A DNA stretch of 63,825 bases, filler included. It is 4 parts of 4 records of this genome, joined end to end, with 100 filler letters (N's around TTAATTAATTAA, not from the genome) between each part and the next. Parts side by side here need not be neighbours in the genome. Positions count along the whole stretch, not along the records: positions 1 to 23,455 come from DRR723986_3408; 3 more parts are not named here. One strand, 5' to 3'. The notes below the pieces were generated by a model. It saw nothing but the letters and a program-made list of their open reading frames with translations, was not told the origin of the DNA and made no database searches. The stretch's first letter is position 1; each line of letters starts with the position of its first letter. Both the position numbers and the translations under genes were made by a program. Below are positions 1 to 63,825 of this stretch, piece after piece.

Positions 1-375
1 GGAATTGTGTCCATAGCAGGCATGGGCAATGACTAAGGCCTGCATCGGCATACTATTGTCTTCCATCAAATAGGCAATGCAGGGGTCAGAATTAATCACC
101 AGCTCATAAGCCAAGCCACGCATTCCGCGGCGATAGGCTTCTTCGTTACGAATAAATTCCTTTCCGTAACTCCAGTGGGTGTAGCTGATCGGCAAGCCCA
201 CGGACGCGTAGGCATCGAGCATTTGCTCAGAGGCAATTACCTCAATTTGATTAGGGTAAGTGTCCAAGCCAAACTCTTTGGCGATGCTCGCTATCTCGCG
301 GTCGTAGCTGCGCAGCAGGTCAAAATCCCAGTCGCCGCCCCGGGACAATACGCGGTCTTTCACCGTCTCGCTCAC
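1..375 (-). CDS. ycgB: SpoVR family protein (YcgB), 5' part, truncated by the window edge
   Basis: Not in the ORF track. Manual translation from GTG at 375 (GTGA overlap with the yeaH stop) gives MSETVKDRVLSRGGDWDFDLL...LDTYPNQIEVI...HWSYGKEF...GLAYELVINSDPCIAYLMEDN...HACYGHNS. Matches the conserved prkA-yeaH-spoVR order. Confidence 0.93.
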   Translation of the reverse strand, partial: MSETVKDRVLSRGGDWDFDLLRSYDREIASIAKEFGLDTYPNQIEVIASEQMLDAYASVGLPISYTHWSYGKEFIRNEEAYRRGMRGLAYELVINSDPCIAYLMEDNSMPMQALVIAHACYGHNS

Positions 376-1598
376 GCCGCCTCCCGCTGGAATAATTCCC
401 GCAGTACTGGATAGACATCGCGCCGCCCCATTACTTTGGCGACCGCAAAGTTTTCGCTATGGATTTGGCTGTAGGCGGCACCCAGCGGCGTGATGCTACT
501 GGCATTGTCCGGCACCTCTACGTAGGCGTAGTAGCGACAGTGCGGCAAAATATCGTCGCGCAACTTAGCCGCGCTGCGTTGCGGATCGCTGCCAAAGGCG
601 TCGCCATCTGATACCTGCGCGCCGTATATATTCCACTGGTCTGGCGCATAGCGATCTTTAATAATTTCTTCGGCCAAATTAAGCGCCGACATCACTACCG
701 TACCGCCGGTTTGCGGGTCGTGAAAAAATGCGTGTTCGTCTACTTCTTCGGCGTTTGACGTATGCCGAATAAATACCAGCTCGACATGTTCATATTTTCG
801 ATTGAGGAACAAATACAGCAAGGTAAAAAAGCGCTTGGCCAGGTCCTTTTTTTGTTCCGACATCGACGCCGATACATCCATCAAACAGAACATAACCGCG
901 CGACTAATTGGCTTGGGCTCCTTAACTTTATGCCGGAACCGAAGGTCGTACTCATCCAAAAAGGGAATGCGATCGATGCGGTCTTTTAAGTCTTGAATTT
1001 CTTGTGGATCAGCACCGCTTTCCTCAAGCTCACGCAGTTCTCGTTTCAGCGGTGCCGCTAGTGCGATCTTCCTGGCCATGGCATTTTGCAGGCTGCGTCG
1101 CACCGACAGGTTGGACGGCACCCCCGACGGGGTATAGCCCGCGCGACGAAAAGTGAATTGTTTAGCGTCACCCAGGACATTACGCGCTAAACGTGGCAGT
1201 TCCAGGTCGTCGAAAAAGAGGTTCATAAACTCCTCTTTTGACAGGGTAAACATAAAGTTATCCTGCCCCTCACCGCCTTCACCCTGGCCGTCCCCGCCCT
1301 CGCCTTCGCCGCCTCCGCCCACTTGGGGTTTAGCGATGCGATCTCCGGGGGAGAAACTGTGGTTGCCTGGGTGAACCATCTCCCGGTCGCCACCCTGGCC
1401 AATACGGAACTTCGGTTCGGAAATATCTTTTACCGGGATTCCCACCTCGCCACCACGCCCCATATCGGTGATGGAGCGCTCGGCGACAACGTCTGCCACA
1501 GAGCGCTTTAGCTGGGATTTATATCGCCTGATAAACCGCGCACGGTTCGTCGCATTTTTGTTGCGGTCGTTCAGGCGGCGGTCAATAATCATCGACAT
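372..1598 (-). CDS. yeaH: YeaH/YhbH (DUF444) vWA-like protein
   Basis: IDRRLN..NRARF N-terminus, AVMFCLMDVSASM, TGGTVV and SDGD motifs; lies between prkA and spoVR. Confidence 0.93.
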   Translation of the reverse strand: MSMIIDRRLNDRNKNATNRARFIRRYKSQLKRSVADVVAERSITDMGRGGEVGIPVKDISEPKFRIGQGGDREMVHPGNHSFSPGDRIAKPQVGGGGEGEGGDGQGEGGEGQDNFMFTLSKEEFMNLFFDDLELPRLARNVLGDAKQFTFRRAGYTPSGVPSNLSVRRSLQNAMARKIALAAPLKRELRELEESGADPQEIQDLKDRIDRIPFLDEYDLRFRHKVKEPKPISRAVMFCLMDVSASMSEQKKDLAKRFFTLLYLFLNRKYEHVELVFIRHTSNAEEVDEHAFFHDPQTGGTVVMSALNLAEEIIKDRYAPDQWNIYGAQVSDGDAFGSDPQRSAAKLRDDILPHCRYYAYVEVPDNASSITPLGAAYSQIHSENFAVAKVMGRRDVYPVLRELFQREAA

Positions 1599-1631
1599 AT
1601 TCGCACCTTGCTTTCGACGTGGCAGCGTTAA

Positions 1632-3554
1632 CTAGCCAGCTTTACGTACGCGCAGATACCACTCTGACAACAAACGTACTTGCTTGGGTGTGTAGCCCTT
1701 CTCGACCATGCGGGTAACAAAGTTTTCGTGCTTTTTCTGGTCCTCATCGGAGGCTTTGGCATTAAAGGAAATGACCGGCAGCAGCTCTTCAGTGCTGGAG
1801 AACATTTTCTTCTCTATCACTTCGCGCAGTTTTTCATAGCTCGTCCAGTTCGGGTTGCGGCCCTCATTTTGAGCGCGAGCCCGCAGCACGAAGTTAACGA
1901 TTTCATTGCGGAAATCTTTCGGGTTGGCGATCCCGGCGGGTTTTTCAATTTTCTCCAGTTCACCGTTCAAGGTGGCGCGGTCGAAGATCGCACCGGTTTC
2001 CGGATCTCGGTAATCTTCGTCCTGAATCCAGTAATCCGCAAAGGTCACGTAGCGGTCAAAAATGTTCTGACCGTACTCTGAATATGATTCGAGATAGGCC
2101 GTTTGAATTTCTTTACCCACGTATTCAGCGTAGCGCACTGCGAGCCAGCCCTTGATAAATTCTAGGTAGGTACGCTGCACATCCTCAGGCAGCTGCTCGC
2201 GCATAATGCGCTGCTCAAGCACATACATGAGGTGCACGGGGTTAGCCGCTATCTCGGCGTTGTCGTAGTTAAATACCGCCGACAGTACCTTGAAAGCAAA
2301 GCGCGTTGACATCCCGGTCATGCCCTCATCAATACCGGCATAGTCGCGGTACTCCTGGAAGGACTTCGCCGCCGGGTCAGTGTCTTTCAGTGACTCACCG
2401 TCGTAAACACGCATTTTGGAATAAATACTGGAGTTCTCCGGCTCGCCAAGACGCGTCAATACCGAGAACTGCGCGAGCATTTCCAGCGTTCCCGGCGCAC
2501 ATGGCGCATCGGCCAGGGAGCTGTGGCGCAGTAGCTTCTGGTAAATTTTTACCTCTTCTGACACCTGCAAACAGTAAGGCACTTTGACGATGTATACCCG
2601 GTCGAGAAATGCCTCATTGTGTTTGTTGTTGCGAAAGCTCTGCCACTCGGATTCGTTGGAGTGAGCAAGTATTACGCCCTGAAAGGGAATGGCGGAGAAG
2701 CCCTCGGTGCCCTTGTAGTTTCCTTCTTGCGTCGCCGTCAGCAGGGGATGCAGCATTTTTATAGGCGCTTTGAACATCTCGACAAACTCGAGCATGCCCT
2801 GATTCGCCAGGCACAAACCGCCGGAGTAGGAATAGGCGTCGGGATCGTCTTGCGCGTAGCTCTCGAGCTTGCGAATGTCCACCTTGCCGACCAGAGTGGA
2901 GATGTCCTGATTGTTCTCATCGCCTGGCTCAGTTTTGGTAATCGCCACTTGCTTTAACACTGAGGGCTGAATGCGCACAACGCGGAACTGGCTAAGGTCG
3001 CCTTCATACTCGTCCAGGCGCTTGATCGCCCACGGTGACGCCAGGCCACTGAGATAGCGCTCGGGAATACCGTACTCTTCTTCAAGCTGCTTACCGTCGC
3101 GCTGGGGGTCAAACAACGACAGCGGCGACTCGTTAATGGGCGAGCCTTTCAAGGCGTAGATCGGGTAGGCTTCCATCAATTTTTTCAGCCGCTCGGCGAT
3201 CGACGATTTACCACCGCCTACCGGGCCAAGCAGATATAGCACCTGTTTGCGTTCTTCCAGGCCCTGCGCGGCATGTTTGAAAAATGCGACGATCTGCGCG
3301 ATCACATCTTCCATGCCGTAAAACTCTTCAAAGGCTGGATAGCGGGCAATCAACCGATTGGAAAAAATTCGTGAAAGCCGAGGGTCACTGCGGGTATCTA
3401 CAAGTTCTGGCTCGCCAATGGCTGCCAGCATTCGCTCAGCCGGGGTGGCGTAAGCAAGCGGATCGCTGCGACAAAGCTCGAGGTAGTCAGTCAATGACAT
3501 CTCCTCGTCCTTCGCCTTCAGATATTGCTCGCGGACGTTATCAAGGATACCCAT
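1632..3554 (-). CDS. prkA: PrkA/YeaG AAA+ serine protein kinase
   Basis: Walker A GPVGGGKS, KTEPGDENNQDIS, EFVEMFKAPIK, HSNESEW. Confidence 0.96.
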   Translation of the reverse strand: MGILDNVREQYLKAKDEEMSLTDYLELCRSDPLAYATPAERMLAAIGEPELVDTRSDPRLSRIFSNRLIARYPAFEEFYGMEDVIAQIVAFFKHAAQGLEERKQVLYLLGPVGGGKSSIAERLKKLMEAYPIYALKGSPINESPLSLFDPQRDGKQLEEEYGIPERYLSGLASPWAIKRLDEYEGDLSQFRVVRIQPSVLKQVAITKTEPGDENNQDISTLVGKVDIRKLESYAQDDPDAYSYSGGLCLANQGMLEFVEMFKAPIKMLHPLLTATQEGNYKGTEGFSAIPFQGVILAHSNESEWQSFRNNKHNEAFLDRVYIVKVPYCLQVSEEVKIYQKLLRHSSLADAPCAPGTLEMLAQFSVLTRLGEPENSSIYSKMRVYDGESLKDTDPAAKSFQEYRDYAGIDEGMTGMSTRFAFKVLSAVFNYDNAEIAANPVHLMYVLEQRIMREQLPEDVQRTYLEFIKGWLAVRYAEYVGKEIQTAYLESYSEYGQNIFDRYVTFADYWIQDEDYRDPETGAIFDRATLNGELEKIEKPAGIANPKDFRNEIVNFVLRARAQNEGRNPNWTSYEKLREVIEKKMFSSTEELLPVISFNAKASDEDQKKHENFVTRMVEKGYTPKQVRLLSEWYLRVRKAG

Positions 3555-3763
3555 CGGTGCAATCTCCTTTCTGCGTTAACGCCACGTCGCTGACATTCCA
3601 CTCGCGATGTAGCGCGACGACAGTTTCATGTGTGTGCGTCTTCACTCTACTCTGCTACGCAGAGATCATCTACTTCGATCCACAAAAAAAGACTACGCGA
3701 TTACCGAAGTGTGGCTAGTGCATGTGCCGATAGAGTGCTTGGGAAAACGCTCGGCCTACAACT

Positions 3764-3796
3764 AGTGTAGACCGTAAAAACGCAGGGAAAGTGCCG
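3764..3796 (-). promoter_or_regulatory. Candidate prkA promoter: RpoS-type -10 CTACACT (3764-3770) and sigma54-like CGGCAC-N5-CTGC (3782-3796)
   Basis: Motif matches read on the minus strand about 210-240 nt upstream of prkA. Confidence 0.4.
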
Positions 3797-3825
3797 CAGT
3801 AAAATTTACTGCGGGCGGAGGAATG

Positions 3826-4533
3826 CTAGTGTTCTATCTGGCCAAGATTGGCATGGATTACCGCGCCACTAATCACCGGAGAGCGCGCACAAAAATACAA
3901 GGTATCGGCGATTTCTTGTGGATCTATCAAGCGCCCAGCCGACACATTGGCGGTGATTGCAGCAATCACCTCTGGGTCGTTGTTGATGTGCCCGCGCAGC
4001 ATGGCGGTATCGGTAAAACCGGGACAAACACAGGCACTGTGGATACCGGTGCCGGCCAAGTCCTGCACCGTTGCTCGCATCAGCCCCACCAGACCATGTT
4101 TACTGGCCACGTAGGAAGCGCAGCCGCGCACGGCTTTTTCAGCGAGGGTTGACCCCACATACAAAATTGATGACCCCGGTTTCATATAGGGAATCAGCAC
4201 GGCATTGAGCTGCTGCGGGGCGACCAAATTGATCTGCAGTACCGCGGCAAAATTCTCGGCGGCTAGCGTGGCAACGGTATCGCTGTCTTGCCGCGCAGCA
4301 TTGTGGATCAACACGATTTCGTCGGCACTTTCTGCAGCAATACTGAGTGCCTCCGCGGCCATACCTTCTAGCCAATCGATGCGCCCCATGTCCACCGACA
4401 ACTGGAGAACGCCCTCAATGTCCAGCGATCGCCGCGACAGGTTGATTACCCGGTACCCTTCCGCCAAAAAGCGCTCCACTGTCGCGCGGCCTATGCCCTG
4501 GCTTCCACCACTGATTACTACTAATTTATTCAC
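3826..4533 (-). CDS. SDR family oxidoreductase
   Basis: SGGSQGIG Rossmann motif, HNAA, catalytic YVASK, CPGFTDT. Confidence 0.92.
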   Translation of the reverse strand: MNKLVVISGGSQGIGRATVERFLAEGYRVINLSRRSLDIEGVLQLSVDMGRIDWLEGMAAEALSIAAESADEIVLIHNAARQDSDTVATLAAENFAAVLQINLVAPQQLNAVLIPYMKPGSSILYVGSTLAEKAVRGCASYVASKHGLVGLMRATVQDLAGTGIHSACVCPGFTDTAMLRGHINNDPEVIAAITANVSAGRLIDPQEIADTLYFCARSPVISGAVIHANLGQIEH

Positions 4534-4560
4534 AATACCTTTCCATTCACAGTCGCCGAA

Positions 4561-5058
4561 TCAATCGCGAGTCCAGCTTGCAGAGCCCCACTGACCTGGG
4601 CCCGAGGAAACCTTCATCACCAACTCGCTGATCTCATTGCCATCAATGAAAGGGGCGTCGTCGAGCAGGCGCTCCAGCACATAGCGAGCAAACTCTTCAA
4701 CCGTGGTGTTGCGCAATGGCAGCAGTAAGGTGTCGGCCTTTAAAAACAGCAATTCCTCACCGTTAAATTCGGCGCGATAGTACTTGCCCTGTTCCTCAAC
4801 ACGCATATACGGCGACTGCGCGGGCAGCAGCGTGTACTCATCTAACTCTGCGCACAGCTTGCGCAGACGTTTTTTAATCTCCACGTAGCTAAAGCACATA
4901 CCGTCCTCACCCACCTCCGCGGTCAGGTCGAGGCTAACCCGAAAATTATGGCCGTGCAGCCGCTCGCGGTCGGTCGCCGAAAAGATAGTAAAGTGAGCAC
5001 CGGAAAACTTCAGATCTTCCTTGCATATTTCAATACAGGTATGTCGCTTGATGGGCAT
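4561..5058 (-). CDS. 6-pyruvoyl-tetrahydropterin synthase (PTPS/QueD) family protein with PTPS-III-type ExxHGH motif
   Basis: Start ATG at 5058 (MPIKRH) after an AAGGAG ribosome-binding site; [13 protein letters not shown] and NTTVEE T-fold motifs. Confidence 0.88.
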
Positions 5059-5068
5059 CCGCCCCTCC

Positions 5069-5599
5069 TTATTCTTTGGTGTCGCTCTGGCGTTGTTGCC
5101 ATTCGGCCGCTGCCAGCATAACTTCTTCCGCCAGCTGCTGCTCGCCCCGGCCCAGCGCCGCCACGCGCACATCGGCCTCGCGTTCATATAAGGGCTGGCG
5201 TTCGGCGTACAGGGCCGATAAATCTGTTCCCGGTGCACAGGCAACGCCGCGCTCGGCAAAATTCCCCAGTCGCTTGGCCAGCTCGCTCTCTGTAACATCA
5301 ATAAAGACCACAGGCCCCAGACGGTGCAGTTTCTTCATCACCGGCTGGCTGTATACGGCGCTTCCGCCGGTTGCGAGCACCACCCCGGAAAAATCCTCCG
5401 CCAATAATGCACGCTCCTCGGCTTCACGCAGCCCTAAATACCCTCTTTGCGCTAGCAACTGCGCCAGTGTCTGGCCTTCACGCTGCTCGATAAGCCGATC
5501 GCCATCCACAAACCTCAACCCGGTGCGCCGAGCTATATGCCGCCCAAGCGTGGACTTACCACAGGCGGGCATACCAATAAGACTAAGGGAATTGATCAC
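5069..5599 (-). CDS. aroK: Shikimate kinase
   Basis: [10 protein letters not shown]-loop, [20 protein letters not shown]. The start (GTG 5599) is approximate. Confidence 0.88.
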
Positions 5600-5744
5600 T
5601 GAACTCGCTACCGCTACTAATCTGCTATCTAGAGTGCCACAGAGCGCGAAGCACACGCAAAACAAAGCGCTGTTGCCCCGCAGTGACTTTAATCAAGCCC
5701 CTGAATCCTGTAGCATTTCGGCTCTACACAGCACAGGCTCAAGC

Positions 5745-6779
5745 ATGCAAACCCTGCACATTACCCGCCCCGATGATTGGCATATCCACCTGCGCGATGG
5801 CGATGCCCTGACACAGACAGTTAGTGACGCGAGCCGCTATTTTGGCCGCGCCATTGTGATGCCGAATCTTACCCCGCCGGTTCGCAAGCTCGATGAAGCA
5901 CGCGCCTATCACGAGCGCATTCTCGCAGCGATACCTGCCGAGCGAGCGAGCTTCACCCCGCTAATGGTGCTCTACCTTACAGACCGTACCCAGCCGGCCG
6001 ATATTGCCGAGGCCAAGGCATCTGGCCTGGTTTATGCAGCGAAGCTATATCCCGCGGGCGCCACAACCAACTCCGACGCTGGCGTCACCGACGTCGATGG
6101 CCTGTGGCCGGTGCTGGATGAAATGGCGAAGCAGGGTATGCCACTGCTGGTCCATGGCGAAGTCACCGATGCCGATATCGACATCTTCGACCGCGAAGCA
6201 GAATTTATTGAGCGCCACCTCAAACGTATTGTCGCCGCCTTTCCCTCGCTGAAAGTCGTTCTGGAGCACATTACCACCGCCGATGCCGCCGAATTCGTCG
6301 CCAATGCCGGCGAGAACGTCGCCGCAACAATTACCGCCCACCATTTGCTCTACAATCGCAACGACATGCTTGCCGGCGGCATTCGCCCGCACTATTACTG
6401 CTTGCCCATTTTGAAGCGCAACCGCCACCAACAGGCGCTTATTGCGGCGGCAACCTCGGGCAGCCCGAAATTTTTCCTCGGCACCGACTCCGCCCCCCAC
6501 GGCCGCCATCGCAAAGAGGCCGATTGCGGCTGTGCCGGTTGCTATACCGCCTACGCGGCCATAGAGATGTACGCGGAAGCGTTCGAGGCAGCCGGTGCGC
6601 TGGATAAGCTAGAGGCCTTCGCAAGCTTCCACGGCCCGGACTTCTATGGTCTACCACGCAACCAGGATCAAATCACCTTACAAAAAGCCGACTGGCAAGC
6701 CCCTGAGGCACTGCCATTGGGGAACGACACGGTACGTCCGCTCCGCGCCGGAGAAACCCTGCGCTGGCAGGTAGCTTAA
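5745..6779 (+). CDS. pyrC: Dihydroorotase
   Basis: [37 protein letters not shown]. True start is ATG 5745; the ORF track extends it spuriously to 5076. Confidence 0.97.
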
Positions 6780-6782
6780 GCA

Positions 6783-7409
6783 ATGAATGGCGATAAAAGC
6801 TTGATTGCACAGCGATTTCGGGGATTCCTGCCAGTGGTCATTGACGTTGAAACCGGCGGTTTCAATTGTCACACCGACGGTATCTTGGAAATTGCTGCCA
6901 CCCTGTTGAGAATGGATGACGCGGGCAACCTCGAGCCCGATGAGACACTCAGCTACAACATCGAACCCTTCGAAGGCGCGAATTTAGAGACCGCCGCCCT
7001 TGAATTTACCGGTATCGACCCCCATCACCCTGACCGACAAGCCGAGAAAGAAGTCACTGTGATGGGCGAGCTGCTGAAGAAAATCCGTCAGCAAGTTAAA
7101 GCCCACGACTGCACACGCGCAGTACTGGTAGGACACAACGCCCACTTTGACCTGGGGTTTGTAATGGCCGCGATTAACCGCTGCGGCATAAAACGCAACC
7201 CTTTCCACCCGTTTTCGGTGATGGATACGGCTAGCTTGTCAGGCCTGGCATACGGACACACAGTACTGGCCCGGGCCTGCCAACTGGCCGATATTGAGTT
7301 TGACAACAATGAAGCGCACAGCGCCGCGTACGACGCGGAAAAAACCGCAGAATTGTTTTGCCAGATCGTCAACCGCTGGCAAGATCTTGGCGGCTGGCGC
7401 TGGACATAA
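6783..7409 (+). CDS. rnt: Ribonuclease T
   Basis: RFRGFLPVVIDVETGGF, KRNPFHPFS, AHSAAYDAEKTA; follows pyrC. Confidence 0.97.
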   Translation: MNGDKSLIAQRFRGFLPVVIDVETGGFNCHTDGILEIAATLLRMDDAGNLEPDETLSYNIEPFEGANLETAALEFTGIDPHHPDRQAEKEVTVMGELLKKIRQQVKAHDCTRAVLVGHNAHFDLGFVMAAINRCGIKRNPFHPFSVMDTASLSGLAYGHTVLARACQLADIEFDNNEAHSAAYDAEKTAELFCQIVNRWQDLGGWRWT

Positions 7410-7521
7410 ATTAAGTTATTGGAACTCCGGCACAGATCGGCGTCCAACACCGTAGAGATAACGCGGGCGAAAATACGCCCTCGACACCGTAAACACCCAC
7501 TAAACGTCAGGAGAGACCCAC

Positions 7522-8106
7522 ATGGCTTTTGAATTACCTGCACTGCCTTACGACAAAAACGCACTTGAGCCCCACATTTCAGCGGAGACCCTGGACTTTC
7601 ACCACGGCAAACACCACAACGCCTACGTGACCAAGCTGAACGAACTGACGGCCGGTACCGACAACGAAGGCAAGTCACTGGAAGAAATCATCAAATCGGC
7701 AAGTGGCGGCCTGTTCAACCAAGCAGCCCAGGTTTGGAACCACACTTTCTACTGGAACAGCCTGAGCCCCAACGGCGGCGGCGCACCAACTGGCGAGCTG
7801 GCAGCAGCCATCGACGCTAAGTTTGGCTCCTTCGACGAGTTCAAAGCCGCTTTCAACGCTAGCGCAGTCGGCAACTTCGGCTCTGGCTGGACCTGGCTGG
7901 TAAAAAACAGCGATGGCAGCCTCGAAATCGTTAACACCGACGACGCTGACACACCTATCGCTCGCGACGGTCAAACGCCATTGTTCACCGCCGATGTTTG
8001 GGAGCACGCCTACTACATCGACTACCGCAATGCTCGCCCCAAGTACCTTGAAGGCTTCTGGAACTTGGTGAACTGGGAATTTGCTGCCGCTAACTTCGCA
8101 GCCTAA
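7522..8106 (+). CDS. sodB: Superoxide dismutase [Fe]
   Basis: [20 protein letters not shown] (Fe-type signature), DVWEHAYY. Confidence 0.96.
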
Positions 8107-8130
8107 TCCCCGCGACACTGCGTGTTGCAG

Positions 8131-8154
8131 AACCCCACTTCGGTGGGGTTTTTT
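8131..8154 (+). terminator. Rho-independent terminator of sodB
   Basis: AACCCCAC-TTCG-GTGGGGTT followed by TTTT. Confidence 0.85.
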
Positions 8155-8263
8155 GTATCTGCCTCCCGCGCCCCCTCACCTCACCACTCCGTCGCCACAA
8201 CAGCATTTAGCGCGGGCGCCCAGTATACGCGCTTACACCCTCGTCACCAGGACAGTCACCCAC

Positions 8264-8301
8264 AAAAAAGCCCGATCACCTTGCGGTCATCGGGCTTTTT
8301 T
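8264..8301. terminator. Bidirectional terminator downstream of the peroxiredoxin gene
   Basis: AAAAAAGCCCGAT...ATCGGGCTTTTTT. Confidence 0.8.
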
Positions 8302-8335
8302 AGGAACTTGCGGCTCGCGCCGCAGAGTCGCCGTA

Positions 8336-8938
8336 TTACAGCTTGTCAGAGTTCTCTGACAGGTAAGCCGCTACACCAGTCGGTGATGCGTCCATACCTT
8401 TGTCGCCTTTATTCCAGCCAGCAGGGCAAACTTCACCGTGCTCTTCGTGGAATTGCAGTGCCTCAACCAAACGCACCAGCTCATCGACGTTACGGCCGAG
8501 AGGAAGGTCGTTAACCAGCTGAGAGCGAACCATGCCTTCTTTGTCGATCAGGAACGCGCCGCGGAATGCCACGCCACCTTCAGCTTCAACGTCATATGCA
8601 CGGCAAATGTCGTGACGCACGTCAGCAGCCATGGTGTAGGTCACAGGACCGATGCCGCCATCTTTGATAGCAGTGTTGCGCCAAGCGTTGTGAGTGAATT
8701 GAGAGTCGATCGATACACTGATCACCTCAACACCCAGCTCGCGGAATTTGTCCATACGGTGATCCAGAGCGATCAGCTCTGAAGGGCAGACAAAGGTGAA
8801 ATCCAGCGGATAGAAGAACAGAACCGCGTATTTGCCTTTAGCCGCTTCGCTAAGCGTGAACTCATCAACGATCTCGCCGTTGCCAAGTACTGCCGCACAT
8901 GTGAAGTCAGGAGCTGGTTTACCTACGAGTACACCCAT
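8336..8938 (-). CDS. ahpC: 2-Cys peroxiredoxin (AhpC/TsaA type)
   Basis: FFYPLDFTFVCPSE and GEVCPAGW. Confidence 0.95.
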   Translation of the reverse strand: MGVLVGKPAPDFTCAAVLGNGEIVDEFTLSEAAKGKYAVLFFYPLDFTFVCPSELIALDHRMDKFRELGVEVISVSIDSQFTHNAWRNTAIKDGGIGPVTYTMAADVRHDICRAYDVEAEGGVAFRGAFLIDKEGMVRSQLVNDLPLGRNVDELVRLVEALQFHEEHGEVCPAGWNKGDKGMDASPTGVAAYLSENSDKL

Positions 8939-9111
8939 GATGTTTACCTCCGGTTGTTTTCATTAGACAGTGCAATCACGCACTCTTAAAAAGGAGTAGA
9001 CCGGCAATCATACACGCCGTCACAAACCAATCCCATTGAAAATTCTAATCGCCCCCATAGCCTGCAACTATGGCAAAACCGACTAAAAAACCCGAATACC
9101 CAAAAAGACAA

Positions 9112-9140
9112 TTGACAAGCATTCTCATTTTCATTAACTT
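9112..9140 (+). promoter_or_regulatory. sigma70 promoter of bfd overlapped by a Fur-box-like site
   Basis: TTGACA (9112-9117), 17 bp spacer, TAACTT (9135-9140). The minus strand reads AATGAAAATGAGAATGCTTGTCAA, resembling the Fur 7-1-7 repeat TGATAAT-N-ATTATCA. Confidence 0.7.
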
Positions 9141-9181
9141 TAGAATCCTGAACACAACGACACCACACAGGTTCCAGCAAC

Positions 9182-9379
9182 ATGTACGTTTGTCTCTGCA
9201 AAGGCATTACCGATACACAAATTCGAGAAGCGATGGACAATGGCACCAGCAGCTTCCGTGAATTGCGCCGTGAACTTGACCTCGCCAGCCAGTGCGGAAA
9301 GTGCGGCTCCCTGGCTCGCAGTGTCTTTGACGCCCATCTCAGCAACTATGACGAATCCCTCTGTTACGCCGTTGCCTAA
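9182..9379 (+). CDS. bfd: Bacterioferritin-associated ferredoxin
   Basis: MYVCLCKGITD...QCGKC [2Fe-2S] motif; upstream of bfr. Confidence 0.96.
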   Translation: MYVCLCKGITDTQIREAMDNGTSSFRELRRELDLASQCGKCGSLARSVFDAHLSNYDESLCYAVA

Positions 9380-9514
9380 GCCGAAAAGCAATTGAGAACG
9401 ATTGGCTTTACCCTTCTAACATACCATTTAAAATCAACAACTTAGCTTGACTCACCCCCATAGCGCGTCCACACTATTGGCTATTCATACGCCACGTTAA
9501 TTAAGGACACAGCA

Positions 9515-9997
9515 ATGAAAGGTGACGCTCAGGTTATCGCCCATCTCAATAAGGCACTTGGCAACGAACTGGTCGCCATCAACCAGTATTTTCTGCATGC
9601 GCGCATGTACGAGGACTGGGGCCTGAAAGAGCTCGGCGAGCACGAATACCATGAATCCATCGACGAAATGAAACACGCTGACAAGCTGATCAAGCGTATT
9701 TTATTTTTGGAAGGCATTCCCAACCTGCAAGACCTTGGCAAACTGATGATCGGCGAAAATACCAAGGAAATGCTCGAGTGCGACCTCAGCCTGGAGCTGA
9801 AAGCCGTACCGGATCTGAAAGAAGGCATTAAGTATTGCGAATCAGTTGGAGACTTCGGTAGCCGGGAGCTGCTTGAGGAAATTTTGGAGTCTGAGGAAGA
9901 GCATATCGACTGGCTGGAAACTCAGCTGGGCCTTATCGAGAAAGTAGGCATCCAAAACTACCAGCAATCCGTTATGGGCGGCCTTGGCGACTCATAA
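9515..9997 (+). CDS. bfr: Bacterioferritin (heme-binding type)
   Basis: [24 protein letters not shown] (heme-ligand Met present), EEEHIDWLE. Confidence 0.97.
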
Positions 9998-10009
9998 GCC
10001 GCCACCGCA

Positions 10010-10050
10010 AAGAAAGAAGGGCCGCTCTTTATTGGAGTGGGCTTTTTTTT
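10010..10050. terminator. Terminator between convergent bfr and the hotdog gene
   Basis: Imperfect GC stem GCCGCTC...GAGTGGGC with a T8 tail and an A-rich left flank. Confidence 0.65.
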
Positions 10051-10055
10051 GCGTG

Positions 10056-10523
10056 TTAGTTCTTCGGCTTCACCGGCGACACATGCATGCTGATCTCAGC
10101 GGTGAAGACAACCGTACCATCTTCCTCCTTTACCTCGACCTGCACCGGCACTTCGCCTTTTTCACCCACTTCTATTTCCCGCATGCTCGCATAGCCGCGC
10201 AACACCCCTTTAGCAGGCTTTAAATAACGTACCGTCATTCCGGCGGGGATCCAACGCATACCTTTGGGCATTGATACTTCGGCAGTCATTCCGCCAACGA
10301 CCTCGGCCAGGTTACAAAGCGCGATCGCATGAACCGTACCAATGTGATTGTGAATAGAGCGACGCTCACGAATTCGCACCACCCCATAGCCAACACCCAA
10401 CTCTTCAAAACGCGGAGAGATCGTAGAGAAGTAAGGCGCTTTCATGCATATCGCCTTAGAGAAAGCCAGCTTGCCACCGGGGTACGCTGACAACTTACGC
10501 CACATTTTCAATACAGAATTCAT
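10056..10523 (-). CDS. Hotdog-fold (PaaI/DUF4442-like) thioesterase family protein
   Basis: APYFSTI, HNHIGTVHAIALCNLAE, MRWIP..MTVRYLKPAKG. Confidence 0.85.
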   Translation of the reverse strand: MNSVLKMWRKLSAYPGGKLAFSKAICMKAPYFSTISPRFEELGVGYGVVRIRERRSIHNHIGTVHAIALCNLAEVVGGMTAEVSMPKGMRWIPAGMTVRYLKPAKGVLRGYASMREIEVGEKGEVPVQVEVKEEDGTVVFTAEISMHVSPVKPKN

Positions 10524-10680
10524 AACACTACCTCCAGAACAAGGTCATCAGACTAGCACCGCCCCCGCGTCAGGCCATTGACCCCAAATTCTGGATGCGG
10601 CGAATTTACAGCCATAGAAACCTCCCCGCGGCCACCGTCGCGGCATCATCACAATCAGGCCAAATAATAACTACAATGCA

Positions 10681-10700
10681 GTTGATAATTAATCTCATTA
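10681..10700. promoter_or_regulatory. Fur box upstream of the lipoprotein/imelysin/TonB receptor operon
   Basis: TGATAAT-T-AATCTCA at 10683-10697 matches 12 of 14 positions of TGATAAT-N-ATTATCA, about 90 nt before the ATG. Confidence 0.8.
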
Positions 10701-10785
10701 TGAAGTAGAGTTACACCCTCGCGTGCAGCAAGGCAAAATAGTTGCGCACCTCTTTTCCAACCATGAGATAACTTGAGCAGACAAT

Positions 10786-12270
10786 ATGAGTAAACGCACA
10801 CTGATTTCAGCGACGATAGCTGCTTCTGTAGCAACCCTTGCCGCATGCGGTGGCGGTGGCGGCGGCGGAAATGGCGGCGGCAACGGCAACTCAGGTCAGC
10901 CCAATATCCCAGAGACGTACAGCTTCGAAAGCAAGATCACTGCTGGCGCAAGCGCGGTAAGCTACACCGGGCAAACGGCTCGCCAGCTGTTGATTGCGGA
11001 CCTTGTTATTGCCTTAAACGCTCTGCAGGACAACCCCGGTGCAACGCCCGCCTCAGTTGAGAACGACCTGGATTTCTACATCGGTGGCAATGTTGATTCC
11101 ACTAACTACAGCTACAGCATCAGCGGCCAAACCTTAATTCCCGGGCCGACCTACGGCGACATTTCCACCGGCAAAAACCTCGACGGCAAGATTGCCGGCG
11201 GCAATGGAACCGGCGGCGGTGAAACCAGCAAATTAATTGGTAACGAGTTTTTTGGCTGGGGTGAATTAAGCAGCAACGCCCTGCCCATCGACCTGGTCGA
11301 CCTATTTATCGAGCGCGTCGCCAATGAAGCGACTGATGGCGTTGACCCACAAATTGCCACTACAGGCGGTAACGCCAATATTGGCACCGTCACCGTCGAC
11401 TCAGAGGGCCGCGACTACCGCCAGCTGATCCAGAAATTCCTGCTGGGTGCAGTCACCTTCTCTCAAGGCACTAACGACTACCTTAAAACCGACTTTTCTG
11501 ACGACGACAATCACCTTCAGGACGGCAGCAAACCCTACACGTTTGCCGAGCACAAGTGGGACGAGGCCTTTGGCTACTTCGGTGCAGCGCGGGACTACAA
11601 CAGCTACAGCGACGCAGACATTGCCGGCGATGCGTTCTTCAAAGACAGCAACGACGATGGCAGCATCGACTTACGCAGTGAGGTGAACCTCGCCAATTCA
11701 ACAAACTGTGCCAAGCGCGACAAGGGTAGCCAAACTGGCACCGATTTCACGAAAACCGTGTTTGACGCCTTCAAAGCGGGCCGCTTTATCCTGAACGAAG
11801 CCGCGACAAACGGCGGCCTCAGCGCTGATGAATTGAGCGAACTGAATACGCAAATTGAAATCGCGGCAAAAACCTGGGAAAAATGCATCGCCGCCACGGT
11901 GGTTCACTACGTGAACGATGTTCTTGGCGATATGGATAATTTCGGCAACGGTGTTTTCGCAGACCGAGACAACTTCCTTGATCTCGCCAAGCACTGGAGC
12001 GAAATGAAAGGCTTCGCGTTGGGCTTGCAGTTCAGTCCCTACTCCCCTTTCCGCGATGGCAGCGTCTCGGGCGCCAACCTTCAGAACCTCAAGGACTTGC
12101 TCGAAAAAATGGGTGATGCACCCGTGTTAGCCGACGGCTCACAAAATGGCAACGCGCCAACCGGCACTGCTCAGCAAGCCATTGATGCCTACCGTCAAGA
12201 CTTGCTGTCTATTCGTAGTACACTGCAAACCGCTTACGAGTTCGAAAGCACGGACGTCGAAAACTGGTAA
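10786..12270 (+). CDS. Lipoprotein, probably DUF4856 family
   Basis: Lipobox LAAC, Gly-rich linker, then SYTGQTAR, HKWDEAFGYFG and HWSEMKGF motifs. The family name is from recognition, not a search. Confidence 0.7.
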   Translation: MSKRTLISATIAASVATLAACGGGGGGGNGGGNGNSGQPNIPETYSFESKITAGASAVSYTGQTARQLLIADLVIALNALQDNPGATPASVENDLDFYIGGNVDSTNYSYSISGQTLIPGPTYGDISTGKNLDGKIAGGNGTGGGETSKLIGNEFFGWGELSSNALPIDLVDLFIERVANEATDGVDPQIATTGGNANIGTVTVDSEGRDYRQLIQKFLLGAVTFSQGTNDYLKTDFSDDDNHLQDGSKPYTFAEHKWDEAFGYFGAARDYNSYSDADIAGDAFFKDSNDDGSIDLRSEVNLANSTNCAKRDKGSQTGTDFTKTVFDAFKAGRFILNEAATNGGLSADELSELNTQIEIAAKTWEKCIAATVVHYVNDVLGDMDNFGNGVFADRDNFLDLAKHWSEMKGFALGLQFSPYSPFRDGSVSGANLQNLKDLLEKMGDAPVLADGSQNGNAPTGTAQQAIDAYRQDLLSIRSTLQTAYEFESTDVENW

Positions 12271-12301
12271 TGGCGAGCTAACGTAAATAAGCACATCTGA
12301 T

Positions 12302-12323
12302 AAAGGCGCTCTATGCGCCTTTT
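12302..12323 (+). terminator. Intra-operon hairpin (weak terminator or mRNA stabiliser)
   Basis: AAAGGCGC-TCTAT-GCGCCTTT-T. Confidence 0.6.
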
Positions 12324-12345
12324 GTTCGTTTAGACGAGATTCTTT

Positions 12346-13599
12346 ATGAAAGCCCTTGTGAACTCCCGATCAAAAACCATTGCGAGCGTGTTCGCACTGT
12401 CACTGTCGCTAACCGCCTGCGTCGACGACAGTGGTGGTAACAGCACTAAGGTCAACGCCGATAATTTTGACTTCGTGCGTATGCTGGCCAACTACGCCGA
12501 CAACATTATCATCCCCAATTACCAAGACGCGGCGCAGCAAAGTGCTCAACTCGGTGACGCAAACGGCGCCATTGCGGAATACTGCAGCGCAATCGATACC
12601 GCTCAAGAAAGTGCCGCGCTCACCAATGCACAGCTGCAGTGGCAAGAGACGATGGATGCCTGGCAGCTTACCGAGCTCCACCAACTCGGCCCCGCCACAG
12701 ACAACAACAGTGCGCTGCGCAACCGCGTGCTATCTTTTTCCAGAGGCAACCCTCTCAGCAGCTGCGGCGTAGACCAGGCCACCGTACTGGCCTCTACTGA
12801 CAGCAGCTTTGATCTTGCGAGCCGCCCGACCAACCAACGCGGCCTGGGCGCAGTGGAATATCTGCTGTTTGAAGATGACCTAAACCACACCTGCCCAAGC
12901 CAAATTCAAGAAACCGCTGACTGGAACCAACGCCCAGAAGCCGAGCGCAAAACGCTGCGCTGTAACTACGCCCTGCTGTTGGCCGAAGACGTAAGCAATG
13001 CCGCCAACAGCATCGCTGAGGCCTGGGCCACGTCGTCTGGCAACTACCGCTCCACATTCGTTAACCCCGCCAATGCTGGCAGCAACACTAAAGCGCTTTC
13101 AGACGCACTGTTCTATCTCGACACAGAAACCAAAGATGCCAAGCTGGGCATTCCACTGGGCATTAGCGCCAGTTGCAGTCAGCCGGCCTGCCCCGAAGTG
13201 ACCGAATCGCCCTACGCCGAGCACAGCCTCCGCAATGTAGAAAGCAACCTCAACGCCTTTATCACACTGATTAATGGCGGCAGTGGCTTGGGCTTTGATG
13301 ACATTATTAATCAGGCTGGCGTGAGCACCGTCACGGAACTCTTGCTGGATAATACTGCGGCGGCGCTGGCGGAAATCGACGCGATATCCGTTTCGCTCTC
13401 AGAGCAGGCTAGCGGCATCACCAGCTCAGCGGATGAGTCAGCCTGCGCAACGGCCGCAGATAACCCTGACGGCGCCCGAGACATTCCCGCCTGCAATGTT
13501 TACGGCTACATACGCCGTATTACAGACACCCTGAAAGTAGGATTTGTTGCCGCGGTAGACGTCGATTTACCCGATCGCGCCCAATCGGACAATGACTGA
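12346..13599 (+). CDS. Imelysin (peptidase M75)-like lipoprotein
   Basis: Lipobox LTAC; ADNIIIPNY, QWQETMDAWQ, RGLGAVEYLLF, KLGIPLG, ESPYA and terminal SDND are typical of the family. Confidence 0.85.
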   Translation: MKALVNSRSKTIASVFALSLSLTACVDDSGGNSTKVNADNFDFVRMLANYADNIIIPNYQDAAQQSAQLGDANGAIAEYCSAIDTAQESAALTNAQLQWQETMDAWQLTELHQLGPATDNNSALRNRVLSFSRGNPLSSCGVDQATVLASTDSSFDLASRPTNQRGLGAVEYLLFEDDLNHTCPSQIQETADWNQRPEAERKTLRCNYALLLAEDVSNAANSIAEAWATSSGNYRSTFVNPANAGSNTKALSDALFYLDTETKDAKLGIPLGISASCSQPACPEVTESPYAEHSLRNVESNLNAFITLINGGSGLGFDDIINQAGVSTVTELLLDNTAAALAEIDAISVSLSEQASGITSSADESACATAADNPDGARDIPACNVYGYIRRITDTLKVGFVAAVDVDLPDRAQSDND

Positions 13600-15775
13600 G
13601 ACAACCTCCATGAAACTACATTACGTACTCATCGCCGCCGCGCTTTCTCCAGCAGCTGTGGCGGAAAGCCAACGCCAACCTGAAGAAGTTCTGGTAACCG
13701 GCGGGCGAAATGCCATATCAAACCTTGCGGGCTCTGCACAGATTATCGACGAAGAGATGCTTGAACAGTTCGATTACTCGGATTTGAATCAAGTCATGTC
13801 TGCGCTGCCCGGCGTGTATATTCGCGAAGAAGACGGTTACGGTCTTCGCCCGAATATCGGCATACGCGGGGCCACGTCCGAGCGCAGCCAAAAAATCACC
13901 ATCATGGAAGACGGCGTACTGATCACGCCCGCGCCCTACAGTGCACCCGCGGCGTACTATATTCCCAATATCAGCCGCATGAGCGCCGTAGAGGTTGTGA
14001 AAGGCCCATCGGCGATTTACCACGGCCCGCATACCGTGGGCGGCGCGATTAACTTTGCGACCCGCGCTATCGCCATCGACCCAGAGAGAGAAGTCGATGC
14101 CACCTTCGGCAGCGACAACTACCAAAAATACCAACTCTATAGCAGCGAAACGCTGACAACCGCCGACGGTAGTGAACTGGGCTATGCCATCGATGCGCTG
14201 CGCTTTAGTGGTGACGGCTTTAAAGAGCTCGATGGTGGTGGTGATACCGGGTTCGTGCGAAACGACATCAATCTCAAATTCAGCCTTCGCCCTGCCTCAG
14301 CACAAAACCAGCTGTTCACCCTCAAACTGGGTTTCGCCGATGAGGAAGCAGATGAAACCTACCTGGGCCTAACCACCGAAGACTTTAACGACGATCCCTA
14401 CCGGCGTTACCGCGCCAGTCAACTTGATCGGTTTACCTCCGAACATAGCCAGATTCATTTAAGCCACGCCTTCGAAGTTTCGGAGAATGTGCAACTCAAC
14501 AGTGCGGTTTACTGGAACCAGTTCGACCGCAGCTGGAACAAACTTGATGGCTTTATCGACGGCGTGGCTATTCGCGATGTCCTGAACTTCCCGGATGTGT
14601 TTACCCGTGAACTCGGCATTCTGCGCGGTGAAATCAACTCGGATGGCAGCGACAGCGACATGCTCGACGTGACCAATAATGACCGCGAGTACGGCTCAAT
14701 GGGCATTCAGTCCTCCGTTACATACCGCACCAGCTGGGGCGAAGCCGAGCACGAAATCCAGACTGGGCTGCGCATGCACCACGACTACGTGGAAAGGGAC
14801 CACAGTATTCGCGGATACCTGATGACCGATGGCAACATGGTCAATGACGGGCAACAGCGTGGCAGCAAGGTTCGTAACGAAGCGAGCACCGATGCCATTG
14901 CCTTGTATGTTGTCGACACCATCCAATGGCGAGACCTTCGCTTTACCCTGGGTTTCCGTCACGAGAATATCCGCGGGGACAACGAAGACTTCCTAACCGG
15001 TACCGACAACGACAAGTCGCAGTCCATTACCCTGCCTGGCGCCGGTGTATTCTGGCAGCTCAATGAACAGCTCGGCCTGCTTGTTGGCATTAACCGCGGA
15101 TTTTCCCCCGCCGCTCCCAGTGCCGGCAGCAATGTAGACCCCGAAGAGAGCACCAACCTGGAATACGGGCTGCGCTTCGAGCAAGACAATTTGCAACTGG
15201 AAGCGATTGGCTTTTTCAGCGACTACGAAAACCTGCTCGGTCGCTGTCGCGTCAGTGATCCCGGCTGCACACCCGGCGAAGAATTCAACGGCGACAATGT
15301 TGAAATTGCCGGTCTCGAACTAACCGGCCGATGGGACATGCAACTTGCTGCGGGCCTCAATGGCGCCATCGGGTTTTCATACACCTATACCGAGAGCGCA
15401 TTCCAAACCGACTTCAGCAGCAGCTTCTCCCAGTGGGGCGACGTTGAAGCGGGTGACGAACTGCCATATCTACCCAAACACGTAGGCCAATTGCAGCTCG
15501 CTGTGCGCGGTTCCAGCTGGGAAGCCAGTACCGCCATTAGTCACCAAAGCGAAATGCGAGATCAGGCTGGCGATGAGTCGCTTTCGCAGGTACGCCACAC
15601 CGACGCGTATACCACCGTGGACAGCTCAGTCAGCTGGTTCCTCGACGAGCACTGGACGCTACAAGTGAGCGTCGACAACGTATTGGATGAAGAAGCCGTC
15701 GTTTCCCTGCGTCCCTTCGGCGCCCGCCCCAATAAGCCAAGAACGGCGCGATTGCGCGTGAAGTACCAATTCTAG
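13592..15775 (+). CDS. TonB-dependent receptor (FecA-like)
   Basis: Signal peptide, EEVLVTG TonB box, EEDGYGLRPNIGIRG plug, VEVVKGP, C-terminal YQF. The start may be 13610. Confidence 0.93.
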   Translation: MTETTSMKLHYVLIAAALSPAAVAESQRQPEEVLVTGGRNAISNLAGSAQIIDEEMLEQFDYSDLNQVMSALPGVYIREEDGYGLRPNIGIRGATSERSQKITIMEDGVLITPAPYSAPAAYYIPNISRMSAVEVVKGPSAIYHGPHTVGGAINFATRAIAIDPEREVDATFGSDNYQKYQLYSSETLTTADGSELGYAIDALRFSGDGFKELDGGGDTGFVRNDINLKFSLRPASAQNQLFTLKLGFADEEADETYLGLTTEDFNDDPYRRYRASQLDRFTSEHSQIHLSHAFEVSENVQLNSAVYWNQFDRSWNKLDGFIDGVAIRDVLNFPDVFTRELGILRGEINSDGSDSDMLDVTNNDREYGSMGIQSSVTYRTSWGEAEHEIQTGLRMHHDYVERDHSIRGYLMTDGNMVNDGQQRGSKVRNEASTDAIALYVVDTIQWRDLRFTLGFRHENIRGDNEDFLTGTDNDKSQSITLPGAGVFWQLNEQLGLLVGINRGFSPAAPSAGSNVDPEESTNLEYGLRFEQDNLQLEAIGFFSDYENLLGRCRVSDPGCTPGEEFNGDNVEIAGLELTGRWDMQLAAGLNGAIGFSYTYTESAFQTDFSSSFSQWGDVEAGDELPYLPKHVGQLQLAVRGSSWEASTAISHQSEMRDQAGDESLSQVRHTDAYTTVDSSVSWFLDEHWTLQVSVDNVLDEEAVVSLRPFGARPNKPRTARLRVKYQF

Positions 15776-15785
15776 GCCAATAATT

Positions 15786-16727
15786 GTGGAGAGCGTTCTG
15801 GATGCCATTTTGTCGCCGCTATCGATTACCCTCGATCCCGGCCGGCGACTATTTTGGCTCTTTCTTCTCTCCTCGCTGGTACTGGCGTCTATCACCGTTG
15901 CCGTGCAACAGCGCCGCTTTGACCTGAGAGAACAACTCCGCTCACTGGGCAATCGGCGCTACTGGTTTAATCGCTCGACAGCGACTGACGGAGGCCTGCT
16001 GTTTCTCAACAGCCTGATCCGAGGCAGTCTGCTTATTCCTTTGCTCGGCAGTCACTTGGCAGGCACCATCTTGGTTGGCAGTTGGCTGCAAAGCCAGTTC
16101 GGGGACGCCCCCTCGCTCAACCTTGCCCCGGCGCTGATCGCCATCACGTACACCGTGGTGTTTTTCATCACCGAGGACTTTAGTCGCTTTGCCCTGCATA
16201 CCGTCATGCATAAATTCCCGGTGCTGTGGCATTTTCACCGCACGCATCACAGCGCCACAACACTCACGCCATTAACGGTGCACCGTGTACACCCCGTTGA
16301 AATGGCACTGTATTACCTGCGCGGCCTGGTCGTTTTTAGCGTGATTAGTGGTAGCTTCGTCTACCTGTTTCGCGGCCAGGTATCGGGCGTCGCGATTCTC
16401 GGCGTCGATTGTCTTGGCTTTTTATTTAATGCCCTCGGCGCAAACCTTCGGCATTCACATATTTTCTTGAGCTTTGGCCGATTGGAACGCTGGTTCATCA
16501 GCCCCGCTCAGCACCAAATCCATCATTCCAGTGCCGTTGAACATCAAGACAGGAATTTCGGTACCTGCCTGGCGATATGGGATCGCCTATTGAATAGCTG
16601 GACGCCAGCGGGCCAGCGGCGCGATTTCAGCTTTGGCCTCACTGAGCAGGCCCGCTCCGAAGCCACAAAAAACCCGGCTCTAGGGCCGGGTTTTCAAGAG
16701 ACGTACTTGCAAGCAAAAAGGAGTTAA
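15786..16727 (+). CDS. Sterol desaturase / fatty acid hydroxylase family membrane protein
   Basis: Hydrophobic helices plus His boxes HTVMH, HRTHH, HRVHP, RHSH, HQIHH and RNFG. Confidence 0.88.
   Translation: MESVLDAILSPLSITLDPGRRLFWLFLLSSLVLASITVAVQQRRFDLREQLRSLGNRRYWFNRSTATDGGLLFLNSLIRGSLLIPLLGSHLAGTILVGSWLQSQFGDAPSLNLAPALIAITYTVVFFITEDFSRFALHTVMHKFPVLWHFHRTHHSATTLTPLTVHRVHPVEMALYYLRGLVVFSVISGSFVYLFRGQVSGVAILGVDCLGFLFNALGANLRHSHIFLSFGRLERWFISPAQHQIHHSSAVEHQDRNFGTCLAIWDRLLNSWTPAGQRRDFSFGLTEQARSEATKNPALGPGFQETYLQAKRS
16667..16694. terminator. Terminator of grxD, lying inside the 3' end of the desaturase ORF
   Basis: AAAAAACCCGGC-TCTAGG-GCCGGGTTTT. Confidence 0.7.
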
Positions 16728-17056
16728 CCTTCCGCCGCCTCGCCAGCTGAGGTTTCTTTCAGCAGGGTTTGCAGCTCACCGCTCTCATACATTTCACATA
16801 TGATGTCGCAGCCGCCAATCAGTTCGCCCTTAACCCACAACTGGGGGAAGGTCGGCCAGTTAGCGTACTCAGGCAGTTTTGCGCGAATATCGGGGTTAGA
16901 CAAAATATCCACAAAGGCGAATCGCTCGCCACAACCCATCAGTGCCTGAGAGGCGCGTGCAGAGAAGCCACACTGAGGCTGATTGGGTGAACCCTTCATA
17001 TAGATAATGATGGGGTTGTTTTCGATTTGCTGTTTAATTGCGTCGATCGTATCCAT
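16724..17056 (-). CDS. grxD: Monothiol glutaredoxin (Grx4)
   Basis: YMKGSP..PQCGFS, WPTFPQLW, GGCD; start ATG 17056. Confidence 0.96.
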   Translation of the reverse strand: MDTIDAIKQQIENNPIIIYMKGSPNQPQCGFSARASQALMGCGERFAFVDILSNPDIRAKLPEYANWPTFPQLWVKGELIGGCDIICEMYESGELQTLLKETSAGEAAEG

Positions 17057-17147
17057 TGAGTACCTGCCGTATCGGCGTCCGGCAAACCGATGAGTAAAAG
17101 CCCGGACCATTTCAGAGCGCTATTCTAACAATTCCCGGCGCGAAAAG

Positions 17148-18680
17148 TCATGCCTGCCCCCAGCCACCCCCGCCGGGCGTGGCAATGCGCAAGCGGTCAC
17201 CGGGCTTTGCCAGCGCACTTACTTTTGCTGGTAAGCGCTCGCCATTCAGGCTGTTTTCCCCGCAGCGACCCGCGTCCCCCCCTTGCAAGCCCCAGGGCGC
17301 GACATAGCGGCGCTCGGTAAGCAAGGTAAAGCGCGCGGTCGCCAGGAATTCAAACTCGCGCACCAGGCCGTCGCCTCCGCAATGCCGCCCGCCGCCACCG
17401 CTGCCGCGGCGCAGGCTGTATTGGCGAATGCGCAACGGGTAGTGCATTTCCAAGCTCTCCACCGGGGTGTTCAGCGTATTGGTCATATGGCACTGCACAC
17501 CACTCAGTCCAGCTCCCTCGGCATGACCGCCGCTCCCCCCCGCCAGGGTTTCATAGTAGTGCCAGGGCTCGCCCTCTAACGAGCCCATCGCCACATTGTT
17601 CATGCTGCCGTGCGCTGCGGCGGGAATGCGCTCCGGCAGAGCCTGCGCGAGTGCGCCCAATACCGCGTCGCACGCGCGCATAGAGGTTTCGACATTGCCC
17701 GCCGCCACAGCCGCCGGCCGCCGTGCATTCAGCAGGCAACCTTCGGGAACACGAAGACTAATGGGGCGGAACAAGCCCGCGCATACCGGCGCCTCATTGG
17801 GCATCAGACATCGAAACGCGTAATACACCGCCGCTGCAGCCACTGACCGCGGACAGTTAATATTGCCCGGTACTTGTTCAGCGGTGCCGGTAAAGTCCAC
17901 CGTCGCCCGGCCGCCCCCCAGGGACAACAACACCTCAATCGTCAGGTTTTTCTGAACAAAGCCATCATCGTCCATAAGGTCTTGAAAACGGTACTCCCCA
18001 GCCGGTAATTCGGTTAAGCGGGAGGTCGCCAACTGCTCGGCATACGCCTGTAACTGAGTAACGGCCGCAGGAAACGGCAGCGGCAACGCCTCGACAACCT
18101 CGGCTAAGCGCGTCAGGCCACAGCGGTTCGCGCTAAGCTGGGCGACAAAGTCGCCGTGCTCACCCTCGCCAAACCATTCGTCCAGCAGGTGTCGCTGAAC
18201 AACACCATCGCGCTGCAATAGCGTGGGCGGGATCACAACGCCCTCTTCATCCAGGCTTTTTGACAGGGGCATCGAGCCCGGCGTTGAGCCGCCAATATCC
18301 GCGTGATGGGCGCGGTTCACAACAAATGCCAGCAACTCGCCGTGCAAAAAATACGGCGCAATGACCGTGACATCGGGCAGGTGGGTACCGCCAAGAAACG
18401 GGTCATTCAGCACCAACATATCGCCTTCTGACCAGTCGCAGGCGCCGACAATATCGGCCATCGCATAGGCCATACTACCGAGGTGAACGGGAATATGCGC
18501 CGCTTGTGCACACAGCGCGCCACCGGCATCAAAGATGGCACAGGAAAAGTCGAGCCGGTCTTTAATATTGGGTGAAAAAGCCGCCCGCTGCAGTACCGCT
18601 CCCATTTCCTCGCATACCGCTTCCAGGCGGCTTACGAAGAGCCCGAGTTTCACTGGGTCGAGCTGGGCGGTGTGAGTCAT
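17148..18680 (-). CDS. Hydantoinase B / 5-oxoprolinase subunit B family protein
   Basis: FSPNIKDRLDFSCA, HIPVHLGSM, NDPFLGGTHLPD, HHADIGG, HMTNT, TPGGGGWG. Confidence 0.93.
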   Translation of the reverse strand: MTHTAQLDPVKLGLFVSRLEAVCEEMGAVLQRAAFSPNIKDRLDFSCAIFDAGGALCAQAAHIPVHLGSMAYAMADIVGACDWSEGDMLVLNDPFLGGTHLPDVTVIAPYFLHGELLAFVVNRAHHADIGGSTPGSMPLSKSLDEEGVVIPPTLLQRDGVVQRHLLDEWFGEGEHGDFVAQLSANRCGLTRLAEVVEALPLPFPAAVTQLQAYAEQLATSRLTELPAGEYRFQDLMDDDGFVQKNLTIEVLLSLGGGRATVDFTGTAEQVPGNINCPRSVAAAAVYYAFRCLMPNEAPVCAGLFRPISLRVPEGCLLNARRPAAVAAGNVETSMRACDAVLGALAQALPERIPAAAHGSMNNVAMGSLEGEPWHYYETLAGGSGGHAEGAGLSGVQCHMTNTLNTPVESLEMHYPLRIRQYSLRRGSGGGGRHCGGDGLVREFEFLATARFTLLTERRYVAPWGLQGGDAGRCGENSLNGERLPAKVSALAKPGDRLRIATPGGGGWGQA

Positions 18681-18750
18681 ACCATCATCCTGTTAGGGCT
18701 AGCAAAATACTATTATCCCCAAAGCCACCAACATTCGCCAAACGCACCTC

Positions 18751-18777
18751 AAACAAAAACGGCCCCGAAGGGCCGTT
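18751..18777 (-). terminator. Terminator of the TonB receptor gene
   Basis: AACGGCCC-CGAA-GGGCCGTT with a T-tract on the minus strand. Confidence 0.75.
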
Positions 18778-18806
18778 AAGTCGATTATGTGTCAGTCCAT
18801 GACGAC

Positions 18807-21203
18807 CTAGAAGTTATAGCGCGCGCTAAAGCCAATGGTACGTGGCTGGTTGACGTGGTGACCAACGCGGGCATTGCCGCCGCGCTCGGTATCCAAGGAC
18901 AGCTCAGCACGTTCATTGGTTGCATTGCGCACAAACAATGCGGTATCCCATTGATCGTTTCTCGCGCCCAGGCGCAAGTTGACGATCTGATAGCCACCCT
19001 GCTCGCGATCATACTCGTAGGTAGGCTGGGTCAAAGGACCACCCACATTGGCGTACAGACTGGCAACACCGCGCCCGCCGTTTTCCTGATCCGCAAGCTG
19101 GGTGTAGCGCGAACCGACGTTTTGATAGGTGGTGTTGAAGTAGCCTTCCCAGGTTTCGAATACCGGGAAGTAATAGGTGGCCGTCGCGGCAAGCTCAAAG
19201 CCCGGCGCCGTTGGCAACTCATTACCTTCGCGAATGCCGCCGACAATGCTCGTCACATTGGCGTTGTCGGTAGAGGTAACATCCGAATCGATCTCGGCGC
19301 GCACGTAGCTGGCCGACAGACCAAACTCGAAATTGCTCATCGGGCGCACGAAGAACTCAACTTCCACCCCGGTGCTGTGGGCCTCAGGCACGTTGTAAAC
19401 GATCCGAGAGGAACAGGTACCCGCGTTTACGGTTGCCTGCAGATCTTTAATGTCGCTGTAGAATGCCGAGACATTGAAGGTACCCGCACCGCCGAACAGG
19501 CGCATTTTGCTGCCCACCTCATAGTTCGTCAGTGTTTCATCTTCAAAGTCATCGCGGCCGCCAAAGGTGGCTTTATCAGCAGGCGAACACAGAGGTTCAT
19601 TCAGCGGGTCGTTAATACCCCCCAAACGGAAGCCCTTCGACACCTGCGCATTGAGCATCACATCGTCATTCATGTCGTAGCGCAGCATCACCCGCGGCGA
19701 CACACCATCCGACGACACATCACTCTTCTGTCCAAGCACGCTGGCGTTGTAGATACCATCAAAGTTCAGCGTACGCTTTTCCTCGTAGTCGAAGAAACGG
19801 GCGCCAACCACGATCATGGTTTTCTCGTTCAGGTCATAAGACACCTCGCCGAACACCGCGTACTGCTCCAGCTCGTAGGGAATGTCTGAATAGAACAGTT
19901 CATCAACCGCATTCGCGCCCAGGGTCTCGCCGGGGTCGGTGGAATCGGGCGCCGTGGTGCGCGCGCTGGCATCGTAACCGGCCACTTGCAGAGACTGGCC
20001 ATAGCGGCGCTCGATATCGCTATAGAAGATACCGGCCACCCATTGCACGGGGCCATTCAAACCACTCAAGCGCAGCTCCTGGGTCAGCACCTCGGCTTCC
20101 GTTTCGTCAAACAGCGGCGCATCGAGGGTATAAACCGCTTCGCTTTCACCAAAAGAGCCGCCGGTGATACTGCCGTTGAGTGCCGTGGCATCGCGCAGCA
20201 CCAACACATCGCGATCGGTATACGAGGACACCGACGTCAGCGTCATATCTTCAGTCAGATCAATGGTGGCGGTCAGATCAACCAGCAAGAAGTCGTCCTC
20301 AAAGCTCTCTTCAAGCTGAGTAAACTGCTCGTAGTCCCCCAAACTTACCGGCGGGCGGCTGGTGGTGTAGGGGTTGGCCAACATATTGTAGTCGTCTTCG
20401 CGATTGAAGCCGTCCATGTCGATGCTCTGAAAAATAACCCGCGGCGTGATAACCACGCTGTCAGATGGCTGAAAGCGCAGTGCGATGCGACCACCGCTGC
20501 GGGTGCCTTCGTTAACATCGTCCTTGGTGCTTCCGTCGGGCTGCAAGGCATCGATGTAACCCGCGTAATGCTGAGCGTAACCCACAGCGCGGAGCGCCAA
20601 GGTGTCGCTAAGCGGAATATTAATATGTCCTTTAATATTGCCGCCTTCACTGCCTTCATCGACGGTTTCGCCGCCCACTTGCACAGAGCCGCTCAGCTCG
20701 TCACTGTTGGGCGCATTGCTGATATAACGCACCGTGCCCGACAGCGAGCCGGAGCCGAACAGTGTGCCCTGCGGCCCGCGCAGTACTTCCACACGATTGA
20801 TGTCGTAGAAATCCAAGTCGGGCGTGAACAGCGACATCGAGATCACTGACTCGTCAAAGTAGACCCCAACCTGCTCTTTAACGCCGGGCTGGTCGCGAAC
20901 AATTTGCCCGGCAGAAATACCGCGAATAGAAACCTGGCTCTGACCCGGCCCCAGGTTTTGGATCGAAATACCGGCCACGTTTGTGGCCATCGACTCCAGA
21001 TCCGTCGCCCCACTCTGCTTTAATTTTCCCTCTGTCATCGCCGCAATAGAAAACGGCACATCTTGCAAGGTTTCCGACTGCTTCCGCGCGGTTACCAGCA
21101 CCTCTTCCAGAACATTGCCGTTGTCCTGGGCCGAAACGGCCACTGGCAACGCCAACATGGCAAGGGCAAGCTTTGATCGTTTGAACATACGCTTGTGTGT
21201 CAT
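18807..21203 (-). CDS. TonB-dependent receptor
   Basis: Signal peptide, LEEVLVTARK, RVEVLRGPQGTLFG, C-terminal PRTIGFSARYNF. Confidence 0.95.
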   Translation of the reverse strand: MTHKRMFKRSKLALAMLALPVAVSAQDNGNVLEEVLVTARKQSETLQDVPFSIAAMTEGKLKQSGATDLESMATNVAGISIQNLGPGQSQVSIRGISAGQIVRDQPGVKEQVGVYFDESVISMSLFTPDLDFYDINRVEVLRGPQGTLFGSGSLSGTVRYISNAPNSDELSGSVQVGGETVDEGSEGGNIKGHINIPLSDTLALRAVGYAQHYAGYIDALQPDGSTKDDVNEGTRSGGRIALRFQPSDSVVITPRVIFQSIDMDGFNREDDYNMLANPYTTSRPPVSLGDYEQFTQLEESFEDDFLLVDLTATIDLTEDMTLTSVSSYTDRDVLVLRDATALNGSITGGSFGESEAVYTLDAPLFDETEAEVLTQELRLSGLNGPVQWVAGIFYSDIERRYGQSLQVAGYDASARTTAPDSTDPGETLGANAVDELFYSDIPYELEQYAVFGEVSYDLNEKTMIVVGARFFDYEEKRTLNFDGIYNASVLGQKSDVSSDGVSPRVMLRYDMNDDVMLNAQVSKGFRLGGINDPLNEPLCSPADKATFGGRDDFEDETLTNYEVGSKMRLFGGAGTFNVSAFYSDIKDLQATVNAGTCSSRIVYNVPEAHSTGVEVEFFVRPMSNFEFGLSASYVRAEIDSDVTSTDNANVTSIVGGIREGNELPTAPGFELAATATYYFPVFETWEGYFNTTYQNVGSRYTQLADQENGGRGVASLYANVGGPLTQPTYEYDREQGGYQIVNLRLGARNDQWDTALFVRNATNERAELSLDTERGGNARVGHHVNQPRTIGFSARYNF

Positions 21204-21551
21204 CTGTAGAAGTCTCCCCGACTACAATTATTATTGGCACCAAAAACACTGGCGCAGCATTTTGAGTCAATCTACTTATAGCAAACATCTCGGAGATTGC
21301 CGTATTGCACTTTTACGGCCCCCATGTTTTCAGGTAAAACATTAACAATAAATTTCCCCCCATCCAAGCCGCACCCGCTTCGCCCAAAACCACGGCTGAC
21401 CAATCGCCCAGCGCCATTGACAAATTACCGCGGGCTATGGAATTTACAAAAGCTTCCTTATATGATTACTCCCTTAATTCTCGGGCAGCAGGCGCTGCCC
21501 TTTTGCGTTTTGGGGTTCGCTCAAATACCCCGCTAGAGGAGATACGCTGCA

Positions 21552-22742
21552 ATGACATTGCCCGCACTGATGAATACTTACGGCCGCCTGCCTGTCAGCT
21601 TTGTGCGCGGTGAAGGTGTTCGCCTGTTCGACGAGCAGGGTAAGGGCTATATCGATGGCATCAGCGGCATTGGTGTCAATGCACTCGGCCATGCCCACCC
21701 CGGCGTTACACAAGCCATTACCGAACAAGCGGGCAAGCTGCTGCACACCTCCAACTTATACAATGTACAGCGCCAACAGCAGCTGGCCGAATCTCTGCGC
21801 GATGCCAGCGGCATGGACAATGTATTCTTTGCCAACTCGGGGGCAGAAGCCAACGAAGCGGCCATTAAACTGGCACGTATGCACGGCCACCAGCGCGGTA
21901 TCGACATCCCCCATGTTGTGGTCATGGAGCAGGCCTTCCACGGCCGGACTCTGGCCACGCTTACCGCCTCCGGCAACCGCAAAATTCAGGCGGGCTTCGA
22001 GCCGCTGGTGCGCGGCTTTATCCGCGCGCCCTTCGGCGATATTGCGGCCCTGGAAAGCATTGCCAGCAACAATGACAGCGTAGCCGCCGTGTTACTGGAG
22101 CCGATCCAGGGTGAAGGCGGCCTGCACGTATTACCGGAAGGTTTCCTGAAACAACTGCGCGAGCTATGCGACCGCAACAACTGGTTGTTAATGCTCGACG
22201 AAGTACAAACAGGCAATGGCCGGACCGGCAAATATTTCGCCTACCAACACGACGGCGTACTGCCCGATGTTCTGGTTACTGCCAAAGGCCTGGGCAACGG
22301 CCTGCCTATTGGCGCCTGCCTGGCACACGGTAAAGCCGCATCGCTGTTTCACCCCGGCAACCACGGCTCTACCTTCGGCGGCAACCCACTGGCCTGCGCG
22401 GCGGGACAAGTGGTCGTCGAGACCCTCAATACCGAGGAAATGCGCAACCACGTCAGCGACATCGGCGACTACTTACAGGCCGGTCTGCGCGAGCGTTTAG
22501 CCGATGCCCAGCACGTTGTAGAGGTGCGCGGCCGCGGCCTGATGGTGGGCGTTGAATTAAACAGCCCCTGCGCGGGCCTTGTTAAACAAGCGCTCGACCA
22601 GGGCTTATTGATTAACGTTACTGCGGAACGGGTCGTGCGCCTGCTTCCCCCTCTTATTATTAGCCGGCAGGAAGTCGACGCGCTGCTCGACATCCTCTGT
22701 CCACTGATCCTTCAGTGGCCCGCCCAGTCCGATGCCGCGTAA
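21552..22742 (+). CDS. argD: Acetylornithine aminotransferase
   Basis: NSGAEANE, FHGRT, LEPIQGEGG, DEVQTG, TAKGLG, HGSTFGGNP; precedes argF. Confidence 0.93.
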   Translation: MTLPALMNTYGRLPVSFVRGEGVRLFDEQGKGYIDGISGIGVNALGHAHPGVTQAITEQAGKLLHTSNLYNVQRQQQLAESLRDASGMDNVFFANSGAEANEAAIKLARMHGHQRGIDIPHVVVMEQAFHGRTLATLTASGNRKIQAGFEPLVRGFIRAPFGDIAALESIASNNDSVAAVLLEPIQGEGGLHVLPEGFLKQLRELCDRNNWLLMLDEVQTGNGRTGKYFAYQHDGVLPDVLVTAKGLGNGLPIGACLAHGKAASLFHPGNHGSTFGGNPLACAAGQVVVETLNTEEMRNHVSDIGDYLQAGLRERLADAQHVVEVRGRGLMVGVELNSPCAGLVKQALDQGLLINVTAERVVRLLPPLIISRQEVDALLDILCPLILQWPAQSDAA

Positions 22743-22774
22743 GGCAGCAATCGATGCAGCAAAGGTAGCCACTT

Positions 22775-23455
22775 ATGGCCTTGAGACACTTTTTAACCCT
22801 TAACGACCTCAGCCCCGCGGAACTCGACCACGTCATTGCGCGGGCAATTGAGCTGAAAGCCGAGCACCGCGAGCGCCGCCAGAGCGTGCAATTTCCCAAC
22901 TACGTGCTGGGCATGATCTTTGAAAAAGCGTCTACCCGCACGCGCATTTCTTTCGAGGCGGGCATTGCCCAATTTGGCGGCCACGCCATCTTCCTGTCAC
23001 CGCGCGATACGCAATTGGGACGCGGCGAGCCGACTGAAGACAGCGCGCGTGTGATCTCGTCAATGTGCGACATCGTGATGATCCGCACCTTCGAACACAG
23101 CATTATTGAAAAATTTGCCGAGTACTCATCAGTGCCGGTCATCAATGCCCTGACTGATGACTACCACCCCTGCCAGCTCCTCGCCGACATTCAAACCTTT
23201 GTCGAGCACCGCGGCAGCATTAAAGGCAAACAAGTCACCTGGGTTGGCGATGGCAACAATATGTGCCAGTCCTATATCAATGCCGCAATCCAGTTCGACT
23301 TCAAGTTGAAGATCGCCTGCCCCGAGGGTTTTGACCCGCGCGCTGATCTGGTCGAGGCCGCTGGTGACCGCGTGGAAATCATCCGCGACCCTGCCGAAGC
23401 GGCAAAAGGCTCCGACCTGCTGGTTACCGATGTCTGGGCATCCATGGGCCAGGAA
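22775..23455 (+). CDS. argF: Ornithine carbamoyltransferase, truncated by the contig end
   Basis: [19 protein letters not shown]. Confidence 0.95.
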
Positions 23456-23555
23456 NNNNNNNNNNNNNNNNNNNNNNNNNNNNNNNNNNNNNNNNNNNNT
23501 TAATTAATTAANNNNNNNNNNNNNNNNNNNNNNNNNNNNNNNNNNNNNNNNNNNN
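23456..23555. other. Artificial contig spacer
   Basis: 44 N + TTAATTAATTAA (stops in all six frames) + 44 N. Confidence 0.98.
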
Positions 23556-23772
23556 CCGGATAGCCTTCGGCATATTTGTTGGTCAGGACGGACCCCTGCG
23601 CTTCCAGAACCGCCTTGGAGACAATGTTTTCCGAAGCGATCAGCTCGATTTCGTGCTGTTGGCGCCCCTGTTCCTTGCAGATCGCGGCGAAAACTTCCGG
23701 ATCGCTCTCTTCAAGGCCAGTCGAAAAGAAACCGCTGGTATCAAACCGTTGCGTCTGGGCGGTGTCTGCCAT
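23556..23772 (-). CDS. glyA: Serine hydroxymethyltransferase, 5' fragment
   Basis: [30 protein letters not shown]. Confidence 0.95.
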
Positions 23773-23985
23773 GGGAATCTCCTGCTTTCCGTGCGCTGTT
23801 TACGCGCAGAGGCGCGCGCTCGCAACTGGACAATCCCGCATAACAGTCGGCAGATTTTCTCAATCTTGTTTGATGTAACAAGGGTAATCGCGCGCTAATA
23901 CTTATGATCTTCTGGTCTTACCGCGTTCTTCGTGACATTATGTTTTGAATTACCGTAGCATTATAAAAATAACGGTGGTGGCAAG

Positions 23986-24387
23986 ATGGGTGAACCGAAG
24001 CAGGTTGACGTGCTGGGCATGACGACAGGGATCGTCTCGTCCTTCGTTTCCAACAATACAGTTCCAGCATCCGACCTGCCCGGTCTGATCCGGTCCGTCC
24101 ATGACGCGATCTTGTCGTTGTCCGAGGAAGATTCGAACAATACCGAAGCCCTTTCGCCCGCGGTTCCGATTTCCAAATCCATCACACCGGACTTCCTGAT
24201 CTGCCTGGAAGACGGCCGGAAGCTCAAAATGCTGCGCCGTTACCTGCGGTCCCGCTACTCGATGACACCGGAGGAATATCGGGAACGGTGGAACCTGCCG
24301 ACCGATTACCCGATGGTCGCGCCGAATTATGCCAAATTGCGCTCCAAGCACGCGAAAAATATCGGTCTCGGCAAGAAAAAGAAATAG
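23986..24387 (+). CDS. mucR: Ros/MucR family transcriptional regulator
   Basis: IVSSFVSNN, PAVPISKSITPDFLICLEDGRKLKML, YPMVAPNYA. Confidence 0.95.
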   Translation: MGEPKQVDVLGMTTGIVSSFVSNNTVPASDLPGLIRSVHDAILSLSEEDSNNTEALSPAVPISKSITPDFLICLEDGRKLKMLRRYLRSRYSMTPEEYRERWNLPTDYPMVAPNYAKLRSKHAKNIGLGKKKK

Positions 24388-24405
24388 GCGCCCGAAGGCG
24401 CCTAT
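24384..24405. terminator. Hairpin between convergent mucR and hemA
   Basis: ATAGGCGCC-CGAA-GGCGCCTAT. Confidence 0.6.
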
Positions 24406-24434
24406 CCGTTTGATTTCAAATGTTTCAGCGCCGA

Positions 24435-25652
24435 TCAGGCGGCCTTGTCGAGGCCGAGCTGCTTCCAGACGGCAAGGATCGCTTCGACGAGTTCGTCCAT
24501 CATAACGGCGTCGTGCACCGGGCTCGGCGTGAAGCGCAGGCGCTCGGTGCCGCGCGGTACAGTTGGATAATTGATCGGCTGAACATAGATCCCGAAGTCA
24601 AACAACAGCGTATCGGACAGGGCCTTGCAACGCTCCGGATCGCCCACGAGCAGCGGGACAATGTGCGACGGCGATTCCATCACCGGCAGGCCGGCGTCAC
24701 GGAATTTCTGCTTCAGCTCTGCGGCCTTGGCCTGATGGATGGCGCGCAGTTTGCGGCCTTCATCGGAGCGCAGCTTCTGGATGCTGGCCAACGCTCCTGC
24801 CGCCATGACCGGGCAAGTTGACGTGCTGAAGATGAAGCCAGACGCCATCGAACGGATGGCATCGATTACAGTCGCCTTGGAAGCGATGTAGCCGCCCATC
24901 ACACCATAACCTTTGGCGAGCGTACCTTCGATAATGTCGATCCGGTCGGACAGACCAAGCATTTCGGCAACGCCAGCGCCCTGGCTACCGTACAGACCGA
25001 CGGCATGCACTTCGTCCAGATAGGTCAGCGCATCGAACTCATCCGCCAGGTCGCAGATTTCCTTCATACGGCCGAAATCGCCATCCATGGAGTAGACGCT
25101 TTCGAAGGCGATCACTTTCGGACGGTCCGGATCATCGTTTTGAAGGAGGGCACGCAAGTGATCCACATCATTATGGCGGAACACCCGATAATCGGCGCCC
25201 GAACGGCGGATCCCCTCGATCATCGAAGCATGGTTGAGCTGATCGGAATAGATGATCAGATCTTTCATGATCTTGCCGAGCGTCGACAGGGTCGCGTCAT
25301 TGGACACGTAGCCGGATGTGAACAGCAGCGCTGCTTCCTTCTGGTGCAGGTCGGCGAGCTCCCGCTCCAGATCGACGTGGAACCGCGTCGTACCGGAAAT
25401 GTTGCGCGTACCGCCTGAGCCGGCACCAAAGCTGTCGATGGCTTCGTGCATGGCCTGAATGACATCATCATCCTGACCCATGCCGAGATAGTCATTTGAA
25501 CACCAGATGGTGACTTCGCGCTCACCATCCTCGAACCGGGCGGTGGCCTTCGGGAAACGCCCCTTGTGGCGCTGCAGGTCAATAAAGACCCTGTAGCGTC
25601 CCTCGGAATGAATGGTGCCGAGGGCATCCTCAAAGGCCTTCAGGTGTTTCAT
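24435..25652 (-). CDS. hemA: 5-aminolevulinate synthase (Shemin pathway)
   Basis: [43 protein letters not shown]. Confidence 0.96.
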
Positions 25653-25757
25653 CTGCTTATCCCTTATAAGCTCTGGGGAGTGTACTTAGACGCTTCGGTC
25701 GCGACATTTAATGGGCTGATAGCGCTTTCGCCGTTTTTGTCGCATCCGGGACACTAC

Positions 25758-26549
25758 TTAGGAGTCGTAGCCCGGATATTCGCGGTCCAGTTTCCGAAGA
25801 AGTGCTGGCCAGACAAGCTTTTCGGTCAGCATGGACATGCCATTGCTGTTCTCGGTCATACCGCCCTGCCCGGCCACTTTGTCCTGAAGGCCGTCATCGC
25901 ATTCCAGCACGCCATCACGGCCCGCAGTTAGCGCCATGATCTGCATCTTGCAGGCACGCTCGAGGAAGAACATGCGCGTAAACGTGATTGCAGCGGTTTC
26001 ACCGCAGGTAAGCGTGCCGTGATTGCGCAGGATCATGGAGTGCTTCTTCGGGCCGAGATCGGCCACCAGGCGTTCCCGCTCGTCGAGATCAAGCGCGATG
26101 CCTTCATAATCGTGATAGGCGACATCTTCGCGCACAGCGAGTGCGGTCTGGCTGATCGGCAGCAGACCCTCTTTTTGAGCCGAAACGGCGACGCCCTGGT
26201 CCGTATGCACGTGCATCACGACTTTTGCATCGTCACGTGCGGCATGCACAGCGGAATGGATCGTGAAGCCCGCCGGATTGATCATGGAATCGGTCTCCTG
26301 GACGACGTTTCCGTCGAGATCGACCTTCACAAGAGACGAGGCCGTGATTTCTTCGAAGAAATAGCCATATGGATTGATGAGGAAGTGATGATCAGGCCCC
26401 GGCACGCGGTGGGAGATGTGGGTGAAGATCATATCATCCCAGCCATACATGGCCGTGAGGCGGTAAAGTGCGGCGAGATCCACCCGCGCCTGCCATTCCT
26501 CAGCGCTCACTGAACCACGAATATCGGCTGTCTGGTTGCCATCGGCCAT
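25758..26549 (-). CDS. Class II aldolase/adducin family protein
   Basis: FTHIS, FLINPYG, INPAGFTIHSAVH, VMHVH, LRNHG. Confidence 0.92.
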   Translation of the reverse strand: MADGNQTADIRGSVSAEEWQARVDLAALYRLTAMYGWDDMIFTHISHRVPGPDHHFLINPYGYFFEEITASSLVKVDLDGNVVQETDSMINPAGFTIHSAVHAARDDAKVVMHVHTDQGVAVSAQKEGLLPISQTALAVREDVAYHDYEGIALDLDERERLVADLGPKKHSMILRNHGTLTCGETAAITFTRMFFLERACKMQIMALTAGRDGVLECDDGLQDKVAGQGGMTENSNGMSMLTEKLVWPALLRKLDREYPGYDS

Positions 26550-26695
26550 GTCTCTGCTCCCTTTGTTCTACGGCAGCAACTTATCCCAAAAGCCTCAGTT
26601 TCGCCACTCCAAAGCTGACGCCTCCGTCACAGTTGAAAGACCACATGTAAAGCGACGCCTTGACGCCGCTGCGGAACCTCAACCACATGGGCGCG

Positions 26696-27463
26696 ATGAG
26701 TACACTCAAATTTGCCTTTTTCGCTTCCAAGCGCCCCGAAGCCCAGGCCGCCCTGCCCACGCTCGTCCAGCGCTACGGACAGCACAGCGAGGCCGATGCC
26801 GATGTGATTGTCGCGCTTGGTGGAGATGGCGCGATGCTGGATTCGTTGCGCCGCCGCTTCGGGGATTCCAAACCCGTCTATGGGATGAACAGGGGCACAA
26901 TCGGCTTCCTTATGAACGAATACAAGGAAGATGACCTGATTGAGCGTGTTAACGCAGCAGAACGGGCCCAGATCATCCCGCTCAGCATGGTGGCAACGGA
27001 TATCCACGGACAGGAACATACGGCCCTGGCCATCAATGAAGTGTCGCTTTTCCGCGAAACGGCCCAGACGGCCCGCCTGCGCATCACCGTGGATGGCAAG
27101 GTTCGCATGGAGGAACTCTCCTGCGACGGCGTCATGGTTGCCACGCCGGCAGGCTCGACCGCCTATAATCTCTCGGCCCATGGCCCAATCCTACCGATTG
27201 GGGCGAATCTACTGGCCCTCACCCCCGTCAGTGCATTCCGCCCCCGCCGCTGGCGCGGCGCGCTCCTTCGTCATGATGCAAAAGTCACGATCGAAGTCAT
27301 CGCACCGGATCGCCGACCGGTTGCCGGCGCCGCCGACAATCAGGAAGTTCGCGACATTGCCACCGTGCGGGTGGAAGCAGATCGCAGCAAACGCCTTACG
27401 ATGCTTTTCGATCCCGGCCACGCCCTCGATGAGAGAATCCTCCGGGAGCAGTTCGGCTTTTGA
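26696..27463 (+). CDS. nadK: NAD kinase
   Basis: [28 protein letters not shown]. Start is 26687 or 26696. Confidence 0.95.
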
Positions 27464-27518
27464 TTTCCTAGGACATTTTTAAGGCTTGGGCGGCTTATTG
27501 AGCGCTCAGGAGTGTCCA

Positions 27519-28100
27519 ATGTTCAAGAATCTGCTGTCCGCTCTGCCGACCCGGCGCAAATCGACAACGGCCACCACCGCCGAAGTCACCATCGACATCA
27601 GCCGCGTGATCAAACCTTCAGAACCGGTCCAGACCATCCCGACTTCTGATTCTTCAGAAGCATCCTTCGGGACGCACGATCCGAATCCCCTCGGGACCGA
27701 AATTCTCGGCAGTCTTGCCGAAGATGCCGTAGACTCGCTTTCCAGTCAGTTCGAAGCATGGATGCGGGGCGATCTCGACGAGCTGGTCCGCGCATGGGGC
27801 GTGGCTCGTGAACCGGGCGCCACGGCGGAAGACTACCGTGCCGTCTTTACCGCGGCCCACAACATCAAGGGCGCCGCGAACTCGTACGGATATCCGGCCA
27901 TTGCACGACTTTGCGGGTCCCTGAGCCGTCTTCTCGGCGAGACAAGGCCCGGTGAGAACGCCGCCCTCATTAATCTTCATGTTGAAGCCTGCCGGGCCGC
28001 GTTCAATTCGATTGGCCAGGGCAACGATGGCCAGTCCATCGCCGATACCGTCTGTGAAGCGCTTGAAGAGCGTGTGGCGTTGAAAATCGAAAGTGCCTGA
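27519..28100 (+). CDS. Hpt (histidine phosphotransfer) domain protein
   Basis: AAHNIKGAANSYGY phosphoacceptor motif; AGGAG before ATG 27519. Confidence 0.8.
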   Translation: MFKNLLSALPTRRKSTTATTAEVTIDISRVIKPSEPVQTIPTSDSSEASFGTHDPNPLGTEILGSLAEDAVDSLSSQFEAWMRGDLDELVRAWGVAREPGATAEDYRAVFTAAHNIKGAANSYGYPAIARLCGSLSRLLGETRPGENAALINLHVEACRAAFNSIGQGNDGQSIADTVCEALEERVALKIESA

Positions 28101-28105
28101 GCACT

Positions 28106-28945
28106 TCAGGCGGCCTCAGCCAGCAGTTCCTCGGCGTCCAGGAACTCACGGATGATGTCCGCGGTCTCGGCAGCTCGGGACACCAGGAACAGGTGTCCGC
28201 CCCCTTCGATAACGTGCAGGCGCGAGTTCGGCAGGCCCAGCTTCAGGATATGCCCGTTCGCCACCGGCACGATTGTATCTTCGTCTCCCATGATGACCAG
28301 CGATGGCATCTTCAGGAAACGGATGAATGGCAGGCTGGACCAGCCGACGAAAGCCAGAAGCTGGTAAAAGTATCCGCGCGGATGTGGCGGCAGCAGATTG
28401 TCGATGTGCCGGCCGACTTCTCCGTCTACGGCATCACCATACAATGAGCTGAAACTGTCACGCATGAATTCGGGATCGGTGTAACGCCGCGCATCCACCA
28501 TCTTGGACAGCGACTTCGGACGTCCCGGGACCATCGTCATACCGGCGCTGGTCGCACACAGGATCAACTTGCCGACACGGTTGCGGTACTGGAAAGCGAA
28601 TTGCTGGGCCAGCGCCCCACCCCACGACACGCCCATTACATCGACGGCATCAATATGGAATTGGTCCAATAGCTTACGCGCCCAGCGAGCGAGCATCCAC
28701 GGCCGGTAAGGCCATTGTGTCACCGGACTTTTGCCAACACCCGGAACGTCGAACGTGATTATGTCGCGGTCCGGAAACATGTCGCCCAACCCCTGGGTCA
28801 GCTCGAGGTTTGCCCCGATACCATTGAAGAACAACATCGGCAGGTTGTCGTTTGCCAGCTTTGCCGGCCAGAACGCTGTTCGCAGCTGGATGCCATCGAT
28901 ATCCTGCATCGTGATTTGAGGGCGCTGTTCCGGCATGCCTGACAC
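28106..28945 (-). CDS. phaZ: Intracellular PHA depolymerase (Pseudomonas mcl type)
   Basis: FFNGIGANLEL, FDVPGVG, lipase box GVSWGG, GGHLFL; directly downstream of phaC. Confidence 0.88.
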   Translation of the reverse strand: MSGMPEQRPQITMQDIDGIQLRTAFWPAKLANDNLPMLFFNGIGANLELTQGLGDMFPDRDIITFDVPGVGKSPVTQWPYRPWMLARWARKLLDQFHIDAVDVMGVSWGGALAQQFAFQYRNRVGKLILCATSAGMTMVPGRPKSLSKMVDARRYTDPEFMRDSFSSLYGDAVDGEVGRHIDNLLPPHPRGYFYQLLAFVGWSSLPFIRFLKMPSLVIMGDEDTIVPVANGHILKLGLPNSRLHVIEGGGHLFLVSRAAETADIIREFLDAEELLAEAA

Positions 28946-28966
28946 TTTCTTTGTTTTTCGCCCGGA

Positions 28967-30730
28967 TTATTCGTCGAAGACGTAACGGCCCGGTGCCGGG
29001 TAAAGAGGCTGGAATGCCTCGTTCCCGCAAGTCTTTGGCGCAGTTTTAACTGTACCCGAGCGCGCCTTCAGCCATTCGCCCCAGACGAGCCACCAACTGC
29101 CCGCTTCTTCTGTCGCACCAGCTGCCCACTCATCCGCAGTCGGCGCAATTGTTGAGTTGCGGAACATTTTCGCCTTCGGGTTTCCCGGAGGATTAAGAAG
29201 TGATTGAATATGCCCGCTTGAAGACAGGATGAACTCAATGTTCTTCGACCCCAGCAGGCCTGCCGTCCGGTAACAGGCTTTCCACGGCGTGATGTGATCC
29301 GTCAGCCCGGCAACTATGAAGGCGTCCGCCTTCACCTTCGACATGTCCAGCATGTGCCCGGCCACTTCAAATTCACCCGGATGATCGAATGGCTGATTCA
29401 GCCCCATATCCAGATAATCAGAATGCAGCTGTGCCGGGAGATTGGTGGAATCATTGTTCCAGTAGAGCACGTCAAACGGCGCCGGATCCTCACCCATCAG
29501 ATAATTGTTGACGACATAATTCCAGATCAGGTCGTTCGGCCGCATCCACGCGAACATGCGCGCGAGATCGTCGCCCTTCAGGATGCCCTTCTTCTTCGAA
29601 TAGGCTCGAGCGATTTCGAGGCTGCCATCGGAAACGATCTGGCCAAGCTCGCTGTCTTCTTTCTGTGGGTTCAGCACACAGACCATGAAGGTGATCGAAT
29701 TGATGCGATCATCACCCGCAGCGGCAAACAGGCTCGCGAGTGTTGCGGTCGTGATTCCGCCGGAACATGCACCTGAAACGTTGATCTTCTTCGACTTCGT
29801 CACCTGACGGACGACTTCGCTCGCCTGGATCAGGCTATCGACATAATCCTGCATGCCCCAGTTGGCATTCTCTCGCTTAGGGTTTCGCCAGGACACAACA
29901 AATGTCTGCTGTTCCATGGCGAGCAGGAACTGGACCATGGACGTCACCGGCGACAAGTCCATCGCATAATACTTGTTGATCTGGGGCGGAATGATCAGGA
30001 TCGGCGTGCGGTGCACTTTCTCAGTTGTCGGTGCATACTGGATCAGCTCCAGCATCTCGTTCTTCCAGATCACCTGCCCTTCAGACACGGCGAGGTTCTT
30101 GCCGACCTTGAAAGGCCGCTTGTCGACCTGGCTTGGCATGCCACCATTCTTCGTCAGGTCGTTATAGGCGTTCTTCAACCCCTTGAGCAGCGACAGCCCG
30201 CCGGAGTCGACCACACGCTTGGTGGCCGCCGGATTGCCGATAAGGGAGTTGGTCGGCGCCAGCGCGTCGGTGATCATGCCCATGACGAACTTCGCCCGCG
30301 CATGCTCAAGTTCAGTCATCTTGAGATCGGCCACCCAGGCATTCAGGTGCTCCTGCGTCGCGAGATAAGCCTGCATGCCACGCCGGTAGAACGGGTTGTG
30401 CTCCCAGGCCGGATCGCGGAAGCGGCGATCTCTCGGATCGGCCTTCCTCTGCGATTTTCCGAGCAGGATCGCGGCGTTTTCTTTTGCGATCTTTGAAGCG
30501 GATTTCGCGCTGGTAATCGGGTTTGTCATCGTCGAGCGCAGCATCATCGCCACGGCGCCCAGCAATTCTTCCCGGTTGATCCCGCCCATGAGCGGGTTCA
30601 GCGCAAGCGTCGTCTCTGCTGCACTTCGGGCGATTTCATCCTTCGGCGTCGTCATCAGTCCCTCCCCGAGACTGCCAGAGAGCATGTATTCACCGCCCGC
30701 TGGCTTTTGTTTATCTTTTTTCTCTTTCAT
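28967..30730 (-). CDS. phaC: PHA synthase, class II-like
   Basis: PPQINKYY, catalytic GACSGG, FAWMRPNDLIWNY, DHITPW, SSGHIQS. Confidence 0.92.
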   Translation of the reverse strand: MKEKKDKQKPAGGEYMLSGSLGEGLMTTPKDEIARSAAETTLALNPLMGGINREELLGAVAMMLRSTMTNPITSAKSASKIAKENAAILLGKSQRKADPRDRRFRDPAWEHNPFYRRGMQAYLATQEHLNAWVADLKMTELEHARAKFVMGMITDALAPTNSLIGNPAATKRVVDSGGLSLLKGLKNAYNDLTKNGGMPSQVDKRPFKVGKNLAVSEGQVIWKNEMLELIQYAPTTEKVHRTPILIIPPQINKYYAMDLSPVTSMVQFLLAMEQQTFVVSWRNPKRENANWGMQDYVDSLIQASEVVRQVTKSKKINVSGACSGGITTATLASLFAAAGDDRINSITFMVCVLNPQKEDSELGQIVSDGSLEIARAYSKKKGILKGDDLARMFAWMRPNDLIWNYVVNNYLMGEDPAPFDVLYWNNDSTNLPAQLHSDYLDMGLNQPFDHPGEFEVAGHMLDMSKVKADAFIVAGLTDHITPWKACYRTAGLLGSKNIEFILSSSGHIQSLLNPPGNPKAKMFRNSTIAPTADEWAAGATEEAGSWWLVWGEWLKARSGTVKTAPKTCGNEAFQPLYPAPGRYVFDE

Positions 30731-30812
30731 TGAAGGAAAGAGTTACTTGTAAACTTTGAAAGAAAATTCGTTCCATAGTCAGAATTGCGTGTCAAACTCC
30801 GTCTTCAAACCG

Positions 30813-31445
30813 ATGAAGACACGCGATCGCATCCTCCATGTCAGCCTGCTTCTCTTCAATGAAGAAGGAGAAGCCCAGCAAACGGCTGTCGACATCTCGA
30901 ATGCGCTGGGCATCAGTCCGGGCAATCTCTACTACCATTTCAAGGGCAAGGACGCGATCATCCGGGCCTTGTTCGACGCCTTCGAGGAAGAGATGCGGGT
31001 CATCCTGCGCGGCTCCCGCGGACGGGTCACCTCAATTGAGGACAACTGGGTCTATCTCTACATCATCCTCGAAGAAATCTACGATTTCCGTTTCTTCTAC
31101 CGCAACCTTGGCGTCCTGCTGGACCGGTATCCGGACCTTGCCAGCCGTTTCCGGTCTCTGGTCGCCGAGCAGCGCACCACGATCCACAATGTGCTGGCAG
31201 ATCTGGGCAAGGCCGAAGTCCTGACTATCGATCCCCGACTGAGCGACGCCCTGACCGACCAGATCATGATGTCACTGACATTCTGGCTGGAAGCCGACGC
31301 GATGAACCGGAGTAACCTTGAAGGCGCCGCCCTGATCCACAAAACCGTGTTCCAGGTCATGTGCCTGATCGTGCCTTACATGGGCGAGAACGGTTTCGAT
31401 GCCCTCTCACGCATGATCTCGCACTACGAAGCGAACAAGAAGTAG
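30813..31445 (+). CDS. phaD: TetR-family regulator PhaD
   Basis: MKTRDRIL...LFNEEGE...ISPGNLYYHFKGK, very like Pseudomonas PhaD; divergent from phaC. Confidence 0.85.
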   Translation: MKTRDRILHVSLLLFNEEGEAQQTAVDISNALGISPGNLYYHFKGKDAIIRALFDAFEEEMRVILRGSRGRVTSIEDNWVYLYIILEEIYDFRFFYRNLGVLLDRYPDLASRFRSLVAEQRTTIHNVLADLGKAEVLTIDPRLSDALTDQIMMSLTFWLEADAMNRSNLEGAALIHKTVFQVMCLIVPYMGENGFDALSRMISHYEANKK

Positions 31446-31446
31446 C

Positions 31447-31472
31447 GGCAGGCGACACTTCAGCCGCCTGCC
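31447..31472. terminator. Hairpin between convergent phaD and the phasin gene
   Basis: GGCAGGCG-N10-CGCCTGCC. Confidence 0.45.
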
Positions 31473-31486
31473 TGACTATTCTGCTA

Positions 31487-32326
31487 TTACTTCTTGGCCA
31501 GCGCTTTGGCCTGCTTCACCCACTCATCGCGGATCACGCGGCCACGGGCACCGATCTTCGCGTCCAGCGCTTCAGCTTCGGCTTTCTTCATGGCGGCCAG
31601 CTGGGCAAAGCTATAGATGCCTGCATGGTTCAGCTTTTTCACCATCGCCGGGCCAACGCCAGTAATCTGCGAGAGATCGTCAGAAGCTTCCGGCGAAGCC
31701 ACGGCGGCCTTCATGGCCTTGGAGGTCTTGTCGGCAGCCTTCATCGCCGTCTTGGCGATGTCTGCACCCGTTTCACCGGCTACAGCTTCGATCTCGGCTG
31801 AAAGACGCGCGATACGGGCCCTCAGGTCGACCTTGCTCAAGCGGTCTTTCGACTTGGCAACCGTCTCGGCCACTTCGTCTTCGAGCTTCTCGATCTTCGA
31901 TGCGATTTTCGAGGTGCGTTCGCTCATCTGCTTCACGCCCAGCAAGTCGCGCATGCGCTCCATGCGTGCTTCGAAGCGGTCATAGGCTTCAGCCTGGAAC
32001 TGGCGGGCTGCAGCGTTTGCCTTGGCAACAGACTTTGTCGCCTTGGTAACGCGCTCGTCGTCTGCGAAGCGGGCTTTCACATCGGTCTCGATCTTTTCAC
32101 CGCGCTTCACCAACTCTTCGAAGAGTTCGGTCGATTGCTTGTTGAACGTATTCGCGTTCGCAAGTGCGGTGTCATAGGCCTTGCCATAGGCGCCAACGCC
32201 GGCAAGCCAGATTTTGTGAGCCATCTCGGCCGATTGCGCCTCAATGGCCTTGCCGACCTGCTCCGCCTTTACGCGAGCGTCGGATTTCTTTGCCTTCTTG
32301 GCTTTCGCTTTTTTGTCTTTAGCCAT
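31487..32326 (-). CDS. PhaF/PhaI-type phasin with a C-terminal helix-hairpin-helix-like domain
   Basis: KIWLAGVGAYGK..LFEELVKRGEKIE phasin motif, coiled coil, then DDLSQITGVGP..LNHAGIYSFAQLA..RDEWVKQAK. Start ATG 32326. Confidence 0.8.
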   Translation of the reverse strand: MAKDKKAKAKKAKKSDARVKAEQVGKAIEAQSAEMAHKIWLAGVGAYGKAYDTALANANTFNKQSTELFEELVKRGEKIETDVKARFADDERVTKATKSVAKANAAARQFQAEAYDRFEARMERMRDLLGVKQMSERTSKIASKIEKLEDEVAETVAKSKDRLSKVDLRARIARLSAEIEAVAGETGADIAKTAMKAADKTSKAMKAAVASPEASDDLSQITGVGPAMVKKLNHAGIYSFAQLAAMKKAEAEALDAKIGARGRVIRDEWVKQAKALAKK

Positions 32327-32465
32327 TGGAAATTCTCCTGATGGGTTTGTCCATGGCACCAAAGGTAAGGAAAAAGTCTAGAATCCGCATACTAATCGCC
32401 ATTGCCCTTGATTGGCGTGGCGCTGCCTCTCTATGAATGCCCCATCAGAAAGAAAGGATTTCAAG

Positions 32466-33170
32466 ATGAGCGCAGTCGACTACACCGTGGATGGCCAGAC
32501 CTATGAAGGTTACTTCCTTGCCCCCGAAGGCAAGACGAACCTGCCTGTCGTGGCGATCGCGCATGCCTGGGGCGGTCTTGGGGACAATGAGATCCAGAAA
32601 GCTGGTCGCGTCGTCAAAGAACTCGGCTATGCCGCGTTCGCGATGGATGTTTATGGAAAGGGTAAGCGCGGCACGACGGTCGAGGAAAACCAGGCCCTGA
32701 TGAACCCGCTGGTCGGCGATCGCGCCGAACTGCAGAAACGTCTCGCAGGCGGCCTCGCCGCAGCAAAGGCACAGCCGGGCGTGGACGCTTCCAAAACTGC
32801 CGCCATCGGCTTCTGCTTCGGCGGCCTTTGCGTGCTCGATATGGCCCGTGCCGGCATGGATCTGCTCGGCGTCGCCTCATTCCACGGCTTGTTCAACCCG
32901 GCAGACAATATTTCCTCACCGAAGATCAGCGCCAAAGTCCTGATCGAACATGGCTGGCTGGACCCAATGGCGCCGCCGGCGGACGTACTGGCCATCGCAA
33001 AGGAAATGGGCGACGCCGGCGCCGACTGGCAAATGCATGCCCACGGCCAGTCCTATCACGCCTTCACGACCGTCGGCGCGAACAACATGGACATGGGCAC
33101 GGTCTACAATGCCGATGCCGACCGGCGCAGCTTCGCCAGCCTCAAACTCTTCCTGGAAGAACTCTTCTAG
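32466..33170 (+). CDS. Dienelactone hydrolase family protein
   Basis: HAWGG, GFCFGG nucleophile motif, SFHG, HAFT, YNADADRRS. Confidence 0.92.
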   Translation: MSAVDYTVDGQTYEGYFLAPEGKTNLPVVAIAHAWGGLGDNEIQKAGRVVKELGYAAFAMDVYGKGKRGTTVEENQALMNPLVGDRAELQKRLAGGLAAAKAQPGVDASKTAAIGFCFGGLCVLDMARAGMDLLGVASFHGLFNPADNISSPKISAKVLIEHGWLDPMAPPADVLAIAKEMGDAGADWQMHAHGQSYHAFTTVGANNMDMGTVYNADADRRSFASLKLFLEELF

Positions 33171-33853
33171 TCAGCCCGCAACGCATAGCCGGCAGAGCGG
33201 ACAGTCCGGATCGGATCGTCACCCCCGCTCTGCCGGAGTGCCTTGCGAAGGCGCCCCACATGTACATCCACCGTGCGAAGCTCGACATAGACGTCAGAAC
33301 CCCACACCGTATCGAGCAGCTGCTCGCGCGAGAAAACCCGTCCCGGATGCTGCATGAAATAGTCGAGCAGCCGGAATTCCGTAGGACCGAGATGGATATC
33401 GCTTCCATTGCGCATTACCCGGTGCTCCACCCGGTCAATCTCGATGTCTCCCACGACCACTTTATCATCCCGCAGCCCCGGACGGATCCGGCGCAGGACA
33501 GCACGCACACGCGCCATCAGCTCCGTGGTTGAAAACGGTTTCGTTACGTAATCGTCCGCACCCGTATCAAGCCCGCGGATACGGTCACTTTCCTCGCCGC
33601 GTGCTGTCAGCATGATGATCGGAAGGTTCGGGTTCACCCCACCGCTGCGCACCCGGCGGCAAACTTCGATGCCGCTCACTTTCGGCAGCATCCAGTCGAG
33701 CAAAAGCAGGTCAGGCGCCCGCTCCTCCATCATCAGCAAGGCTTCTTCGCCATCATGGGCAATGGCAACCTCATAATCCTCGCGCTTCAGATTGTATTGA
33801 AGCAGCTCCGAGACGGCGCTCTCGTCTTCTGCGATCAGCACGTAAGGTTTCAT
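33167..33853 (-). CDS. phoB: Phosphate regulon response regulator
   Basis: LLDWMLP, GLDTGADDYVTKPFS, LGPTEFRLL, RTVDVHVGRLRK; start ATG 33853. Confidence 0.96.
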   Translation of the reverse strand: MKPYVLIAEDESAVSELLQYNLKREDYEVAIAHDGEEALLMMEERAPDLLLLDWMLPKVSGIEVCRRVRSGGVNPNLPIIMLTARGEESDRIRGLDTGADDYVTKPFSTTELMARVRAVLRRIRPGLRDDKVVVGDIEIDRVEHRVMRNGSDIHLGPTEFRLLDYFMQHPGRVFSREQLLDTVWGSDVYVELRTVDVHVGRLRKALRQSGGDDPIRTVRSAGYALRAD

Positions 33854-33884
33854 GTCATACTCCTGGCAAACACCGTTCGGGTGC

Positions 33885-34562
33885 TTAAAGTTTCGGCCGG
33901 TCCTGCTGCACCAGGTTTTCACCCGTGATCTGGAAGAAGACGAATTCGGCAATGTTGGTGCAGTGATCGCCGATCCGCTCAAGGTTTTTCGCCATGAACA
34001 GCATATGCGCCCCATCGCTGATCGAACGCGGGTCTTCGATCATGTAGGTCAGCATCTCGCGGAACAGGGCGTTGTAGTGCTGGTCAATTTCATCATCGGT
34101 TTCCCAGACAGCCTTTGCTTCAGCTGCATTACCGGATGCGTAGGCGTTCAGCACTTGGTGCAATTGTCGCGATACCGGCCCTGCCATCCGGGCAACGCCG
34201 CTTCGCATGGCGGGAAAGACCGCTGCATCGAGATTCAGCGCGCGTTTGCCGATATTCTTGGACAGGTCGCCGATCCGCTCCAGTTCGCCGGAAACTTTCA
34301 ACGCCGCGAAGACAGAACGCAGATCGTGCGCCATGGGCTGTCGCCGGGCGATCAGGCTGACGATCTGGCGTTCGACTTCCGCCTCCATCCGGTCGACCTG
34401 CGGGTCACGCTCTATGACATCAGCTGCGAGTTCCAGATCATTGTGAAGAACGGCACGGCAGGAATCGACGATCATCTCCTCGACGATGCCGCCCATGCGC
34501 AGAATATCTGCAGACAGACGTTCCAGTTCTTCGGTAAAGGCTGATACAATATGGTCCGACAT
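33885..34562 (-). CDS. phoU: Phosphate signalling protein PhoU
   Basis: RRQPMAHDLR and two ERIGD repeats. Confidence 0.96.
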   Translation of the reverse strand: MSDHIVSAFTEELERLSADILRMGGIVEEMIVDSCRAVLHNDLELAADVIERDPQVDRMEAEVERQIVSLIARRQPMAHDLRSVFAALKVSGELERIGDLSKNIGKRALNLDAAVFPAMRSGVARMAGPVSRQLHQVLNAYASGNAAEAKAVWETDDEIDQHYNALFREMLTYMIEDPRSISDGAHMLFMAKNLERIGDHCTNIAEFVFFQITGENLVQQDRPKL

Positions 34563-34568
34563 GGCGTC

Positions 34569-35067
34569 TTATCCGAAACGTCCCGTGATGTAGTCTTCAG
34601 TCCGGCGGTCACGGGGACTTGTGAAAATCTGGTCTGTGTCGCCTACTTCCACCAGCGAACCGAGATGGAAGAAGGCCGTACGCTGAGAAACGCGCGCCGC
34701 CTGCTGCATGGAATGGGTCACAATGATGATGCAATAGCGCTTGCGCAAATCGTCGATCAGCTCCTCGATGCGCGCCGTCGCAATCGGGTCGAGCGCGGAG
34801 CATGGTTCGTCCATAAGGATGACTTCAGGCCGCACGGCAATCGCGCGGGCGATACACAGCCGCTGCTGCTGGCCACCGGAGAGGCTGGTCCCCGCCAGGT
34901 TCAACCGGTCCTTTACTTCTTCCCAGAGACCCGCGCGGCGAAGGCTCTTCTCCACGATTTCGTCCATGTCTTCCCGTCCCTGGGCCAATCCATGGATGCG
35001 TGGGCCGTACGCGATGTTCTCATAGATCGACTTGGGGAACGGGTTCGGCTTCTGGAACACCATGCCG
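34569..35067 (-). CDS. pstB: Phosphate ABC transporter ATPase, 3' part
   Basis: [42 protein letters not shown]. Confidence 0.96.
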
Positions 35068-35167
35068 NNNNNNNNNNNNNNNNNNNNNNNNNNNNNNNNN
35101 NNNNNNNNNNNTTAATTAATTAANNNNNNNNNNNNNNNNNNNNNNNNNNNNNNNNNNNNNNNNNNNN
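35068..35167. other. Artificial contig spacer
   Basis: 44 N + TTAATTAATTAA + 44 N. Confidence 0.98.
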
Positions 35168-35240
35168 AGAGACTCGAACTCTCACGCCTTGCGGCACTGG
35201 AACCTAAATCCAGCGCGTATACCAATTTCGCCACTTCCGC
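35168..35240 (-). tRNA. tRNA-Leu(TAG), 3' end truncated by the contig edge
   Basis: Reverse complement GCGGAAGTGGCGAAATTGGTATACGCGCTGGATT-TAG-GTTCCAGTGCCGCAAGGCGTGAGAGTTCGAGTCTCT; long variable arm. Confidence 0.95.
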
Positions 35241-35360
35241 ATGCTGGAACGGCCCGCAGGGGTGCGAAAAATAATTCGAAACCCTCTTACAAATATTCCC
35301 TAAGCGCCTGATAAATCTGAACAAAAAAAGTCGCCAAACAGGGTTTTGGGGCTGTTACAA

Positions 35361-35397
35361 GGGCGCAGATTCTGCCATAAAGCCCGCAGCCGATCAA
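35361..35397 (-). promoter_or_regulatory. Candidate tRNA promoter
   Basis: TTGATC, 17 bp spacer, CAGAAT, then GC-rich discriminator CTGCGCCC on the minus strand. Confidence 0.5.
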
Positions 35398-35440
35398 CCG
35401 TGACGACATGCGCTCCGGACGACCTCCGGGCCGGGCCCGA

Positions 35441-36484
35441 TCAATCAGTCAGGCAGGCCGGATCAAAACGGTAGTCACCGCGCAGCCAGCCGGCCACTTC
35501 ATTGCCTGCGGCCGTTCCCAGCGCCGCGTACTCCCGGGCCAGGTTCACCTGCTGTTGGGGCTCGATGCCATCGAGTCCCGCCTCCTGAAACAGGACCTGA
35601 TCGCGCTCCAGCAGAACCAGGGTTTGCGCACCAAGCAGCGCTTCAAGCCAGCCTGGCGGCGCCGACGCTGCCAGGCCACGCAGGCCGCACCAGGATAGCA
35701 GCGGCTGGTTCATCGGGTTGCACAGGTGGCCGTGCAGTCGACCCTCCAATCCCGACTCGCGATCAGGCAGCTCTTGCAGATAGAGATGCCTGGAGCGCTT
35801 GGCCCCGTCATTCACTGGATAGTTGTCCCACAGGGTGACCGGACGCCCCAGGCGTTCACCCGCCCAATCGGCATCGGCACAGCTGATCTGCTCCGAGCAT
35901 ACCCTGGGGCCGGTCCAGAAGATGTCGACCTCCGGCGCGAGACGCTGGCCCAACTCTCCCCAGTAGTCCGCCGGCATCGCACCAAAATGCTGCTCCAGCA
36001 CCGGATCAGCGGAATAATAGGTCGGGCAGACAAGCACCCGCTGCGCCGTGGTCCAGGCAAGCACATCGTCGACAATTGCGGCCTGCCGCTCGGCCAGCTC
36101 GGCCAGGTCCCCCGGCATATCGTCGAACAGGATCGCCAGCAAAGGTGCTTGCAGACTATTGAGCTCGTCCACCTTCGAACGCAGTTGCGCCCGCTCAGCG
36201 GGGCCATAGGACTGGTAAAGTGCGTAGGGTGAGAGGCCGACCCCGTAGCTGACGCCCGAGGCTGCCGCATGCATGGCGAGTTTGCGCTGCTCCGCTAGCG
36301 CCGTTGCCGGCCACGGCTGCTGCCACTGTCGACGCAGATAGGGGTCTGACTTGGGGCAGTATATGAAAGCATTAAGACCCAGGCCCCCAGCCACGGCCAC
36401 CATTTGGCTCCGCTCAAGGGAGGTCCAGGCGCGCCCGTAGTACCCCTCAACGATGCCTCGCAAGTAAGGCCGATCGAGGCTCAT
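35441..36484 (-). CDS. GH84 beta-N-acetylglucosaminidase (O-GlcNAcase-like) catalytic-domain protein
   Basis: GIVEGYYG, YCPKSDPY, catalytic ILFDD, CPTYY, FWTGP, WDNYPVND, NPMNQ. Confidence 0.9.
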   Translation of the reverse strand: MSLDRPYLRGIVEGYYGRAWTSLERSQMVAVAGGLGLNAFIYCPKSDPYLRRQWQQPWPATALAEQRKLAMHAAASGVSYGVGLSPYALYQSYGPAERAQLRSKVDELNSLQAPLLAILFDDMPGDLAELAERQAAIVDDVLAWTTAQRVLVCPTYYSADPVLEQHFGAMPADYWGELGQRLAPEVDIFWTGPRVCSEQISCADADWAGERLGRPVTLWDNYPVNDGAKRSRHLYLQELPDRESGLEGRLHGHLCNPMNQPLLSWCGLRGLAASAPPGWLEALLGAQTLVLLERDQVLFQEAGLDGIEPQQQVNLAREYAALGTAAGNEVAGWLRGDYRFDPACLTD

Positions 36485-36595
36485 TCCGGACCCTTATTCC
36501 TAAAAATATTCATCTCAGTATGAATATATTCCAAATTAAGCTAAAAACAGCGATCAACTGCTGTGGCAAACAGCGGGAAATGCGCGATACTAGAA

Positions 36596-36724
36596 GTGTG
36601 ATCACCTATCCCCTAGATTAATCGGGTGGTCGCGGGAGCATACCCAATGCTCTTTCAGGGAAGCAATTCCTTTATGTTTCACTCCTAATGGTCTTATTGG
36701 GTCCCTTTTGGGACCCATTTTTTT
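36596..36724 (+). ncRNA. Putative sRNA, RgsA (P16)-like
   Basis: Upstream -10-like CGATACT (36585-36591), three hairpins, single-stranded TGTTTCACTCCTAATGGTCTTA, terminator TGGGTCC-CTTTTG-GGACCCA-T7; downstream of and convergent with pilZ. Confidence 0.7.
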
Positions 36725-36819
36725 GCCCATATATTTAGTAAATACAATAAGATACGACACTATTAGAGAATTGGCCTGAGGAATTTTCCTTCTTCAGACT
36801 TCACATGAAGTTGCGCGCC

Positions 36820-37172
36820 CTACATGGTGTGGGTGGGTCGATCCGAATTCAGGGTGCCTGCGAGGTGATTCTCAATCTTGGCATTGGCGGCGGCATCCTG
36901 CTCTGAGAACTGCACACCGATTCCCGCGGTACGGTTGCCCTGCGCCCCCCTGGGAGTGACCCAGACCACTGTCCCGGCGATGGGTATTTTTTCCGGCTCA
37001 TCCATAAGCGTCAGCAACATGAATACCTCATCGCCGATCTGGTAGCTTTTGTTGGTCGGCACGAAAAGGCCACCATGCTGCAGAAACGGCATGTAGGCGG
37101 AGTAAAGGACCGCTTTGTCCTTGATGGTAAGCGACAGAATGCCCTGGCGGCCGCTGTCTTTTTTCTCTTCAC

Positions 37173-37176
<4 letters not shown>
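36820..37176 (-). CDS. pilZ: Type IV pilus assembly protein PilZ
   Basis: GILSLTIKDKAVLYSAYMPF..GGLFVPT...PTHTM; follows holB. Confidence 0.95.
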
Positions 37177-39865
<2,689 letters not shown>

Positions 39866-39866
<1 letters not shown>

Positions 39867-40696
39867 CAGCTGAGCTCCCGCAGATATTCATTGTGCAAGG
39901 CGCGCGCCGTCTCAAAGTTGGACCAGCGCCGGTCCCGATAAGCCACTACCGGACGTATGCCGGCAAGCGTGCTGCAATAGAACAGCTCGTCGGCGACAGC
40001 CAGCTCTTCTTCCCTGATAGTTCGAATGTCCACCGGCAGCCCTATTGCTGGCGCCCAGCGCTCGACAATGCCGCGGCGCCGGGTTCCGAGGATGCCGCAC
40101 CGGCTCAGGTCGGGGCTGCAAAGCCGGTCACCAAAGCGCAGGAACAGATTCCCGGCGGACACCGCGATCGGATTGCCCTCGCTGTCGCGCATGAGGACCT
40201 CGTCCATGCCCTGCCGGTCACGGTCCGCCGCCGCCAACACCTGCTCCAGGCGATTGAGGTGTTTTATCCCGGCCAGTGCCGGTTGCAGGGCCAGCGGGAT
40301 GTGCGCATCCCCGAGACTCGCGGCGGGCAACTGCTCACGCGGGTCATGCTGCAACGGGGTCAGGCGCAGAATCGTGCGCGGTCTCGCATCGGGCGCCGGT
40401 GCATAGCCCCGGGGGCCGCCACCGCGGGTAACAGTTAAGCGGAGCGCGGCAAGGGCTTGTGGCTGCTGCCTGACAGCCGGCGCAATCAGCTCGTGGATCG
40501 GCGGCAGGCCAGCGGGGAAATCGAGACGCGCGAGACCCAGTGCCAATCGCTCCTGGTGCAGGTCAAGCAAGGGAATGGTGCCATCGACGAGAAGTAAGGT
40601 CTCGAACAGGCCGTCGCCGAACTCCAACCCCCGATCAGGTAAAGGCAGGGTCGCCGCAGCTTCGCCGTCTATCCAGAAGCCCGGGGTGGCTGCCAC
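39866..40696 (-). CDS. pabC: Aminodeoxychorismate lyase
   Basis: DRGLEFGDGLFET, GIKHLNRLEQV; lies between fabF and mltG. Confidence 0.93.
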
Positions 40697-40707
40697 CGCC
40701 CGGCCGA

Positions 40708-41949
40708 TCAGTCCAGCTTGCTGAAAATCAGCGAGCCGTTGGTACCACCGAATCCAAAGGAATTACTGAGTACGCTGTGGATAGGACGCTCCTGGGCGGT
40801 GTGGGGAACGTAGTTGAGGTTGCAGCCCTCTGCCGGGTTGTCCAGGTTGATGGTCGGTGGTGCCACCTGGTCGCGAATGGCGAGCACCGAGAAAATAGCC
40901 TCGACTGCGCCGGCGGCTCCCAGCAGGTGCCCGATCATCGACTTGGTTGAACTAACCGCCACCTGCTCCGCGGCACTGCCCAGCACCCTGGCGACCGCGA
41001 GACTTTCCGCTACGTCACCGGCAGGTGTCGAGGTACCGTGAGCATTCACGTAGTTGATTTGTTCAGCAGCCAGGCCTGAATCCAGCAAAGCATTGTGCAT
41101 CGAGGCAGCCGCGCCGCGGCCGTCCTCCGGCGGCAAGGTCATGTGGTAGGCATCACCGCTCATGCCGAAACCGGTCAGCTCGGCATATATGTTCGCGCCA
41201 CGCGCCTTCGCTGCTTCGTACTCCTCAAGCAGCATCACCCCGGCACCGTCACCAAGCACGAACCCGTCGCGGTCGCGGTCCCAGGGGCGGGACGCCCGCT
41301 CCGGCTCGTCGTTGCGGGTCGACAGTGCGCGTGCAGCGGCAAAACCGCCAAGCCCTACCGGGGTGGTAGCCATTTCGGCACCACCCACCAGCATGGCATC
41401 CGCGTCACCCTGGGCAATCAGTCGCGCACCCAGGCCGATGTTATGTGTGCCGGTGGTACAAGCTGTTACCAGGGCGAGGTTCGGCCCCTGCATGTTATAC
41501 TTTACTGACAGATTACCGGCAATCATGTTGATGATCGATCCCGGCACGAAAAAGGGTGAGATCTTGCGAGGCCCCGAGTGCTCTACTATATGGGTGTTTT
41601 TTTCGATCTGCCCGATACCACCGATCCCGGAACCGATGGCGCAGCCGACCCGGCCCGCATTGGCCTCGGTAACTTCGAAACCGGAATCCTCGATCGCCTG
41701 GATGCCTGCCGCCATACCAAACTGAACGAATACGTCCATTTTGCGGGCGTCTTTCGCCGCCATGTACAGGGTCGCATCAAAATCCTTGACGCTGGCACTG
41801 AACCGGGTGCTATAAGCCGAAACGTCAAAAGCCTCAATGGGCGCTACGCCGCTCTTGCCGGCAACGATATTGGCCCAGGTTTCGGCCACCGTCAGCCCCA
41901 CAGGGCTCACCATACCCAGCCCGGTCACAACGACACGTCTGCCCCTCAC
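40708..41949 (-). CDS. fabF: 3-oxoacyl-ACP synthase II
   Basis: [32 protein letters not shown]. Confidence 0.96.
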
Positions 41950-41991
41950 AACGCTTACTCCACTTCGATCGGTTTACGGACAAGCATAAAT

Positions 41992-42030
41992 AAGAAAAGC
42001 CGCTCCATCAAAGACAGAAGCGGCTTTTTC
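41992..42030 (-). terminator. Terminator after acpP
   Basis: AAAAGCCGCT...AGCGGCTTTT. Confidence 0.7.
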
Positions 42031-42047
42031 AACTAGAGACGGTTAAA

Positions 42048-42284
42048 TCAGGCGAGGTTTTCGTTGATGTAATCGATCGCCAGTTTGACAGTCGTAATTT
42101 TCTCGGCTTCCTCATCAGGAATCTCGGTCTCGAATTCCTCTTCGAGAGCCATTACCAATTCAACAGTATCGAGTGAGTCTGCGCCCAGGTCTTCCACAAA
42201 GGATGCCTCGGTCTGGACTTCATCTTCCTTGACGCCCAGTTGCTCTGCAACGATCTTCTTTACGCGTTCTTCAATGCTGCTCAT
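42048..42284 (-). CDS. acpP: Acyl carrier protein
   Basis: [20 protein letters not shown]; start ATG 42284. Confidence 0.98.
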
Positions 42285-42425
42285 GATTATTGGATTCTCC
42301 TGAATTGTGTAGAGAGACAAACCTTGTCAATTGGCCTCAGAGCGCATTTTACTCTGATTTTTCCGATGAGTAATAATTTTTTTTCCGATCATTCCAATCC
42401 AGCCGCGGCGCTGTGTTTCCGCGGC

Positions 42426-43169
42426 TCAGGCCATGTACATGCCGCCGTTGACATGAATCGTCTCCCCGGTGACATAGGCCGCTGATTCCGAACACAGAAA
42501 TGCCACCACAGCGGCGATCTCATCCGGCGCGCCGAGCCGCCCCAGCGGGATCTGTCCCAGCAGGGCGTCGCGCTGGGCATCCGCCAGCTCGCGGGTCATG
42601 TCGGTGTCGATAAAACCCGGGGCCACGCAGTTGACGGTCACCGCACGGGACCCCAGCTCGCGGGCCAGCGCCCGGGCGAAGCCCTCGGCACCGGCCTTGG
42701 TGGCGGCGTAGTTACTCTGCCCGATATTCCCCATGGAGCCGACCACCGAGGTGATATTGACAATACGGCCCCAGCGCGCCTTTGTCATACCACGCAAACA
42801 GGCCTTGCTGACCCGATACAGCGCATTGAGGTTGGTATTGATTACAGCATCCCATTCATCGGCTTTCATCCGCATCAGAATATTGTCGCGGGTGATACCG
42901 GCGTTGTTGACCAGGACCAGGGGGGCACCATACTCGCTGGTGATCGACTTAATGACGCCCTCTACACTGTCGCTGTCAGCGACATCCAGGGTCATTCCGC
43001 AACCATTGTTGCCCGTCGCCGACAGGTAGGCCGAGATCTGCTCGGCGCCACTGTCGCTGGTGGCGGTTCCTATCACCAGCAGACCGTCAGCAGCCAGCTG
43101 GCTCGCGATGGCCTTGCCGATACCCCGGCTGGCGCCCGTTACCAGTGCCACTTTCTGCTGTTCACTCAT
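42426..43169 (-). CDS. fabG: 3-oxoacyl-ACP reductase
   Basis: TGASRGIG, NNAGITRD, NYAATK, VNGGMYM. Confidence 0.97.
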   Translation of the reverse strand: MSEQQKVALVTGASRGIGKAIASQLAADGLLVIGTATSDSGAEQISAYLSATGNNGCGMTLDVADSDSVEGVIKSITSEYGAPLVLVNNAGITRDNILMRMKADEWDAVINTNLNALYRVSKACLRGMTKARWGRIVNITSVVGSMGNIGQSNYAATKAGAEGFARALARELGSRAVTVNCVAPGFIDTDMTRELADAQRDALLGQIPLGRLGAPDEIAAVVAFLCSESAAYVTGETIHVNGGMYMA

Positions 43170-43194
43170 TGCAAGTCTCCATTACAAAAAACAC

Positions 43195-44148
43195 TCAACC
43201 GAGCTGTGACACCGCGGACCGGAGATCCTCGGATGCCTCCAGGGCATGGGATACCAGGGATTCGTCGATGCGCCGGTTGAGACCGCTGAGCACTTTGCCG
43301 GGGCCGCATTCAGCTACGTCCACGACATCCATCGCCACCATTGCCCCCACACAGCGGGTCCACAGTACGGGCGAATAAATCTGCTCAACCAGCAGGCTGC
43401 GAATCTTCTCGGGATCTGTCTCGGCAGCCGCATGCACATTATGAATGACCGGCACCTGCGGTGCGGCCAGCGTGATATCGGCGATTGCTTCAGCCAACTT
43501 CTCACCCGCGGGCTTCATCAATTCAGTATGGAATGGCGCGCTCACCGGCAGCGGCAGCGCCCGCTTGGCGCCGGCGGCCTTGAGCGCCTCAATCGCGGCG
43601 TCGACTGCGGCACAGCGACCTGCGATTACCACCTGCCCGGGGGAGTTATAGTTGACGGCGGCGACTGTGCCGTGCGTTTGCGCCGTTTCGGCGCAGATGG
43701 CGTTGATGCGCTCATCCTCCAGGCCGATGATGGCAGCCATCGAGCCCTCGCCCACCGGGACGGCTGCCTGCATAAACGCACCCCGCTGCCGGACCAGTTG
43801 CACCGCATCGGCAAAGCCGATGGAACCGGCACAGACCAGGGCAGAAAACTCGCCCAAACTGTGCCCCGCCATGACTGCCGGTGACTTGCCGCCCTCTGCC
43901 AGCCAGGCCCGCCACAGAGCAACACTGGCAGTAAGCAGTACTGGCTGGGTGGTCTCGGTCATATTGAGCGCATCCTGCTCGCCCGCCTGAACCAGTTGCC
44001 ACATATCATAGCCGAGCACGTCAGAGGCCTCGGCGAAAGTATTCCTCACCGCCTCAAACGCTGCATAGGCATCGGCGAGCATGCCCACTTTCTGGGAGCC
44101 CTGTCCGGGAAATACAAAGGCGAATTTGCTGGCTGCCATCGGTTTCAT
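43195..44148 (-). CDS. fabD: Malonyl-CoA:ACP transacylase
   Basis: FPGQGSQ, GHSLGE, VSAPFH. The start may be 44139. Confidence 0.96.
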   Translation of the reverse strand: MKPMAASKFAFVFPGQGSQKVGMLADAYAAFEAVRNTFAEASDVLGYDMWQLVQAGEQDALNMTETTQPVLLTASVALWRAWLAEGGKSPAVMAGHSLGEFSALVCAGSIGFADAVQLVRQRGAFMQAAVPVGEGSMAAIIGLEDERINAICAETAQTHGTVAAVNYNSPGQVVIAGRCAAVDAAIEALKAAGAKRALPLPVSAPFHTELMKPAGEKLAEAIADITLAAPQVPVIHNVHAAAETDPEKIRSLLVEQIYSPVLWTRCVGAMVAMDVVDVAECGPGKVLSGLNRRIDESLVSHALEASEDLRSAVSQLG

Positions 44149-44261
44149 CCTCTGGTTTGGTCAGGTAGGAGTAAGAGCTGGAACCTGGCGGAGGGAAAAC
44201 GCACCAGGGCGGAGTCCGGGAAAGCCGGCCGCAATGTTGACAGCGCTCGCAGGCTGTCGCA

Positions 44262-44290
44262 CAACAAGAAGCGGAGGCCGAAGCCTCCGC
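44262..44290 (-). terminator. Terminator after rpmF
   Basis: GCGGAGGC-CGAA-GCCTCCGC, followed on the minus strand by TTCTTGTTGT. Confidence 0.65.
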
Positions 44291-44363
44291 GAATAGAATC
44301 AACGGTTAGTGCAACCGTCGGGATCATGGAACAGCGAAGCGCCGCTCGCCGTGACCCCGCTAC

Positions 44364-44546
44364 CTAGTCGTCCTGACCAGTTTCTACGACTTTCTTGCCG
44401 CGATAGAAACCATCAGCACTGATGTGGTGCCGGCGATGGGTTTCGCCAGAGGTTTGATCCACGCTCAGGGTAGAACCCGAGAGGGAATCATGTGCCCGAC
44501 GCATGCCGCGACGCGAGCGGGTCTTTTTGTTCTTCTGAACAGCCAT
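44364..44546 (-). CDS. rpmF: 50S ribosomal protein L32
   Basis: [20 protein letters not shown]. Confidence 0.97.
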
Positions 44547-44549
44547 GTC

Positions 44550-45086
44550 TTACTCCTGTTTTTCCTCGCCCGGCTTCAGTTGTGCCAGGACATCAAATGG
44601 GTTGGCGCGCTGCGGGCTCACTCCCTGCTCGGGAACGTCTTCGCCCAGCGCTACCAACAATTCATTACACGCGGTGTCCTCGTGGTAACTGAAGGGCGGC
44701 ATCGCCAACATCAGTTCTTCTTCCACCAGTTCCCACAAATCCGTCTGTTCACCGGTCACCAGTGGGTCGAGATAGCTCGGCAATTGCCGCGCCTTTTCAT
44801 CGTCCCACACTGCCGCCAGTCGATTGCTGCAGGTAAGGCTCGTGGTCATGGCTTCCAGGCACCGTTGGCACCACACCTCAACCCGGGCTGTCACCGTGAC
44901 AGCAACAATACTGCGATTTTCTTCATCCCGGGAGAACGCCAGTTCCGCCTCGATCTCGCCTGAATCACCGGCCAGAACGCTGCGAAAACGAGGCAAATCC
45001 TGCGGCCTCAGCGCTCCCCTGATACTCACTTCACGCCCCGCCGCCTTGCGGACATCCAGGGTGTTAGGGAGGGGGTCCTTCAACAT
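44550..45086 (-). CDS. yceD: YceD/DUF177 family protein
   Basis: CQRCL, VEEELMLAMP, NPFDVL; upstream of rpmF. Confidence 0.93.
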   Translation of the reverse strand: MLKDPLPNTLDVRKAAGREVSIRGALRPQDLPRFRSVLAGDSGEIEAELAFSRDEENRSIVAVTVTARVEVWCQRCLEAMTTSLTCSNRLAAVWDDEKARQLPSYLDPLVTGEQTDLWELVEEELMLAMPPFSYHEDTACNELLVALGEDVPEQGVSPQRANPFDVLAQLKPGEEKQE

Positions 45087-45195
45087 AGGCGCGCATCATA
45101 GGGACGGATTCCATTCTTGTCAAAAAAATCTTTAAAATACAAACAGTTCACTCGCTTATTCACAGGCACCGGTTCGCCGGTTCAGAAGGCATGCC

Positions 45196-45780
45196 ATGAC
45201 CCTCTTGCTCGCCAGCAGTTCACCCTACCGCAAACGCCTGTTGCAGCGCCTGCAATTACCCTTCAGCTGCCAGGCTCCCGACATCGATGAAAGTCCTCGC
45301 CCGGGGGAAACCCCCATGACCCTCGCAGCCCGTTTAGCCACGGAAAAGGCCGCCGCCATCGGTCGCCGGCACCCGGATGCCACCATCATCGGCAGTGACC
45401 AGGTCGCCAGCCTGGATGGCAGGCTGCTCGGCAAGCCCGGCGACCCAGAGAATGCCAGGCGCCAGTTGCGAGCAAGCGCCGGACGCAGCGTGGTTTTTTA
45501 CACCGGCCTGGCGGTGCAGCCGGCGGCTGGGGCCCCGGCCCTGGTCCACGTGGAACCCTTCACCGTGCACTTCAGGCAACTGACGGATGCGGAAATTGCC
45601 GATTACGTGGCCCGCGAGCAGCCGCTGGACTGCGCAGGCAGTTTCAAGTGGGAGAGCCTGGGCATCGCCCTGTTCACAGCGCTGGAGGGAGAGGACCCTA
45701 CCAGCCTCGAGGGCTTGCCCCTGATCGCCCTGGTCCGACTGCTCGGCGAGGCTGGCTACCCGGTGCTTGCCAGGGGCTGA
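45196..45780 (+). CDS. maf: Maf family nucleotide pyrophosphatase (YceF type)
   Basis: LASSSPYRK, GSDQV, GKP, CAGSFK. Confidence 0.93.
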   Translation: MTLLLASSSPYRKRLLQRLQLPFSCQAPDIDESPRPGETPMTLAARLATEKAAAIGRRHPDATIIGSDQVASLDGRLLGKPGDPENARRQLRASAGRSVVFYTGLAVQPAAGAPALVHVEPFTVHFRQLTDAEIADYVAREQPLDCAGSFKWESLGIALFTALEGEDPTSLEGLPLIALVRLLGEAGYPVLARG

Positions 45781-45842
45781 GGGCAGCATCGAGGGCGCCA
45801 TGAAGCCCGCTATAAGGTTCCGTATTATCCTATATATATTAG

Positions 45843-46799
45843 CTAGTTACGGAGCTTATCGAGAATCTGCTCAAGCTCGGAGTCCAGCGGCGCGGCAAAA
45901 TTGAGGCGCCCCGAATCCGGCATACTCACGGTCAGGGACTTCGCGTGCAGGAACAGCCGCTTCAGGCCCAGCTCCCGGGCCAGGGCGTTCGCGGCATCAT
46001 CGGCGTATTTGTCGTCACCCAGCAGCGGGAAACCGGCAAACTGGGCGTGGACACGGATCTGATGGGTACGCCCGGTGATGGGCTTGGCCTCTATCAGGGT
46101 CGCAGCGCCAAACCGCTCTACCACGCTGAACTCGGTCGCTGCTTTTTTCCCGTCCCGCGCCACCCGGACCATGCGCTCGCCCGACTGCAGGGTGTTTTTC
46201 TGCAGCGGCGCCTCCACCAGGTGCTTGTGCCGGGGCCACTGGCCGGCCACCAGGGCGAGGTACCGCTTATCTACCCGGTCCTCACGGAGTTGGCGGTGCA
46301 GCTCCCGCAGGAGGGCAGCCTTGCGGGCGATCATGATCAAACCCGAGGTATCCCGGTCAAGCCGGTGAACCAGTTCCAGGTAGCGGTCATCCGGCCGCAT
46401 CTGGCGCAGGCACTCGATGAGGCCAAAGTTCAGCCCGCTGCCGCCGTGAACGGCCAGCCCCGAGGGCTTGTTGATCACCAGCAGGCCGTCATTCTCGAAG
46501 ACAATGCGGCGGGACAATTCGTCGAACCAGTATCCCGGGATCCGCGGCGCCTCGCCCTGCTCTGCCTCCCGAATCGGCGGGATACGCAGGACGTCGCCTT
46601 CCTGCAGGCGATAATCTGCTCGCGCCCGCCCTTTATTCACCCTGAACTCACCCTTGCGCAGCCCCCGGTAAATACGGGTTTTGGGTACGCCGTTCAAGGT
46701 TCTCAGCAGGAAATTGTCGAGGCGCTGGCCCCCACCGTGTTCGTCGACGGTGATAAACCTTACCCCCACGCCCCTGCCCGGACTGGCCGTATCGGTCAC
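45843..46799 (-). CDS. rluC: 23S rRNA pseudouridine synthase C
   Basis: QRLDNFL S4 domain, HRLDRDTSG, GRTHQIRVH. The start (GTG 46799) is approximate. Confidence 0.95.
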   Translation of the reverse strand: MTDTASPGRGVGVRFITVDEHGGGQRLDNFLLRTLNGVPKTRIYRGLRKGEFRVNKGRARADYRLQEGDVLRIPPIREAEQGEAPRIPGYWFDELSRRIVFENDGLLVINKPSGLAVHGGSGLNFGLIECLRQMRPDDRYLELVHRLDRDTSGLIMIARKAALLRELHRQLREDRVDKRYLALVAGQWPRHKHLVEAPLQKNTLQSGERMVRVARDGKKAATEFSVVERFGAATLIEAKPITGRTHQIRVHAQFAGFPLLGDDKYADDAANALARELGLKRLFLHAKSLTVSMPDSGRLNFAAPLDSELEQILDKLRN

Positions 46800-47367
46800 T
46801 TCTTCTGAATTCCGTATAAATTTGAAGTACTTAGCATTTACTGGTACAGTCCGTCTGTCGTGCCCCAAGCCGGCGGAGGTCAACGTTACCGCCCGCGGCA
46901 CTTCCACCCCCTGCTAACAGCGTGGGACGGTCCAGAATACACCGTTCAGCCAGGGCCGGCACGACAATGACAAGGATGCCGCCGCGCCCGGTGCACGGGT
47001 TTCGGCCCACTGCTCCCACCGACCATCTGGAAGACGCAGCGCGACGGCAACGATATTAACCGAGCAGGTTGAACTGCCGGGAAACAGAATCAGTTACGGA
47101 AAGGAAGCGCTGTCGCTTGCCTCAGGTGGGGCGACACTACCAAAAAGGCTGAACGGGTACCACTGGTACCGGCTCAGTGCGCTGTGCGGTTGCTCGATCA
47201 AAGGCAAGCGCGAAACTGCAAAGCACCTGGGCGTAAGACCTCACTGGGCGAAGGCATCCGGCGAACAGCCGAGACGCACAACCCCGTGGATCATATGACC
47301 GGCAACTGCCGGCTTTGTCCTGATTCCTCCCGCCAGGCCTGTTCTATAAAAAGGCTTATGGCTCATC

Positions 47368-50079
47368 ATGAAAAAAATGCTAATCAATGCCACGCAACCC
47401 GAAGAGATGCGTGTCGCCCTCGTAGACGGTCAGCGCTTATACGATCTGGACATCGAAAACCGCACCCGTCTGCAAAAGAAATCCAACGTTTATAAAGGCA
47501 AAATCACCCGTGTCGAGCCCAGCCTCGAGGCGGCATTCGTCGAGTTCGGCGCCGAGCGTCACGGCTTCCTGCCGCTGAAAGAGATCGCCCGAGAGTATTT
47601 CTACCGCAACCCCGGTGACACCGAGGGCCGCCTGAAGATCAGGGACGTGGTCAAGGAAGGCACTGAAGTGGTGGTCCAGGTCGACAAGGAGGAGCGCGGC
47701 AACAAAGGTGCAGCACTCACCACTTTCATCAGCCTCGCCGGCCGTTACATGGTGCTGATGCCCAACAACCCACGGGCCGGCGGCATCTCGCGCCGTATTG
47801 AAGGAGACGATCGCAGCGAGCTGAAAGATGCTCTCAGTGCCCTGCAAATCCCCAACGGCATGGGTGTGATCATCCGCACCGCCGGCGTCGGCCGGTCTCC
47901 GGAAGAACTGCAGTGGGACCTCAATTACCTGCTGCAACTCTGGGAAGCTATCACCACCGCGAACGATGAAAACAAGGCACCGATCCTGCTTTACCAGGAG
48001 AGCAATGTCATCATCCGGGCCATCCGCGATTACCTGCGCGATGATGTAGACCAGGTGCTTATCGACTCGGCCGATGCCTTCAAGCAGGCCACTGATTTCG
48101 TCACCATGGTGATGCCGCAATACCTGAACCGGATCAAGCTGTACGAAGACAGCATCCCCCTGTTCAACCGCTTCCAGATCGAGTCCCAGATCGAAACTGC
48201 CTTTGAGCGTGAAGTAAGACTGCCTTCCGGCGGCTCCATCGTCATCGACCCCACCGAGGCGCTGATCTCCATCGACATCAACTCCTCCCGCGCCACCAAG
48301 GGTTCCGACATCGAACAAACCGCATTGCAGACCAATCTCGAAGCAGCCGACGAGATCGCCCGCCAGCTTCGCCTGCGGGACATGGGCGGCCTGGTGGTCA
48401 TTGATTTCATCGATATGCTCGCCGCCCGCAACCAGCGGGCGGTAGAAAACCGGATGCGCGACGCGCTGGCCGTGGATCGCGCCAGAGTCCAGGTGGGTCG
48501 TATCTCCCGCTTCGGCCTGCTGGAGATGTCACGCCAACGTCTGCGTCCCTCCCTGGGCGAAACCAGCGCCATCGTCTGCCCCCGCTGCACCGGCCAGGGC
48601 GCAATCCGCGACACCAAGTCCCTGGCCCTGTCTATCCTCCGCCTGCTTGAAGAAGAGGCGATCAAGGAGCGCAGCGCCGAGGTACGCGCCATTGTTCCGG
48701 TTGACGTGGCCGCCTACCTGTTGAATGAAAAACGCGCTGCCCTGAGCGAGATAGAGCAGGTCACCCGGGCGCGGCTGCTGGTTATCCCGAATCCCAACCT
48801 TGAGACGCCGCACTTCGAACTCAAGCGCCTGCGCGATGACGAAGTCGAGGGCGATCATGAAACCAGCTACAAGATCGACATCACGGTCCCCGAGGCCGAT
48901 GCGATCAGCGACACCCACAGCGCTGATATCCCTCAGCAGAAAGCCGTGGTCCAGCCGCTGACGCCCGAAGCCCGTCCTCCGGAGCCGACAGAACAGCCTG
49001 CCGCCAGCGCTGCAAGCAAGCCGGCGAGCGGCAAAAAGCCGGCAAATCGTTCTGCGCGCAGCAAAGCGCCCGTGGCAGCTCCTGCCCCCGGCCTCCTGGC
49101 CCGGATGTGGAACGCCATTGTCGGCACCGAGCCGGCGGCGGAAGAAGCCGCGCCGAAGAAAAAAGAGCAGAAGCAAACGGCTACTGACAAGCCCAAGCGC
49201 AGCTCTGCCGACAGCCGCAACAAGCAAGGTGAACGCAGCGAAGGCGGTAATCGCAGCCGCGGTCGCAACCGCAACCGCAATCGCAAGCGTCGCCCGGAGT
49301 CCGAGGCAGCTGATAGCCAGCAGCAAGGAAACACCCGGACGGAGGATCGCGAGGACAAGGAACCACGCCGGGACGGTCAACGTAAGTCCGGCAGCGGCCG
49401 CAGGAACGAGCGCAAACCGCGCGAAGAGCGGGTCGAGGATGTGGTGACCACGGAAGATGTGGACGCCCAGGACACCGCTAACGACGGCGAGAAACCCCGC
49501 AAGCGCCCCAACGACATGAAACGTGGTGAACCGCGCCGTCGTCGCCGCAACCGGGGCCCACGGCCTGACTCAGCAGCCAATGGCGAAGCGCCAGCAGCGG
49601 ATGTCGATACGGTAACTGAATCGGCTCCCGAACCGATCACGGCCCAGGAGCCCGCTCCCCAGCCAGCGGAACTGCCGGCAGTAGAAGAACAGGCCACACA
49701 GCCCGAAACGGCCGTGGAGCAGCCGGTCGTCGCAGCTGCTGTCACTGAGGAAGCCGAACCCGCGCCTGTGGCGCCAGCTGAAGTAAAAGCGGCAGAGCCA
49801 GCGCCGAAGCCTGAGCCCGCAGCCGAAAAGCCGGCACCCAGCGCGCCAGCGCAGCCAGATACCAGCGGCCTGACAGCGGACGGCAAAGCGCTCAATGACC
49901 CGCGGATCAACCCGGTCCCGGTGGCGGCGATTGCGATCGAGACAGGCCGACCGGTGCTGTTCACCGGGGTCGAAGCGCCACCGGTTGCCGCCAGTACCCG
50001 CCTGGTTCCACGGGCGATCAACGACCCCCGTGGCCCGCTGCAGGCAGCGGAGCCCCTGCAGGAGGCCGCGCAGGGCTGA
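47368..50079 (+). CDS. rne: Ribonuclease E
   Basis: [31 protein letters not shown] Zn-link, amphipathic [12 protein letters not shown], disordered C-terminus. Confidence 0.97.
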
Positions 50080-50106
50080 TAGAGGGAGTTTGCCGGCACC
50101 CTGCCC

Positions 50107-50140
50107 TTGTGTCGGCAATCCTAAACGGTATAATCCCGCC
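50107..50140 (+). promoter_or_regulatory. tRNA promoter
   Basis: TTGTGT, 16 bp spacer, TATAAT, then CCCGCC discriminator. Confidence 0.65.
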
Positions 50141-50171
50141 TGCTCCGCGCAGGCGCGGACACACACTATCC

Positions 50172-50261
50172 GGTGGGCTGGCTGAGCGGTCGAAAGCGGC
50201 GGTCTTGAAAACCGTTGAGGGTTTATCCCCTCCGAAGGTTCGAATCCTTCGCCCACCGCCA
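50172..50261 (+). tRNA. tRNA-Ser(TGA)
   Basis: GGTGGGC acceptor stem, anticodon arm GCGGT-CTTGAAA-ACCGT, long variable arm, GGTTCGAATCC, terminal GCCA. Confidence 0.97.
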
Positions 50262-50266
50262 TTTAG

Positions 50267-50299
50267 AAAGCCCAGGTAAGTTTGTTACCTGGGCTTTTT
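50267..50299 (+). terminator. Terminator after tRNA-Ser
   Basis: AAAGCCCAGGTAA-GTTTG-TTACCTGGGCTTTTT. Confidence 0.85.
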
Positions 50300-50471
50300 A
50301 CTTTCAGGCGGCAAGCGAGCGAACAAGCACCCGGGGCCAATCCGCCAACACTCGCCAACCCTGCGCGCAACAATACCCCCACAAATCTCCGGGTTGGAAT
50401 TTGGATCTTTCGCCCCTATTATTGGTCATACAAGTGTCGCACCTCGCGTGCACGGCGTTATGGAGTAAGTA

Positions 50472-51146
50472 ATGCAAGAGAAAAGTTTGTACGACATCAA
50501 TACAGCGGGCATGGATTCTGTTCTCAGCACCAACAAGGTACTGAAGAACACCTACATGCTGTTGGGCATGACCCTGCTGTTCAGCACTGTCACTGCAGGC
50601 ATCTCGATGGCAATGGGGCTCGGCCACGGCATGGCCCTGATCCTGTCCCTGGTGGGTTTCGGCCTGCTGTTCGTGGTCAATCGCACGGCTGACAGCAGCA
50701 AGGGTCTGCTGGCCATTTTCGCCTTCACCGGCGTTATGGGCGCCTCGATCGGTCCGATGCTCAACCACTACCTCGCCATGCCCGGCGGCCCGGCCCTGGT
50801 CATGCAGGCACTGGGTGGCACAGCCCTGGTGTTTTTTGGCCTCTCTGCCTACGCACTGACGACCCGCAAGGACTTCTCCTACATGGGCGGCTTCCTGATG
50901 GTGGGCTTGCTGGTGGCTGTAGTGGCGATGATCGCCAATATCTTCCTGGCGATTCCCGCCCTGTCGCTGACCATTTCCGCTGCGGTGGTCATGATCATGT
51001 CCGGCCTGATCCTGTTTGACACCAGCCGGATCATCAATGGCGGCGAAACCAACTACATCCGTGCCACGGTGGCGCTGTACCTGGACATCTACAACCTGTT
51101 CATCCACCTGCTGCACCTGCTGACGGCATTGGGCGGTGATGACTGA
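50472..51146 (+). CDS. yccA: Bax inhibitor-1/YccA family membrane protein
   Basis: NKVLKNTYMLL, TRKDFS, GETNYIRATV.LYLDIYNLF. Confidence 0.94.
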   Translation: MQEKSLYDINTAGMDSVLSTNKVLKNTYMLLGMTLLFSTVTAGISMAMGLGHGMALILSLVGFGLLFVVNRTADSSKGLLAIFAFTGVMGASIGPMLNHYLAMPGGPALVMQALGGTALVFFGLSAYALTTRKDFSYMGGFLMVGLLVAVVAMIANIFLAIPALSLTISAAVVMIMSGLILFDTSRIINGGETNYIRATVALYLDIYNLFIHLLHLLTALGGDD

Positions 51147-51165
51147 CACCCAATCCGCTGAACTG

Positions 51166-51191
51166 AACCCCGGTGACTGCCGGGGTTTTTT
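51166..51191 (+). terminator. Terminator after yccA
   Basis: AACCCCGG-TGACTG-CCGGGGTTTTTT. Confidence 0.8.
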
Positions 51192-51209
51192 ATTTCTGGC
51201 GTCGGCACA

Positions 51210-51605
51210 ATGATTTACAGCCTCCTGATCCTGGCCTCACCTGCCTCCGGTAGCGCGAATATCACCGCCGCTCGCTTCGCAGGCGCTGTGCTTCAGGCCG
51301 GACACCAACTGGAGCGCGTCTTTTTCTATGATGACGGGGTGACCACCGGTCTCGCCACGCGCGTTGTCCCCCAGGATGAAACTGATCCGGTGAGCCTGTG
51401 GCGCGAACTGGCTGCGGAGCACGGCGTTGAGCTCGTGGTTTGCGTTGCGTCAGCGCTGCGCCGGGGTGTACTCGATGGAAAGGAAGCCGAGCGCTACGAG
51501 CAAGCGGCCGCTACCCTTGATCCGGCTTTCACGATCGGCGGCCTGGGACTGCTGATCGATTCAGTCTCGACCGTCGACCGGCTCATCAGCTTCGGACCGT
51601 CCTGA
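51210..51605 (+). CDS. tusD: Sulfur relay protein TusD (DsrE family)
   Basis: VFFYDDGV, VCVASALRRG, GGLG. Confidence 0.92.
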   Translation: MIYSLLILASPASGSANITAARFAGAVLQAGHQLERVFFYDDGVTTGLATRVVPQDETDPVSLWRELAAEHGVELVVCVASALRRGVLDGKEAERYEQAAATLDPAFTIGGLGLLIDSVSTVDRLISFGPS

Positions 51606-51608
51606 ACC

Positions 51609-51968
51609 ATGCCCGGCTCACTGCTCATAACCTTGCGCCAATCACCCTATGGTCACAGCCTGTCGCGGGCCGGCCTCGACCTCGCACTGGCTGCGGCCGC
51701 CTTTGACCAGAACGTGGCCCTGCTGTTTCTTGGCGATGGCGTCCTGCAACTGCTGCCCGACCAGGATGCCGGCGCGATCGGCCTGCGCAACCAGGGCAAG
51801 ACCCTGGCCTCGCTGCCCCTGTATGACGTTGAGACAGTCTACGCCGACGCCACAGCCCTGAGGCGCCACGCTATACCGGAGACCATGCTGCCCGATAACG
51901 TGCAGCTGGTGGAAAGCGACGCTATACGAACCCTGCTCAGCGGCGCCGACCACCTGGTGGGCTGCTGA
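51609..51968 (+). CDS. tusC: Sulfur relay protein TusC (DsrF family)
   Basis: SPYG..GLDLALA, FLGDGVLQL, LPLYD. Confidence 0.9.
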   Translation: MPGSLLITLRQSPYGHSLSRAGLDLALAAAAFDQNVALLFLGDGVLQLLPDQDAGAIGLRNQGKTLASLPLYDVETVYADATALRRHAIPETMLPDNVQLVESDAIRTLLSGADHLVGC

Positions 51969-51969
51969 G

Positions 51970-52263
51970 ATGATCCTGCATACCGTACAGGCCTCGCCCG
52001 GTTCTGCCGCCTTTGCCGACTGCCTGCGTGTGCTGGCGCCCAACGACACGGTGCTGCTGCTGGGAGACGGTGTCTATGCCGCCATCACCGGCAGTGAGGC
52101 GCTGGCCAGCCTGAGAGACTGCCAGGTGGCTGTCCACGTGTTGACGCAGGATGTCGCTGCAGCGGGTATCGGTGAGCTGCTGGCCGATGACGTCGCGCAG
52201 GCCGGCTACGCGGACTTCGTCGCCCTGACCGAAGTTTGCGCCCGCCAGCTTGCCTGGTACTGA
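51970..52263 (+). CDS. tusB: Sulfur relay protein TusB (DsrH family)
   Basis: MILHTV..SP, LLLGDGVY, YADFVALT..W. Confidence 0.88.
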   Translation: MILHTVQASPGSAAFADCLRVLAPNDTVLLLGDGVYAAITGSEALASLRDCQVAVHVLTQDVAAAGIGELLADDVAQAGYADFVALTEVCARQLAWY

Positions 52264-52265
52264 TT

Positions 52266-52592
52266 ATGACCAGCAAGCTCCCAGACACGGCCTTTGACAA
52301 GGAGGGCTTCCTCAGGCAATTGGACGCCTGGACACCTGCGGTCGCCGAACAGATTGCAGCGAGGGAGCAGATTGAGCTCACCGAGGCCCACTGGGAAGTA
52401 ATCGAGCTGTTACGGCGCTATTACCAGAGCTATGATGCCTCTCCCGCCATGCGGCCGCTGGTGAAATACTGTCGACTGGAACTGGGGGAGGAAAAGGGAC
52501 GCTCGATCTACCTGCTCTCGCTTTTCCCCGGCTCCCCGGCCAAGATCGGCAGCAAGATTGCCGGCTTGCCCAAACCCGATAATTGCCTGTGA
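52266..52592 (+). CDS. tusE: Sulfur relay protein TusE (DsrC family)
   Basis: DKEGFL, LTEAHWEVI, LFPGSPAK, AGLPKPDNCL. Confidence 0.93.
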   Translation: MTSKLPDTAFDKEGFLRQLDAWTPAVAEQIAAREQIELTEAHWEVIELLRRYYQSYDASPAMRPLVKYCRLELGEEKGRSIYLLSLFPGSPAKIGSKIAGLPKPDNCL

Positions 52593-52634
52593 CCGCGGAC
52601 CAACCGTCAACAGGCACCAGGAACTGAACTGCCC

Positions 52635-53729
52635 GTGCCCTTAACCCACGTCGACGTACCCGCTTACGACCGCCTGCTGGCGGACAAGGTCACCCGGGTG
52701 CTTGCCCGCTTTGCGCAGTTCGACCTTCCCCAGGCGACGGTCATTCCCTCCGCCCCATCCGGCTACCGCATGCGCGCCGAGTTTCGAATGTGGCATGAGG
52801 GCGACGAACTCGATTATGTGATGTTCGACCAGGCCGATCCGCGCACCCCGGTAAAGATCCGGGAGTTTCCCATCGCCTGCCTGGCGATCCAGCAAACCAT
52901 GGCGCTGTTGCAGCCCCGCCTCAGGGCAACGCCGGCGCTGCGGCGCAAACTCTTCCAGGTCGAGTTCCTGGCAACACTGACTGGCGACACCCTGGTGTCC
53001 CTCATCTACCACCGCCCGCTGGACGAGGACTGGGAACACGCCGCGCAGCATCTGGCAACAGAACTGGGTATTGCGATCGTTGGTCGCAGCCGCAAGCAGA
53101 AACGGATTATCGGCCGTGACCACGTGATGGAGTGCCTGACGGTTCACGGTCGCGAGTATCATTATCAGCAGGTCGAGCAGGCGTTTACCCAGCCCAACGC
53201 CAAGGTAAATACCCAGATGATTGAATGGGCGGTGGACAGCGCACGCGACTATCCCGGGGACCTGCTCGAACTGTACTGCGGCAACGGCAACTTCACCCTG
53301 CCACTGGCGGGCTGCTTTGCCAACGTAATTGCCACTGAACTGTCCAAGGTTTCAACCCGCTCCGCCCTGTCCAACATCGAGCGCAACGGTATAAGCAACG
53401 TGCACGTGGTGCGCCTGGCCGCCGCCGAGGTCAGCGAGGCGATGGCAGGAACGAGAGAGTTTCGTCGCCTGGCCACCCTGCCCCGGCCCCTGCGGGAGTT
53501 CCAGCTGGACACCGTTTTCGTCGACCCGCCCCGGGCAGGACTTGATGATGACACCCTGGGGATGGTGGCAGGCTTTCCCCGGGTTCTTTATATTTCCTGT
53601 AATCCGGAGACGCTTGCCGCCAATCTCCAGACCCTGCACCGCAGCCACAGGGTCGAGCGCTTTGCGCTGTTCGACCAGTTCCCTTACACGGACCACATGG
53701 AATGCGGCGTGGCGCTGGTGCGCCGTTAA
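52635..53729 (+). CDS. trmA: tRNA (uracil-54)-methyltransferase
   Basis: [49 protein letters not shown]. Confidence 0.96.
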
Positions 53730-53761
53730 CCAACCACCCTCAGGCAGCTAAGGAACGCAAT

Positions 53762-54046
53762 ATGGGCACAGCAAAGCTCAGCGACAGTGACATAGCGGCG
53801 GGCCTGCGCGGTTTGCCTGAATGGTCCTTGCAAGACAACAAACTCTATCGCCGCTTTCGCTTCCCGGACTTCGTCCAGGCCTGGGGGTTCATGAGCCGGG
53901 TGGCATTGCTGGCCGAGGCCATGGATCACCACCCCGAATGGGCCAATGTCTACGGCCAGGTCGATATTTCACTGACGACCCACGATGCCGGAGGTATCAG
54001 CAGGAAAGATTTCGAGCTCGCCGGGCGGATCGACGCACTGCGCTAG
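53762..54046 (+). CDS. phhB: Pterin-4-alpha-carbinolamine dehydratase
   Basis: [16 protein letters not shown]; start ATG 53762. Confidence 0.92.
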
Positions 54047-54047
54047 C

Positions 54048-54935
54048 TCAGTAGCGGATTCCAAACGCCAGCAACCCCCGCCCCAGCACCTCGTCCAACT
54101 GATCGGCGTCATCGGCGTTGACTTCAATGTGACGCAGGGCATTTTCCTTGTACAGGTCGCGCTTGCGCAGCTTCATCGACAGCTCGTGGGCGGGCACGTC
54201 ATCATCCCAGCAATCCACGTAGACGCTGCCCTGTGGCAGGTAGAAATCGGCATAGGCGAGTTCTTCAAGCGGCAAGGGACGGCGGTGCGCATGGACCAGC
54301 TGCGCCATATACAGCCAGTTACACACCCGCTGCTCCAGGGGCGTCTGCAGGATGTGACCATCGACGCCGGTAAATGGGCCGGGGCCCCGGGGTGATTCGA
54401 ACAGGTCCGGCTCATCCACTGCCGCGTCCGGGGACGGCACCTGGTCGGACTGCCGGGTCAACTCACGGTGCACCACCGGATGATCGATGACCTCATGGGG
54501 CCAGCTGACATAGAAAGCCCCGGAATTCTCGCTCTCCTCCTGCTGTCCGCCCAGGGTTTTACCCAGGGTTGTCAGCTCCCAACCGAGAATACTGTGCTGT
54601 TGCAGACCCAACTCGGCGAGTGCGCGATTGATCTGCCGCGGATTTAGGCGAGGGTAATAGCGCCGCATCCCGGCGGCGGTGATACGCTGGTTGGACTCGA
54701 TCGCAATGAGCAGAGGGTGCTTTAGCAGCTTTGCGGGCCAGACGATGTAGCGACCGTAGCGCCGGCTTTCCTGGTAACCACCTCCTTCAAACTCACCCTT
54801 GGGCGTCAATACCCAGCTGTCAGCCTGGCGCAATATCCAGCCGTAATCCCTCAGCGTGACAAATAACTGCTGGACGGGGATTTCCAGTTTGCGCGCCAGC
54901 GCGGAAGTGGACAGCCTGTCTGCGTCACCACTCAC
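54048..54935 (-). CDS. Conserved hypothetical protein: two winged-helix/antirepressor-like repeats plus a degenerate PD-(D/E)XK-like C-terminal domain
   Basis: Repeats WVLTPKGEFEGG..YIVWP and WELTTLGKTLGG..YVSWP; C-terminal DGH..LEQRVCNWLY..ADFYL..VYVDCW. Confidence 0.6.
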   Translation of the reverse strand: MSGDADRLSTSALARKLEIPVQQLFVTLRDYGWILRQADSWVLTPKGEFEGGGYQESRRYGRYIVWPAKLLKHPLLIAIESNQRITAAGMRRYYPRLNPRQINRALAELGLQQHSILGWELTTLGKTLGGQQEESENSGAFYVSWPHEVIDHPVVHRELTRQSDQVPSPDAAVDEPDLFESPRGPGPFTGVDGHILQTPLEQRVCNWLYMAQLVHAHRRPLPLEELAYADFYLPQGSVYVDCWDDDVPAHELSMKLRKRDLYKENALRHIEVNADDADQLDEVLGRGLLAFGIRY

Positions 54936-54944
54936 TGTTCGATC

Positions 54945-55571
54945 TCAGCGAAACTCAGCGTAACGAGCCGCCAGTGCCCGGTAGACGTCATCGGCAAAGG
55001 ATTCACAGGCGGCATCAAGCGACTCAATCAGTTCGACCAGATGCTCATTATCTTCCCTGCCGCCCCAGCTCTTGAGGTAGGTGCCCTCCTTATAGCCATT
55101 ATCCTGGCGGAAGAAATTGAGCACGTTCTTACCGACATAAGCGTTGTACAGGCTGTCAAAATCGAGCCCGGAAGCCAGCATCAAGTCCCAGAAGCGGCTC
55201 GGCGAAAAGCTGTGGGTTTCCAGGGAATGCAGGGCCAGCGCCTCGGTCGCCTCCCGGACCCCCGCCCCACTGGGCGGATGTGCCTCGAGCTCGGCAATAA
55301 TGCTGCTGGCAAGATCTTCGATGCCCAGGCCATCGCGAAACAGCGCTGAGAGGCCGAAATGCCAGATATCAATGACCTCAAGTCGCACCTGCTCGATATC
55401 GGGCGTCTGCTTCTTCCACCATTTATAGCCGTAGTGCTCGATCAGTTCGCCACATTCTATCCAGATGGCGCGGTACCACTCGAAATCCTGGTTTATCCAG
55501 TCCTCGTGGACACGCGTATTCATGCTGTTCTGCATCTCCAGCATGTTGATCAGTGCCTGCTTCAAATCCAC
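54945..55571 (-). CDS. Dimeric (all-alpha) dUTPase family protein
   Basis: ECGELIEH.GYKWWK, EVIDIWHF, KNVLNFFRQDNGYK, EDNE; start GTG 55571. Confidence 0.88.
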   Translation of the reverse strand: MDLKQALINMLEMQNSMNTRVHEDWINQDFEWYRAIWIECGELIEHYGYKWWKKQTPDIEQVRLEVIDIWHFGLSALFRDGLGIEDLASSIIAELEAHPPSGAGVREATEALALHSLETHSFSPSRFWDLMLASGLDFDSLYNAYVGKNVLNFFRQDNGYKEGTYLKSWGGREDNEHLVELIESLDAACESFADDVYRALAARYAEFR

Positions 55572-55866
55572 CTGCCTCGATAGTTCCCTTAAACACGGCA
55601 CGATATAGCAGCGCCCCGGGCTGGGCAACAGTCTGCGCAGCCAAGTTCAAGCAGGCACGGCACACACCATATGCTCAGTGCCAGCTGTCTATAGCCCTCC
55701 TTCTTCACTTCAGGCTGTCCCGCAGAGCGCGCTCACCGAAAGGCCTATTTCTTGTTATTTCTGATTCTTAATGAATATACTGCCCTGAGCTTTGCCGTAC
55801 CCTTTAGTTTCGCGCGCCCGGTGGACGCCTGAAGGCGCAGACCTTTACCGGTAATGGAGTAACTTC

Positions 55867-56355
55867 TTGGATTACATTGATGAAGTGCTGGTGGCCCTGC
55901 GCCGGGTAATCCGGGCGACTGACCTGCACTCCAGGCACCTGTCCAAGACGACCGGCCTGACCGCGCCGCAGATTCTCCTCTTACAGGCGATACGGCGCCG
56001 GGAGGGTGCAACTATCGGAGAGCTGGCCCGGGAAATAAGCCTCAGTCAGGCAACCGTTACCAGTATCCTTGACCGGCTGGAAAAGCGGGAGCTGGTGTTT
56101 AGGGAGCGCTCCACAGCGGACAAGCGTAAAGTCCACGCCAAGCTGACCGACCAGGGCAATATCGTATTGCATGATGCGCCCTCGCCCTTGCAGGACGAGT
56201 TTGCAACGCAGTTTTCAGCGCTGCAGCCCTGGGAGCAAACCATGATCATTTCTGCGCTGCAGCGGGTAGCAAAGATGATGGACGCGCAAGACATCGACGC
56301 GGCGCCAGTACTGGATGTCGGCGTGCTTGACCGGCAGACTGCCGAACCGGAGTGA
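55867..56355 (+). CDS. MarR-family regulator, EctR/CosR-like
   Basis: LRRVIRATDLHSRHL.KTTGLT.PQ, SQATVTSILDRLE, DKRK, WEQ.MI.SALQRVA.MM. Confidence 0.85.
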   Translation: MDYIDEVLVALRRVIRATDLHSRHLSKTTGLTAPQILLLQAIRRREGATIGELAREISLSQATVTSILDRLEKRELVFRERSTADKRKVHAKLTDQGNIVLHDAPSPLQDEFATQFSALQPWEQTMIISALQRVAKMMDAQDIDAAPVLDVGVLDRQTAEPE

Positions 56356-56386
56356 CAGCGTTGGCCACTGAGGCCATCCGCATCGC

Positions 56387-56422
56387 TGGTGCCCCGGGGC
56401 GGGACTTGAACCCGCACGATCG
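56387..56422 (-). tRNA. 3' part of a tRNA (probably Leu), truncated by the contig edge
   Basis: Reverse complement CGATCGTGCGGGTTCAAGTCCCGCCCCGGGGCACCA: T-arm, acceptor 3' strand, discriminator A and CCA. The anticodon is not visible. Confidence 0.8.
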
Positions 56423-56522
56423 NNNNNNNNNNNNNNNNNNNNNNNNNNNNNNNNNNNNNNNNNNNNTTAATTAATTAANNNNNNNNNNNNNNNNNNNNNN
56501 NNNNNNNNNNNNNNNNNNNNNN
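56423..56522. other. Artificial contig spacer
   Basis: 44 N + TTAATTAATTAA + 44 N. Confidence 0.98.
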
Positions 56523-56802
56523 CAATCTGTGGATGGTGCTGATCAAAGCCACGCCGCTCTTGTTCCTGCTTGGCGTCGAAGACATCGTTTATTGGGCGCG
56601 CGAACTCGGGGGCACCAAGACCTCCAAATTCACCAGCTACCCGCATGGCGACTGGCGCATGTGGTATTTCTTGTTCCTGCTGGTGTTCTACCTCGCCTTT
56701 ACCCGCGTGTCCGAGATCTTCCTTGAGCGCATCATGACTAAACTCACCTACGGTCAGGCCACCTCTGGCGGCGAAGCCCAGCGTAAGGGGGCACCGGCAT
56801 GA
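56523..56802 (+). CDS. Polar amino acid ABC transporter permease (HisQ-like), 3' part
   Basis: NLWMVLIKATPLLFLLGVED followed by a C-terminal transmembrane helix. Confidence 0.85.
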
Positions 56803-56867
56803 AGAACCGTATTGCGCAACACAACCGGGTGCCGCACGCGCCTGTTACACAGGCGCTTTCGCGCACA

Positions 56868-56890
56868 CGACCTCCTTTCCAAGGAGGTCG
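56868..56890. repeat. Perfect inverted repeat containing the downstream Shine-Dalgarno sequence
   Basis: CGACCTCCTT-TCC-AAGGAGGTCG. Confidence 0.8.
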
Positions 56891-56893
56891 GGC

Positions 56894-57700
56894 ATGAGCT
56901 GTTTTCAAACCGTTCAGGACTATGGCCTGCGCTCCATCGGGTATGGCGAACGCCTGCTGCCCAAATCCGATTTCACCCTGTGTGAACAATTCACTCTGAT
57001 CGGGTCCGGCATGATCTGGAACATCTACTTTGGTGTTCTCGCGCTGTTGCTTGGGTTCTTTTTTGCGACCGCATTGGCGGTGGCCAAATCCTCGTCCAGC
57101 CGCTTGGTTCGCAAACCGGCAGAGTGGTTCATCTTTCTGTTCCGGGGCTCGCCGCTGTTCATTCAGTTCTTCTTTGCCTACTTCCTGTTTTTGAACCTCA
57201 AGGGGGTGCACCCCTTCTTTGGTCCGTTTACCGCTGCATGGCTCGGGGCCTTGATCACGCTGTTCCTGAACACCTCCGCCTACACGGCCGAGATCTTTTA
57301 TGGCGCGCTGCGCTCGATCCCCAAGGGCGACACCGAAGCCGCGGATGCCTATGGCATGTCCGGCTGGCCCCGGTTCAAACGGATCATCTGGCCCACCATG
57401 TTGCGCCTGGCCTGGCCTGCGTACACGAACGAAGCGATCTTTCTGTTTCACGCCACCACACTGGTCTATTTCTCGGGCTTTCCGGCGTGGCGGCAAAAAG
57501 GCGATGCGCTCTATTACGCCAGCTACTTTGCCGACAAAACGTTCAACCCCTTTGTGCCCTATCCCATTCTGGCGTTCTACTTCATCATGGTCACGCTGGT
57601 GATTGTGGGTGTGTTCGGGTTGGTCAACACTCGGCTGAACCGTCACCTGCCCTCGGCACGACGCGCCAAGCTGCGCATTCGCCCCAACCTGATCCGCTGA
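56894..57700 (+). CDS. Polar amino acid ABC transporter permease (HisM-like)
   Basis: FRGSPLFIQ, LNTSAYTAEI, EAA loop GDTEAADAYGMS, PAYTNE. Confidence 0.92.
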   Translation: MSCFQTVQDYGLRSIGYGERLLPKSDFTLCEQFTLIGSGMIWNIYFGVLALLLGFFFATALAVAKSSSSRLVRKPAEWFIFLFRGSPLFIQFFFAYFLFLNLKGVHPFFGPFTAAWLGALITLFLNTSAYTAEIFYGALRSIPKGDTEAADAYGMSGWPRFKRIIWPTMLRLAWPAYTNEAIFLFHATTLVYFSGFPAWRQKGDALYYASYFADKTFNPFVPYPILAFYFIMVTLVIVGVFGLVNTRLNRHLPSARRAKLRIRPNLIR

Positions 57701-57944
57701 TCACTGGCCGCGCCCATTCAAGACACTCCTTCACAAGGGCGCTTTGACGCGCCCAAGTGATCCCAATCTTTCCTCTGCCCCCAACACAACCATACAGAGA
57801 AGACCCCCCTCATATCTGCAAAACACCCCCTCAGGAGTGGTGTTTTGCAGTCATATCGCTTAAGATACGCCCATACATTCAATTTTCAGGTCTTCATAAA
57901 TTGGATCAGCTTTTTGCGCTGATCTTTCAAAGAAAGCTATTTCA

Positions 57945-59744
57945 GTGACTATCTGCGGTCGAAAAATCGACCTCGTCTGGCTGAGGTCATTCCAATATTC
58001 TACTTTCTTGGTTGCCCTTATTGGAGCATCCCTCTCCTTCGTTGCCTATGACATGTTGGAACGCGTAGAACATGAACGTGAAACCGCAAACTTTGCGCTG
58101 TCTGCCAATCATCCTGTCGCAAACCTCAGCAATAAGATTCAAACCAACCTCGCGGCAGTTCAGTCCCTTGTTGCATTTTACGAAAGTTCTGAATTTGTCA
58201 GCCGCAAAGAATTCGATACCTTTGCGTTGTCCGTTCTTGACTGGCATTCGAACCTACAGGCCTTGGAATGGCTACCAAAAGTCACGGCAACAGAACGTGC
58301 AGCTTTCGAAAGAAAGGCAAGATCAAGTGGGTTAGTGGCCTTTCATATCACCGAACAAGGGAGCGACGGGCAACTGATCCCCGCCCACGCGCGCTCTGAA
58401 TATTTCCCCGTCTTTTACATGCAGCCCATATCCGGAAACGAATCCGCTTTGGGTTTTGATCTGATGTCTGAGACAATCCGAAAAACGGCGCTCGAAACAG
58501 CTATCCGGCTCCGTCGGGTGACCGCCTCGCAGCCGGTAGCGCTGGTACAGGGACCAGAAAACAAACTGGGCATTCTCATCGCGGCTCCCGTTTTCTCCTC
58601 GACCTCTTCCACCTGGTACACGTCTGATCTTGCAGACTCAGTTCACGGAATTGTTCTGGCCGTTCTCCGGATAGACGATCTGATTGAGACCGCTATCGGG
58701 CCTTGGGCGGATCGGTTTGGAACCGCAGATATCCAAATGTTTGCAACCCTAAGCACAGGCGAACGCCAGTTGATCTATTCCAACCGAACCTCTGAATTGC
58801 AACGAACCACAAGTCCAGCCTTGTCTCAGAGCGTAGAAATCGCCAACCAAAAATGGCAGGTGATTATTCGCGCACCACCTGAATGGGCGACGACACACGA
58901 CCATTGGCTCCCCCCTCTTGCCCTGATATTTGGCCTTACCCTGACCACGATCGCAACTCTTGTGTATCGCTTGCGCCTTATCGGAATGGCCAAACTATCG
59001 GCCTTGTCCGCGTCCCTAGAGGAACAGAACCAAGAACTTCGAACCGTTTCCCAAACGCTTTCGAAATATCTCCCGCGCCAACTTTGGGGCGCGGTTATGG
59101 ACGGTGAAACCCGAGACGACATTTCAGCGAAACACAAACTCTTGACCATCTTCATCAGTGACATCGAGGGCTTCACCGAAATTTCAAGCACGTTGGATTC
59201 AGCCAACCTAACTCGGCTTCTGAATGAATATTTTGCTGAGATGTCTCAGATCGCTGCGCGCCACGGCGCAACACTGGACAAATACGTTGGGGACGCAATC
59301 ATCATGTTTTTTGGCGACCCGGTCAGCAAAGGGCAAAAGCAAGATGCCATAAATTGTGTGGCGATGGCGTTAGAAATGCAGGACCGTCTGGTGGGTTTGC
59401 GAAAGAAATGGCTCGATCTGGGGCATGGTGATCTGTTCCATGCCCGCATGGCGATTCACACAGGCTATTGCGACGTGGGAACATTCGGCAGCTCTGATCG
59501 GATGTCTTACACAATCATTGGTCTAGACGTAAATATCACTGCGCGCGTTCAAAAGCAGGGCATCTTGGATGGCGTAACCGTCACTGAAACAACCTATGAC
59601 CTCATCAAAGATGCATTTGAAATGGCAGACTGTAGACAAGTTCACCTCAAAGGGGTTCGCCACAAAGTGTGCCTGAGAAATGTTTACGGCAAAAAGACTC
59701 ATAAGGTTGATCTGCGCCCCCCTCAGCCCGGCATGGCGTCTTAG
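57945..59744 (+). CDS. CHASE-domain class III adenylate cyclase
   Basis: TM-CHASE-TM (ALEWLP, EYFPV, NESALGFD, LVQ) then a cyclase domain (FISDIEGFT, DKYVGDA, YTIIG.DVN..AR). The start is uncertain. Confidence 0.9.
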   Translation: MTICGRKIDLVWLRSFQYSTFLVALIGASLSFVAYDMLERVEHERETANFALSANHPVANLSNKIQTNLAAVQSLVAFYESSEFVSRKEFDTFALSVLDWHSNLQALEWLPKVTATERAAFERKARSSGLVAFHITEQGSDGQLIPAHARSEYFPVFYMQPISGNESALGFDLMSETIRKTALETAIRLRRVTASQPVALVQGPENKLGILIAAPVFSSTSSTWYTSDLADSVHGIVLAVLRIDDLIETAIGPWADRFGTADIQMFATLSTGERQLIYSNRTSELQRTTSPALSQSVEIANQKWQVIIRAPPEWATTHDHWLPPLALIFGLTLTTIATLVYRLRLIGMAKLSALSASLEEQNQELRTVSQTLSKYLPRQLWGAVMDGETRDDISAKHKLLTIFISDIEGFTEISSTLDSANLTRLLNEYFAEMSQIAARHGATLDKYVGDAIIMFFGDPVSKGQKQDAINCVAMALEMQDRLVGLRKKWLDLGHGDLFHARMAIHTGYCDVGTFGSSDRMSYTIIGLDVNITARVQKQGILDGVTVTETTYDLIKDAFEMADCRQVHLKGVRHKVCLRNVYGKKTHKVDLRPPQPGMAS

Positions 59745-59752
59745 CCCAGAAT

Positions 59753-59766
59753 AATTTGATCAAATT
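59753..59766. promoter_or_regulatory. Perfect 14-bp palindrome, candidate operator
   Basis: AATTTGATCAAATT, about 60 nt upstream of the GS-like gene. Confidence 0.5.
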
Positions 59767-59824
59767 CCGTGACAACCCGTTTTGCCTCCGGTACATCTCA
59801 ATCCAGAGCAACCGGGAGAGCACC

Positions 59825-61144
59825 ATGGACGTCAGCCATCTGCATACTTTGCGCATCGGGATTTGCGATCTGAACGGCCAGATGCGCGGCAAACGCGTGC
59901 CCTCTGCCTATGCAACCAAGCTCAGCACTGGCGCCGTCAGAATGCCCTTTTCCGCGCTCAACGTGGATTTGTGGGGCGCTGACATTGCCGACAGCCCACT
60001 GGTGTTTGAAACCGGCGATGCCGATGCGGTTCTCTTGCCCACGGATCGGGGCCCTGTTCCCATGCCATGGATCAACAGCCCAACCGCACTGTTCCCCATG
60101 ACCATGCACCACGACGACGGCACCCCCTTTGTTGGGGATCCACGCCACGCCCTGGCCGCTGTGCTGGATCGCTATGCCGCGCGGGGCTGGACCGTGATTG
60201 CCGCAACCGAGATGGAATTCACCTTGCTGGATGACAGCGGCGACGCCCCTCAGCCCCCCATAAACCCGCTGACACAGCGCCGCCTGATGGACGAAGCCGT
60301 CCTGTCGATGGCCGAGCTGGACGCCTTTGACGGCTTCTTTACCGATCTCTACGACGCTTGCGCGGCGATGGAGATACCCGCCCAAACCTCGATCTCAGAA
60401 AGCGGCATCGGACAGTTCGAAATCAACTTGAACCACCAAGACGCCCTGCGCAGCGCCGATGACGCTTGGCTGTTCAAGGATCTGGTACGCGGCCTTGCCC
60501 GCAAACACGGGTTTGCCGCGACCTTCATGTCCAAACCCTACGCAGATGACGCAGGCAACGGGATGCATGTGCATTTCTCCGTCGTGGACAAAGCCGGGCG
60601 CAACATCTTTGATGATGGCGGCCCAGACGGCACCGATCTGTTGCGCAACGCCGTGGCCGGGTGCCTTGCCGCCATGCCCGCCAGCACCCTGATTTTTGCC
60701 CCCCACGGCAATTCCTATGACCGACTGGTTCCCGGTGCCCACGCGCCCACGGCGGCGTGCTGGGCCTATGAAAATCGCACCGCAGCGATCCGCATTCCTG
60801 GTGGCGCACCCGCAGCCCGCCGGATCGAACATCGCGTTGCGGGAGGCGACATCAACCCCTACCTAATGCTTGCAACTGTCTTGGGTGCGGCGCTCATCGG
60901 CATCGAGGATTCCATGACACCGCCGCCCCCAATCACCGGCAACGCCTATGAGGTTCCCGATGTGCCGCAACTGGCCGCCAATTGGGCAGAGGCGATCACC
61001 GCGCTGGAATCCGATCCGCTTATGGCCCGGATCTTACCCGCCGATCTGATCCCTTACCTTGCCATGACCAAACGGCAAGAAATCGCGCGCTTCGCTGATC
61101 GCCCACCCGAAACCCATTGGCTAAGCTATCTGAACGCAGTGTAA
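59825..61144 (+). CDS. Glutamine synthetase-like gamma-glutamyl ligase (PuuA/PauA family)
   Basis: DLNGQMRGKR, EMEF, GQFEINL, TFMSKP, GNGMHVH, ENRTAAIRIP, EHRVAG; start ATG 59825. Confidence 0.9.
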   Translation: MDVSHLHTLRIGICDLNGQMRGKRVPSAYATKLSTGAVRMPFSALNVDLWGADIADSPLVFETGDADAVLLPTDRGPVPMPWINSPTALFPMTMHHDDGTPFVGDPRHALAAVLDRYAARGWTVIAATEMEFTLLDDSGDAPQPPINPLTQRRLMDEAVLSMAELDAFDGFFTDLYDACAAMEIPAQTSISESGIGQFEINLNHQDALRSADDAWLFKDLVRGLARKHGFAATFMSKPYADDAGNGMHVHFSVVDKAGRNIFDDGGPDGTDLLRNAVAGCLAAMPASTLIFAPHGNSYDRLVPGAHAPTAACWAYENRTAAIRIPGGAPAARRIEHRVAGGDINPYLMLATVLGAALIGIEDSMTPPPPITGNAYEVPDVPQLAANWAEAITALESDPLMARILPADLIPYLAMTKRQEIARFADRPPETHWLSYLNAV

Positions 61145-61203
61145 CGACTTGCTGCGTCTGCCGCTCTTCGTCTAGCGTGGCGCAGTCCAACATCAGGTGA
61201 TTT

Positions 61204-61881
61204 ATGAAAATCGGCATCCTCCTCGCCGGCCACACGCCAGACCCACTCCGCGACGCCCACGGCAACTTTGACCATATGTTCGCTCAGCTTTTAAAAGGTC
61301 GCGCTTTCGAATTCATCAGCTTTGATCTGCTGGATGGTGCGCGCCCTTCGGTCGATCAAGCCGACGGATGGCTGATTCCCGGCTCTCTGCATGGCGTCTA
61401 CGAAGACCACGCTTGGATTCCCACGCTTGAACAGCTCATCCGCGATATCCATCACGCGAAAAAGCCGCTGATCGGGGTTTGTTTTGGCCACCAAATCATC
61501 GCCAAAGCTTTGGGCGGACAGGTCGAGAAATATCAAGGCGGCTGGGCTGTTGGATATACCGAATACGATCTGGATGGCAGAACCATTGCCCTGAACGCAT
61601 GGCATCAGGATCAGGTGATCGCAGCCCCAGCCGATGCCCGAACCCTCGCCAGCAACGCCCATTGCGCACACGCGGTTCTGGCCTACGACGACCACATCTG
61701 GACCGTGCAGGCGCATCCCGAATTTGATGGCCCCTTTATCGATGGTCTGCTTCAAGATTATGGCCCCGGCGTTGTTCCGGATCACTTGCTGCACGCCGCC
61801 GCCAACCAGACACAGACCCCAACCGACGCCGCATGGCTGGCCACTCAGATGGCAGATTTTTTCCAGAAAGCGAGGGCCTGA
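61204..61881 (+). CDS. Class I glutamine amidotransferase-like hydrolase
   Basis: GVCFGHQ, WHQDQV, QAHPEF catalytic triad. Confidence 0.92.
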   Translation: MKIGILLAGHTPDPLRDAHGNFDHMFAQLLKGRAFEFISFDLLDGARPSVDQADGWLIPGSLHGVYEDHAWIPTLEQLIRDIHHAKKPLIGVCFGHQIIAKALGGQVEKYQGGWAVGYTEYDLDGRTIALNAWHQDQVIAAPADARTLASNAHCAHAVLAYDDHIWTVQAHPEFDGPFIDGLLQDYGPGVVPDHLLHAAANQTQTPTDAAWLATQMADFFQKARA

Positions 61882-63239
61882 TGGCCGATTGGACAGACAA
61901 CCTCCCCGAAGGCGCACGCACCTATCTCGAAGGGCGCCGACTGGACGAAGTCGAGTGCATCATCTCGGACCTGCCCGGCATTGCGCGCGGTAAGGCCGTG
62001 CCCGCCAAGAAATTCGCCCGCCAAAGCTATTTCCACCTGCCCGACAGCGTCTTTTACCAGACCATCACCGGCGATTGGGGCGAGGCCGCAGACGAAGACG
62101 GGTTCATCGAAAAGGACATGATCCTCAAACCCGATTTCTCCACCGCTACCGCCGCACCCTGGACCGGTGACTGGACCCTGCAAGTGATCCACGATGCCTA
62201 TGACCGGGACGACAACCCCATCCCGTTCAGCCCGCGCAACGTCCTCAAACGCGTTGTGCAGCTTTATCACGACAAAGGCTGGGAACCCATCGTTGCCCCG
62301 GAAATGGAGTTCTTTCTGGTCGCCCGCAACATCGATCCGGCACATGAAATCAAACCGATGATGGGTCGCTCGGGCCGCCCCGCGGCCGCCCGGCAGGCCT
62401 ACTCGATGACCGCCGTGGATGAATTTGGCCCGGTGATCGACGATATCTATGACTTTGCCGAACATCAGGGCTTTGAGATCGACGGCATCACCCAAGAAGG
62501 CGGCGCAGGTCAGTTGGAAATCAACCTGCTGCACGGCGATCCGGTCAAACTGGCGGACGAGGTGTTTTACTTCAAACGCCTCATCCGCGAGGCAGCGCTG
62601 CGCCACGATTGTTTTGCCACCTTCATGGCCAAACCCATCGAACACGAACCCGGCTCGGCCATGCATATCCACCACTCGATCCTTGATATCGAAACCGGCG
62701 AAAACATCTTTTCCGGCCCTCAGGGGGGCGAAACGGACGCGTTTTACCACTTCATCGCCGGGCTACAGACGCACCTACCCTCGGCCTTGGCCGTCATGGC
62801 ACCCTATGTGAATTCCTATCGCCGATACGTCAAAGACCACGCCGCCCCGATCAATCTGGAATGGGCGCGTGACAACCGCACCACGGGCATTCGCGTGCCC
62901 CTGTCCAGTGCGTCGTCCCGCCGGGTTGAAAACCGGATCGCAGGCATGGACTGCAACCCCTATTTGGGCATCGCCGCCTCCCTCGCCTGTGGCTATCTGG
63001 GCCTGATCGAAGAAAGCCGCCCCCGTCGACAGTTCAAGGGCGACGCTTACGAAGGTGAAGGCGATATCCCGCAAGTCATGGGCCAAGCGCTTGATCTGTT
63101 TGAAGAGGCAACCGCCCTGCACGACGTCCTCGGGCCCGATTTCGCCCGCGTCTATGGCATCGTCAAACGCGCCGAATACGATGAATTCCTGCAAGTGATC
63201 TCACCGTGGGAACGCGAACACCTGCTGCTCAACGTCTGA
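61881..63239 (+). CDS. Glutamine synthetase-like gamma-glutamyl ligase (PuuA/PauA family)
   Basis: DLPGIARGK, APEMEF, GQLEIN, TFMAKP, GSAMHIH, DNRTTG.RVP, ENRIAG, WEREHLLLNV. Confidence 0.92.
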   Translation: MADWTDNLPEGARTYLEGRRLDEVECIISDLPGIARGKAVPAKKFARQSYFHLPDSVFYQTITGDWGEAADEDGFIEKDMILKPDFSTATAAPWTGDWTLQVIHDAYDRDDNPIPFSPRNVLKRVVQLYHDKGWEPIVAPEMEFFLVARNIDPAHEIKPMMGRSGRPAAARQAYSMTAVDEFGPVIDDIYDFAEHQGFEIDGITQEGGAGQLEINLLHGDPVKLADEVFYFKRLIREAALRHDCFATFMAKPIEHEPGSAMHIHHSILDIETGENIFSGPQGGETDAFYHFIAGLQTHLPSALAVMAPYVNSYRRYVKDHAAPINLEWARDNRTTGIRVPLSSASSRRVENRIAGMDCNPYLGIAASLACGYLGLIEESRPRRQFKGDAYEGEGDIPQVMGQALDLFEEATALHDVLGPDFARVYGIVKRAEYDEFLQVISPWEREHLLLNV

Positions 63240-63272
63240 TCCCAGCGACCGCCCCCCACCCTAAAACAGCCC

Positions 63273-63306
63273 AACCCGTCCAGCCGCCGCAGCTGGGCGG
63301 GTTTTT
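63273..63306 (+). terminator. Rho-independent terminator
   Basis: AACCCGTCCAGC...GCTGGGCGGGTTTTT. Confidence 0.75.
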
Positions 63307-63422
63307 CTATGGCGTAAACGCGCGCGCATTTGCGCCCAGAGCCGCAAAAGACGGCAACAGACCTTGGCAATTTCGAGTCTTTGTTTTACATTTCCCAAAG
63401 GTTCTATTCAGGAAATTGAAAT

Positions 63423-63825
63423 ATGATACAGCCGCCAAACGTTCACGCCGCCGAACCCATCCCCGAAGCCGCCCGCGATGCCATCGACGCGCTGCTTCGC
63501 TCTGGGGATCTGTTCCGCTACACAGCGCCGGAAAATTCCCCTGTTTCCCTGCTCGAATCCGAATTCGCCGCCCTCTTGGGCAGCAAATACGCCTTGGCTG
63601 TCTCCTCCTGCTCTGCTGCGCTGTTCCTGTCACTCAAGGCGCTTGGCCTGCCCCGTGACGCGCGTGTCATGATCCCCGGCTTTACCTTTGCTGCGGTGCC
63701 CTCGTCAGTGGTGCACGCCGACTGCATCCCCGTCCTGTGCGAAGTGCAGGACAACTACCGCATCGACATGTCCGATTTCGAGGCCCAGCTGGACAGCGTG
63801 CAGGCGGTCATCATCAGCCACATGC
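63423..63825 (+). CDS. DegT/DnrJ/EryC1/StrS family PLP aminotransferase, truncated by the window end
   Basis: Not in the ORF track. Manual translation: MIQPPNVHAAEPIPE..SGDLFRY..LESEFA..ALAVSSCSAALFL..IPGFTFAAVP..ISHM. Confidence 0.88.
   Translation, partial: MIQPPNVHAAEPIPEAARDAIDALLRSGDLFRYTAPENSPVSLLESEFAALLGSKYALAVSSCSAALFLSLKALGLPRDARVMIPGFTFAAVPSSVVHADCIPVLCEVQDNYRIDMSDFEAQLDSVQAVIISHM

Follow-up and report, generated by a model that had tools for sequence, protein, structure and literature searches.

In much of the ocean, bacterial growth is limited by the supply of iron, and little is understood of the routes by which heterotrophs acquire the iron that siderophores do not bind. In the relay of Neisseria, the receptor TbpA and the lipoprotein TbpB strip or capture Fe(III), which is then passed to FbpA and an ABC importer. 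Imelysin-like proteins are found in other described systems. PA4370-PA4373 of Pseudomonas aeruginosa and VC1264-VC1266 of Vibrio cholerae are presented, in the part of Xu et al. (2011, PMC3143127) at hand, as imelysin operons that are Fur-regulated and lack a permease. The adjacent Riemerella anatipestifer genes RAYM_09779 to RAYM_09794 encode a receptor, a vitamin K-dependent gamma-carboxylase, an imelysin lipoprotein and a hypothetical protein; the portion of PMC5609570 at hand, which includes Table 4, gives WT-Fe/WT+Fe ratios of 2.1-3.1 for these genes and lists them as Fur-regulated.

Here we describe a cassette of four genes located in a stretch of DNA of 63,825 nt, filler included, composed of four joined parts (hereafter the window), whose positions 1 to 23,455 correspond to DRR723986_3408. 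We put at about 65% the probability that this cassette is a Fur-repressed module for the acquisition of ferric iron, which includes an oxygenase partner and would hand the iron over to a separately encoded importer.

Gene content and the two lipoproteins

The initial annotation of the window proposed four co-oriented genes, encoding a DUF4856 lipoprotein, an imelysin lipoprotein, a TonB-dependent receptor and a membrane protein with histidine boxes. All open reading frames (ORFs) lie where they had been placed, and all Pfam matches of their products exceed the curated cut-offs (Table 1). The ORF positions also reproduce the described 8-nt overlap between the imelysin and receptor genes and the 10-nt spacing between the receptor gene and the last gene, hereafter the hydroxylase gene. 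The gap between the DUF4856 and imelysin genes is 75 nt. Profile matches in the flanks return roughly the backbone that the annotation had named, with amidohydrolase, rnt, sodB, prx, bfd and bfr on one side and grxD and argF beyond the cassette. A hydantoinase gene (17175-18482) adjoins the cassette. The window has 60 ORFs of 100 aa or more; in the 57 of these that were scanned, the profiles detected, as anticipated, neither a di-haem oxidoreductase or DyP peroxidase nor an FTR1 permease or ABC transporter.

Table 1. Features of the cassette and of its surroundings, in window coordinates
Feature	Position	Strand	Details
Segment differing from the nearest genome compared (L017)	10561-16663	.	blastn, tblastn
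Sigma-70-like promoter (TTGATA, 18 nt, TAGAGT)	10682-10711	+	Consensus scan 9/12; pattern match alone
Fur-box-like operator GATAATTAATCTCATTATG	10684-10702	.	15/19 consensus match; conserved island
DUF4856 lipoprotein gene	10786-12270	+	494 aa
Stem-loop	12302-12322	+	8 pairs (5 G-C); terminator-like scan; in DUF4856-imelysin gap
Imelysin lipoprotein gene	12346-13599	+	417 aa
TonB-dependent receptor gene	13592-15775	+	727 aa
FA_hydroxylase-family membrane protein gene	15786-16727	+	313 aa, GTG start

Two of the products had been annotated as lipoproteins, and inspection by eye of their signal peptides agrees with this assignment. The DUF4856 protein has the lipobox LAAC ending at C21 and the imelysin has LTAC ending at C25; both cysteines are at least 90% conserved in the alignments. 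Downstream of C21, the DUF4856 protein continues into a glycine-rich tether and then into the domain itself (PF16148, 60.5 bits against a cut-off of 22.3, residues 178-386). The domain bears the motif EHxWDEAFGY, whose H256, D259 and E260 are invariant in the alignments, and an EF-hand-like loop (D287-E299). Relatives of this protein form at least 1762 protein clusters, mostly metagenomic. Its AlphaFold2 model has a pLDDT of 91. When this model was compared with the PDB, Foldseek gave no match at an E-value of 0.001 or better, and the best matches of VIA-align (Z up to 7.6) were without exception generic helical bundles; the matches listed include no imelysin structure. The absence of a clear match does not make the fold new. 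We also considered that the DUF4856 protein might be imelysin-like; hhalign matched only the signal peptides of the two profiles, so this kinship could not be shown. The predicted complex of the DUF4856 protein (38-494) and the imelysin (26-417) scored 0.00, a value that says nothing either way on binding. Sequence searches of the PDB with the DUF4856 protein, the imelysin and the hydroxylase returned no useful match.

The imelysin is a clear member of its family (Peptidase_M75, PF09375, 88.7 bits against a cut-off of 23.5, residues 55-354). Its motif is GLGAVE, which lacks the histidine of the canonical GxHxxE found in the ICMP, IrpA and EfeO subfamilies. According to the motif classes in the part of PMC3143127 at hand, it falls within the GxxxxE class of IPPA/PA4372. 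The alignment further shows eight conserved cysteines and an invariant C-terminal SDND.

Upstream site, RNA libraries and genomic slot

A near-consensus Fur box had been reported upstream of the cassette. We scored GATAATTAATCTCATTATG against the 19-base Fur consensus, which we take to be of the E. coli type, and found 15 matches out of 19 on the reverse reading and 14 on the forward one. No other site in the 63.8-kb window matches as well, and 50 shuffles yielded no site of 15/19 or better; the second-best site in the window (14/19, 9114-9132) lies upstream of bfd. Since the score is 15/19 and the consensus has no match in the window at three or fewer mismatches, the site is good and not near-consensus.

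The predicted promoter overlaps the Fur-like site. When the upstream regions of five genomes of the same genus are aligned, this site is the sole conserved island, and the four orthologous loci of the genus score just 12-13/19 against the E. coli-type consensus. In the 400 nt preceding the DUF4856 gene, a Fur-like site of at least 15/19 is present in 17 of 37 loci, compared to 22 of 740 random 460-nt segments; these segments come from the same loci and are mostly coding, while intergenic DNA is AT-richer, so the enrichment is overstated with respect to intergenic DNA. The best upstream site of the remaining 20 loci is below 15/19. The 17 loci with such a site include Myxococcota (17/19) and Arcobacteraceae and Thiothrix (15/19). 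The sites upstream of the alternative receptor of G001 are weak (13/19). Taken together, the overlap with the promoter-like site, the conservation within the genus and the upstream enrichment make Fur-type control of the cassette likely, as had been proposed.

Two studies, with three marine metatranscriptome runs between them, provide contigs 95-100% alike that fall on the genes for DUF4856, the imelysin and the receptor. One of them (X17 record 16, 15609-15842) spans the junction between the receptor and the hydroxylase genes, and another (X17 record 12, 11550-12367) reads through the stem-loop that precedes the imelysin gene. Contigs of RNA libraries may derive from carried-over DNA, and a contig over two genes is not proof of a single transcript. 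The three runs have no contig on 15867-16520, in the body of the hydroxylase gene, or on the hydantoinase gene, and such holes prove nothing. The stem-loop is possibly an attenuator or an element that stabilises the transcript.

The cassette had also been interpreted as inserted between bfr and grxD. In the nearest genome compared, the flanks are 95.9% and 97.2% identical to those of the window (blastn), with break points at 10560 and 16664. Its slot is 2.6 kb long and hosts a single receptor gene, unrelated to that of the cassette and oppositely oriented, but the hydroxylase gene is retained in its final 64 nt. The cassette adjoins grxD in other families as well. Its GC content (0.54-0.57, compared to 0.49-0.61 in the flanks) does not deviate, no flanking repeats were found at the break points, and no integrase, transposase or other mobility gene lies nearby among the window ORFs scanned. 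The lack of repeats, of GC deviation and of integrase or transposase speaks against a mobile island and, together with the hydroxylase remnant and the adjacency to grxD elsewhere, against the insertion. An orthologue of the hydroxylase (67-80% identity) was found in 4 of 25 genomes of the genus, and all four carriers have the four genes in the same order in the bfr-to-grxD neighbourhood. To judge from these sequence comparisons, the cassette seems to have occupied a variable slot for a long time and to have been lost or replaced in most relatives.

Conservation of the unit and variant loci

We used the hydroxylase gene to retrieve 46 loci from contigs of one genome per species; given the kinship among these loci, their counts do not represent independent events. 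The four genes form one conserved unit. They co-occur, as had been predicted, in the same order and on one strand in 34 of the 46 loci, and three further loci are truncated at the imelysin gene by the end of the contig. In one Myxococcota locus the set of four is complete, with the order DUF4856-imelysin-hydroxylase-receptor. When all ORFs of the 46 loci were clustered, no fifth gene family occurred in more than nine of them, and neither an FTR1-type permease nor a DyP-type peroxidase was present among the conserved neighbours. The cassette was detected in 8 of 300 gammaproteobacterial genomes drawn evenly. None of the papers searched (supplementary transcriptome tables fell outside the search) describes the four-gene unit or names DUF4856, in agreement with the claim that the system is undescribed.

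A related cassette occurs in Bacteroidota. Six of eight annotated loci have the order DUF4856-imelysin-HTTM+VKGC_lumenal-receptor, which is also seen in one gammaproteobacterium (L108). EHxWDEAFGY is common to the DUF4856 protein of the window and to Bacteroidota members scoring 228-486 bits. From the other Bacteroidota loci we infer that RAYM_09794 of Riemerella is a DUF4856 protein; by this analogy, and on the portion of PMC5609570 at hand, the HTTM form of the cassette appears to be iron-induced. For the hydroxylase version, iron regulation is read from sequence patterns alone.

Other variants associate the same genes with Fbp-type importers. One locus (L111) has the order DUF4856-hydroxylase-Fe-type binding protein-permease-ATPase and another (L113) DUF4856-permease-ATPase; the hydroxylase is followed by a binding protein in L058, and a binding-protein gene adjoins the DUF4856-hydroxylase pair in L063. 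In three loci (L060, L063 and L111), the hydroxylase lies beside DUF4856 without receptor and imelysin genes. H256, D259 and E260 are invariant across the DUF4856 proteins associated with the hydroxylase, with HTTM and with Fbp. The annotation had suggested that both lipoproteins capture iron for the receptor. Since the DUF4856 relatives in receptor-less FbpABC operons have no lipid anchor, the core job of the family is probably periplasmic rather than capture at the surface. A homologue of the Fbp-type binding protein (42-50% identity) is encoded elsewhere in all five genomes of the genus that were searched, and the permease missing from the cassette is probably an FbpABC-type importer encoded at a distance.

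A metal other than iron is possible because three variant loci put the hydroxylase beside molybdate genes (ModA/ModE, NifQ). L110 has hydroxylase-DUF4856-receptor beside NifQ, ModE and ModA; an Alginate_exp barrel adjoins the hydroxylase in both L050 and L052, joined in L052 by ModA and ModE. The cassette would then serve molybdate or tungstate, or the mixed need of nitrogen fixers, and its Fur-like sites would be incidental. We consider this very improbable. Only these three variants point to it, and two of them, L050 and L052, also hold an imelysin gene, which in L052 is part of a full iron-type cluster of imelysin, di-haem oxidoreductase and imelysin. Moreover, the region upstream of the DUF4856 gene is enriched in Fur-like sites, the neighbours are bfd, bfr and grxD here and include FbpABC and FeoAB elsewhere, and the apparent counterpart in Riemerella is reported as iron-induced in the available portion of PMC5609570.

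Receptor, membrane enzyme and comparison with known systems

The receptor matches Plug (53.9 bits) and TonB_dep_Rec_b-barrel (142.1 bits) above the curated Pfam cut-offs. Because Plug begins at residue 43, it has no N-terminal signalling extension. Its nearest solved relative is FecA (E-value 1e-31, residues 39-314), and it scores 180 bits against the siderophore receptor family TIGR01783 (cut-off 223.5) and 141 bits against the FecA profile NF041676 (cut-off 1100). This closeness to siderophore and dicitrate receptors would fit the import of iron in a lipophilic compound, for example haem or an amphiphilic (acylated) siderophore of marine origin, which the lipoproteins would bind and the inner-membrane oxygenase would oxidise to free the iron; the family of the enzyme acts on membrane-embedded hydrophobic substrates, and the cassette has no reductase or esterase gene. 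Such a role is quite unlikely given the receptor-less operons, where the DUF4856-hydroxylase pair occurs with FbpABC-type importers of unchelated Fe(III). The receptor also remains under the cut-off for siderophore receptors, and no conserved genes for siderophore synthesis or for a siderophore ABC importer lie nearby in the 46 loci. In addition, two imelysin-like proteins bound neither haem nor ferric ion in the thermofluor assays described in the part of Xu et al. (2011, PMC3143127) at hand.

The hydroxylase belongs to FA_hydroxylase (PF04116, 'sterol desaturase family', 77.4 bits against a cut-off of 31), and a search of the ESM Atlas matched solely clusters of the 'sterol desaturase family'. 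Its three His boxes, HTVMH, HRTHH and HQIHH, are all intact, in line with the initial description, and 43 relatives all share ten invariant histidines (H138, H142, H151, H154, H155, H243, H246, H247, H169 and H223). Its structure model was poor (pLDDT of 56, from six sequences) and was set aside. The annotation had regarded this protein as an unusual inner-membrane partner in uptake; judging from the conserved histidines, it looks like an intact oxygenase and not like a candidate permease.

To our knowledge, all characterised PF04116 enzymes act on lipids, and the hydroxylase could remodel membrane lipids (for example ornithine lipids, lipid A or the acyl chains of phospholipids) while being merely co-regulated with iron uptake. 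Consistently with this, several hydroxylase paralogues occur in genomes of the genus, and the ornithine-lipid hydroxylase OlsE is the only curated family that the protein touches, although its score (NF052566, 44.3 bits, E-value 1.4e-11) is far below the cut-off of 475. We judge lipid remodelling to be unlikely. The gene stays by DUF4856 even where the receptor and imelysin genes are absent, HTTM, a non-homologous membrane enzyme, fills the corresponding place in Bacteroidota, and in a Myxococcota locus hydroxylase and receptor share a single reading frame via an internal signal peptide.

Both membrane enzymes might be protein modifiers that equip DUF4856 or the imelysin with a metal-chelating residue, namely a hydroxylated side chain here and gamma-carboxy-glutamate in Bacteroidota. 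This would explain why two unrelated O2-activating membrane enzymes interchange in the cassette and why, in Myxococcota, an internal signal peptide links the oxygenase in frame to an exported partner. We regard this as a speculative and improbable reading. If true, an exported protein would bear a built-in high-affinity Fe(III) site and would replace a secreted siderophore as a protein-borne chelator.

In the ferric-iron module that we favour, the receptor would carry iron across the outer membrane upon iron starvation, probably as inorganic or weakly complexed Fe(III) and not bound to a classical siderophore. The two lipoproteins, tethered to the outer membrane, would handle the iron on the periplasmic side, by means of the invariant His/Asp/Glu motif of DUF4856 and of the His-less GxxxxE imelysin. 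The iron would then reach an FbpA-type binding protein and an ABC importer encoded elsewhere. The FA_hydroxylase-family protein would be an active O2-dependent di-iron enzyme integral to the system, functionally equivalent to the vitamin-K-carboxylase-like HTTM enzyme of Bacteroidota. Most likely it would modify DUF4856, or its ligand or cofactor, rather than transport iron, and this is the weakest step of the model. The FA_hydroxylase enzymes known so far act on lipids and have their di-iron site on the cytoplasmic face of the membrane, and action on an exported protein fits poorly with this.

The cassette is widespread, occurs in many marine bacteria and is present in marine RNA libraries. 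If the oxygenase were obligatory in uptake, iron biology would gain an O2-dependent di-iron membrane enzyme as a new component, and its interchange with HTTM offers a testable handle on the bacterial role of both enzymes.

The logic proposed here, from receptor and lipoprotein to ferric-binding protein and ABC importer, is that of the Neisseria relay. The lipoproteins of the two systems are unrelated in sequence, no host protein is expected as a ligand in seawater, and the relay is not known to include a membrane oxygenase. With the FA_hydroxylase superfamily, including OlsE, the membrane enzyme shares the set of His-box di-iron motifs and the class of membrane topology; unlike OlsE, it is encoded in a context of iron uptake and not of lipid synthesis. 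EfeUOB, which takes up ferrous iron, also combines an imelysin-like (M75) periplasmic domain with a redox enzyme, according to PMC3143127 in the part at hand. EfeU (the FTR1 permease), EfeB (the peroxidase) and the cupredoxin domain of EfeO are absent from the window ORFs scanned, and the cassette is proposed to act at the outer membrane via its TonB-dependent receptor.

The P. aeruginosa and V. cholerae operons resemble the cassette in their Fur control (predicted here), in their imelysin lipoproteins, which include a His-less GxxxxE member, and in the lack of a permease in the cluster. They differ, as far as the part of PMC3143127 at hand goes, in having a GxHxxE imelysin and a di-haem oxidoreductase (DUF1111/DHOR) and in having no dedicated receptor, DUF4856 or membrane oxygenase; PF06537, the mark of the classical imelysin/DHOR operon, matches none of the 57 window ORFs scanned. 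The Bacteroidota cassette has in common with ours a DUF4856 protein with EHxWDE, an imelysin lipoprotein, a receptor and one polytopic inner-membrane enzyme. To these Riemerella adds an apparent iron response; it is likened to our locus by annotation and not by sequence, and PMC5609570, in the portion at hand, lists genes alone. The two cassettes differ in their membrane enzyme and in its place: an HTTM and VKGC lumenal enzyme precedes the receptor gene in Bacteroidota, whereas here the FA_hydroxylase follows it.

The cassette and its recurrence in other genomes

The cassette encodes a DUF4856 lipoprotein, an imelysin lipoprotein, a TonB-dependent receptor and a membrane protein of the FA_hydroxylase family, hereafter the hydroxylase. 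As the initial annotation had described, the four ORFs are co-oriented on the + strand, the imelysin and receptor genes share 8 nt, and 10 nt separate the receptor gene from the hydroxylase gene. All four products pass the curated cut-offs of Pfam (DUF4856; imelysin/Peptidase_M75; Plug and TonB barrel; FA_hydroxylase). NCBIfam gave a model for neither lipoprotein, and the receptor scores below its siderophore-receptor cut-off (180 versus 223.5 bits).

Features of the cassette, its surroundings and the corresponding region of G001, the nearest genome compared (locus L017)
Feature	Position	Strand	Remark
Upstream flank			amidohydrolase, rnt, sodB, peroxiredoxin, bfd, bfr, DUF4442 thioesterase-like gene
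Second-best Fur-like site	9114-9132		14/19
bfd	9182-9379		before bfr
Fur-like site	10684-10702		GATAATTAATCTCATTATG; 15/19 positions of the 19-base Fur consensus
DUF4856 gene	10786-12270	+	ORF, 494 aa
Variable tether of DUF4856	10848-10886		Gly-rich
8-pair hairpin	12302-12322		inside the 75-nt DUF4856/imelysin intergenic gap
Imelysin gene	12346-13599	+	ORF, 417 aa
TonB-dependent receptor gene	13592-15775	+	ORF, 727 aa
Hydroxylase gene	15786-16727	+	ORF, 313 aa, GTG start
Hydroxylase and grxD	15786-17110		convergent
Downstream flank			grxD, hydantoinase-B gene, second receptor gene, aminotransferase gene, argF
Hydroxylase relic in G001	L017:9564-9632
Unrelated TonB-dependent receptor gene in G001	L017:9908-11992	other strand

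The signal peptides of the DUF4856 and imelysin proteins close with the lipoboxes LAAC (C21) and LTAC (C25), respectively. The AlphaFold2 model of DUF4856 (pLDDT 91) is mostly helical, with residues 1-37 disordered, and structure comparison returned no convincing solved relative. Invariant residues, judged across forms linked to the hydroxylase, to HTTM (a vitamin-K-carboxylase-like, or VKGC-like, membrane enzyme) and to Fbp (the ferric-iron ABC importer FbpABC), include Y45, G62, Q63, R66, K135, H256, D259, E260, G263, Y264 and R333. The EF-hand-like loop D287-E299 is an addition in proteobacterial forms, many of which carry thrombospondin-type-3, PPC or cadherin segments past the lipid anchor. 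This is where the window protein has its tether; the relatives P0022, P0033 and L107:1126-3069 have thrombospondin type 3 repeats, a PPC or a cadherin domain there. The imelysin protein belongs to the His-less GxxxxE class; eight of its Cys are conserved, and the SDND at its C terminus is invariant. Ten His are invariant in the hydroxylase, which makes enzymatic activity very probable; its structure model is poor.

Only 4 of the 25 genomes of the same genus have a hydroxylase orthologue (67-80% identity), and in each of these four the cassette is complete and its neighbourhood unchanged. Scanning one genome per species with the hydroxylase alignment returned 50 loci, 46 of them at E 1e-50 or better. 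The expectation that the four genes recur together was borne out, as the order and strand of the window are kept in 34 of these 46 loci, which are mutually related and hence give non-independent counts; the contigs of L018, L019 and L057 also figure as loci in the same-genus comparison. The contig end falls at the imelysin gene in L024, L040 and L057, and the length of L061 is insufficient for judging gene order. In L062 (Myxococcota) the hydroxylase gene comes before the receptor gene (DUF4856-imelysin-hydroxylase-receptor). DUF4856-hydroxylase is all that is present in L060 (Thiothrix) and L063 (Arcobacteraceae), and receptor-hydroxylase all that is present in L031 and L049. The hydroxylase gene lies beside grxD in L050 and L052. 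Both of these loci also have an imelysin gene at a distance of a few kilobases; that of L052 belongs to an imelysin, di-haem oxidoreductase, imelysin cluster. ORF clustering of the 46 loci placed each of the four families in 36-43 loci and revealed no fifth conserved family, every other family occurring in at most 9.

TonB-system genes follow or face the cassette at L105:1215-3364 and L106:2589-3702 (DUF3450 and ExbB in one locus, ExbD and TonB in the other). In the Myxococcota MAG (L062:8779-11979), hydroxylase and receptor share a 1066-aa frame with no intervening stop, and their junction is a typical Sec signal peptide (...KFGVHTALITLITFCSLNIAYA/DENED...). Either the product is a precursor that signal peptidase would cleave, or the assembly is wrong here.

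Upstream site and transcription

The initial annotation had placed a near-consensus Fur box before the cassette. A Fur-like site is indeed present, but this term overstates it, because a search for the consensus allowing three mismatches found no match. It is the top match in the window to the 19-base sequence that we take to be the Fur consensus, and sites scoring at least 15 appeared in none of 50 shuffles. In a pattern scan, a promoter-like TTGATA-18-TAGAGT overlaps the site. When the upstream regions of five carriers from the same genus are aligned, invariant columns concentrate on the site and the remainder has diverged. Sites of at least 15/19 occur within 400 nt upstream of DUF4856 in 17 of 37 loci, compared to 22 of 740 random segments, a background of mainly coding sequence that weighs against the enrichment. 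Also counting against the Fur evidence, the four closest relatives score only 12-13/19 by this crude measure. The second-best site precedes bfd, a classic Fur target, by about 50 nt.

Among the matches listed, 16 runs, labelled mainly as marine or seawater metagenomes, contain half or more of the words sampled from the stretch. Two studies contributed three marine metatranscriptome runs that contain parts of it. Contigs of these three RNA runs (95-100% alike) map onto the DUF4856, imelysin and receptor genes, and one spans the receptor-hydroxylase junction, covering 167 letters on one side and 57 on the other. These contigs are compatible with transcription in the sea, though they prove neither this nor a single transcript.

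History of the locus

The window and G001 differ across 10561-16663, between flanking proteins that are 97-100% identical. G001 has in this span 2.6 kb with a single receptor gene (35% identity) on the opposite strand, preceded by weak Fur-like sites (13/19). The right break point falls within the hydroxylase gene, whose final 64 nt are retained in G001 as a 23-residue match (83%). From this 3' relic it follows that the cassette predates its replacement in G001. In another genome, G005, the DUF4442 gene has the cassette on its opposite side, and in three loci from other families (L021, L026, L038) the cassette adjoins grxD. We detected no GC deviation of the cassette, no repeats flanking the break points and no mobility genes in the scanned window ORFs. 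On these grounds, we favour long residence of the cassette in a variable iron-gene slot over a recent insertion; the relic, the adjacency to grxD elsewhere and the lack of GC, repeat or mobility signs all speak against its having been inserted between bfr and grxD, as initially thought.

The hydroxylase and the monothiol glutaredoxin gene grxD, convergent in the window, are in tandem at L050:8211-9987 and L052:8442-9906, and they stay adjacent even without the lipoprotein and receptor genes. The adjacency may be synteny that has been retained, or it may point to a functional link with iron trafficking.

A putative ferric-iron module and its counterpart

We propose that the cassette is a Fur-repressed module for ferric-iron acquisition. 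Judging from gene context, iron would be imported by the receptor, handled in the periplasm by the two tethered lipoproteins and passed through the inner membrane by an FbpABC-type system encoded elsewhere. The oxygenase would be an integral partner, acting on DUF4856 or its cargo. This is the weakest step because, to our knowledge, FA_hydroxylase enzymes have lipid substrates and act at the cytoplasmic face. The hydroxylase might instead remodel lipids, which we consider unlikely, given that it scores far below the NCBIfam cut-off for OlsE (44 versus 475 bits). Processing of a lipophilic iron ligand ranks slightly lower in probability.

The iron-module reading is consistent with several neighbourhoods. 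The gene order is DUF4856-hydroxylase-Fe-type binding protein-double permease-ATPase in L111, DUF4856-permease-ATPase in L113 and DUF4856-binding protein in L112. A binding-protein gene comes after the hydroxylase gene in L058 and adjoins the DUF4856-hydroxylase pair in L063, and feoAB lies at 3 kb in L060. In L060, L063 and L111, DUF4856 has an ordinary signal peptide that lacks a lipobox Cys, which argues for a periplasmic core function of the family. The binding protein of L111 has a homologue encoded elsewhere in 5/5 same-genus genomes, including the cassette-less G001, so that an inner-membrane route is available, though not necessarily used. That the cassette serves another metal seems very improbable.

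Three variant loci, in which the hydroxylase occurs with or without DUF4856 and receptor, give hints of a link to molybdenum or porin-based uptake. The hydroxylase lies beside NifQ, ModE and ModA at L110:1898-10255, and beside an Alginate_exp-type outer-membrane barrel at L052:8974-17059 and L050:8992-15332, with ModA-like and ModE-like genes also nearby in L052.

A relative of the DUF4856 of the window was found in 8 of 300 evenly drawn Gammaproteobacteria, and, leaving out one of these (G441), we annotated nine loci from seven genomes. The hydroxylase gene adjoins DUF4856 in six of the nine (L105, L106, L107, L109, L110, L111), HTTM and a DCC1-like oxidoreductase do so in one (L108), and both enzymes are non-adjacent in two (L112, L113). 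Among 101 Bacteroidota genomes sampled, 13 have a DUF4856 gene; eight of the ten loci retrieved were annotated, L085 and L087 being omitted as duplicates of the ORF layout of L084. Six of the eight have DUF4856, imelysin, HTTM with a VKGC lumenal domain and receptor, while L091 was uninformative in ORF annotation and L092 has DUF4856 only. Two polytopic membrane enzymes that are unrelated to each other, the hydroxylase and HTTM, thus fill one role in the cassette; each belongs to an O2-using enzyme family.

The gammaproteobacterium G264 (L108:759-7859) has a copy of the Bacteroidota-type cassette, with genes for DUF4856, imelysin, the HTTM/VKGC-like enzyme, a DCC1-like thiol-disulfide oxidoreductase and the receptor; the additional oxidoreductase could work with HTTM as its recycling partner. 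In the Bacteroidota MAG G042 (L092:7790-9734), where no imelysin, HTTM or receptor gene accompanies DUF4856, the neighbour of DUF4856 on the opposite strand encodes a peptide-modifying enzyme of the MbnB/TglH/ChrH type, and a hydroxylase relative occurs on a separate short contig (L061).

A similar gene set has been reported in Riemerella anatipestifer. In a Fur study of this species, the four adjacent genes RAYM_09779 to RAYM_09794 are listed as encoding a receptor, a vitamin K-dependent gamma-carboxylase, an imelysin lipoprotein and a hypothetical protein, with WT-Fe/WT+Fe ratios of 2.11-3.07 (PMC5609570). We infer that the hypothetical gene is DUF4856.
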